Assembly: GCA_043816345.1 (NCBI GenBank)
Contig: JBDRIA010000040.1
Location: 1-51,471, forward strand
Source: Chloroflexota bacterium
GTDB taxonomy: Bacteria; Chloroflexota; Dehalococcoidia; Lucifugimonadales; UBA2985
Length of the DNA stretch: 51,471 nt
Direction: 5' to 3'
Part shown: in pieces, positions 1 to 51,471 of the stretch
Layout of the letters: each line of letters starts with the position of its first letter
How positions within the stretch are numbered: position 1 is the stretch's first letter
The notes under the pieces: generated by a model
What the model was told of the DNA's origin: nothing
What the model saw: the letters and a program-made list of their open reading frames with translations, nothing else
Database searches by the model: none
Made by a program: the position numbers and the translations under genes

Positions 1-306
1 CCGACTCCGCGCTCTTCGAGGTTCCAATAGCGTCTGAGGATTTCGCGGGGGTTTCTGCCGAATCTGTCGAGGAACTGGACCACTATGACATCTGCGCCAC
101 CACTCTCAACAAAGTCGATCAGCCTTTGATACTCTTTGCGATCGTCACGTCTGACCGGTGGCGATGCTTGCCAGGTCATTATGTTTGCAGTAGTCTACAA
201 AATGGGTTTCCCGAGTTTCCAACGAGTTGTGCCGTTTGCCAGCTTGGCCCGGAGTGAAGACTTGGAAATATCCAACAGTCCGTTTGGTGCCAACTTGTGT
301 GGCCAT
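1..306 (-). pseudogene. Serine recombinase/integrase N-terminal catalytic domain, frameshifted and running off the window edge
   Basis: ATG at 306 gives MATQVGTKRTVGYFQVFTPGQAG..., a degenerate Y-x-R-V-S-T motif. After a frameshift near 154 another frame reads RDDRKEYQRLIDFVESGGADVIVVQFLDRFGRNPREILRRYWNLEERGV, with the resolvase DRxxR motif. Confidence 0.8.
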
Positions 307-356
307 ATCTGCCCTTTGCACAGGGTAGGTGATGATGACAGTAGTATTGTCTGCGC

Positions 357-399
357 CGGGACGTGGAGGTCGCTGGTTCAAGTCCAGTCGCCCCGACCA
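357..399 (+). tRNA. 3' half of tRNA-Pro(CGG), from anticodon to CCA; probable att-site remnant
   Basis: cgggacgtggaggtcgctggttcaagtccagtcgccccgacca contains a T-arm (GGTTCAAGTCC), the acceptor 3' strand and CCA. There is no D-arm upstream. Confidence 0.85.
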
Positions 400-467
400 G
401 CATAGACGCTGCTTCATTAGCCGAATCAGAAAATCTCTCCGTCTTCCGCATAGAGAAGAGTGTTCCC

Positions 468-1181
468 ATGATAGGAAAGCACCCCGGCCTCGGTGAGGAA
501 TACCAGGACTGGGAGTATCCAGACCCGGAAGAGGTAGAGGAGCTGGCGAATCTCCCCCTCGATGAAGAACCTCCATCATCTGGAGGACTGCGCATCCCGA
601 TCCTTCTGAAGATTGTCGGTGTCCTTATGCTCCTGGCCTTCGTCGGCTCCCTTTTGTTGCCCGTCTTAGGGTCCCCGGCTGGCAGCGGAGACCAGGCCGT
701 AGCCCCATCCCACAACACTGCCCAGGAGTTCCAGGCCTATCAGCAGTGGATCGAGAGCAGCGTGAGCGCGGCCTTGAGGGAGTGGGGCGCGGTGGGTCAG
801 GCACGGTTTCTCGGAGTCCAGTTCAGCGACTCCATTCAGGACCCCGTCGTCGGTATCCTGGCAGAAGGACTCAATCCCCGAAACGGCCCTGATAGGGCCA
901 CTTTACAGAGCTACAGCATTGCCGTTCTCCAGCGTCTCTTCGCCGATGAGCGCGCCCAGAGCGTGACCCTGGCCTGGCTTGGGCCTGGTGCTGACAGCGG
1001 AAACGATCAGTCTCTTCGGGAGGTTATTCTGATGGTCGGTATGTTGAGGAATACGGCCCAGGGCATCGATTTGGCACATCTAAGAGCCGAGGACCTCCGA
1101 AAAGTAGCCGATTACTACCAGGAGACGCCGCCGGCAGTTGAAGAGTCGCTCAAGAAAATGAGGCTATTAGATAGACTCTAG
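468..1181 (+). CDS. Hypothetical single-pass membrane protein
   Basis: Long ORF with an acidic N-terminus and one hydrophobic segment (ILLKIVGVLMLLAFVGSLLLPVLG). ATG 468 chosen because upstream starts overlap the tRNA half. Confidence 0.7.
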   Translation: MIGKHPGLGEEYQDWEYPDPEEVEELANLPLDEEPPSSGGLRIPILLKIVGVLMLLAFVGSLLLPVLGSPAGSGDQAVAPSHNTAQEFQAYQQWIESSVSAALREWGAVGQARFLGVQFSDSIQDPVVGILAEGLNPRNGPDRATLQSYSIAVLQRLFADERAQSVTLAWLGPGADSGNDQSLREVILMVGMLRNTAQGIDLAHLRAEDLRKVADYYQETPPAVEESLKKMRLLDRL

Positions 1182-1194
1182 GGATACGCTTACT

Positions 1195-1223
1195 TTGGGA
1201 CGTGCAAGAAGGGGGCGTATAAT
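1195..1223 (+). promoter_or_regulatory. Sigma70-type promoter in front of the tRNA 5' half
   Basis: TTGGGA-N17-TATAAT, ending 8 nt before the tRNA-like sequence. Confidence 0.65.
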
Positions 1224-1231
1224 AGGGCAGT

Positions 1232-1267
1232 CGGGGCGTAGCGCAGTTGGTTGCGCGCCATGTTCGG
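1232..1267 (+). tRNA. 5' half of tRNA-Pro(CGG); truncated/pseudo
   Basis: cggggcgtagcgcagttggttgcgcgccatgttcgg gives the acceptor 5' strand, D-arm, anticodon stem 5' side and CGG. It pairs with the half at 357-399. No T-arm follows. Confidence 0.8.
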
Positions 1268-1314
1268 CACGTCGAAGCCTGGAGAAAGAGCACAGAACAA
1301 GCAAGGAGGACTCA

Positions 1315-1860
1315 GTGATACGGAGCTTGGGAGACAAGACGCCAAAGATTCATCCCACGGCCTTTGTCAGTGAGGCAGCCTACGTTGTAGGAGATGTGGA
1401 GATAGGGGAAGGCTCCAGCATCTGGCCCGGCGCCGTCATCCGAGCCAACGAGCACAAGATAAAGATAGGCAGGTTTGTCAACATTCAGGACAACTGCGTG
1501 ATTCACTCAGACGCCGATTGCAACTATGGCGACTATATTACAATAGGCCACCACGTGATTTGTCATGCCACCACCGTGGAAGAGCACTGCCTCATTGGGA
1601 ACGGGGCCACAGTCAATGGCCACACCACCATTCGCCATCACTCCGTGGTTGCTTCCGGATCGGTTGTCCGGGAGCGGATGGAGGTTCCCCCCTACTCCCT
1701 TGCCACGGGATCGCCTGCGGAGGTACGCCGTCAGATCACGGAGCGACATCTCCAGATGCTGGGCAAATATACAAAGGAATACCAACGCTACAGCCAGGAG
1801 TTCAAGAAGGCGGGGCTCGAAGACCCGGATCGGGAGAAATTCACCGATCCCAACGTGTAG
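1315..1860 (+). CDS. Gamma-carbonic anhydrase-like (YrdA/CaiE/PaaY) hexapeptide-repeat protein
   Basis: Motifs PKIHPTAFV...GDVEIG..SSIWPGAVIR..NIQDNCVIH..IGH...H; GTG start after an AGGAGG RBS. Confidence 0.9.
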   Translation: MIRSLGDKTPKIHPTAFVSEAAYVVGDVEIGEGSSIWPGAVIRANEHKIKIGRFVNIQDNCVIHSDADCNYGDYITIGHHVICHATTVEEHCLIGNGATVNGHTTIRHHSVVASGSVVRERMEVPPYSLATGSPAEVRRQITERHLQMLGKYTKEYQRYSQEFKKAGLEDPDREKFTDPNV

Positions 1861-1936
1861 GCAGGGCATAGCCCTGCACTTACAAGTATTTACGGCTCAC
1901 TACCCACACAACTCAACCTGTAGTAGAGCAGGTATC

Positions 1937-2551
1937 CTAGCCATGTCCCTGACGGGCAGGCAGGGGCTCTACAGAAGATGGCGGTTTCTGGGCCACCAGT
2001 CGCTCCGCTGCGACCAGTTGTCCGTCCTCATCTTCTAGCACTTCCGAGAAGTACCGCACGCGGAAGTCCAGGAACAGGTGCAGTAGCTCGTTGGGGCGCA
2101 GACGGAACTGGAGGTCCCTGGGACCGTTCACATCGTGGTCAGTCCGGTAGTGTTGCTCATGGAGCACGAAGCCCCCGGGCTTCAGGGCGTCTTTGACTCT
2201 GGGAATCAGGTTACGATTCATGTAGAAACTGATGGTAATCAGATCGTAGGTTTCGACGGGCAGGGGGTATTCATCCAGGTCCGCTAGAATAGGGTGAACG
2301 GCCAGCCCACGCTCCCGGGCGGCGTCCTGAGCCAGCTTCAAGGCTGCCGGAGCGATGTCCATCGCGTCCACGGTGAACCCCAACTCTGCCAGATGGAAGG
2401 CGTTACGACCGTTCCCACAGGCCAGGTCTAAGGCGCGTCCCTTGGGTAGACGCCACGCCCACGCAGCTACCAGGGCCGTCGGCTCGCTTCGAGCATGGTA
2501 GTCGCCCTCCGTCCACCGACGCGCCCACTCCCTACGCTCTGCCTCACTCAT
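1937..2551 (-). CDS. Class I SAM-dependent methyltransferase (TehB-like)
   Basis: GRALDLACGNGRNAFHLA motif I and LKPGG. The ORF extension to 2767 runs through a palindromic repeat, so ATG 2551 is preferred. Confidence 0.85.
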   Translation of the reverse strand: MSEAERREWARRWTEGDYHARSEPTALVAAWAWRLPKGRALDLACGNGRNAFHLAELGFTVDAMDIAPAALKLAQDAARERGLAVHPILADLDEYPLPVETYDLITISFYMNRNLIPRVKDALKPGGFVLHEQHYRTDHDVNGPRDLQFRLRPNELLHLFLDFRVRYFSEVLEDEDGQLVAAERLVAQKPPSSVEPLPARQGHG

Positions 2552-2608
2552 TGATTCCTGCTCCTTGCCCCCTGACACTGGTGTGGTGTCCCCAAAGTGT
2601 GCCGAGAA

Positions 2609-2709
2609 TGTCATTGCGAGGCCCGACGAAGGAGGGCCGTGGCAATCTGGCTGCGAGGTGCACCCCTCCTCCAGATTGCTTCGTCGGCAGTCGCCTCCTC
2701 GCAACGACA
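2609..2709. repeat. Palindromic REP-like element (TGTCATTGCGAGG...CCTCGCAA(T/C)GACA family)
   Basis: Terminal inverted repeat with an inner GCAATCTGG/CCAGATTGC stem. Related to 36663-36775 in the opposite orientation. Confidence 0.8.
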
Positions 2710-2836
2710 ATCTAGCGGGTATTACAAGGACATCATACAGGCAGTAGTGCGTACAAGCCATCTCCATACTAATGGGCTACCTGGCAACTGGCAAGGTATG
2801 CTGTTAGAATGAACTTGCAGCAGAGGAGGTGTTCCC

Positions 2837-3889
2837 ATGAAGCAGATCGACCTGCGCAGCGACACCGTGACTCATCCTACCCCGGCCATGCGTCAGGCCA
2901 TGGCTACTGCCGAGTTGGGCGACGATGGCTGGGGCGATGACCCCACGGTGAACCGTTTGCAGGAGGTAGTAGCCGATATACTAGGTAAGGAAGCTGCGGT
3001 CTTTGTCCCCAGTGGCACCATGGCCAATCTGGCCTCCTTGCTGATCCACTGTCAGCGGGGAGACGAGATCATCGTGGGGGACCAGTCTCACGTCTACCTC
3101 TATGAGTATGGCAGCGCCTCCGCTCTGGGGGGAGTGGTCTATCGTCAGCTACCCAATGCCGAGGACGGTACTCTGGACCCGGAGATGGTGGAGGCGGCCA
3201 TTCGCCCTTCCTCTCCCAGGTTTCCTCGCACCGCCGTGGTGTGCCTGGAGAATACCCACAATCGCTGTAGTGGCGCCGTCCTCACCCCCGAGTACATCGA
3301 CATCATCGCTCAAATAGCTCACCGATGGAACGCGGCGCTGCACCTGGATGGCGCCCGCCTGTTCAACGCCGCGGTGTGCCTGGGAATATCGCCCCGGGAG
3401 CTGGTACGCTCCGTGGACTCGGTGATGTTCTGTTTCTCCAAAGGGTTGTGCTGTCCCGTGGGCTCCATCATCTCTGGCAGCAAGGAGTTCATTCAAGGGG
3501 CCCGTCGCGCTCGCAACACCCTGGGAGGAGGCATGCGTCAGGTAGGCGTTCTGGCGGCGGCGGCCCTGGTGGCCCTGGAAGAGATGGTGGACCGCCTGGC
3601 GGAGGATCACCATAACGCTCGACGGCTTGCAGAGGGACTGAGCCGTATTCCAGGTATCATCCTGGACCCGGCCCAGATTCAGACCAACATTGTTATCTTC
3701 CAGTTGGCCGACGGAGACGCCCCCAGCTTCCTGCGACAGATAGAGGAGAGAGGAGTGCGAGGCCACCATCCCTATGGGCCCAAGGTGCGGATGGTGACTC
3801 ACTACGGCATAGATGAAACAGACATCGACACTGCCCTTGAGGTTGTGGAGTCGGTAATGAAGGAGCGGCTGAGCGTCCCCCGACCTTGA
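2837..3889 (+). CDS. ltaE: Low-specificity L-threonine aldolase
   Basis: IDLRSDTVT, PSGTMAN, ENTHN, HLDGAR and FCFSKGL (PLP lysine). Confidence 0.93.
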   Translation: MKQIDLRSDTVTHPTPAMRQAMATAELGDDGWGDDPTVNRLQEVVADILGKEAAVFVPSGTMANLASLLIHCQRGDEIIVGDQSHVYLYEYGSASALGGVVYRQLPNAEDGTLDPEMVEAAIRPSSPRFPRTAVVCLENTHNRCSGAVLTPEYIDIIAQIAHRWNAALHLDGARLFNAAVCLGISPRELVRSVDSVMFCFSKGLCCPVGSIISGSKEFIQGARRARNTLGGGMRQVGVLAAAALVALEEMVDRLAEDHHNARRLAEGLSRIPGIILDPAQIQTNIVIFQLADGDAPSFLRQIEERGVRGHHPYGPKVRMVTHYGIDETDIDTALEVVESVMKERLSVPRP

Positions 3890-4016
3890 TGCTGCCCAGT
3901 GCCGAGGGCATGATTCGTTGGTGTTTGTCCCCCCCATGCACTGGCAGGTTGATGAACATGAAACGGTGGGGTTACTAAGGTAGCTCCGTTAGCAGATAAG
4001 CCAGATAAGAAGGAGG

Positions 4017-4988
4017 ATGGGTATGAAGGCTGCTCAGCTCACACAGGTCGGTGGTCCAGAGGTTCTCAAGTACACGGATGTCCCAGACCCGATCCCGGGA
4101 GCTGGCCAAGCACTGATAGACGTAAAGGCCATTGGCGTAAATTACACGGATGTATACTTCCGCTCTGGCCCGAATCTTCCAGCCCCCCCTGCCATCCCTG
4201 GAGTGGAGGCTGCCGGCGTAGTTACTCAAGTTGGGGAAGGTGTCTCGGAGGTGGTGGAGGGAGACCTGGTAGCGTACACGGGTGCTCGTGCATCGTATGC
4301 GGAGAAGGTAGTCGCACCTTCCTGGCGTTTGGTGAAGCTGCCAGAGGGTCTGGATGCTGAGGCGGGCGCGGCCGCGATGCTCCAGGGTATGACCGCTCAC
4401 TACCTCTGCTATTCCACCTATCCCCTGAAGCCTGGAGACACCTGCCTTGTCCACGCGGCTGCTGGAGGTGTCGGACTTCTATTGACCCAGATGGCAAAGT
4501 CCCTTGGTGCCCAGGTAATCGCAACGGTCTCTACCGAAGAGAAGGCGAAGCTCGCCTCTGAGGCCGGGGCTGACCACGTGATTATCTACACGGTGGAGGA
4601 CTTCGAGGAGGAGGTCAAAAGGATCACCGGTGGAGACGGCATCCAGGTGGTCTACGATGCCGTGGGTCTTACCACCTTCGATAAGAGCGTAGCCTGCCTT
4701 GCCTCCCGTGGCTACATGGTCTTGTACGGTCAGGCCAGCGGTCCCGTTCCGCCGATTGCCTCTTCCATCCTCAGTGGCAGATCGCTCTTCCTAACCCGGC
4801 CCAACCTGGGGTCTTACACGGCCACGCGGGAGGAGCTGCTTCAACGGGCGGGTGATGTCTTAGGGTGGGTCCAGTCCCGCAAGCTCAACCTCCGCATCCA
4901 CAGCAAGTTTCCATTGAGGGATGCGGTGGAGGCACACCGGCAGCTCGAAGGGCGCCTGACTACAGGTAAGTTGCTCCTGATCCCCTAG
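4017..4988 (+). CDS. qor: NADPH:quinone oxidoreductase (MDR/zeta-crystallin family)
   Basis: GGPEVL, AIGVN, HAAAGGVG, YGQASG and TTGKLLL motifs. Confidence 0.9.
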   Translation: MGMKAAQLTQVGGPEVLKYTDVPDPIPGAGQALIDVKAIGVNYTDVYFRSGPNLPAPPAIPGVEAAGVVTQVGEGVSEVVEGDLVAYTGARASYAEKVVAPSWRLVKLPEGLDAEAGAAAMLQGMTAHYLCYSTYPLKPGDTCLVHAAAGGVGLLLTQMAKSLGAQVIATVSTEEKAKLASEAGADHVIIYTVEDFEEEVKRITGGDGIQVVYDAVGLTTFDKSVACLASRGYMVLYGQASGPVPPIASSILSGRSLFLTRPNLGSYTATREELLQRAGDVLGWVQSRKLNLRIHSKFPLRDAVEAHRQLEGRLTTGKLLLIP

Positions 4989-5017
4989 ATTCTGCGGTTC
5001 GGCTATAGTATCTCTAA

Positions 5018-5163
5018 GAGGGTGTTTTCAAAGGGATGCGCTACATTGCGAACGGTCTACCCCCTCTCTGACTCTCCCCCGTGCGACGGGGGAGAGAAAT
5101 CCCTTCCCCCGCTCGCGGGGGAAGGTTAGGATGGGGGCCTTCCGCGGCTTGGGAAACACCCTC
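5018..5163. mobile_element. 146-bp MITE, copy 1 (IS5-like ends)
   Basis: Terminal inverted repeats GAGGGTGTTT...AAACACCCTC, flanked by TAA/TTA. Near-identical to 38181-38326. Confidence 0.85.
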
Positions 5164-5386
5164 TTACAGCGGTATTCTCTTGTTGAAGTCACGAGTCAAA
5201 TCACATCGCGGCATGCCCGTCTGGAGAAGAGTGCCATCGTCGGGGGGCAACAGCCTTAGGGCTTGAACAAAACCAGACCAGCGCGACCAGGGAGTGCTGC
5301 AAAGTTCTCGGCACCTATGCAATAGGTCACAGCCTGCCACGGCACATGGAAGAAACCTTGCCGCAAAACAGAGGGTGTAGCGGTTT

Positions 5387-5677
5387 CTATCTACCGATAT
5401 CGGTGCTGTTGCTTTCCCCAGGGTATTGCTGCCGAAGTCGCTGCTTCAACTCCTCAGGAGCATTCTCAGGAGGGAGAGAGTTAAGGGCCCGGATAGTAGC
5501 TCGCAGGCTGGAGACAAAAGAGTTACAGCCCTTGCACCGCTCAGCGTGATAGTTGAACTCCCACAGCTTTTGGGGTTCCAGAGTGCCCTCCAGGTACTCT
5601 GACGACATCTGCTGGAACTTCTGGCACGACAGATCTCTGTCCCCGGAGGGGAATATGCCCCAGAGCTTATCCGCCAT
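5387..5677 (-). CDS. Soluble zinc-binding (zf-HC2/ZAS) anti-sigma factor
   Basis: SC...YLEG.L...HAERCKGC (HxxxCxxC); no transmembrane segment. Confidence 0.85.
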   Translation of the reverse strand: MADKLWGIFPSGDRDLSCQKFQQMSSEYLEGTLEPQKLWEFNYHAERCKGCNSFVSSLRATIRALNSLPPENAPEELKQRLRQQYPGESNSTDIGR

Positions 5678-5860
5678 GCTGCCTACTTTACGTCCTCAAC
5701 GCGGAATTCCAAGGGAGACACCATGCCTTAACTAATATAAGAACGAAACCCCGTCTGGTCAAGCGTTTTTCCTGGATTCGGAATCCTGTATAATTCGATG
5801 CAGGCCGCGGCCAGGGGGTGCAGGGTCTGTGCCAGCGTATCCAAAGGGGCTTCACTCAGC

Positions 5861-6382
5861 ATGAATCAAGATGACTTCCAGTCTATCGTTGAGCAACACA
5901 CAGATTTCGTTTACAACGTGGTCTACCGAATGATGAACAACGCCCAGGATGCCGAGGACATCACCCAGGAGACCTTCCTCTCGGCGTATCGCAGCTGGGC
6001 CTCTTTCCGGGGTGGATCATCGGTCAGCACATGGCTTTACCGGATCGCCGTTAACGCCTGCCTGATGCGGCTACGAAAGGAAAAACGGGCTCGGGCCTCA
6101 ACCGCAACAGGCTACAATGATGTGAATGTGATAGATTCGACCGTTGATCCCTCTCCTTCTGGTAACCCTGAGGGGATTGCCATTAACTCCGAGCTGCGTG
6201 AGGAGATGGGCAAGGCCATTGCATCACTGCCCCCGGACCTTAGGGCTGCTGTGATCTTGCGCGATATCCAGGAGCTATCCAATGCCGAGGCGTCCGAGGT
6301 CCTGGGCGTTACCATATCTTCCTTCAAGACTCGGGTCCATCGAGGGAGAGTTCTCCTTCGCAAGCAACTGAAGACTACGTGA
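5861..6382 (+). CDS. ECF RNA polymerase sigma factor
   Basis: Region 2 (DAEDITQETFL..F.G.SS..TWLYRIAVN) and region 4 (LPPDLRAAVILRD..ELS..E..EVLG...KTRVHRGR). Confidence 0.92.
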   Translation: MNQDDFQSIVEQHTDFVYNVVYRMMNNAQDAEDITQETFLSAYRSWASFRGGSSVSTWLYRIAVNACLMRLRKEKRARASTATGYNDVNVIDSTVDPSPSGNPEGIAINSELREEMGKAIASLPPDLRAAVILRDIQELSNAEASEVLGVTISSFKTRVHRGRVLLRKQLKTT

Positions 6383-6534
6383 AGACTCCTCAATAGGGCA
6401 GAGTCAAGCCGTGGTGTTCTCAAGCAGCCAGAAGATGCTTGGGGCCACCACGAATGGAAGAAAGAGTGAGCGCCCCTTAAGGTGAAGGCGCGCTCTTAGC
6501 GCACATATCAAGCCTGGGAAGATGAGATTGCCTA

Positions 6535-6635
6535 GAAGCTGTTTCAAAAGCCTTCCAGGGCTTTTGAAACAAAGCTACCCCACCCCACAGGTGGCGGGGT
6601 GGCCCCATTTCAAAACTCCGTTTTGAAATGGCCTC
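6535..6635. mobile_element. Short MITE-like element
   Basis: Imperfect terminal inverted repeats GAAGCTGTTTCAAAA...TTTTGAAATGGCCTC between TA dinucleotides, with internal hairpins. Confidence 0.55.
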
Positions 6636-7321
6636 TAGATGGTGAAGGCATCCACCAGTTGTTGAACGCTTTTCGGCTTTGCATTTTCGATGACCCTGCT
6701 CAGTCGTTGCTCCAGAGGTTCAGGGTCTTCCCGCCGGTAGATAATGTCCAGAGGGATTCCCCCCTTCTGAAGCAGATGGAAAAAACAAAAGAGACCTCTC
6801 CTCCGCCCACGTCCTCCCCTTAGGATATCGTTTCCGCTCGTGAGCAGGAAGACCCACCCTAGCACTACTGGAGAGCATATCCCTCAAGGTGGCCCCTGCA
6901 GGTCTGTCTCCCTATCCACCTGCCTCTACTATGTCACTCACTTCTGGCCGATGTCAATAACGTTTCATGATGGTTTATATCGTGGAAAGTTTCGCAAATC
7001 GTTGCAGCAAACAAGGTCTGCAATGATTCGCATTGACAATGCCAGGACGCCAATGATATATTGGCAGTTATTCATTTGCAGTAAAGGGCAAGGGTTAGGT
7101 CGAGTGGAAAATGGCGGGAAGATGCCCTCTAAGGGGGAGATTCTTCTCATCATCTTGAGAACTATTAAGGATAGCAGTTTTGAAGGCCCGCACTTCGTAG
7201 ACCCGACTCAGGCCCAGGAATCAGCGGCTGTGATTTCTAAAGGGGGTGAGGAGAGGAGGTGCATGGAATGGATAACCTGGTGGTCTTGAAAATTTTGGAC
7301 GAAATTGCCTAGGGGGGCGCA

Positions 7322-8458
7322 ATGACAACAGCGTTAGAGCTCAAAAGGGGACTCAGGGGCATCTACCTCGATAAGACCCTGTCTAGTTTCGTCGACGGCG
7401 ATACAGGGAAGCTGCTTTACCGGGGCTACTCTATCGACGACCTGGCGGAGAACTCCACCTGCGAGGAGACCGCCTATCTGCTCTTCCATGGAAAGCTACC
7501 CACACAGAAGGAGCTAGATGACTTCGATGCCCATCTTCGTGCCAATCGCTCCATCCCCCAAGAGGTGATTAGGATCATCGAGTTGACCCAGAAGGCTCAC
7601 CCCATGGACGTGTTGCGCACTGCTGTCTCAGCCCTGGCCGCCTACGAGGCCGATGCAGGAGATGTATCCCAGGAGAGTACCCTGCGCAAGGGCATCCGAC
7701 TGACCGCCCAGGCTCCAACCATCGTCACTGCCCATGCCCGCATAAGGGAGGGGAAACAGCCCATAGAGCCCAATCCCAAGCTGAGTCACGCCGCAAACTT
7801 CCTGTACATGCTCAGTGGCCAGGAGCCATCTGAAGAGGAGGCCAAGCTCCTCGACAGGGATTTTGTGCTCCACGCCGAGCACGGGATCAACGCTTCCGCC
7901 CTCGCTGCCCGTGTGGCGGCCAGCACCATTGCCGACCTGCACTGCGCCGTAGTGGCGGGCATCGCCACACTGAAAGGTCCGGCGCACGGAGGAGCTGCAT
8001 GGGCTACCTACACGATGGCCATGGAAATCGGGACAGAGGATAGGGTGGAGGAGTACATCCAAGGGGCCCTGGAAAGGAATGAGCGAATCATGGGCTTCGG
8101 CCACCGAGTATACAAGGTCGCGGATCCCAGAGCTCGCCATCTCCGAGAGGGTTGCATGGCGCTGGGAGCAAGCAGGGGCCAGCCTCAATGGTTCCGCATC
8201 CTTAGCAAGGTAGAAGAGCTGATGAAGCCCCAAGCCTCGCGAGGGATCGCTGTTAACGTGGATTTCTGGGCAGGGGCCATTTACCACCTCCTGGAGGTTC
8301 CTGACGACCTGTTCGTCTCCATCTTCGCCATGGGACGCATCCCGGGCTGGACGGTGCAGGTCATGGAGCAGTTCTCGGACAACATTCTGCTGCGTCCCAT
8401 GCTCCTGTACGAGGGCCCAATGGACCTGGAGTACATGCCCATCGGGCAACGCGAGTAA
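7322..8458 (+). CDS. gltA: Citrate synthase (short type; citrate or 2-methylcitrate synthase)
   Basis: GKLLYRGY, HAEHGINAS, GPAHGGA, IMGFGHRVYKVADPR and NVDF. Confidence 0.92.
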   Translation: MTTALELKRGLRGIYLDKTLSSFVDGDTGKLLYRGYSIDDLAENSTCEETAYLLFHGKLPTQKELDDFDAHLRANRSIPQEVIRIIELTQKAHPMDVLRTAVSALAAYEADAGDVSQESTLRKGIRLTAQAPTIVTAHARIREGKQPIEPNPKLSHAANFLYMLSGQEPSEEEAKLLDRDFVLHAEHGINASALAARVAASTIADLHCAVVAGIATLKGPAHGGAAWATYTMAMEIGTEDRVEEYIQGALERNERIMGFGHRVYKVADPRARHLREGCMALGASRGQPQWFRILSKVEELMKPQASRGIAVNVDFWAGAIYHLLEVPDDLFVSIFAMGRIPGWTVQVMEQFSDNILLRPMLLYEGPMDLEYMPIGQRE

Positions 8459-8492
8459 CTCTGGACTCCGTAGCCATTGATCAACCGATAAG

Positions 8493-8521
8493 GGGACGTT
8501 CTTCCCGAGAAGCGTCCCTTT
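8493..8521 (+). terminator. Probable intrinsic terminator after citrate synthase
   Basis: GGGACG-TTCT...AGAA-G-CGTCCC stem followed by TTT. Confidence 0.5.
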
Positions 8522-8557
8522 GTGTCACGGGGGCTTGGTTTGAGTAGAGGAGATGGT

Positions 8558-9814
8558 ATGGCTGAGGGGGTCGAGGGTGAAATCGAAAGGCTTGTTCTGG
8601 AGCGGGGTAGAATCACCTTCGCCCAGTTCATGGAGGTGGCACTCTACTCGCCTCGTGGAGGCTACTACACCGCCAGGATGCATCGAGGCGAGTGGGATTT
8701 CTACACCTCGCCCGTAGCCCACCCCATCTTCGGTGCGTTGGTAGCACTTCAGTTGGAGCAACTGTGGGAGCTTATGGGCTCGCCTTCCCCCTTCTACGTG
8801 CTGGAGGTGGGCGCAGGCGGGGGTGTCCTGGCCCGGGATATCGTGGCATATTCATCTGGTCTACCCTCTGGGTTCCCCAATGCCCTGGAGTATATTGGGG
8901 TGGACTACGAAGCTGCCCGGGACTCTTCAGTCAATGTCCAACCAATCAAGGCCCGCGGCCTGCCATTCAGGGACGTGGTGGGATGCGTCCTCTCCAATGA
9001 GCTCCTGGACGCCTTCCCCGTCCACCGTTTTGCCATACAAGGGAGACATGTCAAAGAGGTCTACGTCACTTTGAAAGAAGGCAAGTTTGTAGAGGTCCTT
9101 GACGAGCCCTCTACGCCCCGACTGGAGCAGCGACTATCGAGCTTGGACCTGAACTTGCCGGAGGGATTTCGGGGGGAGATAAACCTGGCTATGAATGGGT
9201 GGGTAGAAGAGCTATCCAATGTATTGAGACGAGGGTTGGTGCTCACCTTCGACTACGGCCATGTAGCCCCGGACCTGTACTCTCTCGAACGATCCCGTGG
9301 CACCCTACGTTGCTACTACAGGCACGTCCTGGGGGGCAATCCTTACCAGCGCGTAGGCCGTCAGGATATCACGGCCCACGTGGACTTCACCTCTTTGATG
9401 CGTTCAGGAGAGGAACACGGGCTGACCACGATGGGTTTCACCACTCAACGGGAGTTCCTACAAAACCTGGGGTTCTCCTTCTTTTTGGACTCCCTTGGTG
9501 AGAGGGAATTGTCTCAGAGGGAACGGGACACCAATCGAATGGGTATGCTGGACCTGGTCAAGGCCGGTGAGATGGGCGACTTCAAGGTGCTGGCCCAGGC
9601 AAAGGGGCTGGGCCTTGATGAGGAACTCCTGGGCTTCGCCCTTCCAGGGAAGGGCTTCGCTTCCAACAAGCCTTCGAGAAAAGGCCCTGGGGTTGACAGG
9701 GAGCTTCCCCAGGCCCCGCTTCTATCTAAAGAGCACCTCGACCTGGTGGCTGGCCGTTACCCTCACATCTCCTGGGAGTGGGAAGGCCTGTGGCCCTTTG
9801 GCCAGGGGAGCTAG
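8558..9814 (+). CDS. SAM-dependent methyltransferase, MidA/NDUFAF7 family
   Basis: ITFAQFMEVALY.P..GYY, DFYTSP, EVGAGGG, SNELLDAFP, DYG and QDITAHVDF. Confidence 0.9.
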   Translation: MAEGVEGEIERLVLERGRITFAQFMEVALYSPRGGYYTARMHRGEWDFYTSPVAHPIFGALVALQLEQLWELMGSPSPFYVLEVGAGGGVLARDIVAYSSGLPSGFPNALEYIGVDYEAARDSSVNVQPIKARGLPFRDVVGCVLSNELLDAFPVHRFAIQGRHVKEVYVTLKEGKFVEVLDEPSTPRLEQRLSSLDLNLPEGFRGEINLAMNGWVEELSNVLRRGLVLTFDYGHVAPDLYSLERSRGTLRCYYRHVLGGNPYQRVGRQDITAHVDFTSLMRSGEEHGLTTMGFTTQREFLQNLGFSFFLDSLGERELSQRERDTNRMGMLDLVKAGEMGDFKVLAQAKGLGLDEELLGFALPGKGFASNKPSRKGPGVDRELPQAPLLSKEHLDLVAGRYPHISWEWEGLWPFGQGS

Positions 9815-9941
9815 TGCGTACAGGCGGAGAAGGGCATCACAATCAACCGCTCGTGGTGAGCTCCGACCCCGATGGGATCGAGAGTCTCGACAAAGTCGGA
9901 TCAGTCGAACCATGAGCCGCTCATCCTGAGCCAGTCGAAGG
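9799..9941. repeat. Composite REP-like element, copy 1; supplies the stop codon of the MidA-like gene
   Basis: tggccaggggagctagtgcgtac...catgagccgctca..gtcgaagg is shared with 34739-34841. Confidence 0.75.
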
Positions 9942-10020
9942 ATGGACGGCTGCCTATGACCTATGATTGTATCGGAAACTAGGCCATAGTATACGATATG
10001 CTACAGGCCAAGAGACAACC

Positions 10021-10257
10021 ATGAAATACGCTAAATCTTCACCTGCACTTGCCACAGAAGTGTGGTTCGATGCTTCTATGCTTCACGTGCGGCTAGCCGA
10101 TGGGCGGGAGATTAGCGCTCCCCTCGAATGGTTCCCACGACTGAGGGACGCTGGTGACAAAGAGAGAGGTAACTGGCGGCTCATAGGTGAAGGCGTGGGC
10201 ATTCACTGGGAAGACCTGGACGAGGACCTGTCTGTGGTGGGGTTGCTGGAGGCATAG
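10021..10257 (+). CDS. DUF2442-family protein (antitoxin-like)
   Basis: LHVRLADGREISAPLEWFPRL..A...R.NWRLIGEGVGIHWEDLDEDLSV.GLL. Confidence 0.88.
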   Translation: MKYAKSSPALATEVWFDASMLHVRLADGREISAPLEWFPRLRDAGDKERGNWRLIGEGVGIHWEDLDEDLSVVGLLEA

Positions 10258-10394
10258 CCATCGGCGGCCAGCCCTTCCGTCCGAGGAAGGGCCAGCACCA
10301 TGCCCAGGTAGGCAAAGGGCAGTGCGAAGATGGTGTGCTCGAACCGAATGGAGTCCAGGATGAGCCGGAGCTTGGCGATGTAGGCGGATTCCAC
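10258..10394 (-). pseudogene. 5' stub of a UbiA-family prenyltransferase (MqnP-like), copy 1
   Basis: MESAYIAKLRLILDSIRFEHTIFALPFAYLGMVLA is the characteristic MqnP N-terminus. It is truncated after about 45 codons. Confidence 0.75.
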
Positions 10395-10431
10395 ACCCTT
10401 CTTTTCTTCAAGAATAAGTTCTGTCCAGAAT

Positions 10432-11034
10432 CTACTGAACTGAGAAATGCTTAACCAGAACCGACGTTACTATATTGGAGCTTGGAATCATGATGTCCCG
10501 GTCTTCTGCATTCAGCACTGTGTGCATGAGGGTAATGTTCTTCACGGTTCCCGAGTTTCCACCTACTGTAATGTTATCTCCAATACGCACCGGCCGGGAT
10601 ATGGCAAGGAAGACACCAGCCACTGCGTTGCCAATCACCGTCTGGGTGGCCAAGCCTGCAACTAGGCCGGCGAAGCTGCCCGCAGTCAGGGCCGCCGCTG
10701 CGTTGGAGGTCAACAGGGATACCACTGTAGCCAGTATTATTGCGTAAGCGGCAAGGCGCGCTACTACCCGAAGGGCAGCGGCGATGTCACTGCCAGAGCG
10801 ACGGTGTGCCACACCGTATATCCACTGGCTTCCGAACTCCACCACAAAGGCACCGAAAATTACGATCAAGCCTACAGCAATATACTGATTGTAGGGAATC
10901 AGGAAGTCCAGGGGTTGGTCGGTCTTGATTAGCTTGGCAGTTGCCATGAGCGCTGCGATGAGAGCAACCAAAGAAAGCAGGGCAAGTGCGAGGGGGCGCA
11001 CCACTGGGGGTTGCTGTTTGTCTGTATTGGACAT
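10432..11034 (-). CDS. Small-conductance mechanosensitive channel (MscS family, short)
   Basis: Transmembrane helices followed by GLVAGLATQTVIGNAVAGVFLAISRPVRIGD..G.V..ITLMHT....IMIP. Confidence 0.85.
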   Translation of the reverse strand: MSNTDKQQPPVVRPLALALLSLVALIAALMATAKLIKTDQPLDFLIPYNQYIAVGLIVIFGAFVVEFGSQWIYGVAHRRSGSDIAAALRVVARLAAYAIILATVVSLLTSNAAAALTAGSFAGLVAGLATQTVIGNAVAGVFLAISRPVRIGDNITVGGNSGTVKNITLMHTVLNAEDRDIMIPSSNIVTSVLVKHFSVQ

Positions 11035-11834
11035 TGCACTCTCCATTTTGGCGTCTGAAGGCAAAAACATTGGGTTTCCCAAGTGACCTCAGTGATTGCA
11101 CTTGTGTCGGTGGCTGGCTTGCTGGAGGCATAGCCTCCCGCGGCCAGCCCTTCCGTCCGAGGAAGGGCCAGCACCATGCCCAGGTATGCAAAGGGCAGGG
11201 CGAAGATAGTGTGCTCGAACCGGATGGAGTCCAGGATGAGGCGCAGCTTGGCGATCAAGAAGTTGGCCGTGCCGTGGAACTCGGCAACCCAGAAGTAGGC
11301 TCCGCCGCGGAACTTGGCTTTCATGAAGTTGGCCTCGCCGCGGAACTTGGCATCTGTGAAGTCAGCCACACCATGGAACTCGGCAGCATTGAATGAGGCT
11401 TGGCCGTGGAACTGGGCATCTGGGAAGTTGGCTCTATTGCGGAACTGGACATCCCAGAAGTTGGCCGCACGGTGGAACTCGGTACTCCCAAACCAGGCCC
11501 AACCGTGGAACCTTGCACGAAAGAAGCTTGCCGCACCGTGGAACTTGGCATAGGAGAAGTCTGCCTGACTGGCGAACGTGGCATCCTGGAAATTGACGAC
11601 CTTCTTGAACACCCTGCCACCAAAGTTGGCGTCCGCGGGGAAGACTACACCGGACAGGTCAATCTCCTTTACACCGGGGGCACCTTCATCGCTCTGTATC
11701 TTCTCCTCCAACCTGCGGTTGAACAAAGCCACGTCTTTGTCCGCACTGTCGTAGTGAAGAATGCAGTAGCCGTTGCAGCCGTCGTCTGGCAGCAGGTTGC
11801 ATCGCGGGTAGCTGCACTTGTCACCTGTGGTCAT
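10929..11834 (-). CDS. Pentapeptide-repeat protein with a Cys/His N-terminus, truncated and fused in frame to the MqnP stub (probable pseudogene)
   Basis: C..C...C..H N-terminus, then 11-aa A.F..A.F.G repeats, then an abrupt switch to IAKLRLILDSIRFEH. The C-terminal tail overlaps mscS. Confidence 0.7.
   Translation of the reverse strand: MTTGDKCSYPRCNLLPDDGCNGYCILHYDSADKDVALFNRRLEEKIQSDEGAPGVKEIDLSGVVFPADANFGGRVFKKVVNFQDATFASQADFSYAKFHGAASFFRARFHGWAWFGSTEFHRAANFWDVQFRNRANFPDAQFHGQASFNAAEFHGVADFTDAKFRGEANFMKAKFRGGAYFWVAEFHGTANFLIAKLRLILDSIRFEHTIFALPFAYLGMVLALPRTEGLAAGGYASSKPATDTSAITEVTWETQCFCLQTPKWRVQCPIQTNSNPQWCAPSHLPCFLWLLSSQRSWQLPS
11119..11255 (-). repeat. Second copy of the MqnP-like 5' stub, direct repeat of 10243-10379
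   Basis: About 137-bp near-identical repeat with mostly synonymous differences. Confidence 0.85.
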
Positions 11835-11909
11835 TCTGTGTTCGTCCCTGCCTGCGCCAAGGTGTCACCCCGTTCAGATTATACTCCGCTTGGGGAAGAC
11901 CCACGCCCC

Positions 11910-11953
11910 AGATTCCTCGTCGTCCCGACGAGTCGGGACTCCTCGGAATGACA
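11910..11953. repeat. Half of a palindromic REP-like element with a nested CCCGAC..GTCGGG hairpin
   Basis: agattcctcgtcgtcccgacgagtcgggactcctcggaatgaca, related to 23650-23774. Confidence 0.6.
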
Positions 11954-12004
11954 AAAGGGGGCGCTCAGCATAACATTCATCCTATTCGTTTATGCCCTTC
12001 GTGA

Positions 12005-12035
12005 CGTAGGGGCAGGTTTGAAACCTGCCCCTACG
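12005..12035. repeat. GTAG-type REP palindrome, possibly acting as a terminator
   Basis: cgtaggggcaggtttgaaacctgcccctacg is a perfect inverted repeat. Confidence 0.8.
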
Positions 12036-12056
12036 GGATGAGCGGCTCTAATAGCT

Positions 12057-13511
12057 TCACAGCCCGTACTGCTGCCACTTGCGGTCCACCAGGGCCTTTA
12101 TCTCGTCGGTCATGACTATGTCCGGGGGCCACGCCCTGGTGCGGCCCTCCAGGGGGCCTTTGGCCGTGGCGTCTATCCCCATCTTGCTGCCGAGCTTGGG
12201 CGTCGGCGAGGCATGGTCGAGGTCGTCAACAGGGCCGGAGGCGAAGACGATGTCCTGCTCAGGATTGAGGTTGTTGGTGACCCGCCACGCCACCTCGGAC
12301 AGGTCCTGCACGTCGACAGAGCCGTCAACCACCACAATGGTCTTGGCCAGCATCATGAGGCCAAGTCCCCACAGGGCGTACATCACCTTGCGGGCCTGCC
12401 CCGGGTACTCCTTGTTGATGGCAACGATGACCAGGTTGTGGAACACCCCCTCCGCGGGCATGTTGATGTCCACAACCTCCGGCAGCATCATCCGGATGAT
12501 GGGCATGAAGAGTCGCTCCGTGGCCTTGCCCATGTAGTAGTCCTCCTGCACGGGACGCCCAACGACGATGGCCGGGTAGATGGGGCTGTGGCGATGGGTG
12601 ATGGCGGTGAGGTGGAACACCGGGTACTGGTCTGCCAGGGAGTAGTAGCCCGTGTGGTCGCCGAAGGGGCCCTCGGTGCGAAGCTCGCCCGGAACAACGT
12701 ACCCTTCCAGGACAATCTCCGCGTCGGCTGGAACCTCCAGATCGACGGTCTTGCCCCTCACCAACTCCACCCCCTCCTCACGCAGGAAGCCGGCCATGAC
12801 CAGCTCATCCAGGTCCGGGGGCAGGGGCGCCGAGCCTGTCCAGATGGTCGCGGGGTCACCGCCCAGGGCCACGGCCACTTCCAGACGCTCCTGGCCCCGC
12901 TCCAGGGCCACACGCTCGTGATGGGTGCCCACCTTGTGGGTCTGCCAGTGCATCCCAGCGGTCTGGCCGTCGTAGACCTGCATCCGGTACATCCCCACGT
13001 TGCGGGCGCCAGTCTCGGGGTCTTTGGTTATCACCAGGGGCAGGGTGATGAAGCGCCCGGCGTCCATGGGCCAGCATTTGAGGATGGGGAGACGGTTCAG
13101 GTCGGCGTCCGGGCCGGTGAGGACTGCCTCCTGGCAGGGTGCAGCGCGGACCAGCTTGGGCTGATACCCCGCCATCTTGACAATATCCACCAGGGTGCGC
13201 ACCCTGTCCACGAGGCCTGAAGGTGGGCCCTGCACCATCCCCAGGAGCTTTCCTACCCGGTCACCCAGGTCGTCCAGGCGCTCGACGCCCAGTGCCCAGG
13301 CGGTGCGCTGCGCTGACCCGTAGGTGTTGATGAGGACGGGCATGTGATACCCCTCCACGTTCTCGAAGAGGAGGGCAGGTCCTCCCCGTTTCACCACGCG
13401 GTCGGTTATCTCCGTAATCTCCAACTCGCAGCTAACGGAGGTTTTGATGCGGAGCAACTCCCCTTTGCCCTCAAGGAAGGTGATGAACTCTCGTATGTCC
13501 TTGAACTTCAC
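12057..13511 (-). CDS. ubiD: UbiD-family menaquinone-biosynthesis decarboxylase (MqnL-like)
   Basis: GGPALLFENV, RNVGMYRMQV, EGPFGDHTGYY, YPGQARKVM and KMGIDAT. Confidence 0.92.
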   Translation of the reverse strand: MKFKDIREFITFLEGKGELLRIKTSVSCELEITEITDRVVKRGGPALLFENVEGYHMPVLINTYGSAQRTAWALGVERLDDLGDRVGKLLGMVQGPPSGLVDRVRTLVDIVKMAGYQPKLVRAAPCQEAVLTGPDADLNRLPILKCWPMDAGRFITLPLVITKDPETGARNVGMYRMQVYDGQTAGMHWQTHKVGTHHERVALERGQERLEVAVALGGDPATIWTGSAPLPPDLDELVMAGFLREEGVELVRGKTVDLEVPADAEIVLEGYVVPGELRTEGPFGDHTGYYSLADQYPVFHLTAITHRHSPIYPAIVVGRPVQEDYYMGKATERLFMPIIRMMLPEVVDINMPAEGVFHNLVIVAINKEYPGQARKVMYALWGLGLMMLAKTIVVVDGSVDVQDLSEVAWRVTNNLNPEQDIVFASGPVDDLDHASPTPKLGSKMGIDATAKGPLEGRTRAWPPDIVMTDEIKALVDRKWQQYGL

Positions 13512-13520
13512 GACTTCTAC

Positions 13521-14168
13521 CTACCTCTCCGCTCCGGCGCAGATGCTGCGAAGAAGAAGCTCTTTCAGGGTGTCCAGAGTCTCCTCCAGGGGGTCGGGCT
13601 GGCCCTTCCATCCGTGGAGGGGCTGGTCGGTGTACAGCCAGTGGACTATCACCTCGTTCACGGCGCCCAGCCAGGCATATGCTGTTATCTCCGTGTTCAA
13701 CGGTGGTATCGAGCCTTCGGCCACCGCTCCATCCAGGTGCTCCTTGATCAGAGAGGCAAACCTGGCGTGGATGGCCAGCAGGCGCTCATCGAAGGCTTTG
13801 CCCAAGCCAACACCTCCCACAAGGAGGATCTTGGCTAGACTGCGATGTCGAGAGAAGGTGTTGAACACCGTCTCCAGGGCGGCATTCACCTTAGCCAGCG
13901 CCCCCCTCTCCTGGCCTATGGCCTCCTCCGCTGACCGGGCCAGGGAAGCGATGAAACGGTCTACCAGGGAGAAGAAGATGTCCTGCTTGCTGGGGAAGTG
14001 GAAGTAGAAGGAGCCTTTGGAGGTCTGGGACACTTTTACGATGTCGTCCACGGCCGTGCCGTGGTAGCCTTTTTCTGAGAAGACCTCCGTGGCCGCATCA
14101 AGGATGCGCTGGCGGGTGGACTCCTTGCCCCCCGGAACGGGTTGAACCTGGGTATCCTTGTCCGCCAT
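13521..14168 (-). CDS. TetR/AcrR-family transcriptional regulator
   Basis: RQRILDAA.EVF.EKGY..T.VDDIV......KGSFYFHF.SK. Confidence 0.93.
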   Translation of the reverse strand: MADKDTQVQPVPGGKESTRQRILDAATEVFSEKGYHGTAVDDIVKVSQTSKGSFYFHFPSKQDIFFSLVDRFIASLARSAEEAIGQERGALAKVNAALETVFNTFSRHRSLAKILLVGGVGLGKAFDERLLAIHARFASLIKEHLDGAVAEGSIPPLNTEITAYAWLGAVNEVIVHWLYTDQPLHGWKGQPDPLEETLDTLKELLLRSICAGAER

Positions 14169-14179
14169 GCCTTCTCTCC

Positions 14180-14197
14180 AGACCGACTGGTCAGTCT
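14180..14197. promoter_or_regulatory. Candidate TetR operator
   Basis: Imperfect palindrome AGACCGACTGGTCAGTCT about 12 nt upstream of the tetR start codon. Confidence 0.5.
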
Positions 14198-14480
14198 ACA
14201 GTCTAGGCGAGGCAGGCACGGGCGTCAAGTGGCCTTTGAGGTCCCTACATGGCCAGGTGTACAAGTCACGTATGCAAGCGGAGAACTCCGTTTCTTGTCC
14301 CGAAGATCTGAGGACCACAATAGGTGGGGTTGCTGGTCACCCTAACTACTATTGTATCAAAGGTCTCCGTTATGAATTCCGCAAGAACAGACCGCTACAT
14401 CTTGACAAGAAAAATATCATGCGGTATTCTTTCTGCAGTAGGAAATAACACTACGCATAGTGTTATAAGGAGAATATGCT

Positions 14481-15149
14481 ATGGTAGACAGAATATATAC
14501 CCCGAACGAAGTGGCAGAGATATTAAAAATACCTCAAGAAGCCGTCCAACACTTGGTAGAAACGATGGAGCTCAAGGCGTTCTTGGCTGATAGGCGTTAC
14601 GTACGCGTAACAGAAGAAGCCTTGAAAGAGTTCATCAACAGGCCATATCCTAGTCAATTTACCGGCAAGACTGACGCGGGCTTAGGAAAGACAGGTGGAG
14701 GTGTTCTGCTTATGAAGAGAAACCGCAATACGCGGCTAGAGAGTGAAGGTCGCGCTTGGGCGCTAGACCAAATCAAGGAGGCCTGTGGATCTGGATCTCT
14801 GAGGGTTCATACGAGACGGCATTTCACAGTGAATGGGAAACAGGGAATCATGGGAGTTTCCACCACGCCTTCTGGAACTAGGGCAGAGTACTGGTTTGGC
14901 TTCAGTGACAAGCTGCTAGTAACTGACCTTCCAACCTTCATCGTGCCTGTTTTGGCTGATAGAAAAATCGCGTTCGTCATTCCTTACAATCACCATAGGC
15001 CACTGTTTGACGGATTGTCACGCGATCGATTGGGGGAGAAGAAGTTCAATATTGAAGAACGATCTGGATCATTCTATCTAAAGGGCGTAGGAGTACCTAC
15101 GCCCCTGGCTTTGGCCGCGTACATGAATTCGTTCGACAGGTTCCGATGA
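14481..15149 (+). CDS. Excisionase-like HTH (HTH_17) fused to an unrecognised C-terminal domain
   Basis: IYTPNEVAEILKI....V..LV....LKAF....YVRVTEEALKEF; visibly more AT-rich than its neighbours; AAGGAG RBS. Confidence 0.7.
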   Translation: MVDRIYTPNEVAEILKIPQEAVQHLVETMELKAFLADRRYVRVTEEALKEFINRPYPSQFTGKTDAGLGKTGGGVLLMKRNRNTRLESEGRAWALDQIKEACGSGSLRVHTRRHFTVNGKQGIMGVSTTPSGTRAEYWFGFSDKLLVTDLPTFIVPVLADRKIAFVIPYNHHRPLFDGLSRDRLGEKKFNIEERSGSFYLKGVGVPTPLALAAYMNSFDRFR

Positions 15150-15351
15150 TCCTCCGCATCCGGGGAGATTGAAAGGGTCTGGGCATCTGCCAGATCCCAG
15201 GCAAATCTACTCCTCCCCTATTAGCAGGAATCTCAGAAACAGATGTCGCTAGCCAGACCATCCCAGCAGGAATGGCAGTGCTAACGCGGCAGAGCCGCAC
15301 TACACCAACGGACTACCCCAGCTTACGAGCGAACCCGGGGCGCATGCATAG

Positions 15352-15547
15352 CACCACTGGAAGAAGGTACGTACCACCAATGCCATCGAGAGGGCCTTCC
15401 GAGAAATACGGCGCAGAACCAGGCCCATGAGCTGCTTTCAGAACTCAGCTAGTATAGACCGAATCATCTACGGCATTATCACCCATCTCAACACTTCCTG
15501 GGAGGAAAAACCCTTCAGAGAATTTACACTCTTCTCTTGACACTACC
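15352..15547 (+). mobile_element. IS256-family 3' remnant with right end
   Basis: Encodes KKVRTTNAIERAFREIRRRTRPMSCFQN..S..RIIY and ends TTTACAC...TTGACACTACC. Confidence 0.85.
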
Positions 15548-15599
15548 CGAAGGGTAGGCGCGGCTGCGCTATGGGTGCATCCTGTGGTAAAATGTACCT

Positions 15600-16493
15600 A
15601 TGAAATTCGGGGCCTTTGAGATAGACGAACCTATCCCGGAGTTGAGGAACCCCCATGCCCTCGCCACTCTTCGCCCCTGGGTGGACGTGGGAAGTGTGGG
15701 CCGCCTCACCTTCCGCAGTCTGGAGCGCCACTTTCAGGCTCAAGACGTGGCCAAGCTCGCCAGGCCTGGCATCTTCTTCGACTTCACTCGCTATCGCCCC
15801 ACCATATATACCCTCGAAGGGCAGCGTCAGGTGACGGTGCCCACCGTACATGTCAGGTACGCCAGAGGGCCGGGGGAAAACGACTTCATCTTCCTGCATC
15901 TGCTGGAGCCTCACCTGAACGGTGAAGGCTACGTTCACTCCGTTATGAAGCTCTTGGAGAAGCTCGGAGTAAGGAGATACTGCCTCCTTGGGGCCATGTA
16001 CGACCTGGTGCCCCATACCCGGCCTATACTGGTAACCGGGGCCGCCACGGGCGAACACACCCTGCAACAGGTGAGGAGTCTTGGCGTATATTCCAGCAAC
16101 TACGAGGGACCCACCAGCATCGCCTCCCTGATCTCCCAAGAAGCAACAAAGTCGGGTATCGAGACCATGGGGCTGATAGCCCACCTGCCTCAGTATGCCC
16201 AGATGGAGGTAGATCATGCCGGCCGTCTACGCCTCCTGGAGTTGCTGTGCAAGCTATATGACTTCGAGATGGACCTGGAGAGGGTCCAAATGCGGGCCAG
16301 ACAGCAGAATGAAGAGATATCCTCGGCCATGAGTCGCAGCCCAGAGATACGGGTCTTGGTGGAGCAACTGGAGCACCAGTACGAGGATAGGGTCAAGAGG
16401 TTGGAGGAAGGCAGACCGGAGGAGGAACCTGATCTCTCCCCCGAGGTGCAGGACTTCCTTGATCAGCTGGGTGACCAGTTCGGCCAGAACTGA
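15600..16493 (+). CDS. PAC2 (proteasome assembly chaperone)-family protein
   Basis: PWVDVGSVG, FFDFTRYRP, LEPH, VPHTRP, YEGPTSI and AHLPQY; acidic helical C-terminus. Confidence 0.88.
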   Translation: MKFGAFEIDEPIPELRNPHALATLRPWVDVGSVGRLTFRSLERHFQAQDVAKLARPGIFFDFTRYRPTIYTLEGQRQVTVPTVHVRYARGPGENDFIFLHLLEPHLNGEGYVHSVMKLLEKLGVRRYCLLGAMYDLVPHTRPILVTGAATGEHTLQQVRSLGVYSSNYEGPTSIASLISQEATKSGIETMGLIAHLPQYAQMEVDHAGRLRLLELLCKLYDFEMDLERVQMRARQQNEEISSAMSRSPEIRVLVEQLEHQYEDRVKRLEEGRPEEEPDLSPEVQDFLDQLGDQFGQN

Positions 16494-16520
16494 TCGGCTG
16501 TCTCTCTGCATTCTTCACTG

Positions 16521-16673
16521 TCTGTCACTATGAAGAAGTGAAGTGATTGAAGAATCCTGTTCAGAGCTTGCCCTTGGGTGAAACGAAGAAGGGGGAACTC
16601 CGCTAAGGGTCTCTTCCCTGTGAGCCAGATGCTTCGGTTGTCCCAACATGTGGAGATTCCCTCAGCATGACAG
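16521..16673. repeat. Degenerate palindromic REP-like element
   Basis: ctgtca...gaagaatc....agatgcttcg...ctcagcatgacag, the same architecture as 23650-23774. Confidence 0.5.
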
Positions 16674-16687
16674 ATGGGACATTCCGA

Positions 16688-16739
16688 TATCCCCCATATC
16701 CCCAACGAACCCATATCCCCAATATCCCCAACGAACCCA
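16688..16739. repeat. Short tandem repeat (atatcccca / acgaaccca units)
   Basis: atatccccaacgaaccc occurs twice, with extra atatcccc units. Confidence 0.6.
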
Positions 16740-16788
16740 CTTCTACCACCCGCCTGGCCTGTGCTCTGCTTGCAGAAGGAGTTGACTC

Positions 16789-17616
16789 ATGCCCGAAGCG
16801 CCTGACCTGGAGGTAATCAAGGACTTCCTCAACCAGCGGATCAGGGACCGGGTGGTTGAGCAGGCCCGGGTGCTAAAACCTCTGGAGCTGCGAGTCCTGA
16901 CTTCCACCGGTTTTGCCGAGGACGTAATCGGGCGCTCCTTCCTCGGCTTCAGCCGCCGGGGCAAGTTCCTCCTCATGGAGCTCTCGGCGGAGCGAATGCT
17001 GGTGGTGAACCCCATGCTCACCGGGGCAATCCAACTCTGCCCGCCCTCGGCGCGCCTGGTCAAGAAGACCTCCTTCCTCCTGTCCCTGTCCAATGGGAAG
17101 GAGTTGCGCTACCTGGACGAGACCCAGATGGGCATGGCCTACTACATCACATCCTCCCAACTGGGAGAGGTGCCCCGTCTAGGCGAGCAGGGGCCCGACG
17201 TCCTGGACCAGTACCCCGCCTTCTCCGAATTCAAACAGAGACTTCGTCGCTTTCATGGGGAGATCAAGGGGGTGCTCACCCGGGGCCAGTTCCTGGCGGG
17301 CATCGGTAACGCCTACGCCGATGAGGTCCTCTTCGAGGCCGTCATCTTCCCCTTCAAGAAGCGCAAGGCCCTATCCGACGAGGAACTGAGCCGTCTGCAC
17401 TTGGCCATTCCCACGGTGCTGCATCACGCCATCGCCATCCTGCGGGAGCGCACAGGAGACACCACACATCTGAAGACCAGGGACTTCCTTCAGGTGCATG
17501 GTAAGGGGGGATCACCCTGCCCCCGCTGCGGTGGCAACATCACCGCCATCGGCGCAAACCAGCGCCCCACCAACTACTGCCGCCACTGCCAGCCGGGGAT
17601 GCTACTGAGGAACTGA
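16789..17616 (+). CDS. Fpg/Nei-family DNA glycosylase/AP lyase
   Basis: N-terminal MPE, RRGKFL, H2TH AGIGNAYADE and a C-terminal CPRC..YCRHCQ zinc finger. Confidence 0.92.
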   Translation: MPEAPDLEVIKDFLNQRIRDRVVEQARVLKPLELRVLTSTGFAEDVIGRSFLGFSRRGKFLLMELSAERMLVVNPMLTGAIQLCPPSARLVKKTSFLLSLSNGKELRYLDETQMGMAYYITSSQLGEVPRLGEQGPDVLDQYPAFSEFKQRLRRFHGEIKGVLTRGQFLAGIGNAYADEVLFEAVIFPFKKRKALSDEELSRLHLAIPTVLHHAIAILRERTGDTTHLKTRDFLQVHGKGGSPCPRCGGNITAIGANQRPTNYCRHCQPGMLLRN

Positions 17617-17863
17617 AAACGGCTAACACAACATACCAATACCTTTCGGCAGACTCAGCATAATTGAACAGGGACAGACACATATACGGCTCTCACTTTG
17701 ACGCTGTGACAGGCAAAAGTTATGGGGGTTCTCCTTCTTGCGCTGATCACCCGTTTACACCACGGGCTTTGAGTGATACGCTCCATTGCGGTGAAACCCC
17801 CTGCGCCCAATTAATCATCTAACAACCCAACGGATTGAGGAGCAAAACAAACCCAGAAAACCC

Positions 17864-19135
17864 ATGCCTATGATGAGAAAGGTCTTCTACGGATGGTACA
17901 TCGTAGCCGCCAGCGTTGGGCTTAACTTCTACCTTACGGCTGCGTTCGGCGTGGGCTTCAATGTGTTTTTTCTCCCCATCCTTCATGAGTTTGGCTGGAC
18001 TCGTGCCCTCACCTCTGGAGCGTTTTCCCTCCGTCAACTGGAGTCTGGCTTGCTGGCGCCGGTGATCGGTTTCCTGGTGGACCGGTGGGGTCCCCGGATG
18101 GTCATTTTGATAAGCGTGGTTTTCGGTGGAGCGGGGATGGTCATGATGGGCTACGCCAACTCACTGTGGACATTCTATATCGCCTTCCTCATCGCCTCCC
18201 TGGGGATGGGTGGCGCTGGCCACGGCGTTTCGTGGTCCGTGGCCGTTGCCAACTGGTTCCAAAGGCTGCGCGGGAGAGCCCTAGGCATCGCCATGCTTGG
18301 GCCAGTGGTGGCCGGCCCCTTCGTGGTCGTAGTAGCTATCATGGAGGGAATGCTAGGCTGGCGCATAGCCATAATAATACTGGGCGTTGGCTTGTGGATA
18401 GTGGGAATTCCCCTGGCCCTGGTGGCACGCTCCAGGCCAGAGCCCTATGGCTACCTGCCTGACGGAGCTGCACCCGGGGAAACAGATACCGGTGAGACTG
18501 AGGTACCCAGACTGGCTTTTGAGGGAGCCTCCAGCGGACTCACCGTGGCCCAGGCTGTGCATACCCGGGATTTCTGGGCTCTCACGGTCCTGTTTGCAAT
18601 CATGTTTGTGGGTATCAGTGGCCTGATGGTTCACCTGATCCCCTTGCTGGAGGACATGAACTACAGCTCTGCCCAGGCGGCTGGTATTGTGGGACTGCTG
18701 TTCCTGCTTAGTGGCGTTGGTCGCATTGGCACTGGAGTCCTGGCGGATATGGTTGACTTCAGGATAATCCTGGGTGGACTAATAGCGTGCCAGATCGTGG
18801 GACTGCTTCTCCTCAGCGTAGTTGGCTCTTCGCAAACCTGGCTGCTATGTATCTTCGCGCTGGTCTTTGGGATCGGCTTTGGCGGCACAATACCCCTGCG
18901 GCCCTTTCTCATCATGCAGCTCTTTGGTGCACGGGCCTTTGGATCTCTCCAGGGATTGGTGCAGTGTGGTGCCATTGGCGTCGGCGTGGTAGGGCCGGTC
19001 TATTATGGCTGGGTCTTCGACACCACGGGATCCTATGACCTGGCTATCTATGCGACCCTGGCAACAGTAGTGGCAGCTATCCCTCTCATGTATCTGCTGA
19101 GGAAACCCCAGGAGGTGGCTAGAAGCCTGGGGTGA
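17864..19135 (+). CDS. MFS transporter (MCT/OFA-like)
   Basis: FYGWYIV, G.LVDRWGPR motif A and about 12 hydrophobic segments. Confidence 0.92.
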   Translation: MPMMRKVFYGWYIVAASVGLNFYLTAAFGVGFNVFFLPILHEFGWTRALTSGAFSLRQLESGLLAPVIGFLVDRWGPRMVILISVVFGGAGMVMMGYANSLWTFYIAFLIASLGMGGAGHGVSWSVAVANWFQRLRGRALGIAMLGPVVAGPFVVVVAIMEGMLGWRIAIIILGVGLWIVGIPLALVARSRPEPYGYLPDGAAPGETDTGETEVPRLAFEGASSGLTVAQAVHTRDFWALTVLFAIMFVGISGLMVHLIPLLEDMNYSSAQAAGIVGLLFLLSGVGRIGTGVLADMVDFRIILGGLIACQIVGLLLLSVVGSSQTWLLCIFALVFGIGFGGTIPLRPFLIMQLFGARAFGSLQGLVQCGAIGVGVVGPVYYGWVFDTTGSYDLAIYATLATVVAAIPLMYLLRKPQEVARSLG

Positions 19136-19436
19136 TGCTGTTCAAGACATGCGTCTGAGGGCCATGCCTTCACGACGGGCAACCAAGGTGGTAGCGGGAC
19201 CGCTACTATCTGCCTCCCATGCACCAGCGTGCCCACCTAGCTAACCGATGGCTACTTTGGGACGCCGCGGCAAACTTCCCTTCACTTAACTTCCTCACTC
19301 AACCTTTACCCATATTTATCCACATGTTAACCGGAAGGCCTCATGATTATAGTATCTCAGCATCTTCATAACATACGAGTAATCCAATATCACACAACCT
19401 GAGACATGGGCAAAGGATATATCCAGGAGGTAGGAA

Positions 19437-20510
19437 GTGTTAAGAGACAACCTGCTGGTTCAGTTCGCGGTCTTCAGTTTCCTGATCTTGCTCGCCCTCG
19501 CGGTGGGCGTCTCGGCATTGTTCTCAACGGATCAGTTTTCCATTCAGACTAATAGCCAGGATGCCCGCAACATGGCATGGCTCAGATATGGCGCTCTGGG
19601 TGCCAGCTTTTTGGTCTTGTATGGAGGCTTGGTATCCATCGTCTGGAGCGGTTGGAGAACCATACAACGGCAGCAAGGGGTACTCACAAAGACCAATGAG
19701 ACTCTCTGGAAAGCAAACGAGGATCTGAAGGCGGCTCACGCCCAGAGCATTGAGTCGGCCAAGCTCGCCGCCGTGGGACAGCTAGTCTCCGGAGTCGCCC
19801 ACGAGCTCAATAACCCCCTGGCCAGCATGTGGGGCCTGGCCCAGCTGACCATGGAGAGAAATCTCGATGAGCCCACCAAAGGTGAAGTGGAGATGATCCT
19901 GACGGAGGCAGAGCGCTCTTTGAGAATTGTCCAAAATCTCCTTTCCTTTGCTCGCCCCAGCGAGAGGCTAAAGGTCGACACGTCGGTAAACGCAGTGGTC
20001 AAGGATGCACTGGAGCTGCGTAGGTACGCATTAGAGGTGAGCAACATCAAGTTGGTCGAGCATCTGCACCCCGACCTTCCCCTGACTTATGCTGACCCGC
20101 ACGGCATCCAGCAGGTTGTGCTAAACCTCATTATCAATGCCGAACAGGCCATGCTAGCGGCTCATGGAGGCGGCAGATTGTTGGTCAGGACAGAGCAGGT
20201 AGGTCATATGATCCACCTTGAGATTACTGACAATGGCCCGGGTATCCCGCCGGAGAACCTGGCGGTGATATTCGATCCGTTTTTCACCACTAAAGATGTA
20301 GGGAAGGGCACGGGGCTTGGCCTGAGTATCTGCTACGGCACCATTCAGCAGCATGGTGGTAGAATTCGGGTACAGAGTGAGCTAGATAAGGGAGCGACCT
20401 TCATCGTCGAGCTGCCGATCGTACCTGCCATCACCACAGCCCAGCCAGAGATAGAAGCAGAGAGCCAAAAGCATGCGGATCGCCTCGTGACGATGCCCAC
20501 TAAAGCCTGA
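19437..20510 (+). CDS. Membrane-bound sensor histidine kinase (NtrB-like)
   Basis: Two transmembrane segments; H-box AHELNNPL; N, G1, F and G2 boxes ([25 protein letters not shown]). Confidence 0.92.
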
Positions 20511-20535
20511 GTACAGCCTCAGAAGGAGCAATGAG

Positions 20536-21051
20536 ATGAGCCAGCCCGTAAAGAAGGCTCTGATAGTGGATGACGAAGAGTCAATGCGGTATGTTCTGTC
20601 GAGTCAGTTGTCTAAGTTGGGGTACGAGTGTGTAACCGTGTCCAGTGGGAGAGATGCCCTTGATAAGGCGGCTTGCCAGGATTTTGATCTGATGATGTTA
20701 GATGTCAAGATGCCCGGCATGTCCGGGTTGGAGGTACTGGGAAAGTTCAGGACGGACCACCCCGAAACGTGCGTGGTAGTGCTCAGTGCCCTGGTGGATG
20801 CAGTTATCGCTGTCGAAGCAATTAAGCGGGGAGCCGATGACTATCTGACGAAGCCCTACCACAGTATAGACCTGAGCAAGAGGCTGCAAAGGGCTCACGA
20901 ACGGAGAGAGCTGACATTGCAGAGTGAAAGAGAACACTGGCCTTCAAACGAGGCAGTCCGGGAGCGAGACACCATTCGTGAAATAACCAAGGACCTGGTA
21001 GCTCAGCAAATGGCAGTCTACGAACGTCTAAGTTCACGCCCAGGCAGATAA
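20536..21051 (+). CDS. Response regulator (receiver domain plus short tail)
   Basis: LIVDDE, LDVKMPGMSG and GADDYLTKP. Confidence 0.9.
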   Translation: MSQPVKKALIVDDEESMRYVLSSQLSKLGYECVTVSSGRDALDKAACQDFDLMMLDVKMPGMSGLEVLGKFRTDHPETCVVVLSALVDAVIAVEAIKRGADDYLTKPYHSIDLSKRLQRAHERRELTLQSEREHWPSNEAVRERDTIREITKDLVAQQMAVYERLSSRPGR

Positions 21052-21404
21052 GTAGTAGCACGCCATTAAAGGAGCCCAGGACGGAGGAACGCGGCCTGGG
21101 CCTGCTGGCCAGCGATTGTTGGCCAGCGCGACCCTGCTTAGGCATGTCCGATTGGCTTCCCTCTGCGGGCCACCGTTTCCCCATCGTATTGCTCCTGTCG
21201 CGGGACACGACTGTTCTTTTCGCGTAGCTCTTGGGTTCTTTCGTATTTGTTTGCCATCGTCACGCGACATAGCTATACTCATCGCACCACAGTGAGGCAT
21301 TTATGGGGCCAAGCCGACCGCTTGGGCAATGCCGGCCTCCGAGTGCGAAATCATAGCTAGCTCCCGAGTCACCAGCGTAGCCGGGAGCGGAATGGAGGTA
21401 CTAC

Positions 21405-22532
21405 TTGGCAGTGGAAACAGCCATAGAGACCGTTGTGGTTGATGCCAAGCGACTGGAGCAGTTCGTCGTCACCGTCTTCACCAACCTTGGACTAACGGCG
21501 GCCAACGCGCGAGACGCCGCGGAGGTTCTCGTCAAATCGGACATCTACGGTATCGAATCCCACGGAATGCCGCGCCTGTCCGGCAATGTGACTCGACTCA
21601 AGAATGGGGCTGTCCAGGCCAACCCGGAGGTCGTGGTCGTCCACGAGCTACCTTCAACCGCTCTGCTAGATGGCGCTAACGGACTGGGCATGTTAGTGGG
21701 ACGGCGTGCCATGGAGGTGGCAATTCGCAAGGCCCAGGCCACCGGAGCTGGCTTCGTCTCAGTGCGGAACAGCTCCCATTTCGGAATAGCCGGTTTCTAC
21801 GCCAAAATGGCCGTAGAGCACGACATGATCGGCTTCTGCATGACAAACATCGGTGCCGGAGGGACCACGCCCCCCACAGGGGGACGCACCGGCTTCTTCG
21901 GTACCAATCCCATCGCGGTGGCTGCCCCCACTAAAACGCCTCCGGCCTTCGTGATGGACTTCGCCACCACTGTTGTGGCCTCTGGGAAGCTGCAGATAGC
22001 CGCGCGGCGCAATCACGATGTGCCTCTGGGCTGGGTCATGGACCGCGATGGTAATCCTTCCACCAAGCCCGACGCTCGAACAGGTGGCGGCTACATTCTT
22101 CCCCTGGGGGGTCTCAGGGAAACCAGTGGACACAAGGGCTATGGACTCATGCTCCTGGTGGACATTCTCTCAGGCGTCCTATCCGGAGCGGCAGTAGGTG
22201 CCACCGCGTTCAAGCTGACTCCAGATGGAGCCGAGAGCGAGCAGGCGCGCTCTGCAGGTGCTGCGACCAACACGGGCCACTTCTTCGGTGCATTGCGGAT
22301 AGACGGCTTCCGCCCCGTCGAGGAGTTCAAGGCGGAGATGGATGAGATGTTCCGTGTTATCCGCAGCTCGGAGAAGATGCCGGGCTGGGAGCGCATCTAC
22401 GTCCACGGCGAGCCGGAGTGGGAGGCGGAGCGAGACCGCCTTGCCAACGGCATTCCCTTGGACTTGCCCACTTACGAGTCCCTGGAGGAAATCTCCGCGG
22501 ATTTGGGCATCCCGCTGAACGTCAAGAGGTAG
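21405..22532 (+). CDS. Ldh_2-family (malate/L-lactate/sulfolactate/ureidoglycolate-type) dehydrogenase
   Basis: GIESHG, NSSHFG, GTNPIA, DFATT and SGHKGYGL. Confidence 0.92.
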   Translation: MAVETAIETVVVDAKRLEQFVVTVFTNLGLTAANARDAAEVLVKSDIYGIESHGMPRLSGNVTRLKNGAVQANPEVVVVHELPSTALLDGANGLGMLVGRRAMEVAIRKAQATGAGFVSVRNSSHFGIAGFYAKMAVEHDMIGFCMTNIGAGGTTPPTGGRTGFFGTNPIAVAAPTKTPPAFVMDFATTVVASGKLQIAARRNHDVPLGWVMDRDGNPSTKPDARTGGGYILPLGGLRETSGHKGYGLMLLVDILSGVLSGAAVGATAFKLTPDGAESEQARSAGAATNTGHFFGALRIDGFRPVEEFKAEMDEMFRVIRSSEKMPGWERIYVHGEPEWEAERDRLANGIPLDLPTYESLEEISADLGIPLNVKR

Positions 22533-22672
22533 GCTGTGGGATGAAGAACGCCAGAGAGCGATGATTCCTGGCATGACTGCCGCCGACCGAGGAACACTCC
22601 CGTCCGTGGACACAGACGCCGACCTCGATTGCCGCCAGTACCAGAGACCCAGTACAGAGTAAGGAGGGAAAC

Positions 22673-23566
22673 ATGAAACTCGTGCTATTCGGTGAAGAGT
22701 TTCGCCTGGGAGTCCTTCAAGGAGACATGGTGATAGACGCCTCCTCGGTGGCGAGCGAGATTCCCCACCACACGCCCCAGGAGATGATGAGCCGCCTAAT
22801 CGAGGGTTTTGACCAGCATCGGAGTGCCCTGGAGCGGCTTGCTAGCAGCGCTCAGGGCGTCCCCATTAGCCAGGTACGCCTGCGTGCGCCACTCCCCCGC
22901 CCTCCCCGCCTGGTGTGCATGGCCGTGAATTACATGGAGAGCGGGACACGGGCGGAACCCGCGCCCATCAACGCCTTCAACAAGTCCTCCAGCAGCGTCA
23001 TCGGCGATGGGGACACAGTGGTGCTCCCCGACGCTCCGGGCAACGTCTTTGAGCACGAGGCGTAGCTGGGGATCGTTATAGGCAAGAGGGCAAGCGCCAT
23101 AAAGGCGGAGGACGCCTACGACCACATCTTCGGGTACGTCAACTTCATAGATGTCTCCTGTCGAGGGGCAGGCCCACCAGGAGCGGACAGCTTCTTCATA
23201 GGCAAGTCCTGGGACACCTTTGGGCCCATGGGCCCGGCCCTGGTCACAACCGATGAGGTGGCCAATCCCCATGACTTGGCCGTCCGCCTGAGCATCCAGG
23301 GAGAGCTACGACAGGAGTTCAACACCAGCGACATGGCCCGTAAGATACCCGAGGTGTTGGAGTGGATCACCTGGATCACCACCCTGGAGCCGGGCGATGT
23401 GATAGCCACCGGCACCAACCACTGGGGGTTGGGCCCACTCCAGGACGGTGATACGGCGGAGATGGAAATCGACACCTTTGGCAAGCTGACCGTCCACGTC
23501 ACCGACGCTAAGAAGCGTTCCTGGCCGCGAGAGACCCGTGCCCAGCGAGAGGCACGAGGAGGCTAG
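22673..23566 (+). pseudogene. Fumarylacetoacetate hydrolase-family protein interrupted by one in-frame TAG
   Basis: ...VFEHEA*LGIVIGKRA...IDVS..GKSWDTFGPMGP...LEPGDVIATGT reads in a single frame; TAG at 23063-23065. Confidence 0.85.
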
Positions 23567-23649
23567 GGGCGGCACGGGGAAGCTAGGGCCTCAGCAAACC
23601 TCTGGAAAATCCTTCGCGATTATCCTGCCAGAACACGTACACTTATCCA

Positions 23650-23774
23650 TGTCATTCTGAGGGAGTCCCGATAGTATCGGGACGACCGAAGAATCTAAGG
23701 CGTCCCCATGCAATCGGGACCTAGGCGAAAGCTTTAGATTCTTCACCCCGATGGAATCGGGACTCAGAATGACA
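23650..23774. repeat. Palindromic REP-like element with nested CCCGAT..ATCGGG hairpins
   Basis: TGTCATTCTGAG...GAAGAATCT...AGATTCTTC...CTCAGAATGACA. Confidence 0.8.
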
Positions 23775-24015
23775 TCAGATCCCTAGGATTACCTCGACCT
23801 ACGTGACTTAGAAGGATAATCACCAAAATCCCTGACCCACACGCGGTCAGAGGTTGCGGGGCACATACCGTTGGAGTACCACCAGGGGTGGCCACACAAC
23901 CTTGCAGTCGCTGGTCGCCATGATGCATAATCAGGCATGGGCGCGGATGCAGGCACTATACTCGTCGCTAGTCATTGTTTGGAACCTACTAGCATTGAGA
24001 TGGAGGTAATGTACC

Positions 24016-24285
24016 TTGGCACACATGCTTGTCAGGATGAATGTAGAGAGCTATGCGAAGTGGAGACCCGTATTCAAGGAGCACGAAGCCGCTCGCAAAG
24101 TCGCGGGCTGCACAGGAACACAGGTCTTCCGCAGCGGCAATGACCCCTTTGAGGTATTCGTCCTCACGGAGTGGGAGGAACTGGAGCTGGCCCGGAAGTT
24201 TGCAGAGTCCGATGACCTGCGCGAGTCCATGCAGAAGTCTGGGGTCACCGGCCAGCCGGACATCTACTTCATGCAGGAGGTCTAG
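24016..24285 (+). CDS. Small ABM/cyclase-like dimeric alpha+beta barrel protein
   Basis: LVRMNVESYAKWRPVF.EH..AR...G...VFR...DP.EV.V..EW....A.KF..S.DLRE.MQ..GV..P; GGAGG RBS. Confidence 0.8.
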   Translation: MAHMLVRMNVESYAKWRPVFKEHEAARKVAGCTGTQVFRSGNDPFEVFVLTEWEELELARKFAESDDLRESMQKSGVTGQPDIYFMQEV

Positions 24286-24343
24286 CGGCCATCGTACTGG
24301 TTAGTAGTAGTCCAAGGGTTTCTTGACAAACAACCCCTCTGCT

Positions 24344-25060
24344 ATGCAAACCTGTCTCTTCGCCAGGCTGGGCGTGACGGACTACCTTGAGGCGTGGGAG
24401 GTCCAGAAAGCCATCGCCCGGCGGAGAGACGACGGCTCTCTCCCCGACTCCCTTATCATCCTGGAGCATCCTCACACGTACACCCTGGGACGTCGCGGCA
24501 AGCTCTCGGACGTGCTCGTGGGAGAGACAGCCCTGAAACAAATGGGAGTCCAGGTATGTCATGTGGACCGCGGTGGGGAGGTCACCTATCACGGGCCGGG
24601 GCAGATTGTGGCGTATCCCATCGTTGACGTGAGACCCCTGGGAGGGCCGGCTGCTTACGTCCGCACCCTGGAGGCCGTCCTCATCCACACCCTGGGGGAT
24701 TTTGGACTGGATGCCCGGCGAGAGGATGCCCTCACCGGGGTCTGGGTAGGGCACGAGAAGATCGCCGCCATCGGGGTCAAGATCAGCCGAGGCATCACCA
24801 CCCACGGTTTTGCCCTCAACGTAGACCCCGACCTGTCTTACTTCCGGCACATCGTGCCCTGCGGCATTCAGGGCATGGCCGTTACCTCCATGGAGAGGCT
24901 CTTGGGGGTGCACATATCCCTGGAGGAGGTGGCCCTGCGCCTAGCGCATCACTTTGGACTGCTCTTTCGCAGGACTATGGAGGAGGCAACGGTCTGGCGA
25001 CTCCTGGGATCCAAGGCCGCTGCCCTCGCCTCATCTGTTGGCTCCTGGCCCAGCGCCTAA
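24344..25060 (+). CDS. lipB: Lipoyl(octanoyl) transferase
   Basis: LEHPHTYTLGR, DRGGEVTYHGPGQ, KIAAIG, HGFALN and IVPCG. Confidence 0.93.
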   Translation: MQTCLFARLGVTDYLEAWEVQKAIARRRDDGSLPDSLIILEHPHTYTLGRRGKLSDVLVGETALKQMGVQVCHVDRGGEVTYHGPGQIVAYPIVDVRPLGGPAAYVRTLEAVLIHTLGDFGLDARREDALTGVWVGHEKIAAIGVKISRGITTHGFALNVDPDLSYFRHIVPCGIQGMAVTSMERLLGVHISLEEVALRLAHHFGLLFRRTMEEATVWRLLGSKAAALASSVGSWPSA

Positions 25061-25126
25061 GCAGAGTGGAACCCCCGATAGCCCGGAAACCTAAGAAAAG
25101 CAAGTTGACCTGGCCCTGAAAGCGAG

Positions 25127-25385
25127 GCACTCTCCCGCTTCCGCCAGTGGGCAGGCCACTGGCGTGGGCAGCCCCAAAGGTAGTGATATCCCTGGAGCAA
25201 GACCGGGATGTGAGCTATTGCCCTTCCTGGACTGTCCCCGACCCCACCGGAAGAAGGTATGTGTCACCAATGCTATCGAGAGGGCCTTTCGGGAGGTACG
25301 GCGCAGGACCAGGCCCATGAGCTGCTTCCAGAACTCAGCTAGTGTATACCGAATCATCTACGGCGATATCAGCCTCTCAACACCA
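25127..25385 (+). mobile_element. IS256-family transposase remnant
   Basis: ELLPFLDCPRPHRKKVCVTNAIERAFREVRRRTRPMSCFQNSAS, with frameshifts upstream. Confidence 0.8.
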
Positions 25386-25524
25386 CCTCAACCGCTAGGC
25401 ACTGGGACAAGCCTCGATACCAGAAACACTATGGGCCGCCCATGGCGGCCCATAGTGAGAGATCTCGTGTTAACCTCAACCAGATGCAAACCTGCTGCCA
25501 TCAAACATGGGACCGTTGAGCCAA

Positions 25525-25601
25525 TGGTCGGGGTGGTCGGATTTGAACCGACGGCCCCTTGCACCCCATGCAAGTGCGCTTCCGGGCTGCGCCACACCCC
25601 G
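25525..25601 (-). tRNA. tRNA-Pro(GGG)
   Basis: Full cloverleaf cggggtgtggcgcagcccggaagcgcacttgcatGGGgtgcaag...ggttcaaatccgaccaccccgacca. Confidence 0.95.
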
Positions 25602-25678
25602 TTCGTTCATAGAATAGCATACACGACCTTGCCCTTCAAGCAATTTTACCTAACAAGTGCGCTCGTTCATAAAGATGA

Positions 25679-25826
25679 GTGACGTTACAACAGTGTCATG
25701 CGTATCATCAATGGTGCGGCTTCTGGGGTCTTGCGCCTGGCCCTTCCCTGGAAGGGCTGGCGAGGCTCCGGGAGATCTCATGGGAAGCCAGGCTTAGGTT
25801 ACAGTGGATGGACTACCATGAGGCCC
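25679..25826 (+). mobile_element. Possible IS481-like transposase N-terminal remnant
   Basis: ARLREISWEARLRLQWMDYH resembles the N-terminus of IS481-type transposases; degenerate. Confidence 0.35.
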
Positions 25827-26022
25827 TCCTTGGAGAATCGATCTCACCGACCAAGACATCTGCGCCAGCCCACCTGGAGCCCCGAGCTGGCCCAGGCTGT
25901 AAGGACAATGTGGTGGTGCTTCATGACAAGGGATGGGGTAGTGTAACGTTTAGAGCGTAAAAAGAGTGGTGTATCCTTCAAGGAGACAGAAGGAACGTGG
26001 AAAGGAGGAGACGCCACATGGT

Positions 26023-26185
26023 ATCGAGAGGGCCTTCCGGGAGGTACGGCGCAGGACCAGGCCCATGAGGTGCTTCCAGAACTCAGCTAATATCTACCAA
26101 ATCATCTACGGCGTTATCAGCCCTCTCAACACTTCCTGGGAGGCCAAACCCCTCAGAGCATTTACACACTCATCTTGACTCTATC
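26023..26185 (+). mobile_element. IS256-family 3' remnant with right end
   Basis: IERAFREVRRRTRPM.CFQNSA..IIYG...NTSWE.KP; ends TTTACACA...TTGACTCTATC. Confidence 0.85.
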
Positions 26186-26293
26186 CCCTCGTTGATGCCG
26201 TGCGTGTGTTGACAGGAGCCTCATGAGCCCTTAAATTACATGAGTATGTCAGCAAACAGAAATCCAAACTGCTAACGTCTTCGCGGAGGACAG

Positions 26294-26575
26294 GTGCCCA
26301 TATACGAGTACGAGTGCATAGGCTGCAATCACCGGTTTGAGCTGAAGCAGGGCTTCGATGCCGAACCAACGGAACCTTGCCCTCTTTGCCGAGGGCTATC
26401 GCGTAGAAAGTTCCACGTCCCGACAGTCATTTATAAAGGGACCGGTTTCTACACGACGGACTACGCCCGGAAAAACCAGCCCCGAGACAATGGGCATAGT
26501 GATAGCGATGTGACCACATCGACGAAGGAGAAAGAGACCTCGAAGGAAAAAGAGACCTCCTCCAAGGACGACTAA
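26294..26575 (+). CDS. FmdB-family zinc-ribbon protein
   Basis: MPIYEYEC..C..RFE.......CPLC....FYTTDY. Confidence 0.9.
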   Translation: MPIYEYECIGCNHRFELKQGFDAEPTEPCPLCRGLSRRKFHVPTVIYKGTGFYTTDYARKNQPRDNGHSDSDVTTSTKEKETSKEKETSSKDD

Positions 26576-26592
26576 GCAGGAGGAACCCGGGG

Positions 26593-27054
26593 ATGCGCGC
26601 CCTTGTCCAGCGAGTGGCTAAGGCATCGGTGGCCGTAGGAGATGTGGTGGGGCAAATCGAGAAGGGGTTGGTCGTGTTCGTTGGAGTAGGCCAGGGCGAC
26701 GGTGATGAGGATGCCCGCTACGTGGTGGAGAAGGTCGTCAATCTGCGCATCTTTGAAGACGAGGCTGGCTGGTTCAACATCTCTGCCCTGGAGATGGCGG
26801 CGCAGCTCCTGGTAATTAGCCAGTTCACCCTCTACGCGGATGTTCGCAAGGGACGTCGGCCCTCTTTTACCGATGCAGCCCCTCCTGAAAAAGCGGAGGC
26901 CCTCTTCGAGAGAGCCGTTGGCCTGTTTAGAGAGACGGGCCTAAGGGTGGAGACGGGGCGCTTCCAGCAGCACATGCTTGTGGACATCCAGAACGACGGC
27001 CCCTTCACCCTCATGGTGGACAGCGCGGACAGGCATCGCCCTCGGCGAGGGTAG
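26593..27054 (+). CDS. dtd: D-aminoacyl-tRNA deacylase
   Basis: MRALVQRV, NLRIF, SQFTL, GRRPSF and NDGP. Confidence 0.95.
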   Translation: MRALVQRVAKASVAVGDVVGQIEKGLVVFVGVGQGDGDEDARYVVEKVVNLRIFEDEAGWFNISALEMAAQLLVISQFTLYADVRKGRRPSFTDAAPPEKAEALFERAVGLFRETGLRVETGRFQQHMLVDIQNDGPFTLMVDSADRHRPRRG

Positions 27055-27134
27055 ACAGGGGGCGTCACATGAACCGATATGCGTGAAGCCTTGTGGCCTC
27101 TCATTCCTTTCTGCTATATTTAGCGTGTCGGGCA

Positions 27135-27226
27135 GGAGGGATCGCATAGTGGTCTAGTGCGGCCGCCTGCTAAGCGGTTAGGGGGCGCAAGCTCTCTCAT
27201 GGGTTCGAATCCCATTCCCTCCGCCA
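27135..27226 (+). tRNA. tRNA-Ser(GCT)
   Basis: ggagggatcgcatagtggtctagtgcggccgcctGCTaagcgg with a long variable arm, gggttcgaatccc and CCA. Confidence 0.95.
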
Positions 27227-27257
27227 CTTCCTCATCAAAAGTCAGAGGATAGGGTAG

Positions 27258-28556
27258 TTGTCACAAGACCCGGTGGATACTCACCGTTACTATATCTGGA
27301 CCATCGGCTGCCAGATGAACAAGGCCGACTCGGAACGGCTGTCCAGCGCCCTGGAGGGCTTGGGGTTGGAGGAGACAGCCGCGCCCAGGGAGGCAGATGT
27401 CATCGTCCTCAATAGCTGCGTAGTGCGCCAGAGCGCCGAGGACAAGGTCATTGGGATGATAACCTCCCTCAAGCCCTTGAAGCAAAGGGACCCGAAGCGG
27501 ATTGTCGCCCTCATGGGGTGTATGGTGGGACCCAAGACCGACGAGCTTCACCGGCGCTTCCCCTACGTAGATGTGTTCATGCGCCCCCAGCAATACAAGC
27601 CTCTGATAGACCTCCTGGGAGGGCGTCTGGGTACAGAGGTAGACGGCTGCCTGGAGAACTTGGCACCCATCAAGCCCCACGTTACCACCTACGTCCCCAT
27701 CATCCACGGCTGCGACGAGTTCTGCTCCTTCTGCATTGTGCCCTACCGCCGGGGCAGGCAGCGCAGTCGCCCCATCGAGGAGATCGTGAGAGAGGTGGAG
27801 CTCCTGGTACAGCGGGGCGTCAGGGAGGTTACCCTCCTGGGGCAGACCGTGGACGCCTACGGGTATGACCTGCCGGACAAGTCTGACCTGGCTGACCTTC
27901 TAACTGAAATCCACGATGTGGATGGCCTCCGGCGCATACGCTTCCTCACCTCTCATCCCAGATACATGAACGACCACATTATCGGGGCGATGGCCGAGCT
28001 GCCAAAGGTGTGCGAGCACGTCAACCTGCCTTTCCAGGCAGGCGACGATGAGGTCTTGCAGAACATGCGACGGGGCTACACCGCCGATGCCTACAGCCGC
28101 CTGGTGAACAGGATACGCTCTACCGTCCCCGGGGTCGCCATGAGCACCGACGTTATTATTGGTTTCCCGGGAGAGACGGAGGAGCAGTTCCAGGCCACCC
28201 TGGGCCTCATCCAGGACACCCGGTTCGATAAGGTGCACGTAGCGGCATACTCCCCCAGGCCGGAAACCATCGCCTCCCGCAGCATGGAGGACGCTGTTCC
28301 CGCCGAAGAGAAGAAGGCCCGCGTCCAGGCCGTCGAGGAGCTTCAGGAGAGCATTGCCACCGACATCAATGCCCGTCTGCTGGGGCAGGTGGTCGATGTG
28401 CTTGTGGAAGATAACCATCGGGGGCAGTGGCAGGGGCGCACCCGCACCAACAAGCTGGTGTTCTTTCCCCATGAAGCCGACCTCCTGGGGGAGCTAGTCG
28501 GCGTGCGGATTGAGAAGACCAGCCCCTGGGCCCTTCAGGGTGTTTTGGTCAACTGA
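27258..28556 (+). CDS. miaB: tRNA-2-methylthio-N6-isopentenyladenosine synthase
   Basis: TIGCQMNKADSE, radical-SAM CDEFCSFC, RFLTSHP and a C-terminal TRAM domain. Confidence 0.95.
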   Translation: MSQDPVDTHRYYIWTIGCQMNKADSERLSSALEGLGLEETAAPREADVIVLNSCVVRQSAEDKVIGMITSLKPLKQRDPKRIVALMGCMVGPKTDELHRRFPYVDVFMRPQQYKPLIDLLGGRLGTEVDGCLENLAPIKPHVTTYVPIIHGCDEFCSFCIVPYRRGRQRSRPIEEIVREVELLVQRGVREVTLLGQTVDAYGYDLPDKSDLADLLTEIHDVDGLRRIRFLTSHPRYMNDHIIGAMAELPKVCEHVNLPFQAGDDEVLQNMRRGYTADAYSRLVNRIRSTVPGVAMSTDVIIGFPGETEEQFQATLGLIQDTRFDKVHVAAYSPRPETIASRSMEDAVPAEEKKARVQAVEELQESIATDINARLLGQVVDVLVEDNHRGQWQGRTRTNKLVFFPHEADLLGELVGVRIEKTSPWALQGVLVN

Positions 28557-28566
28557 CCCGTATTGA

Positions 28567-28940
28567 GAGCTTGTCCCATAGACTCCCTTTCCGCTGGGTA
28601 GGTAAAGCAGTAAGCTCTGGGGAATCCAGGTGTAAAGGTGGGTTCCATGGCATACAACCTCCTGGTCTCGGGCGGCGGGCGGACCGGCTGAAGCGGCTCT
28701 GGAAGCCAAGGGTGGTAGAGCCAATTCCTACCGGGGAGGCCAAGGCGAATACTACCGACCCCGAGAGTCGCATCATGAAGACGCTGCAGGGGTATGTACA
28801 AGGGTACAACGTACAGGCAGTGGTGAGCCTACGGCGGTCCACCTACCGGTACCAGAGCGTGGCAGATGAGCAGGCGGCATTGCGTATGCGAATTCGGGAA
28901 ATGGCGACAGCCCGAGTGAGCTATGGATACCACCGCATCT
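28567..28940 (+). mobile_element. Mosaic IS remnants: IS1182-like end and fragment joined to an IS3-family fragment
   Basis: GAGCTTGTCCCATA end; ANTTDPESRIMKT..GYVQGYNVQAVV (IS1182-like); then RSTYRYQS..DEQAALRMRIREMA..RVSYGY.RI (IS3 OrfB-like). Confidence 0.7.
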
Positions 28941-28987
28941 CAAGGGGATCGTTTGCCTATTCCGTGCAAAGAGTGATACGCTCAATT

Positions 28988-29013
28988 GGAACCTTTCCCT
29001 TTGTGATAACGTT
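28988..29013 (+). promoter_or_regulatory. ECF-sigma-type promoter for the lipoprotein gene
   Basis: GGAAC-N17-CGTT. Confidence 0.55.
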
Positions 29014-29084
29014 TAGGGCAGTGAGGACTGTGTGATATGTGGTGGGGTCAAGCATCCATAAGCGGAAATCATCCAGGGACGGGA

Positions 29085-30143
29085 ATGCTGGGGCGATTCC
29101 TACTCACAATAACCATTGTCATGGCTGCAGTGCTGGCCGCAAGCTGCCAGCTAGCCAATTCCTCACTCAACGAAAACGAAACGCCAACGCCTGCCTCCTA
29201 CTTCGACGGCACTATCACCCTGGAACTGATAGCACCCTCAGAGGTGAGCCAGGGGGAAGTGCTCATGGGGCTGGATGTGGTCATGACCAATGAAGGTCAA
29301 GAGCCGTTTGCGTTCTGTTTCGGATCTGATCTTCGCTTGTTTAATATCATCGACGGTGAAGGCAAAGAGGTTTGGCATTCTGTTGCCAGTGGCGAGGGGT
29401 GGCTTGCCTTCTACACATTAGAACCTGGTGAATCCAGGGTGCTCAGCAGCCTCAGCAATAACCTTGCCCCGCAGCAATGGGATTTGCGGGACCCTGAAGG
29501 CTTCCCCTCAGGGCCCGGAAAGTACCAAGTCAAAGGCATGGTCACCCTATGTTTTGAAAGCCCCGAACCAGGCCTTGCCCATCAGAGACTGGAAACCTCT
29601 GTCCACACATTGACCATCAAAGAGGCACCGATGCCGGAGTACGCCCAAGGAATCGAGTTGGCATTGACCGCACCCGCAGAAGCGCGTGCAGGAGACCCTG
29701 TTCCCATGGATATGCACATCACCAACAAAGGGAACGGACCTGTGGTCTTGTGGTGGGGTGACGAAGCCCTCTACTTGCCCGATAAATACCTCGATATAGT
29801 CATATTTGAAGAAGACAAGCCCATATGGCGTGCGACCTCGGCCCAGGGTGTTCCTAGTTGGTTAGGGATAATCACATTGAATCCAGGCGAATCGCAGACC
29901 ATGAGCAACATGTCATTCGATGCCAGGAAAGACGCCTATTGGAGCTCTGGAAAGCCCTTGGTGTGGAACCAGGTGGCCAACTGTGACGCTGGCTTCGAGC
30001 CTTGTGACGAGCCCGTCGGGCCTGGCACGTACACGATCCGCGGCGTTGTGAACGTCTCGCCACCGGAAGCACTGGGGCAGGAAGGCCCGCTGGAGCGCAC
30101 GACAATTGCCACCGAACCCCACCAATTAGTAATAACCCCGTGA
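29085..30143 (+). CDS. Lipoprotein with two tandem BsuPI-like (intracellular proteinase inhibitor-type) Ig-fold domains
   Basis: Lipobox VLAASC. Two internal repeats of L.L.AP.E...G......TN.G..P....I.....(V/I)W....TL.PGES....W......GPG.Y...G.V. Confidence 0.7.
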   Translation: MLGRFLLTITIVMAAVLAASCQLANSSLNENETPTPASYFDGTITLELIAPSEVSQGEVLMGLDVVMTNEGQEPFAFCFGSDLRLFNIIDGEGKEVWHSVASGEGWLAFYTLEPGESRVLSSLSNNLAPQQWDLRDPEGFPSGPGKYQVKGMVTLCFESPEPGLAHQRLETSVHTLTIKEAPMPEYAQGIELALTAPAEARAGDPVPMDMHITNKGNGPVVLWWGDEALYLPDKYLDIVIFEEDKPIWRATSAQGVPSWLGIITLNPGESQTMSNMSFDARKDAYWSSGKPLVWNQVANCDAGFEPCDEPVGPGTYTIRGVVNVSPPEALGQEGPLERTTIATEPHQLVITP

Positions 30144-30488
30144 TGCGCAAGCGGCATCAACACTCGGGATGGACGTACAGAGCTTGCTTCCATCGATGAC
30201 CCTGCGATAGTGAAAGAGATGGTAGATATGGTGCTGACAGCACCCGTAGACCAGGACCGCCAAAGCCAAGACGACGAGCAATACATTATTATCCTCTACC
30301 TGGAGGATGGTACGGCAGTGAGGCGCGGGTTCCGGGTAGAATCTGGTGAGCTGTCCATGGGGATCATGACGCGAGCGTTCTTCAATGTCCCCATCTTGCG
30401 GCTCCACGCCCCAATTGCCCCTCTCGCAGACGTTCGTCTACGGCCTCTCGGCAACCGAAACCGTAGGTCCAAGGCTTTCGCCGCTTAG
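30144..30488 (+). pseudogene. Probable fragment of a hypothetical protein, in frame behind the lipoprotein stop codon
   Basis: Open frame from 30144 (..GINTRDGRTELASIDDPAIVKEMVDMVLTAPVDQ...YLEDGTAVRRGF..) with no good start; its tail overlaps the TEP 3' end. Confidence 0.4.
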
Positions 30489-33400
30489 TTCCGGCTTGTA
30501 GTAGGAATATGCCTGCGATGCCACGCCCTGAGCCTTCACCGGATATAGAGCACGAGCCTTGAACTGGAAGGACAGCGACTCACCCGGCGACATGTCCTCA
30601 ATGTAGAAGATGACCTTCCGCCCGGCCACGTCATATCGCTTGATCTTGGGCTGCGCATTGGCCACCGCCTCCAGGGTGTCACCCTCCGGTACGAAGCCGG
30701 TAGGCACCGCTATATCCAGCACTACCATTCCTGCTTCCACCCGCTCGGGTGGTTGGAAAGTCACACGAACCGAGAGCGTCACCATGTCATTGACTGAGAC
30801 CTGCGTGGTATCGTAGCTCACGCTGATGTCGAAGGCGGGCTTCAGAGTGGACTCTACGTCCGGCAGGTTGAAGCGGCGAACGAACTGGGTCACCACCTCG
30901 CCCTTCCCGTCCACCACCACCTCCAACTCCTGGCCAGCCGGCACTTCGATCACCTGCACTACATCGAAGTTCTTGGGAGAAACGCTGACCTCTTTATGCC
31001 AGTCGCCAGCCTTCAGCGTGACCTTCGCGTCCACGTCGGCCTGGGCTGCGCTGGCGTACTGGGTGAGCGCCTGCAGCGCCACGACCGTGTCCTGGGTCGA
31101 ACCGAAACCGCCCAAGGCGTTCCGGTTGGAAACCAGCCACTTGGCTGCGCGGGAAGCGTTGGGTTTGTCACCGTGCTCAAGGAGCGCCAGCGTGGCGTAG
31201 CCTGTGGTCTCAATAGCTGCGCTCTGGTTCTGCGGCGGGTAGATGCCTGGCTGGGGCGGTGCCATCTTCCTGGACGCGTCCGACTCCAGAATCCTCGGCT
31301 CATCTCCCCAGTGCAGGCCACTTTCGTCCTCGCTCGCCAGGGCCATGAGCTTCTCGTAGGCGTCGTCACGCCGAGGGCTTTTCGCAAGCTCCAGGGCGTA
31401 GGCCGTCAGCGCCAGGCCGTAGGCATCCTCAGTTGTGTCCAGCGTGCCCTCCAGGTACTGGACGGCGCGCTGGAACGCTGCCGTCTCGCCTGCCTCCTTG
31501 AGGGCCACGGCCACATAGGCAGTGAGGGCGGTCTTGCCCTGCAACCCACCCAGCAACTCCTGGTGGTGGACGAAGCCCACCGTCTCAAAGGAACCGTCGG
31601 CGCTCTGGTGGGTCGCTATCCACGTCGCGGCCTCCCGCAGCACATCGTCGTCCACGTATATCAGGCCCCTGGCCTGAGCAAAGGTCTTCAGGACAAAGGC
31701 AGTAAGCCAGAGGCTGCCTTCCTTGTCCTGGTCACCAAAGGCGGAAAAGCTGCCATCGGAGCGCCTGTAGGTTAGCTCGCGCTGGTAGCCGGTCACCATC
31801 ATCTTCTCGGCCTTGGCCATTATCTCGGGCTTCACCTGGCCGGTAGCTGCCAGGTACTTCAGAATGAAGGTGTTGGGAGCGAAAAGGATCATGTTCTGCT
31901 CTCCGCAACCGAAGGGCATTCGGAGCAGTCCCTCCAGGCCCTGGATGGTCTGGCTCAAGTAGCTCCCTGTGAGAGCGACGTACACGCGCCCGGATCCCTC
32001 CACGATGCCAGGAGGGAGCGTGATGTCGACCTTGCGGGTGGAGCCAGCGGTAAGGACCAGGTTTTCAACCAGCTCACGCTGCACACCCTCGGGCTCGACG
32101 ATGAGATCCCTGATGACTGCGTCGGCCGCCTCGCGGCTCCTGGCGGTTACCTTCAACTGCCGGACACCCAGCCCCGTCAGCCGTATGAGGAACTCCACGC
32201 CACCGATGTCATTCCCGGACACCGTGACCGTCTTTGAGGGATCGTCCAGCAGATCGAACCATAGCGCTGGCTCCAGGTCAACGCGTATTTCCTGCTCATC
32301 CTCCAGGTAGTTGTAGAGCGACACTTTGACAGGGAACTCTTCACCGCGGACGGCGGAATACGGCAAGTCCGCACTGAGGAAGAAGGGTTGGAAGACCCTG
32401 ATTTGGTCCTCTGCGATGCCAAGGCCCTTTGTCCTGGACATGCCCACCGCTCGCAACATCCAGGTGGTGATGCTGTCTGGGGCCTGGAAGCTGAGCGATG
32501 TCTTTCCGTCTGCATCGGTGGTCACGTCTGTCCATATCCAGGTCTCGGGGAAGAATTGGCGAACGCGCTTCACCTCTGCCAGGTCGCCAGCATCGGCTGG
32601 TGGTGCGGCTGCCCCAGGCTGAGGCATGCCGCCTTTGTCCCCGCCCGATTCTTCAAGGAACCAGATACGTTGATCCAACTCCAGCTTCTCGCCCTGCGGT
32701 ACTTGCTTGTTGGTTATTACGAGCAAGCCAGTCTCCCCGATGACCTCTGCCGCCCCCTTGGTGAAAATCGGCTCGTACACGGTCGCCTCATGTAGCTCCA
32801 CCTGTGGTGACATGTACAGCCGCTCCAATTCATCGAACACCTGCTGGAGGTTAAGGCGATTCTCGGCCAGGATGAACACAGAGCGATCCACAGCTACTAA
32901 TCCAACCCTGGCCTGACCCTCCGACTGCACGTTGACCGTAACGTTGTCCCCTGGAGCGACCTGCTCGGCGCCGAACTCCGCACTCAGCTTATGAGGGTAG
33001 TCGCCCTCTGCGGAGAAGGGGATGTAGTCGGCGGCCACCTCACTATTGGGCAGTACCTGGTATACCAGTAGCCGCGCTGAGGGCGCCATGAGCGGCGTGA
33101 TGGTGAACGAGAACTCGCTGGAGGAGGAGTGGCCGCTGAAGACAGCTTTGCCTCGTGCCAAAACCTCATAGTAGAAGTTGACGGACTGTGAGGTGGAGTG
33201 GACGCGGAACCGCGCTTGGTCGCCCACCTTCCAGGGCCCTGGCACCGCCTGCTCCACGTGGATAAAGTTGCCCGAGGGCGAGTGCCCCGCAGAGAGGCTG
33301 AAGCTAGCTTGTGCCGGCGGCGTCTGAGATGACACCTGCAGCACGAAGGCCTCGGCCCGAAGGGATATGGCGTCACCGGGCGGCGTGACAGTGAAAAGTG

Positions 33401-34604
33401 CCTTCCCCTTCTCCACTCGCAACTGTTGTTGGTCGGAGCGGATCTCCTTGAACTGCTTGTCCCAGTACATGACACGCACGTCAGCCATCAGGTCCAGGGG
33501 TTTGTTGTCGGGGGTCTCCGCCACCAGCAGCAGGTTGAGTGGCAGGCCCGGCTTGAAAGATGAGGACTCCGGGATGATTTGCAGCGTCTCCGCAGCCGCG
33601 GAGATGGTGAGCAGGCGGGAGGTCTTCTCCTCGTAACCCGTGGCGCGCTCGCGCACCGTCACTTCGAGTTGTACGTTGCCCATGCCGCGGGCACCCGGCA
33701 CGCCGGCCACATAACCGACGGCTGGGATCTCGAAGGTCGCCGAGCCATCCAATTCCTTGGTGACAGTAGCGAACGTCTCCCAAGTACCAACGTATTTAGA
33801 AGCGACTACCTCCACCTCCCCAGATACCGGCTTACCAAAGGTGTACTCGGCAGAGACCTGTCCCTTCATCGGCTCGTTGACTAGGAACCACTCCTTGGGA
33901 AGCTCGACCTTCACCTCGTACTTGGGCAGTACGTATTCCTCTACGCGGACGTCGACTTGCGTCGATCCCTTGCCGCTCCTGGCCGTCACCTTCCAAACGC
34001 CCAGGTTGGGTTCGACGGAAAGGGGAAGGTCCAGTGTGGCCATGCCGTACTCATCGGTCTCTGCCTCACTGCGAAGGATTTTCAACCCCTTGGCATCCTG
34101 GACCTCCACGGTCACAAGACGGGATAGTGGCTTCAGCTCGGCGTCCAGAGCGAGCACACGGATGTGGACTGTCTGGCCTGGCTTGTAGATGGGCTTGTCC
34201 GTATCCACGAATACCAGGCTGCCATCCTCCACCTTGACCGTAGCCGTGTCCCTGAAAGTTGATCCCTTCACCTCCAGGGTGTATTCGCCTTCGGCCAGAT
34301 CAGGCACGCCAATGGCGATGGAGCCGGAACCGGCGATCTTGCCCGAAGACCGCGATACCTCCTTACCATCCTTGTCCACGAGTGTCAAGGTGACTGTGTC
34401 CGTGGCAGGCTGCTGCCCGCTGAATAGTGAGAAGGACACGGACTCCATCTGGCCCTGGCGGAACACCTTTGGCGCTAGCGCCACGTACCCATCCACGGAT
34501 GGGCTGGGGGCTACTTCGCGGTTGAGTGTAGGCACAACAACCAGCGTGACGAAGATCAACGCAGACAGGCCAGCTATCAATAGAAGACGCATGGCTACCT
34601 CCAT
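30438..34604 (-). CDS. Thioester-containing protein of the alpha-2-macroglobulin/CD109/complement family
   Basis: N-terminal hydrophobic segment; MG domains (TDKPIYKPGQ, EEYVLPKYEV); RQFFPETWIW, PDSITTW, thioester MPFGCGEQNM, YQRELTY..DGSFSAFG and GGFGSTQDTVVALQAL. Confidence 0.95.
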   Translation of the reverse strand: MEVAMRLLLIAGLSALIFVTLVVVPTLNREVAPSPSVDGYVALAPKVFRQGQMESVSFSLFSGQQPATDTVTLTLVDKDGKEVSRSSGKIAGSGSIAIGVPDLAEGEYTLEVKGSTFRDTATVKVEDGSLVFVDTDKPIYKPGQTVHIRVLALDAELKPLSRLVTVEVQDAKGLKILRSEAETDEYGMATLDLPLSVEPNLGVWKVTARSGKGSTQVDVRVEEYVLPKYEVKVELPKEWFLVNEPMKGQVSAEYTFGKPVSGEVEVVASKYVGTWETFATVTKELDGSATFEIPAVGYVAGVPGARGMGNVQLEVTVRERATGYEEKTSRLLTISAAAETLQIIPESSSFKPGLPLNLLLVAETPDNKPLDLMADVRVMYWDKQFKEIRSDQQQLRVEKGKALFTVTPPGDAISLRAEAFVLQVSSQTPPAQASFSLSAGHSPSGNFIHVEQAVPGPWKVGDQARFRVHSTSQSVNFYYEVLARGKAVFSGHSSSSEFSFTITPLMAPSARLLVYQVLPNSEVAADYIPFSAEGDYPHKLSAEFGAEQVAPGDNVTVNVQSEGQARVGLVAVDRSVFILAENRLNLQQVFDELERLYMSPQVELHEATVYEPIFTKGAAEVIGETGLLVITNKQVPQGEKLELDQRIWFLEESGGDKGGMPQPGAAAPPADAGDLAEVKRVRQFFPETWIWTDVTTDADGKTSLSFQAPDSITTWMLRAVGMSRTKGLGIAEDQIRVFQPFFLSADLPYSAVRGEEFPVKVSLYNYLEDEQEIRVDLEPALWFDLLDDPSKTVTVSGNDIGGVEFLIRLTGLGVRQLKVTARSREAADAVIRDLIVEPEGVQRELVENLVLTAGSTRKVDITLPPGIVEGSGRVYVALTGSYLSQTIQGLEGLLRMPFGCGEQNMILFAPNTFILKYLAATGQVKPEIMAKAEKMMVTGYQRELTYRRSDGSFSAFGDQDKEGSLWLTAFVLKTFAQARGLIYVDDDVLREAATWIATHQSADGSFETVGFVHHQELLGGLQGKTALTAYVAVALKEAGETAAFQRAVQYLEGTLDTTEDAYGLALTAYALELAKSPRRDDAYEKLMALASEDESGLHWGDEPRILESDASRKMAPPQPGIYPPQNQSAAIETTGYATLALLEHGDKPNASRAAKWLVSNRNALGGFGSTQDTVVALQALTQYASAAQADVDAKVTLKAGDWHKEVSVSPKNFDVVQVIEVPAGQELEVVVDGKGEVVTQFVRRFNLPDVESTLKPAFDISVSYDTTQVSVNDMVTLSVRVTFQPPERVEAGMVVLDIAVPTGFVPEGDTLEAVANAQPKIKRYDVAGRKVIFYIEDMSPGESLSFQFKARALYPVKAQGVASQAYSYYKPELSGESLGPTVSVAERP

Positions 34605-34622
34605 AAGAACCTGATGACATCA

Positions 34623-34649
34623 AGACGTATCATTCGCAGAAAAAGTTCC
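34623..34649 (-). promoter_or_regulatory. ECF-sigma-type promoter for the thioester protein
   Basis: Minus strand GGAAC-N17-CGTCT, shortly upstream of the GGAGG RBS. Confidence 0.6.
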
Positions 34650-34738
34650 AAAGTGCAAGAGGAACAGGGTCCCTAGTTCCAGTGTCACCAAGGTGAGGAC
34701 CTTTGGACGGTATCGAGATGTCCACCAGCTCATGGGGA

Positions 34739-34841
34739 TGGCCAGGGGAGCTAGTGCGTACCGGCGGAGAAGGGCGTCATAACCAACCGCTCATGGTTCG
34801 ACAAGCTCACCATGAGCCGCTCACCCTAAGCCTGTCGAAGG
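34739..34841. repeat. Composite REP-like element, copy 2
   Basis: Shares both arms with 9799-9941; the central CATGGTTCGACAAGCTCACCATG hairpin is inverted relative to copy 1. Confidence 0.75.
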
Positions 34842-34864
34842 GAATGAGAGGGGTTGTGGCAGCC

Positions 34865-35539
34865 CTATGCGTCCGGGGAGGCCAGGCGCTCTTTCAGCCC
34901 CCGGATCGCGGCCTCTATCCCATCGGGGTGATCAAAGACCGCGGCACCTGCCACCACCACCTGTGCTCCTGCCCTGGCCACCAGGGAAGCGGTGTCGGTG
35001 TTTATGCCTCCATCCACCTCAAGCTCCGCCTGGAGTCCCTTTTCGTCCATGATGTGACGGATGCGGGCTATCTTCTGGGGGCTTTCGGGAATGAACTTCT
35101 GCGCGGGAAGTCCCGGATTCACCGTCATCACCAGCACCAGGTCCGTCCACTGAAGGGCCTCATCAATGGCCGTCACCGGGGTGCCCGGGTTGATGGCTAC
35201 CCCGGCTCTAGCCCCGTGCTCTTTTATCTGGGCGATTATCCAGTGCAGGTGGGTGCACGCCTCCGCGTGGACGGTGAGGATGTCCGCGCCTGCGTCCAGG
35301 AAGGAGGCGATATGGCGCTCCGGTTGCTGGATCATCAGGTGGACATCCAGGGGCAGGTGTGTCCACCCCTTGATGGCCTCCACGGTTCGGGGGCCCCATG
35401 TGATGCTGGGCACAAAGTGGCCGTCCATGATGTCCACGTGGATGTAGTCGGCGCCGGCCAGGGTGGCCTCCGCAACCTGCTCGCCCAGGCGCGCGAAGTC
35501 CGCCGACAGGATGGACGGGGCAATTTTGATGATGCTCAT
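34865..35539 (-). CDS. rpe: Ribulose-phosphate 3-epimerase
   Basis: IAPSILSADF, HVDIMDGHFVP, DVHLM, VMTVNPG and EVDGGIN. Confidence 0.96.
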   Translation of the reverse strand: MSIIKIAPSILSADFARLGEQVAEATLAGADYIHVDIMDGHFVPSITWGPRTVEAIKGWTHLPLDVHLMIQQPERHIASFLDAGADILTVHAEACTHLHWIIAQIKEHGARAGVAINPGTPVTAIDEALQWTDLVLVMTVNPGLPAQKFIPESPQKIARIRHIMDEKGLQAELEVDGGINTDTASLVARAGAQVVVAGAAVFDHPDGIEAAIRGLKERLASPDA

Positions 35540-36606
35540 ATTGGCCCTTCCGTCTGAGGAAGGGCTGGCCCCCAGGTCTGGGGGTCGAGGGCGTTGAGGA
35601 GGCGGTTGAATGTCTCCTGGTATTTTGCCCCATCCTGCCACCCTGAGAAGTCGAGGACGTGGGTCGCCAGCACATCTGCCTTACGTGGGTGCTGCCATTC
35701 ATTCAAGACATAGTCGTCCAGTCGGACGGGAACCAGCACGTCTTCATCCAGCAGGTCGGGCTTTTCCCCCTGCTTCTCACCTTCACTCTTGCGCCGCATG
35801 TTTTCCGCCTTCAATGCCGCTTCTTTCTGGAGCGCCCGCTCTATCTCCCTCGGCACGCCGTCCTTTTGCAGAGATCTCTGGGAGCAGATGGTCACCATCT
35901 TGTCATTGTCTTGAAACGCGCGGTCAGGTTTGGCCAATACAGCTGCCACCGCGTCTTCGTCGTATTTCCAGCAGGGCACACCCTCGGCCTCCAGGTCTCT
36001 GTGGAGGCGGGTGGCGAAGTCTTCATCGGCAGAAGTATAGCGTATCAAACAGCGGGGGTATCTCCTCTCACCGCTTACCAGGGGCAGCAACGCGTCCAGG
36101 ATTTCCCTGGGTACGCCTGCGCCGAGGAGGAAGGCTCTCGGGATATTGCCCCCAGAGCGGATCATCGTGTCAATGCCAATACTACTCGGACTTTCATGCA
36201 CTACCAATCCCAGACCTCGACACTCGCCAAGATTGCAGTTGGCAAGGTTCGTAGACCCACATCTGGCCTGTGAGAGATTGGCCTCTGTGAGATCAACTCC
36301 GAATAGTTTAGCCAAATAAAGGTTAGCGCATGAGAGATTAGCCCGAATGAGGTAAGCCCAAGTCATGTCAGCCGACAAGAGGTCAGCCCCAGTTAAGTCA
36401 GCGCCGGAGAGGTCGGCCCAGGAAAGGTCAGAGCAAGAAAGGTTGGCTCCAGAGAGATTAGCTCCAGAGAGATTAGCCTTGGTGAGTTTAGACCAGATAA
36501 GGTTGGCCCCGGCGAGGTCAAGGTGCTCTTCCGGGTGCAACGTCTGCCATCTGGCTATGGCTTCGCTGCCTTCCCTCACCAACTGGACATGCTCTGGGTT
36601 TGCCAT
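35536..36606 (-). CDS. Pentapeptide-repeat plus TIR-domain protein
   Basis: A(N/D)LS repeats; SSIGIDT linker; TIR_2-like C.I.Y...DE.FA.RL..DL...GV.CW...REIERAL.KE...L.PVRLDD..DF..W. Confidence 0.85.
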   Translation of the reverse strand: MANPEHVQLVREGSEAIARWQTLHPEEHLDLAGANLIWSKLTKANLSGANLSGANLSCSDLSWADLSGADLTGADLLSADMTWAYLIRANLSCANLYLAKLFGVDLTEANLSQARCGSTNLANCNLGECRGLGLVVHESPSSIGIDTMIRSGGNIPRAFLLGAGVPREILDALLPLVSGERRYPRCLIRYTSADEDFATRLHRDLEAEGVPCWKYDEDAVAAVLAKPDRAFQDNDKMVTICSQRSLQKDGVPREIERALQKEAALKAENMRRKSEGEKQGEKPDLLDEDVLVPVRLDDYVLNEWQHPRKADVLATHVLDFSGWQDGAKYQETFNRLLNALDPQTWGPALPQTEGPI

Positions 36607-36662
36607 TGCTCTCTTCCTACGCTACTTGCCTAGTGTCCTGACCCTGAAATACGCGTGCGAAT

Positions 36663-36775
36663 TGTCATTGCGAGGAGTCCTTCCTGTATAGGAAGGACGA
36701 CGAAGCAATCTGGGGTGGCGCTCTGCCCCTCCACCAGATTGCCACGGACCTCCTTCGTCGGGCCTCGCAATGACA
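36663..36775. repeat. Palindromic REP-like element (TGTCATTGCGAGG family)
   Basis: TGTCATTGCGAGG...GCAATCTGG..CCAGATTGC...CCTCGCAATGACA. Confidence 0.8.
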
Positions 36776-36813
36776 GAGGCAACCCCTTTTCAACGAATCT
36801 CTGTTTCACCACA

Positions 36814-38169
36814 TTAGCTGCCAACAGCCCCCTCCAGCAGCCGCTTTGCCTCTTTCAGGGCCTCCTCAACCCGGCGCGGGCTGGTGCCGCCCGGCACGTC
36901 ATGGCTGGCGATGGAGGAGTCGAGGGTGATGGCGTACACGTCCTCATCGAAGCGCGGGGAGAGCCTGCGGTACTCCTCCAGGCTCATATCTGCCAGGCCC
37001 TTGCCCTGGGACATGGCCTGGCGCACCAGCTCCGAGACGATGCCATGTGCGCTGCGGAAAGGCTCGCCCTTCCTCACCAGGTAGTCGGCCAGGTCCGTGG
37101 CCAGGATGTAGCTGTCCTGGGCGGCCTCGCGGGTGCGCTCTGCGTTGACTGTCAAAGTGCTCACCATGCCGGCAAACACCTCCAGGGTGTTCAGCAAGGT
37201 GTCCACGGTATCGAAGAAGCCCTCCTTGTCCTCCTGGAGGTCCCGGTTGTAGGTGAGGGGAAGGCCCTTGAGAAGGGTGAGGATGCCCACCAGGTGGCCG
37301 TAGACGCGGCCAGTCTTGCCCCGGGCCAGCTCGGCGAAGTCCGGGTTGCGCTTCTGGGGCATGATGCTGCTGCCGGTGGTGTATGCATCGTCCAGGCGGA
37401 TGAAGTCGAACTCCTGGGAGGACCACAGCACCGTCTCTTCTGCCAGGCGGGAGAGGTGCATCATGCATGTGGCGGCGGTGGCATGGTACTCCACCAGAAA
37501 GTCCCGGTCGGCGACGGCATCCATGCTGTTCTGGCTTATCTTCCTGAAACCCAGCTCTTTGGCAACGAACTCACGGTCGAGGGGATATGGGACCCCTGCC
37601 AGCGCGCCGCTACCCAGGGGGAGGACATCGGCCCGATGGAGGCACTCCTGGAAGCGCTCCCGGTCTCGCTGGAGCATGTGGAAGTAGGCCAGCAGGTGAT
37701 GAGCGAAAAGGACGGGTTGGGCCCGCTGGAGATGGGTGTAGCCTGGGATGACCACCGTTTGATGGGCCTCGGCGGTGGCAATAAGGACTGTCTGGAGGGC
37801 CTTAATCTTTTCCTGGGTGTCCTGTATGGCCTCCTTACAGTACAGGCGCATGTCCGTGGCCACCTGGTCGTTGCGGGAGCGGCCGGTGTGGAGCTTCCCC
37901 GCCACGTCGCCTATCTTGTCGAAAAGGCGGGCCTCGATGTTCATGTGGAGGTCTTCCAACTCCTCTTTCCAGGGGAAGGAGCCTTCTTCAATCTCCTGCC
38001 GGATGGCACCAAGGCCCATGACGATGAGCTCGGCGTCCTTGTCCGTGATGATGCCCTGTTTTGCCAGCATGCGGGCGTGGGCTATCGACCCGGCCACGTC
38101 ATGCCGATACAGGCGACGGTCGTAGTGTATGGAGGCTGTGTAAGAGGAGTTCTTTGTTTCCTTGGCCAT
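36814..38169 (-). CDS. argH: Argininosuccinate lyase
   Basis: HTGRSRNDQ, PGYTHLQRAQP and TGSSIMPQKRNPD. Confidence 0.96.
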   Translation of the reverse strand: MAKETKNSSYTASIHYDRRLYRHDVAGSIAHARMLAKQGIITDKDAELIVMGLGAIRQEIEEGSFPWKEELEDLHMNIEARLFDKIGDVAGKLHTGRSRNDQVATDMRLYCKEAIQDTQEKIKALQTVLIATAEAHQTVVIPGYTHLQRAQPVLFAHHLLAYFHMLQRDRERFQECLHRADVLPLGSGALAGVPYPLDREFVAKELGFRKISQNSMDAVADRDFLVEYHATAATCMMHLSRLAEETVLWSSQEFDFIRLDDAYTTGSSIMPQKRNPDFAELARGKTGRVYGHLVGILTLLKGLPLTYNRDLQEDKEGFFDTVDTLLNTLEVFAGMVSTLTVNAERTREAAQDSYILATDLADYLVRKGEPFRSAHGIVSELVRQAMSQGKGLADMSLEEYRRLSPRFDEDVYAITLDSSIASHDVPGGTSPRRVEEALKEAKRLLEGAVGS

Positions 38170-38180
38170 CAGCTTGCTAA

Positions 38181-38326
38181 GAGGGTGTTTTCAAAGGGAT
38201 GCGCTACATTGCGAACGGTCTACCCCCTCTCTGACTCTCCCCCGTCGCACGGGGGAGAGAAATCCCTTCCCCTGCTCGCGGGGGAAGGTTAGGATGGGGG
38301 CCTTCCGCGGCTTGGGAAACACCCTC
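38181..38326. mobile_element. 146-bp MITE, copy 2, with a TAA target duplication
   Basis: taa-GAGGGTGTTT...AAACACCCTC-taa; near-identical to 5018-5163. Confidence 0.88.
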
Positions 38327-38689
38327 TAAGGGAAGCATGAGGATGTCGGTGCGCTCAAGCTGCCCAGACCTGGGGTCTACGCGTAGTGCCATGACTTCCA
38401 GGGCGGTCACTCCCAGGATAGATTGGTCACCCTCTTCCCCAAATAGCACACTAACAAACCCTCTGGCGTTTTCATAGGTGAGGAAGACCCCTCCTATCTC
38501 GCGCTCCATGACCTCTCCCCCGAAAGCCCGTACCCGCTGCCTGTCAACGGGTGTGACGCCCAGGCGCTCCAGCATGGCCCGTGGGATCACGCTGAGTATA
38601 GCCCCTGTGTCTACCAGAAGCTCAATCTCCTCGCTTCTATCGGGAGAAGCAGGGGCGGCGACGTTGACCCGAACGTAGGTAAAACCCAA
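38204..38689 (-). CDS. Clan AA (retropepsin-like) aspartyl protease; C-terminus extended by the MITE
   Basis: LLVDTGA and ILGVTALE motifs; TTG start after AAGGAAGAGG. Confidence 0.85.
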   Translation of the reverse strand: MGFTYVRVNVAAPASPDRSEEIELLVDTGAILSVIPRAMLERLGVTPVDRQRVRAFGGEVMEREIGGVFLTYENARGFVSVLFGEEGDQSILGVTALEVMALRVDPRSGQLERTDILMLPLEGVSQAAEGPHPNLPPRAGEGISLPRATGESQRGGRPFAM

Positions 38690-38702
38690 TGTTGCCTCTT
38701 CC

Positions 38703-39923
38703 TTAGCCACTCTCACTCAGCTCTGGAAGGTCAAGGGGCTGGACTCTGGCCTGGGTGCGGCCAGCCAGTCCGTAGATGTGTATGAACCCCTCCGAGGAGC
38801 GATGGTCGAAGCGGTCTCCAACATCGTAGGTGGCCAGGTCGTGCTGGTAGAGGGAGTATGGTGAGCTCCTGCCTACCACGGTGCAGTTGCCCTTGAAGAG
38901 CTTCAGACGGACCGTCCCTGTAACGTAGCGCTGGGTGCTTTTCACATAGGCATCCAGGTCCTGGTGGTAGCCGGTGTACCACAGGCCGTTGTAGACGTGC
39001 TCGGCGTACTCCTGGGCTACCTTCTCCTTGAGTCGAAGCTGGTCCCTGCTCAGGGTGATGCTTTCCAATGCCCTGTGGGCCGCATGGAGCACCGTCGCGG
39101 CAGGAGCCTCATACACCTCCCGGGACTTGATGCCTACCAGGCGGTCTTCCAGGTGGTCTACGCGTCCCACGCCGTGCTCTCCGGCGACGTCGCTGAGGTG
39201 CTGGATCAGGGCAATGCCGTTCATCCCTTCGCCGTCCAGGGACAGGGGCAGACCATGCTCGAAGGACATCTCTAGATACAGGGGAGTCTGGGGAGCGTTC
39301 TCGGGAGACCGGGTCAAGGAGTAGACCTCTTCCGGCGGCTCCAGCCAGGGGTCTTCCAGGTTCCCAGCTTCTATGCTGCGGCCCCACAGGTTCTCGTCCA
39401 AGGAGTAAGGGCTGCGCTGCTCCAACTCCAGGGTCACATTTTGGCTCTGGGCGTACTGGATCTCTTCTTCACGGGTCATGTTCCACTCCCTGGCGGGAGC
39501 GATGATGCGAAGGGAAGGGTCCATGCCGGCGATGCTGAGATCGAAACGAACTTGGTCGTTGCCCTTGCCGGTGCAGCCGTGGGCTACGGCCTGAGCGCCT
39601 TCTTGATGGGCCACGTCCAGCAGATAGCGGGCTATGAGGGGACGTCCCAGGGCCGTAGCCAGCGAGTACTGCCCCTGGTAGATGGCTCCGGCCTGCAAGG
39701 CGGGGAAGACGAAGTGCCGCACGAAGTCCTCCTTGCCATCCACCGTCAGGGCCTTGACGGCCCCTGCCGCAAGGGCCTTCTCCTCCACATCGCTTCTTCC
39801 CTTTCCTCCTCCCAGGTCTGCTGTGAGGGTTATAACCTGAGCATCGTATTTTTCTTTCAGCCAGGGAATGGCCACAGAGGTATCCAGCCCCCCGCTGTAT
39901 GCAAGCACTATTTTCATCGCCAC
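38703..39923 (-). CDS. argG: Argininosuccinate synthase
   Basis: VLAYSGGLDTS, HGCTGKGNDQVRF and GIKSREVYEAP. Confidence 0.96.
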   Translation of the reverse strand: MAMKIVLAYSGGLDTSVAIPWLKEKYDAQVITLTADLGGGKGRSDVEEKALAAGAVKALTVDGKEDFVRHFVFPALQAGAIYQGQYSLATALGRPLIARYLLDVAHQEGAQAVAHGCTGKGNDQVRFDLSIAGMDPSLRIIAPAREWNMTREEEIQYAQSQNVTLELEQRSPYSLDENLWGRSIEAGNLEDPWLEPPEEVYSLTRSPENAPQTPLYLEMSFEHGLPLSLDGEGMNGIALIQHLSDVAGEHGVGRVDHLEDRLVGIKSREVYEAPAATVLHAAHRALESITLSRDQLRLKEKVAQEYAEHVYNGLWYTGYHQDLDAYVKSTQRYVTGTVRLKLFKGNCTVVGRSSPYSLYQHDLATYDVGDRFDHRSSEGFIHIYGLAGRTQARVQPLDLPELSESG

Positions 39924-39953
39924 TTTATAGTTCCCCTTCCAGGTAGAAATCGT

Positions 39954-41144
39954 TTAGCCGAATGTTACTTTGCTCAGCGCCCTTTCCAGTCGCTCCAGCG
40001 CCAGGTCCACCTCCTGTGATGTCACGGTTAAAGGAGGCATAAGGCGAAGGGCATTGGGGCGCAGGGGATTGAGGAGCAATCCCTCCTGGTTACACAGGGA
40101 TACTATCTGAGCCGAGACGTCGCTGTTGAACTGGAGGGCCAGCAGCAGCCCCATGCCTCGCACCTGGGTGATAAACTCGTGGCGGGATTCAAGGGCGTTC
40201 AGGCCCTCTCTAAGGCGCTGACCCACGGCACTGACATGGGCAGGAATGTCATTCTGGATCACGTAGTCCACCACCGCGGAGGCCGCGGCGCACGTGAGGG
40301 CATTGCCTCCAAATGTGGAGCCGTGGTCTCCAGGGGCCAGGAGGCAGAACTTCTCTTTGGCCAGAAACGCGCCGATGGGGACGCCTCCACCGAGGCCCTT
40401 GGCCAGGGTAATGGCGTCGGGCTCCGCCCCAAACCGCTGGTAGCCAAAGAGGGTGCCCAAGCGACCTATACCCGTCTGCACCTCGTCCAGGATCATCACC
40501 AGGTCTTGCTCATCGCACCACTCCCTTACCTGTTTCAAGTAGTTGGGGGATGGGACGTTGACGCCTCCTTCTCCCTGCACGGGCTCCAGCATGACGGCGC
40601 ATGTCTCACTATTGGTGGCCCCTTTGATGGCATCTATGTCATCGTATGGGACGTTAATGAAGCCTGGGGAGAGGGGTTGCCACTGCTCCTGGTAGTGGGG
40701 CTGGCCCGTGGCTGCCGCCATGGCCAGGGTGCGGCCATGGAAAGAGTCCAGGGCTGTGATAACCTGATAGGCTCCACTGCGCTGGGTACGGCCGTACTTT
40801 CGGGCCAGCTTGACCACTCCCTCATTGGCCTCCGCACCGCTGTTGCAGAAGAAGACCCGGTCAAGGCAACTGTTCTCTACTAGAAGGCGGGCCAGCTTGA
40901 GTTGGGGCACGGTGTAGAATTGATTGGAGGTCTGCATCAGGGTATGGGCCTGCTCCTCCAACGCACTGACCAGGGCGGGATGACAGTGGCCCAGGGTGTT
41001 GACTGCCCAGCCGGAGGTGAAATCCAGATACTCCTTCTCATCCTCATCCCATACTCGCGTGCCCTCTCCTCGCACAATTACGATGGGCTGGCGCCGGGCC
41101 ACCTGCATGTAGTACTTGTTTTCCAGATCAGTCCAGTCGCTCAT
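39954..41144 (-). CDS. argD: Acetylornithine aminotransferase
   Basis: FFCNSGAEANE, SFHGRT, EPVQGEGG, DEVQTG, AKGLGGG and HGSTFGGN. Confidence 0.94.
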   Translation of the reverse strand: MSDWTDLENKYYMQVARRQPIVIVRGEGTRVWDEDEKEYLDFTSGWAVNTLGHCHPALVSALEEQAHTLMQTSNQFYTVPQLKLARLLVENSCLDRVFFCNSGAEANEGVVKLARKYGRTQRSGAYQVITALDSFHGRTLAMAAATGQPHYQEQWQPLSPGFINVPYDDIDAIKGATNSETCAVMLEPVQGEGGVNVPSPNYLKQVREWCDEQDLVMILDEVQTGIGRLGTLFGYQRFGAEPDAITLAKGLGGGVPIGAFLAKEKFCLLAPGDHGSTFGGNALTCAAASAVVDYVIQNDIPAHVSAVGQRLREGLNALESRHEFITQVRGMGLLLALQFNSDVSAQIVSLCNQEGLLLNPLRPNALRLMPPLTVTSQEVDLALERLERALSKVTFG

Positions 41145-43990
41145 TGTTCTCCTTCCTCAGTGGATTCCAGGAACTCCTCCAGGTCCTGCTCTAGCTGATC
41201 CAGGGCCCGTTGGAGGTCCTCGAAAGCCTGTCTTACATCTTCTTTTATCTGCTGTTGTGTCGTGGGCTCTGTGGGAGAGGGGGGAGTATCTTCTTCATCT
41301 GCCTGTCTTCCCAACAGTGCGTCCAGAGCGCTCTTGAAGTCGCCCTTCATAACCACCCGCCTGGCGTCGGCTACAGTGACCTGTTTGAGCTCGGGGAAGG
41401 CGATGCTCTCTGCCTGGATGTAAAGGGGCTCCACGTACATCAGGAACTTCTGGCCTTCATGGACAATGGGTATGACCAGCAGGTTGCCCCTTATGCACCT
41501 GGCCCCTCTCTGGCACAGGAGGGTGAACTGCTGCTTGATGGTGAAGTCCTGGTCTATACGGGCCTCCACCTGCTCAGGGCCGTCCACCTGCGTGACCCTG
41601 GGAAACAGGAACGCCTTCAGGGTGCCGTACTGGCCCTGGTCGTTGTCGCTGCGGGCTGCCAGCCAGGCCACCTGGTTGGGTTTGTCCAGGGGAGTGAAGG
41701 GAAGCATAAGGACGAACTCCTCTTTCTCTTCCCCCGGCAGCTTCATGATGACGTAGTATGGCTTCATGGGCTGCACTGTCTCGAAAAACAGCTCTCGGGG
41801 TACGCTCCAGGGGTCTTCTTTGCGGTAGAAGTCGACGGTGTCTCGCATGTGGTACAGGAGGTACTTCTCTGCCTGGATGGAGAAGAAGTCCGGGGGGTAG
41901 CGGATATGAGATTGCAGTGCCTCCGGCATCTCCTCCCTGGGCTTGAAGAGCTTGGGAAATACCTTTGCATAGGTCTGAATAATGGCATCGTCTTCGTCAA
42001 AGATGTAGAAATCCACCTCTCCCGTGTACGCGTCAACTACTGCCTTTACGCTGTTACGAATGTAGTTGAACTCGTTATGGAAGGGGTCGGAGTACGGGTA
42101 GTGATTGGTGACGGTATAGGCGTCCTGAATCCACCATAGCTTGCCCTCGGCCACCACCATATACGGGTCTGCGTCCAGGCGTAGGAACGGAGCTATCTGA
42201 TTGACCCTGCTCTGGACCAGGCGTCGGTACTGGATGCTGCTCTCGGAGGTTATGGCACTGCTGATGAGGATATTGATGTCAGCGAACTCCAATGCATATG
42301 CCAGGCGGCGTACGATGGAGCTAAGGTGCACCCCTCCATTGCCATCGTATGTGTAATCCGTGCTGGCGCTTACGTTCGCATCAATGGCCGGGAAATCGAA
42401 CTCGGTCTCTTTGGAGTTGACGATGACGTAGTTGGCGCTGTTCTCTCCGTAATAGATCTGAGGCAGGGTCACATTGGGGACACTCCCCTCCAGGGACTCC
42501 TTCCCGGCCTTGGGGGGAATGTCCTTGATGAAGAACTCCGGGTTTCCTTCGGGAGTGAACTCCGTCGTCGGGCTCATGGCCACACCGTAGCCGTGGGTGT
42601 ACTGGAGGCGCTTGTTGACCCAGGATTGAGATCCTTCGGGCAGGTCCTCGGGGAATAGCTCCCGGGCTCCCAGCACCACCTGGCGAATGGTCCCATCTAT
42701 TTCATAACGGTCTATGTCCACGCCTGCAAAACGATAGTAAGCTGTGAAGTACTGAATCTGGTTGTAGATGCTCCTGAGAGGGCGGCGGTCCCACAGGCGT
42801 ATGTTATCAATGGTCTCCGGGTTGGCGGCCACCGCTTCAGCGGTCAGAGGCGCAAGCTGGCCAGCCAGAGGGCCCGTCGCTATCGTAGCCAGATTGTAGT
42901 CCTCTTCGACGATGCGGTCCAGGGCAAAGCCTTGGCGAGTGAACTCAATGTTGCGGGGAATGTAGGTGCGCTCCTTGTCCAGCTCGTTAGGAGTTACCTG
43001 AAAGCGCTGCACCAGAGAGGGATAGACGGCCCCTACGATGATGGCTGCCGCGACCCACAATCCGAGTCCTCCCAGGATAATCCTGGGAGAACGGAAGTAG
43101 GCGTTGGCCAGGAGAAGGAGACCCATAATGCTACCGACTACCATGAGAATTCGCAGGGCGGGGAGGCGCGCGTTCAGGTCGGTGTAAGCGGCGCCAAAGA
43201 TAGCGCCTTCGGAGGAAAACAGGAGCTCGTAGATGTCTATCCAGTAGCTCAAGGTGATTACTAGAAGCAGCAACCCCAGTAGAATGGAAGCATGACTTAT
43301 CATCGGAGGGGTAATGGCCTGGGCCAGGTTGAGGCCTCTCAGGCTCAGGTTGATGAGGTAAATTGAGACCGTCAACACCATGGTGACAATGACGGCTCCC
43401 AGCAACCAACCCTGCACCAGGTTCAACATCGGTATGGTGAACACGTAGAAGGATATGTTCTTATGAAAGACCGGGTCATCTGCAGAGACGACCTGGCCAG
43501 AGGTTGCGTCTACCGTGGTAAAGGCCACCGCGTTGATAAAGCGAAGAAGCGTCTCCCATTGGCCGCTGACTACGGAGCCGAAGATAATGGCGAGTATGAA
43601 TATACTTAGCCATATGCCCCACAGAAAGAGACGTTTCAGCAGGGCATAGATCTCGGGGGCTAGGGGTATTGCAGATTCACCCCCCGGGGTTCGGTAAGCG
43701 AACACCGCGCTGGGGGTGATGATTGCGGTAATGGCCAAGGCTCCGGCGAAGAAGAGCCATACCCTGGTAGCAAGGATTTTCACATAAACGCTTCTATAGT
43801 CCAGGGCATCGAACCAGAGCCAGTTGGTGTATATCTGCCTGAGTATGTTGAGGAGGATAAGGGTGAGTATTAGGCCGCCGACGATCAGCCCCCACTTCAA
43901 CAGGGGGCCTGGATCAAAAGGCATGACCATCCCTTCGCTCTCCCCGTTAGGGAACGGGGACCAGCCTTGGTCGCCCCGGAAGCTAAACAT
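41141..43990 (-). CDS. UPF0182-family membrane protein
   Basis: YT.WLWF, DPVF..NISFYVF, NIRLWD, YTHGYG, NYIRNSVK and GNLLVIP. Confidence 0.92.
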   Translation of the reverse strand: MFSFRGDQGWSPFPNGESEGMVMPFDPGPLLKWGLIVGGLILTLILLNILRQIYTNWLWFDALDYRSVYVKILATRVWLFFAGALAITAIITPSAVFAYRTPGGESAIPLAPEIYALLKRLFLWGIWLSIFILAIIFGSVVSGQWETLLRFINAVAFTTVDATSGQVVSADDPVFHKNISFYVFTIPMLNLVQGWLLGAVIVTMVLTVSIYLINLSLRGLNLAQAITPPMISHASILLGLLLLVITLSYWIDIYELLFSSEGAIFGAAYTDLNARLPALRILMVVGSIMGLLLLANAYFRSPRIILGGLGLWVAAAIIVGAVYPSLVQRFQVTPNELDKERTYIPRNIEFTRQGFALDRIVEEDYNLATIATGPLAGQLAPLTAEAVAANPETIDNIRLWDRRPLRSIYNQIQYFTAYYRFAGVDIDRYEIDGTIRQVVLGARELFPEDLPEGSQSWVNKRLQYTHGYGVAMSPTTEFTPEGNPEFFIKDIPPKAGKESLEGSVPNVTLPQIYYGENSANYVIVNSKETEFDFPAIDANVSASTDYTYDGNGGVHLSSIVRRLAYALEFADINILISSAITSESSIQYRRLVQSRVNQIAPFLRLDADPYMVVAEGKLWWIQDAYTVTNHYPYSDPFHNEFNYIRNSVKAVVDAYTGEVDFYIFDEDDAIIQTYAKVFPKLFKPREEMPEALQSHIRYPPDFFSIQAEKYLLYHMRDTVDFYRKEDPWSVPRELFFETVQPMKPYYVIMKLPGEEKEEFVLMLPFTPLDKPNQVAWLAARSDNDQGQYGTLKAFLFPRVTQVDGPEQVEARIDQDFTIKQQFTLLCQRGARCIRGNLLVIPIVHEGQKFLMYVEPLYIQAESIAFPELKQVTVADARRVVMKGDFKSALDALLGRQADEEDTPPSPTEPTTQQQIKEDVRQAFEDLQRALDQLEQDLEEFLESTEEGEQ

Positions 43991-43995
43991 CGCGC

Positions 43996-44808
43996 CTAGC
44001 CGATCCTGGTACCAGAGGGTCGTCCCTCCACGAAGTTCAGGAGAGCCTGGCTCCTCCTACCATCTAAGATCTGGGCTACTCTTACTTTTTCCAGGGCGCG
44101 AAGGCAAGCTTCCACCTTGGGGATCATGCCCCCGGCAATGGTGCCTGCACGCATTAAACCGGCTCCCTGAGCGGCAGTGAGGCGGTTGACGAGGCGACGA
44201 TTAGAGTCCATCACCCCCTCCACGTCGGTGAGGAAGACCAGTGACTCGGCCTCCAGTTCCCATGCTATCTCTCCGGTGGCCGTGTCCCCGTTGACGTTGA
44301 GGAGGACTCCGCTGTACTCCGAGGAGTCTATGCAATGAATGGCCACTGGAGCTATGACGGGGATGTAACCGCCAGCCAGAGCCTGGCGGATGGGAGTAGG
44401 GTCTACCCGTAGAATCTGTCCTACGTATCCCAACTCAGGATCCAGGATTTTTGCCTGGAGCATCCCGCCATCTACGCCGCTCATGCCCAGGGCCTTACCT
44501 CCCAGTCTTTGAATAGAGGCCACAAGGTTCTTGTTCACCAGGCCACCCAGTATTGCCGCCACAATCTCCATGCTGGGGGCATCGGTCACCCTGAGACCTT
44601 TGATGAAGCGAGGCAGCGTTCCCTGCTTCTCCATCCATTGAGAGATTACCTGCCCGCCACCATGAACCACTACGGGGATGGTACCCTGCTGCTGAAGAGC
44701 AACCAGGTCCTGCAGGGTGGTATCCTGGCTGCTCAGAATGCTTCCCCCTATCTTGACTGCCAGGATAGGATGAAGAGGCGACTCAGGGGACGAGATTGGT
44801 TTTTCCAT
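43996..44808 (-). CDS. argB: Acetylglutamate kinase
   Basis: VKIGGS, VHGGG, GLRVTD, NVNGD and GGMIPK. Confidence 0.95.
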   Translation of the reverse strand: MEKPISSPESPLHPILAVKIGGSILSSQDTTLQDLVALQQQGTIPVVVHGGGQVISQWMEKQGTLPRFIKGLRVTDAPSMEIVAAILGGLVNKNLVASIQRLGGKALGMSGVDGGMLQAKILDPELGYVGQILRVDPTPIRQALAGGYIPVIAPVAIHCIDSSEYSGVLLNVNGDTATGEIAWELEAESLVFLTDVEGVMDSNRRLVNRLTAAQGAGLMRAGTIAGGMIPKVEACLRALEKVRVAQILDGRRSQALLNFVEGRPSGTRIG

Positions 44809-44869
44809 TCAGAGGTCTCCCAGCTACCACTGCACAGCCCTTCCCTGGAAGGGCACAGCAGCCCACGGA

Positions 44870-46087
44870 TCAGGTAGTGTAGGCGCTGTTAAAAGTGACG
44901 TACTCCTCACTGAGGTCGCAGCCCCAGGCGGTGGCGGTGGCCTTCCCCAGCTTCAGGTCAAGGCGAAAACTTACTTCCGGGCCGTTCATTGTAAGGACTA
45001 CAGCGTCCTTGAAGAAAGGTATGGGGCGACCCTCTTCCATGATACAGACGTCGTTGATGTAAAGGGCTATGCGGCTTTCGTCCACTTCGGCGCCACTGTA
45101 TCCCAGAGCAACGATGATGCGGCCCCAGTTGGGATCGCTGCCGTGGACCGCAGACTTGACCAGGGTGGAGGAGGCCACGGTCCGGGCAGCGGCCCTGGCA
45201 TCGCTCTCGCTAAGAGCGCCTTCCACTGTCACCTGGATCAGCTTAGTCGCTCCTTCGCCGTCCCTGGCTATCTCCTTTGCCAGGGCGGTGCATACCTCAT
45301 TAAGGGCGTGCCGGAAGGCATTCTCTCCTGAGCTACCCAATGTAATAGTATCGCCTCCGGCGATCCCATTAGCCAGGATGATTACGCTGTCATTAGTGCT
45401 GGTGTCCCCGTCAACGGTGATCATGTTGAAGGATGAGTCAACCGCCTGAGCAAGGGCTTCTTGAAGGAAGCTTTGCTCCACGGGAGCGTCGGTGGCCAGG
45501 AAAGCAAGCATGGTGGCCATGTTGGGGTGGACCATGCCGGAACCCTTGGCAATGCCTCCCAGAACGTAGCTCTTCCCTGCAACCTGGAATGAGACGGCTA
45601 CTTCCTTGGACCTGGTGTCGGTGGTCAGGATGGCTCGGGCCAGGGCGTGGCCACCCTCTACGGTTAGCTGAATTTTGCTCACCCCGCTGCGGATGAGGGC
45701 AATGGGCAGCTCTACTCCTACCAGCCCGGTGCTAGAAGCGAGAACCAGTTCAGGCTCTATGTTCAGGTGCTTTGCTGCCAGGGCAGCCATCTCCAGGGCA
45801 TCTGTCATCCCCTGCTCACCTACGCAGGCGTTGGCAATCCCGCTGTTGACCACTATCGCCTGGGCATGGCCCGAAGACACTCTTCGTTGGTCGAGGACAA
45901 CGGAAGGCGACTTTATTTTATTGGTAGTGAAGGTTCCCGCCACGGTGCAGGGCACCTCTGAATAAAGGATGCCCAGGTCGAATTTGTCTTCGGTGTAGAT
46001 CTTGATGCCAGCGTAGGTGGCTCCCGCCAGGAATCCCTGGGAAGATGTAACGGTACCCTCTTCTAACCACTTCAATTCTACGTTCAC
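44870..46087 (-). CDS. argJ: Bifunctional ornithine acetyltransferase
   Basis: NSG.ANAC, STG, KGSGMVHPNMATML, DGDTSTND, DGEGATK and DPNWGR. Confidence 0.96.
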   Translation of the reverse strand: MNVELKWLEEGTVTSSQGFLAGATYAGIKIYTEDKFDLGILYSEVPCTVAGTFTTNKIKSPSVVLDQRRVSSGHAQAIVVNSGIANACVGEQGMTDALEMAALAAKHLNIEPELVLASSTGLVGVELPIALIRSGVSKIQLTVEGGHALARAILTTDTRSKEVAVSFQVAGKSYVLGGIAKGSGMVHPNMATMLAFLATDAPVEQSFLQEALAQAVDSSFNMITVDGDTSTNDSVIILANGIAGGDTITLGSSGENAFRHALNEVCTALAKEIARDGEGATKLIQVTVEGALSESDARAAARTVASSTLVKSAVHGSDPNWGRIIVALGYSGAEVDESRIALYINDVCIMEEGRPIPFFKDAVVLTMNGPEVSFRLDLKLGKATATAWGCDLSEEYVTFNSAYTT

Positions 46088-46295
46088 CTTTAACCTCTAA
46101 CCTCATCCTTGCATTGTCTGGAACGGCTGCAGTATAGCACTATACCGAGGCACGGCAAAAGGGGTGTGCTCGTCCAGATGAGTGTAGTGATACTCCGCCA
46201 GTGTCACCCTTCATTATGACCAAACGAATACAAGGTCTTGTTGAAACCGACTGCGAGTGGTACAATAATAGTGGATCCTGAGGACGGAGGTGGAG

Positions 46296-46373
46296 ATGGT
46301 TCGCAGGTACGTGTTAAATCACAGGTGGCACTTTCCCTCTTCGTGCCTCGCTGACCTGGGTGGTGGCGGATAG
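46296..46373 (+). CDS. Possible 25-aa small ORF or degraded small gene
   Basis: Extended -10 TGgTACAAT (46258-46266), GGAGG RBS, MVRRYVLNHRWHFPSSCLADLGGGG* and a downstream terminator. Confidence 0.3.
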   Translation: MVRRYVLNHRWHFPSSCLADLGGGG

Positions 46374-46531
46374 AAGAGTCTAGATGAGGTGGATGGAAGG
46401 GTCGGTGAGGCAGTCCAACGGGGCTCTTGGCCCTGCATTTCTTGGGCTTCCGTAGAATGAAGCCCGTCTGGTCGGAGTGACCAGTTAAGCCGGGGCACAG
46501 GGCTCCAGCAATATTCCTCTCGCATAAGTTT

Positions 46532-46571
46532 GAAGAGCACCCGATGCGGCGTATCGGGTGCTCTTCTTTTT
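46532..46571 (+). terminator. Intrinsic terminator
   Basis: GAAGAGCACCCGAT...ATCGGGTGCTCTTC 14-bp stem followed by TTTTT. Confidence 0.8.
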
Positions 46572-46604
46572 GGTATGCCAGACTGCTGCCCTCCTCCCTC
46601 CATT

Positions 46605-47140
46605 GAAATCGCCAGGGAGACCTCCCGCGGCACGAGCTTCTATAGTAGAATGCCATAGAAAGATTCCCGACGAGTTTGACCGCTCCAGATAGCACGTCTT
46701 TTGTGTGCTTGCAACTCCTTATCAAGGCTTATCATTATCTGCCCATCACATGCATATGTAAGTTGCTAGCAAATGTACGACAGTATACGGATATGGTAAG
46801 AGAAAATTGATCCCCCTCAAGCTTTCGGTGAGAAATTTCCTGTCTTACCGGGACAACGCCCCCACTCTGAACCTGGAGGGGGTACACGTGGCCTGCCTAT
46901 GCGGCGATAACGGCCACGGCAAGTCGGCTCTCCTGGACGCCATAACGTGGGCACTCTGGGGCACTGCCCGGGCCAGGGTGCAGGAGGAGCTGGTCTTCCA
47001 GGGAGAAAGCGAGATGAGGGTGGACCTGGAGTTCCAGGCCAGCGATGGCCGGTACAGGGTGGCCCGGAGGTTTGCCCGCGCCGCCAGGGGACGTCAGGGC
47101 ACCACTTTTCTGGAGCTGTTCCACGCCACGGAAGACGGGT
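46605..47140 (+). repeat. Inverted repeat arm A (sbcC upstream region plus first ~111 codons)
   Basis: Reverse complement of 50613-51140 with scattered substitutions and one divergent patch. Confidence 0.9.
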
Positions 47141-48972
47141 TCCAGCCCATCTCGGGCAACTCCGTGCGGGAGACGGAGGCAACGGTCCGCTCCCTGCTTC
47201 GCATGGATTACGACACCTTCATCAACAGCGCCTTCATCCTCCAGGGCCGGGCCGATATGTTCACCACCAGCACGCCGTCCAAGCGCAAGGAGCTTCTGGG
47301 CGAGGTGCTTAACCTCTCCTGGTACGAGCGCCTCGCCGAGAGGGCCAGGGCGCTAGCCCGGGAGAGGGATGCCTCGGTGCGACTGTTGGAGGCCGAGATA
47401 GGCAACATCGATCAAGAGTTATCCCGCAAAGAGGAGTACCAAGTCCGCCTGGACACAATAGTCGGGGAGTTGGACGTTCTGGATACCGAGATGAAAGGCC
47501 GCGAGGCCAGGCTTGAGGGTCTTCAGGGAGAAGTCCAGCGACTCCAGAGTCTCCAGCAGGAGTTGGGAGGACTGGAACGGGAGGAAAAGCGTGTCCTGGA
47601 GGAGATGACTGGTCGAGAGTCACGGGTACAACAGCAGAGAAAGCGTCTGGAAGAGATCGGGGCCGATGCAGAGCGGTTGCCCAGGCTGGAGGCCGATCTT
47701 GCCCAGGTACGCAGCTCCCTGGAAGGGATGGCCGCTCCTTCCCAGGAGATGGAGCAGCAAAGGCAGCATGTGCAGGACCTCCAATCACGGGTGCTCCATC
47801 TGAAGGAGGTCAATGCCTCTTTGAAAGCGGAGATGGACGACCTTCGTGTGAAAGTGGACCTCCTCCAGGAGGCGAGCGGGCCTGATGGAGTCGGGGCCGG
47901 CTGTCCTCTGTGCGGCCAGGACCTAGGAGAAGAGGGGTGTCAGCATCTGGCCGCCAGCTACGAAACCCAGGGAAGACAGAAGGCCGGCAGCCATCGGGAG
48001 AACAATGCGTCCATCCGCCAGATGGAGTCCGAGAGGACCAGGCTGGAGCAAGAGCTGGCGAAGAAGGAAGCGGAATCTCTCAGTGTCCGTCGGAAGGAGG
48101 AGCAACGTCGGGACCTCCTGTTCAAAGCGGTGGAGGGTGCGAGGGCCGCGGGGGATATGGTAGGCCAGTTGACCAGCGCACTGGAGTCCGAGGAGTCGCT
48201 TCTACAGGCAAGCCACCAACGGTTGCAGGAGGTGCGGCTATCTATGCCTCCGCTGAAAGAGGCGCTCGTTTCACTGTCAGGGGTACTGAACGCTCAAGAC
48301 GAGGAGAAGGCTCATCTGGCTGCCCTCAGGACACGCCAGGAGCGCCTTCTCGAAGATCGAGGGGTAGTGCAGGGCCATCTGGAGCGGTGCCGCGATCTGG
48401 AGCTTCGGCGCGGGGAAAAAGTCGAAGCCCTGGGCACTGCCGCTCATCAGAAAGGGGTGTACGATCAGTTATCGGGGGCCTTTGGCAGGGGCGGAATACA
48501 GGCCCTCTTGATTGAGCAGGCCCTTCCGGAGCTGGAAGACCAGGCCAACGACATTCTGGGACGTGTCACCGACCACCGCATGAGCCTGAAGCTGGAGACC
48601 CAGCGGGAGAGGCGTGGCGGGGGAGACCCCAGGGAGACCCTGGACATCAAAATCTCCGACGAGCTGGGCACCCGCAGCTACGAGACGTACAGCGGTGGGG
48701 AGGCCTTCCGCATCAACTTCGCCCTGCGCATCGCCCTGTCCAAGCTCCTGGCCCACCGTTCCGGGGCACCCTTGCCCACCCTGTTCATTGACGAGGGGTT
48801 CGGCACCCAGGACGCTTCCGGCCTGGAGAAGCTAGTGGAGGCCATCGATGCCATTCAGGACGACTTCCAGAAGATCATCGTCATCACCCATATCGAGGAG
48901 CTGAAGGAGGCCTTTCCTGTGCGCATCGAGGTCACCAAGACGCCTCAAGGCTCCACCTTCACGATGACCTAA
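46807..48972 (+). CDS. sbcC: SMC-family ATPase SbcC/Rad50
   Basis: Walker A GDNGHGKS, coiled coil with CPLC zinc hook, signature YSGGE and Walker B FIDEGFG. Confidence 0.93.
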   Translation: MIPLKLSVRNFLSYRDNAPTLNLEGVHVACLCGDNGHGKSALLDAITWALWGTARARVQEELVFQGESEMRVDLEFQASDGRYRVARRFARAARGRQGTTFLELFHATEDGFQPISGNSVRETEATVRSLLRMDYDTFINSAFILQGRADMFTTSTPSKRKELLGEVLNLSWYERLAERARALARERDASVRLLEAEIGNIDQELSRKEEYQVRLDTIVGELDVLDTEMKGREARLEGLQGEVQRLQSLQQELGGLEREEKRVLEEMTGRESRVQQQRKRLEEIGADAERLPRLEADLAQVRSSLEGMAAPSQEMEQQRQHVQDLQSRVLHLKEVNASLKAEMDDLRVKVDLLQEASGPDGVGAGCPLCGQDLGEEGCQHLAASYETQGRQKAGSHRENNASIRQMESERTRLEQELAKKEAESLSVRRKEEQRRDLLFKAVEGARAAGDMVGQLTSALESEESLLQASHQRLQEVRLSMPPLKEALVSLSGVLNAQDEEKAHLAALRTRQERLLEDRGVVQGHLERCRDLELRRGEKVEALGTAAHQKGVYDQLSGAFGRGGIQALLIEQALPELEDQANDILGRVTDHRMSLKLETQRERRGGGDPRETLDIKISDELGTRSYETYSGGEAFRINFALRIALSKLLAHRSGAPLPTLFIDEGFGTQDASGLEKLVEAIDAIQDDFQKIIVITHIEELKEAFPVRIEVTKTPQGSTFTMT

Positions 48973-49014
48973 CGAGTGCCAAAGTCCTTACACCCCCAAC
49001 TAGGGTCGCCGCCC

Positions 49015-50358
49015 TCAGCGTCCCGGCTGCGAGGGATCCTGTGAGTGGTCTTGCGGGCTTACCGGAGGGTGCGGGTCCGGCGTGCTCTGCACGAGCGGCA
49101 TCTGAGGACGCCGGGCTATGAGAAGGGCTACCGCGCCCAGCGCCAGAAACAGGGCTGCCGTCTGGATCCCCAGGCGATAGCTTCCGAAGGTGTCGACCAT
49201 CCACCCTACGAAGATGGGGCCCAGGACCGTGCCTGGCAAGTCTACGAACTGCAGCAGGCCACTGATGGTCCCGAAGTTAAGGCGCCCGTAGAAATGCGCC
49301 ACAATGGCCTGCCGCAGGGCAGCCGATCCGCCATAAGCCGGGCCGAGCAACACGATGTAGAGGGGGGCCCACTCAAGGCTGGGCATGAGGGACATGGTGA
49401 GAACGCCTATCCCCTGAACAAGCAGCGTTCCGGCGAACAGCACACGGATGTTTACCAGGTCTCCGATCCACCCGAAAATAACGCGTCCCGGGACCGAGAG
49501 CAGGAGGGTAACCGACGTTAGAGTGGCTGCCGTGACGGAGCCAGCCCCCATCTCCTCAATGAGGAAGGGGATTTGATACACGGAGACGACGGTGACGGTC
49601 ACAGACCAGGCAGCAAAGGTCACGGCGAGAAGCCAAAAGGAGAGGGAACTCAGTGCCTGACGCGGCGTGAGCTCCACCTCCAGCGGCTCCCGGCTCCCCG
49701 GCGTTGCCGGGACATCGGCGATGACCGGCAACGGAATCCCGTCGGGATGGAGGCCGCGTTGCTCCGGGCGATGGTGCACCAGGGAGACCAGGGGAAGCCC
49801 TATGAACCAGAAGGCCAAGGCGGCGATGACGGCAGCGGTCCTCCAGCCGAAGGTCTCGGTGAGCCAGCCCACGATAACGACGGTGCTGCCTCCCAGGCCA
49901 ATGCCGGCTATCAGGATGCCCAGGGCCCGGGATCGCTTGCGGATGAACCAGTTAGCAACGGCGACGTTGATGGGGCGACCGCCTCCGAAGCTGGACGCAG
50001 TGGAGATGAGCAGGAATACCACGTAGAGCATCCACAGCGTGGTGATGCGGCTCAGGAGAATGAAGCAGAGTCCCATGGTGAAGATACCAAAGTAGAGCAG
50101 CCGGCGTGGCCCGTAGCGGTCGATGAGCCATCCGGCGACGGGGGCGATGAGGCCGCCCTCCAGCCGGGCCAAGCCGATGACGCCGCCGAGCGCCGCCCGG
50201 CTAGCGCCGAGCTCCCGCAGTAGAGGAACGTAGTAAACACCGAACCCGTAGATGTAGAAGCCGCCGTTCAGGATGGAGATGATGACGCCGATGGCTACGA
50301 TCCACCATCCGTAGAAGACTCGCCGTATGCCAGGAATGCTCCCGATGAACGCGGCCAT
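49015..50358 (-). CDS. MFS transporter (paralogue of 17864-19135)
   Basis: VFYGWWIV, GWLIDRYGPR and VANWF..R.RA. Confidence 0.92.
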   Translation of the reverse strand: MAAFIGSIPGIRRVFYGWWIVAIGVIISILNGGFYIYGFGVYYVPLLRELGASRAALGGVIGLARLEGGLIAPVAGWLIDRYGPRRLLYFGIFTMGLCFILLSRITTLWMLYVVFLLISTASSFGGGRPINVAVANWFIRKRSRALGILIAGIGLGGSTVVIVGWLTETFGWRTAAVIAALAFWFIGLPLVSLVHHRPEQRGLHPDGIPLPVIADVPATPGSREPLEVELTPRQALSSLSFWLLAVTFAAWSVTVTVVSVYQIPFLIEEMGAGSVTAATLTSVTLLLSVPGRVIFGWIGDLVNIRVLFAGTLLVQGIGVLTMSLMPSLEWAPLYIVLLGPAYGGSAALRQAIVAHFYGRLNFGTISGLLQFVDLPGTVLGPIFVGWMVDTFGSYRLGIQTAALFLALGAVALLIARRPQMPLVQSTPDPHPPVSPQDHSQDPSQPGR

Positions 50359-50565
50359 TTTGCTACTCCGTGACCTGAAGATTAGAAACGCCTGTGGACG
50401 ATAGGTCTGTCCAGGCCAGCATCATGGAGGCGACGACCGTATCGTGTGCCGTGGAACTGTTCAGGTCAGCTGCATAATAGCCTGGGATTCCCTTTTTGGC
50501 TGGCCCCAGGCTTCGAGGGTAGCCCCAGAGAGATGGCGACATCATAGACTGGCCTTTCCAGGTCG

Positions 50566-50946
50566 TCAATCCCCTGTACGTCTAGCAGAAGTTACGATTT
50601 CAGGCATTACCCACCCGTCTTCCGTGGCGTGGAACAGCTCCAGAAAAGTGGTGCCCAGGCGTCCCCTGGCGGCGCGGGCAAACCTCCGGGCCACCCTGTA
50701 CCGACCATCGCTGGCCCGGAACTCCAGGTCCACCCTCATCTCGTTTTCTCCCTGGAAGACCAGTTCCTCCTGCACTCTGGCCCGGGCGGTGCCCCAGAGC
50801 GCCCAGGTTATGGCGTCCAGGAGAGCCGACTTGCCGTGGCCGTTATCGCCGCATAGGCAGGCCACGTGCACCCCCTCCAGGTTCAGGGTGGGGGCGTTGT
50901 CCCGGTAAGACAGGAAGTTCTTGACCGAAAGCTTGAGGGGTATCAA
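50566..50946 (-). pseudogene. Truncated duplicate of the sbcC 5' end
   Basis: MIPLKLSVKNFLSYRD...FHATEDG is nearly identical to SbcC residues 1-111, followed by an unrelated tail. Confidence 0.9.
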
Positions 50947-51140
50947 TTTTCTCTTACCGTATCCGTATACTGTCGTACATCTGCTAGCAACTTACATATG
51001 CATGCGATGCGCAGATAATGATAAGCCTTGATAAGGAGTTGCAGGCACATAAAAGACCTTGCTCCTCGGAGTGGACATACCTTGATTGAGGGCATTCTAC
51101 TATAGAAGCTCGTGCCGCGGGAGGTCTCCCTGGCGATTTC
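50613..51140 (-). repeat. Inverted repeat arm B
   Basis: Reverse complement of 46605-47140. Confidence 0.9.
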
Positions 51141-51218
51141 CAGAGGCGGGAGCGTGTGGCCAACGGCCTTTGACGGATACCCCCCATGCCCGTAAACTTA
51201 GCTTCAAAACGCCGTTTT

Positions 51219-51471
51219 GAACTTGTCTCGTAAAGCACAGACTTACTCGGTGCTACCGTTGCAAGGTCATTTCCTTAGCCAAGCTGACTCCGTGGTTCCC
51301 ACACGCCTGGTTATCACTCCCCCGGCAGGTCGTCTACCACGCCTAGTTCCAACGTGCCTTGGCCCACCCCCATGTGGCTTGGCCACTTCGCCATAGCTTG
51401 AGGAGGTTGTGGGTCATCCCTACCAGTGACCACTCACTCTGGGCAGCGCCCAACCCCCGTCTCATAAACCG
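51219..51471 (-). mobile_element. IS1182-family 3' end, continuing beyond the window
   Basis: Minus strand reads RFMRRGLGAAQSEWSLVGMTHNLLKLWR; end motif GAACTTGTCTCGTAAA resembles the one at 28567. Confidence 0.7.

Follow-up and report, generated by a model that had tools for sequence, protein, structure and literature searches.

Human A2ML1 is described as a monomeric protease inhibitor that acts by covalent capture: its thioester is of the His type, such a His permits reaction with hydroxyl groups as well as amines, inhibition needs covalent conjugation, and an Arg/Phe motif of the protein has been named the plug (Nielsen et al. 2022, PMC9156758). CD109 is likewise described as a protease inhibitor (PMC12927315) with a C-terminal GPI anchor (PMC7960916), and alpha-2-macroglobulin (A2M) as a tetrameric cage. 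Among bacterial proteins, a lipid-anchored one of E. coli is reported to inhibit by covalent binding and steric hindrance (PMC12939704). Reviews and structural papers from 2017 to 2026, as consulted here, draw bacterial alpha-macroglobulins from Gram-negative, host-associated bacteria, present them as structurally distinct from the animal ones, and regard metazoan hosts as their probable source; according to one paper, the family began in early animals with a CD109-like protein. The 1388-amino-acid (aa) protein reported here, encoded in a 51,471-nucleotide stretch of Chloroflexota DNA (the window; GenBank assembly GCA_043816345.1, contig JBDRIA010000040.1), conflicts with each of these views on bacterial alpha-macroglobulins and their origin. 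It has the animal plan over its full length, and most of the related proteins carry the names of uncultured Dehalococcoidia, Anaerolineae, Acidobacteriota and Planctomycetota. Existing database names for these relatives are "alpha-2-macroglobulin family" or "CD109 antigen," the latter being the label given to many of them by JGI, and our literature searches found no study or biochemistry of these proteins.

The gene is the sole long frame at its locus and is translated without internal stops (Table 1). Because a GGAGG sits 5 nt before the second ATG, the true start is probably Met5. The resulting 1384 aa is also the length of the database gene call (P0002), and the 1388 aa given in a first-pass annotation of this DNA holds from the first ATG. 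Using a string search of the translation, we found all of the motifs quoted in that annotation: RQFFPETWIW at aa 682, PDSITTW at 709, FQPFF at 738, LPYS at 747, RGE at 753, MPFGCGEQNMILFAPN at 896 (with GCGEQ at window positions 31896 to 31910, where it had been placed), FVHHQELLGG at 1011, and GGFGSTQDTVVALQAL at 1165. A Gly/Pro/Ala-rich, bait-like segment was present before RQFFPETW, at about aa 640 to 680, and Cys900 of GCGEQ was the only Cys in the protein, both as first noted. The single hydrophobic stretch lies within aa 1 to 29; a scan of the whole sequence found no C-terminal hydrophobic stretch or GPI signal, and the N-terminus has no Cys able to form a lipobox. Completeness of the host genome is 55.65%.

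Table 1. Features of the alpha-macroglobulin locus (window positions; residues counted from the first ATG)
Feature	Position	Strand	Remarks
Thioester alpha-macroglobulin gene	30438..34604	-	1388 aa from first ATG; stop codon included
GGAGG (34602-34598), 5-nt spacer and second ATG (34592-34590)	34590..34602	-	Probable true start, 1384 aa
N-terminal hydrophobic stretch, aa 7-24	34533..34586	-	No Cys, no Ala-X-Ala site; putative signal anchor
MG2 domain, aa 131-218	33951..34214	-	PF01835, 6.8e-22
MG3 domain, aa 223-290	33735..33938	-	PF17791, 1e-13
Bait-region domain, aa 456-579	32868..33239	-	PF07703, 1.1e-30
Hypervariable, disordered bait-like segment, aa 640-674	32583..32687	-	Length and conservation in 76 sequences; low pLDDT
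RQFFPETWIW, aa 682-691	32532..32561	-	Arg682, Phe685 align with A2ML1 plug (7q1y_A)
A2M domain, aa 688-777	32274..32543	-	PF00207, 1.8e-29
Thioester domain (TED), aa 878-1183	31056..31973	-	PF07678, 1.3e-90
GCGEQ thioester motif, Cys900 and Gln903	31896..31910	-	107/107 rows
HHQE, aa 1013-1016	31557..31568	-	His1014, Glu1016 align with His, Glu of C3d and CD109
Receptor-binding/MG8 domain, aa 1290-1373	30486..30737	-	PF07677, 2.3e-16

By sequence comparison, the likeness of the protein to alpha-macroglobulins is far beyond chance, given E values of 1.3e-90 for Pfam TED_complement and 1.3e-147 for human A2M. MG2, MG3, A2M_BRD, A2M, TED_complement and A2M_recep scored over their Pfam cut-offs, and anaphylatoxin and C345C/NTR domains were not among the 10 families with E <= 0.01. 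Pfam, the CD109 match and the half-models described below placed a ring of six MG domains (MG1 to MG6), bait region, MG7, CUB, TED and MG8 in collinear order. CGEQ lies in the TED, and a variable bait is followed by a conserved Arg-x-x-Phe plug; all are features by which membership of the alpha-macroglobulin/thioester-protein superfamily (A2MF) is judged. The predicted product is an intact, full-length alpha-macroglobulin of the animal (CD109/A2ML1/A2M) type. A model of aa 36 to 700 (pLDDT 84.6) matched whole C5 and C3 beta chains in Foldseek (TMq 0.73 to 0.76, TMt 0.75 to 0.76) and CD109 at 0.70 to 0.76. A model of aa 600 to 1388 (pLDDT 81.2) matched the native forms of A2ML1 (TMq 0.69; 7q1y, the best match of this half), A2M monomer (0.69), CD109 (0.67, against 0.74 for the N-terminal half) and C3 (0.60 to 0.61), and fitted poorly the activated forms C3b (0.32), induced A2M (0.43) and active CD109 (0.36). 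The half-models contain no thioester; both predicted halves resemble native animal structures.

The near-full-length collinearity with animal CD109 and A2M supports the earlier suggestion of a lineage close to animal thioester proteins. Residues 119 to 1341 are collinear with residues 139 to 1378 of human CD109 (463 bits, 2e-137); both proteins carry GCGEQ, their TED His and Glu residues align, and both are single-chain and membrane tethered, the tether of the bacterial protein being predicted. They differ in that CD109 has its anchor at the C-terminus, whereas the 1388-aa protein would have an N-terminal signal anchor, and an animal CD109-like row (P0256) has 14 Cys residues against one. Human A2ML1 (447 bits; 29% identity by Foldseek) shares the aligned plug motif and the His-type thioester but appears to be secreted rather than tethered. 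The top-scoring PDB sequence was human A2M (496.7 bits), a match as high as that of P0256 to human A2M (462.7 bits); however, A2M has Asn at the position of His1014, many disulfides and a tetrameric form. Similarity to complement C3 is lower (292 bits). Its C3d His and Glu and its native fold correspond, including the beta chain with the MG ring, but anaphylatoxin and C345C domains are missing from the bacterial protein, which has a bait region in place of a convertase site. Its lone Cys rules out the disulfide-held chains of C3 and C4.

Next, we considered the residues that would carry the chemistry, using an alignment of 107 full-length rows in which the 1388-aa protein is counted twice. CGEQ, His1014, Arg682 and Phe685 were each present in 107/107 rows, and position 1016 was Glu or Asp in 106. 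Alignment to C3d chains placed a His and a Glu about 110 residues past the thioester Cys, a C3/C4-type feature, so that the HQE proposed earlier as the counterpart of the C3 catalytic pair does align with it; CD109 also aligns a His at the position of His1014. In the alignment to A2ML1, Arg682 and Phe685 fall on the two plug residues, Arg and Phe. Conservation within the family is lowest in the Gly/Pro/Ala-rich segment: in 76 sequences it was 32 to 56 aa long, with a majority fraction of 0.20 against 0.65 elsewhere, and it was modeled as disordered (pLDDT < 50 at aa 647 to 686).

An N-terminal anchor lacking a lipobox, as first claimed, describes the 1388-aa protein, which would be held by an uncleaved signal anchor with its bulk outside the membrane. 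It does not describe the family, where [GAS]-Cys follows a hydrophobic stretch in 91 of the 107 rows; the anchor has no Cys in 13 more, and in the remaining 3 the start is missing. Lgt was detected in all but one of 26 genomes of the order, and the host's genome is among the 25 that have it. The PBP domains PF00912 and PF00905 were found in 0/26 genomes of the order, and all 10 bacterial control genomes matched. The host is a putatively wall-less, groundwater-type bacterium.

A search of species-representative prokaryote genomes located relatives in 334 stretches, the best 80 of which are almost all from Chloroflexota. The protein belongs to a large Chloroflexota clade, to which clades from Acidobacteriota and Planctomycetota are sister; green-algal homologues were also found, and two relatives carry species or strain names (Dehalogenimonas sp. 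4OHTPN and Anaerobaca lacustris). A sample of 400 further genomes of the phylum gave the gene in 23 cases (E <= 1e-50), and it was detected in none of 24 genomes from the host's own family; because it is patchy at both levels, it is dispensable. It sits among bacterial genes. The annotation had stated that no pbpC is adjacent, and this was borne out: the upstream same-strand gene is rpe (ribulose-phosphate 3-epimerase), and the other neighbors, ORFs of unknown function, have no transglycosylase or transpeptidase match. None of the 13 window neighbors recurred as a conserved neighbor in 82 related loci, where the commonest neighbor family reached 10 loci. Therefore, context offers no functional hint.

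In two unrooted trees, a phylogeny having been proposed as a check, the clade of the 1388-aa protein grouped with low-Cys (bacterial) proteins. The branch between low-Cys and high-Cys (eukaryotic) rows had support of 98 (FastTree, 126 rows) and 100 (IQ-TREE, 52 rows). P0256 fell on the other side, so the protein lies outside the animal CD109 clade, and the bacterial side matches the eukaryotic one in depth. Cys counts were 1 in the 1388-aa protein and 9 to 27 in four labeled animal rows; one or two Cys residues and a lipoprotein or signal anchor look like a bacterial adaptation. Since the trees are unrooted, they do not fix the direction of transfer. Taken together, the architecture, hosts, adaptation, tree depth and algal homologues turn the question of where the thioester-protein and complement scaffold originated into one that can be tested, and the protein bears on where this family first arose. 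The family also offers disulfide-free proteins, two of them from named organisms, for studies of the bait-plug-thioester mechanism.

We think it fairly likely that the protein is a membrane-tethered, monomeric, covalent protease trap guarding the exposed cell surface. The signal anchor would hold it on the outer face of the cytoplasmic membrane, a role that a lipoprotein anchor would fill in most relatives. A foreign endopeptidase would cut the disordered, hypervariable bait, releasing the conserved Arg682/Phe685 plug and changing the shape of the protein so that the Cys900-Gln903 thioester becomes exposed. His1014 would then attack the thioester to give an acyl-imidazole, which would react with an amine or hydroxyl of the nearby protease and fix it to the tethered protein. 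In this scheme, the conserved motif is taken to form a thioester, His1014 to act as it does in C3 and A2ML1, and proteases to be both trigger and target. Against this reading stand the patchy occurrence of the gene, a genomic context that gives no clue to function, and a sequence that contains no pointer to a specific target protease. A His-type thioester would, moreover, react with water or any hydroxyl, which suits surface tagging just as well.

The first-pass annotation favored covalent tagging of glycans or surfaces over protease trapping alone. In such a C3- or TEP1-like role, a thioester activated by proteolysis would deposit the protein on hydroxyl-rich glycans, marking or gluing rather than inhibiting. 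Foreign cells, particles and the cell's own surface layer are conceivable targets. In favor of this role, His1014 and Glu1016 match the two C3d residues and are conserved (107/107 rows, and 106/107 as Glu or Asp), the His type of thioester permits reaction with hydroxyls (PMC9156758), and the membrane carrying the protein would be exposed, no PBP domains having been detected in 26 genomes of the order. However, tagging is not implied by the His and is not a required inference, because the protease inhibitors A2ML1 and CD109 carry the same residue. Moreover, the Pfam search gave neither an anaphylatoxin nor a C345C domain, the surrounding genes include no conserved partner resembling a convertase or a receptor, and the hypervariable bait is of the kind seen in broad-range inhibitors rather than a defined convertase site. 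A protein tethered to its own membrane would also tag only what is within reach. We therefore regard tagging as unlikely, and we give slightly less weight still to a bacterial complement-like system in which the protein, tethered to the naked membrane of a wall-less cell, is activated by a foreign protease and its His thioester bonds covalently to hydroxyl-rich glycans of anything in contact with the cell, be it a predator, a neighbor, a particle or the cell's own surface layer. If that were true, covalent marking or anchoring of non-self would be a prokaryotic invention, later inherited or acquired by animals.

Had the gene recently come from an animal, or were the bin contaminated with eukaryotic DNA, the likeness to CD109 and A2M would be uninformative about bacterial biology. 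The full-length identity of about 29 to 32% to animal proteins and the published view of metazoan donors fit such an event, but bacterial genes flank the gene on both sides within a 51-kb contig, the Cys count and the two supported splits separate it from the animal rows, the relatives are prokaryotic as counted above, and the top matches bear bacterial names; we consider this explanation very improbable. There is equally little reason to see a divergent member of the YfhM/ECAM or YfaS class, guarding the envelope with a peptidoglycan synthase. YfhM, like the 1388-aa protein, is a bacterial alpha-macroglobulin, has a thioester where the 1388-aa protein has a predicted one, and is presented in published work as a monomer that inhibits covalently. 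YfhM is larger, at 1653 aa, contains bMG1/2/3/5/6/10 domains and has CLEQ in place of CGEQ, and its gene abuts pbpC. The bacterial class is lipid anchored in YfhM, as most relatives of the 1388-aa protein are at their N-termini, and a weak bMG10 match (20.4 bits, under the 26.2-bit cut-off) points the same way. Yet the top-scoring segment in a BLASTP comparison with E. coli YfhM reached 46.6 bits, against 497 for human A2M, and no YfhM bMG domain exceeded its cut-off, with bMG1, bMG2, bMG3, bMG5 and bMG6 all missing, so the original exclusion of this type holds. In addition, the TED matched 51 PDB sequences and each half had 50 Foldseek matches listed, none of them a bacterial A2M structure; pbpC is not beside the gene, and the transglycosylase domain occurred in 0/26 genomes of the order.

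Coordinates of the thioester alpha-macroglobulin gene (its product is the query below), its motifs and its neighbors are collected in the table. Every motif quoted by the first-pass annotation, which was made from the sequence alone, was located where it had been placed, and its view that the thioester Cys is the sole one also held, Cys900 being the one cysteine in the 1388-aa protein. The N-terminus holds the only hydrophobic stretch. Because a second ATG, at 34592, is preceded by GGAGG with 5-nt spacing, the true start is probably Met5, which would give 1384 aa; the public gene call for the query, P0002, is likewise a 1384-aa product. Between 30000 and 35800, a promoter scan returned no sigma-70-like sites, and terminator-like sites occurred no more often than in shuffled sequence.

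Positions of the alpha-macroglobulin gene, its motifs (residues counted from the first ATG) and nearby reading frames
Feature	Residue	Window position	Strand	Basis or content
Alpha-macroglobulin ORF		30438..34604	-	sole long frame at this place; 1388 residues, stop-free translation
RQFFPETWIW	682			motif search of translation
PDSITTW	709			motif search of translation
GCGEQ	899-903	31896-31910	-	motif search of translation
FVHHQELLGG	1011			motif search of translation
GGFGSTQDTVVALQAL	1165			motif search of translation
ORF		28571-29035	+	weak IS1182 transposase match, 21.8 bits (cut-off 270)
ORF		29037-30143	+	no family match
Ribulose-phosphate 3-epimerase ORF		34865-35641	-	upstream same-strand neighbor
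Pentapeptide-repeat and TIR_2 protein		35536-36606	-	356 aa; repeats aa 30-68 and onward, TIR_2 aa 188-262; two genes upstream, same strand

Above cut-off, Pfam recognized MG2, MG3, the bait-region domain, A2M, the complement-type thioester domain (E = 1.3e-90) and the receptor-binding domain in the query; the anaphylatoxin and C345C domains of C3 were absent from these matches. Against PDB sequences, the query matched human A2M (1.3e-147, 496.7 bits), CD109 (2e-137, 463 bits), A2ML1 (1e-132, 447.4 bits), C4 (1.1e-97 for the best of three, up to 331 bits), mosquito TEP1 (3.3e-93, 316.5 bits) and C3 (6.9e-86, 292 bits). The CD109 match was single and collinear, with query aa 119-1341 falling on CD109 residues 139-1378. 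By bit score, the query lies no further from human A2M than another animal subfamily does, since P0256, an animal CD109-like protein from our searches, scored 462.7 bits against human A2M. In contrast, the best BLASTP segment between the query and YfhM, the classical E. coli alpha-macroglobulin, reached 46.6 bits, and the bMG1/2/3/5/6/10 domains of YfhM were missing from the query above cut-off, both of which uphold the first-pass statement that the protein is not of YfhM type. The YfhM sequence came from a K-12 record in which its gene abuts pbpC. The query's thioester domain alone matched 51 PDB sequences, none of them from a bacterial structure.

The AlphaFold2 model of aa 600-1388 (76 sequences) had a mean pLDDT of 81.2 and a pTM of 0.71, with the bait (residues 647-686) scoring below 50. 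Its top Foldseek matches were native A2ML1 (TMq 0.69), native CD109 (0.67) and the native A2M monomer (0.69); native C3 and C5 followed at 0.60-0.64, and the fit to activated forms was poor (C3b, 0.32; induced A2M, 0.43; active CD109, 0.36). For aa 36-700, a model built from 70 sequences (pLDDT 84.6, pTM 0.76) extended over the complete beta chains of C5 and C3 (TMq 0.73-0.76, TMt 0.75-0.76), and its matches to CD109 scored 0.70-0.76. Neither search had a bacterial alpha-macroglobulin among the 50 matches listed. From the matches of both half-models, the query is predicted to form an animal-type six-domain MG ring without additional N-terminal domains.

When 63 residues around FVHHQELLGG were aligned, His1014 and Glu1016 fell on the His and Glu that C3d chains carry in the equivalent motif, so, at the level of sequence alignment, the pairing with C3 suggested in the first-pass annotation is borne out. 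In the thioester-domain alignment, CD109 has His at the position of His1014, whereas human A2M has Asn. Among 107 aligned full-length rows, in which the query is counted twice (as P0001 and P0002), CGEQ, His1014, Arg682 and Phe685 were present in all 107 and Glu/Asp1016 was present in 106. In the alignment, Arg682 and Phe685 fall on the Arg and Phe of an A2ML1 motif that is described by Nielsen et al. (PMC9156758) as a conserved plug passing through a channel; for this comparison, we infer an 18-residue offset between the paper's A2ML1 numbering and the PDB chain. The segment preceding the plug is 32-56 residues long, with a majority-residue fraction of 0.20 versus 0.65 elsewhere, as would be expected of a bait.

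In 91 of the 107 rows, the N-terminal hydrophobic stretch is directly followed by a lipobox-like [GAS]-Cys; in 13 rows, among them the query and P0003, its nearest relative, the stretch is present but no Cys follows, and 3 lack the start. Lgt was detected in 25 of the 26 genomes searched from the order (Lucifugimonadales), the window's genome among them. PBP transglycosylase (PF00912) and transpeptidase (PF00905) domains were found in none of these 26 genomes, 15 of which are at least 90% complete, and all ten bacterial control genomes matched. This combination fits a lipoprotein-making lineage without a peptidoglycan wall. Because both PBP domains were missing from all 26 genomes searched, the YfhM-PbpC pairing is inapplicable here, and in such cells, as far as the searched genomes go, a tethered alpha-macroglobulin would directly face the outside.

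Taken together, these results are best fit by a tethered, monomeric, covalent protease trap, for which we infer that the thioester forms, how the His acts, what the trigger is and how the protein is oriented in the membrane. We favor a trap because the query combines a fold like that of native proteins, a disordered bait that is hypervariable, a conserved plug, and a thioester motif and a His that are both invariant. According to PMC9156758, monomeric alpha-macroglobulins require covalent capture, and A2ML1 uses the same His chemistry while working as an inhibitor. The first-pass annotation had proposed that the query tags glycans or surfaces in the manner of C3 rather than only trapping proteases. 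Nowhere did the evidence gathered favor such tagging over a protease trap, and we consider it unlikely.

The family already has names in the databases ("alpha-2-macroglobulin family protein" and "CD109 antigen"). Our literature searches returned no paper on alpha-macroglobulins of the animal type in free-living bacteria, Chloroflexota or others; the supplementary phylogeny of PMC9156758 may include bacterial sequences. Passages of 2026 reviews speak only of Gram-negative bacteria such as E. coli and of transfer from metazoan hosts. The protein matters mainly for where the thioester-protein scaffold came from and less as a single gene.

An exhaustive profile-free search with aa 600-1388 returned 12455 representatives at E <= 0.001, of which 2797 reached E <= 1e-30. 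About eight of the best 150 had at least 50% identity and make up the query's clade; low-Cys proteins among the 150 had 41-47% identity, with close relatives named Acidobacteriota and Planctomycetota, including Anaerobaca lacustris, and high-Cys proteins had 34-40%. Another homologue is named from Dehalogenimonas sp. 4OHTPN. Of 151 input sequences (the 150 and the query), 25 were dropped because their profile coverage was too low, leaving 126 rows. Independent labels exist for few of these, namely P0262 (vertebrate A2M-like), P0256 (CD109-like) and P0193 (A2M-like), all high-Cys rows labeled by PDB score, and P0163, named from Cymbomonas tetramitiformis; labels on the low-Cys side come from the listed Acidobacteriota and Planctomycetota relatives, and the query's own clade is named Chloroflexota.

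An unrooted FastTree of the 126 rows separated 34 low-Cys from 92 high-Cys rows with a support of 98. IQ-TREE (LG+C20, quick search), run on 52 rows hand-picked from the 126 for length and spread, gave the same split (SH-aLRT 100) and placed the query within a five-row clade (support 98); because its groups came from the FastTree split, the group count is circular as a test of the labels. YfhM aligns over about 80-130 residues only and was therefore not usable as an outgroup. The two unrooted trees, with most rows unlabeled, show that the query does not nest within an animal subfamily or, in agreement with the first-pass annotation, inside the YfhM class. They bear on the placement of the query and not on the direction of transfer.

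Green-algal homologues (P0151, P0163 and P0386), including the Cymbomonas tetramitiformis protein and a Pyramimonas transcriptome entry, carry GCGEQ and the His and form a group basal on the high-Cys side; their best non-algal matches are Chloroflexota proteins (39-41% identity). These homologues conflict with the origin of the family within animals that is stated in PMC9156758. Elsewhere among the relatives, proteins of ~1900 aa add IPT/TIG (PF01833) and PF18986, their listed named neighbors being Acidobacteriota or Planctomycetota, and others bear dockerin (PF00404) or LamG-like domains (the set comprises P0147, P0150, P0160, P0274-P0281, P0313 and P0355). Such additions suggest alternative anchoring or targeting of the same core. 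A long-branched low-Cys subclade of 1500-1725 aa has no CGEQ: P0250 reads GCFEQ, and P0251, P0222, P0254, P0266 and P0267 did not match the motif pattern used. These relatives may lack a thioester, as does C5 in the complement group.

Of 8000 proteins scored in a word-indexed search, 4998 passed E <= 0.001. The top 120 were 58-87% identical to the query, and those that carry names appear as "alpha-2-macroglobulin family protein" from Chloroflexota, Dehalococcoidia or Anaerolineae or, by JGI, as "CD109 antigen." A search of species-representative genomes matched 354 stretches, and 334 of these encoded relatives, the best 80 being nearly all from Dehalococcoidia or other Chloroflexota. The distribution of the gene is patchy: none of the 24 genomes from the family to which the window belongs has it, 3 of 16 elsewhere in the order do (one as a fragment only), and 23 of 400 other genomes in a phylum sample do at E <= 1e-50. 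Two homologues contain in-frame stops, one TAG and one TAA in locus L003 (G025:C5:145224-149321, in a related genome) and one TAG in G126:C11:18269-20734, which may reflect pseudogenes or errors in sequencing. The genome to which the window belongs, as contig C40, has 1.17 Mb and is 55.65% complete; no bacterial SSU match was found in it, and its taxonomic placement comes from how homologues are named. A look-up of sequencing runs listed a single DNA run, with a word share of 0.08, and none of RNA.

We dropped the idea of an operon partner, since tblastn of 13 window neighbors against 82 related loci gave no match for any of them and, when 920 ORFs from these loci were clustered, the largest neighbor family reached at most 10 of the 82. 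The pentapeptide/TIR protein was not found beside homologues in these loci, and neither it nor five other neighbors had a PADLOC match. Its gene's end is overlapped by the epimerase ORF, and because of this overlap and a family match that begins only at aa 39, the real epimerase start probably lies further downstream. On the other side, downstream of the alpha-macroglobulin gene, the two abutting plus-strand ORFs may be a decayed mobile element adjoining a patchily distributed gene.
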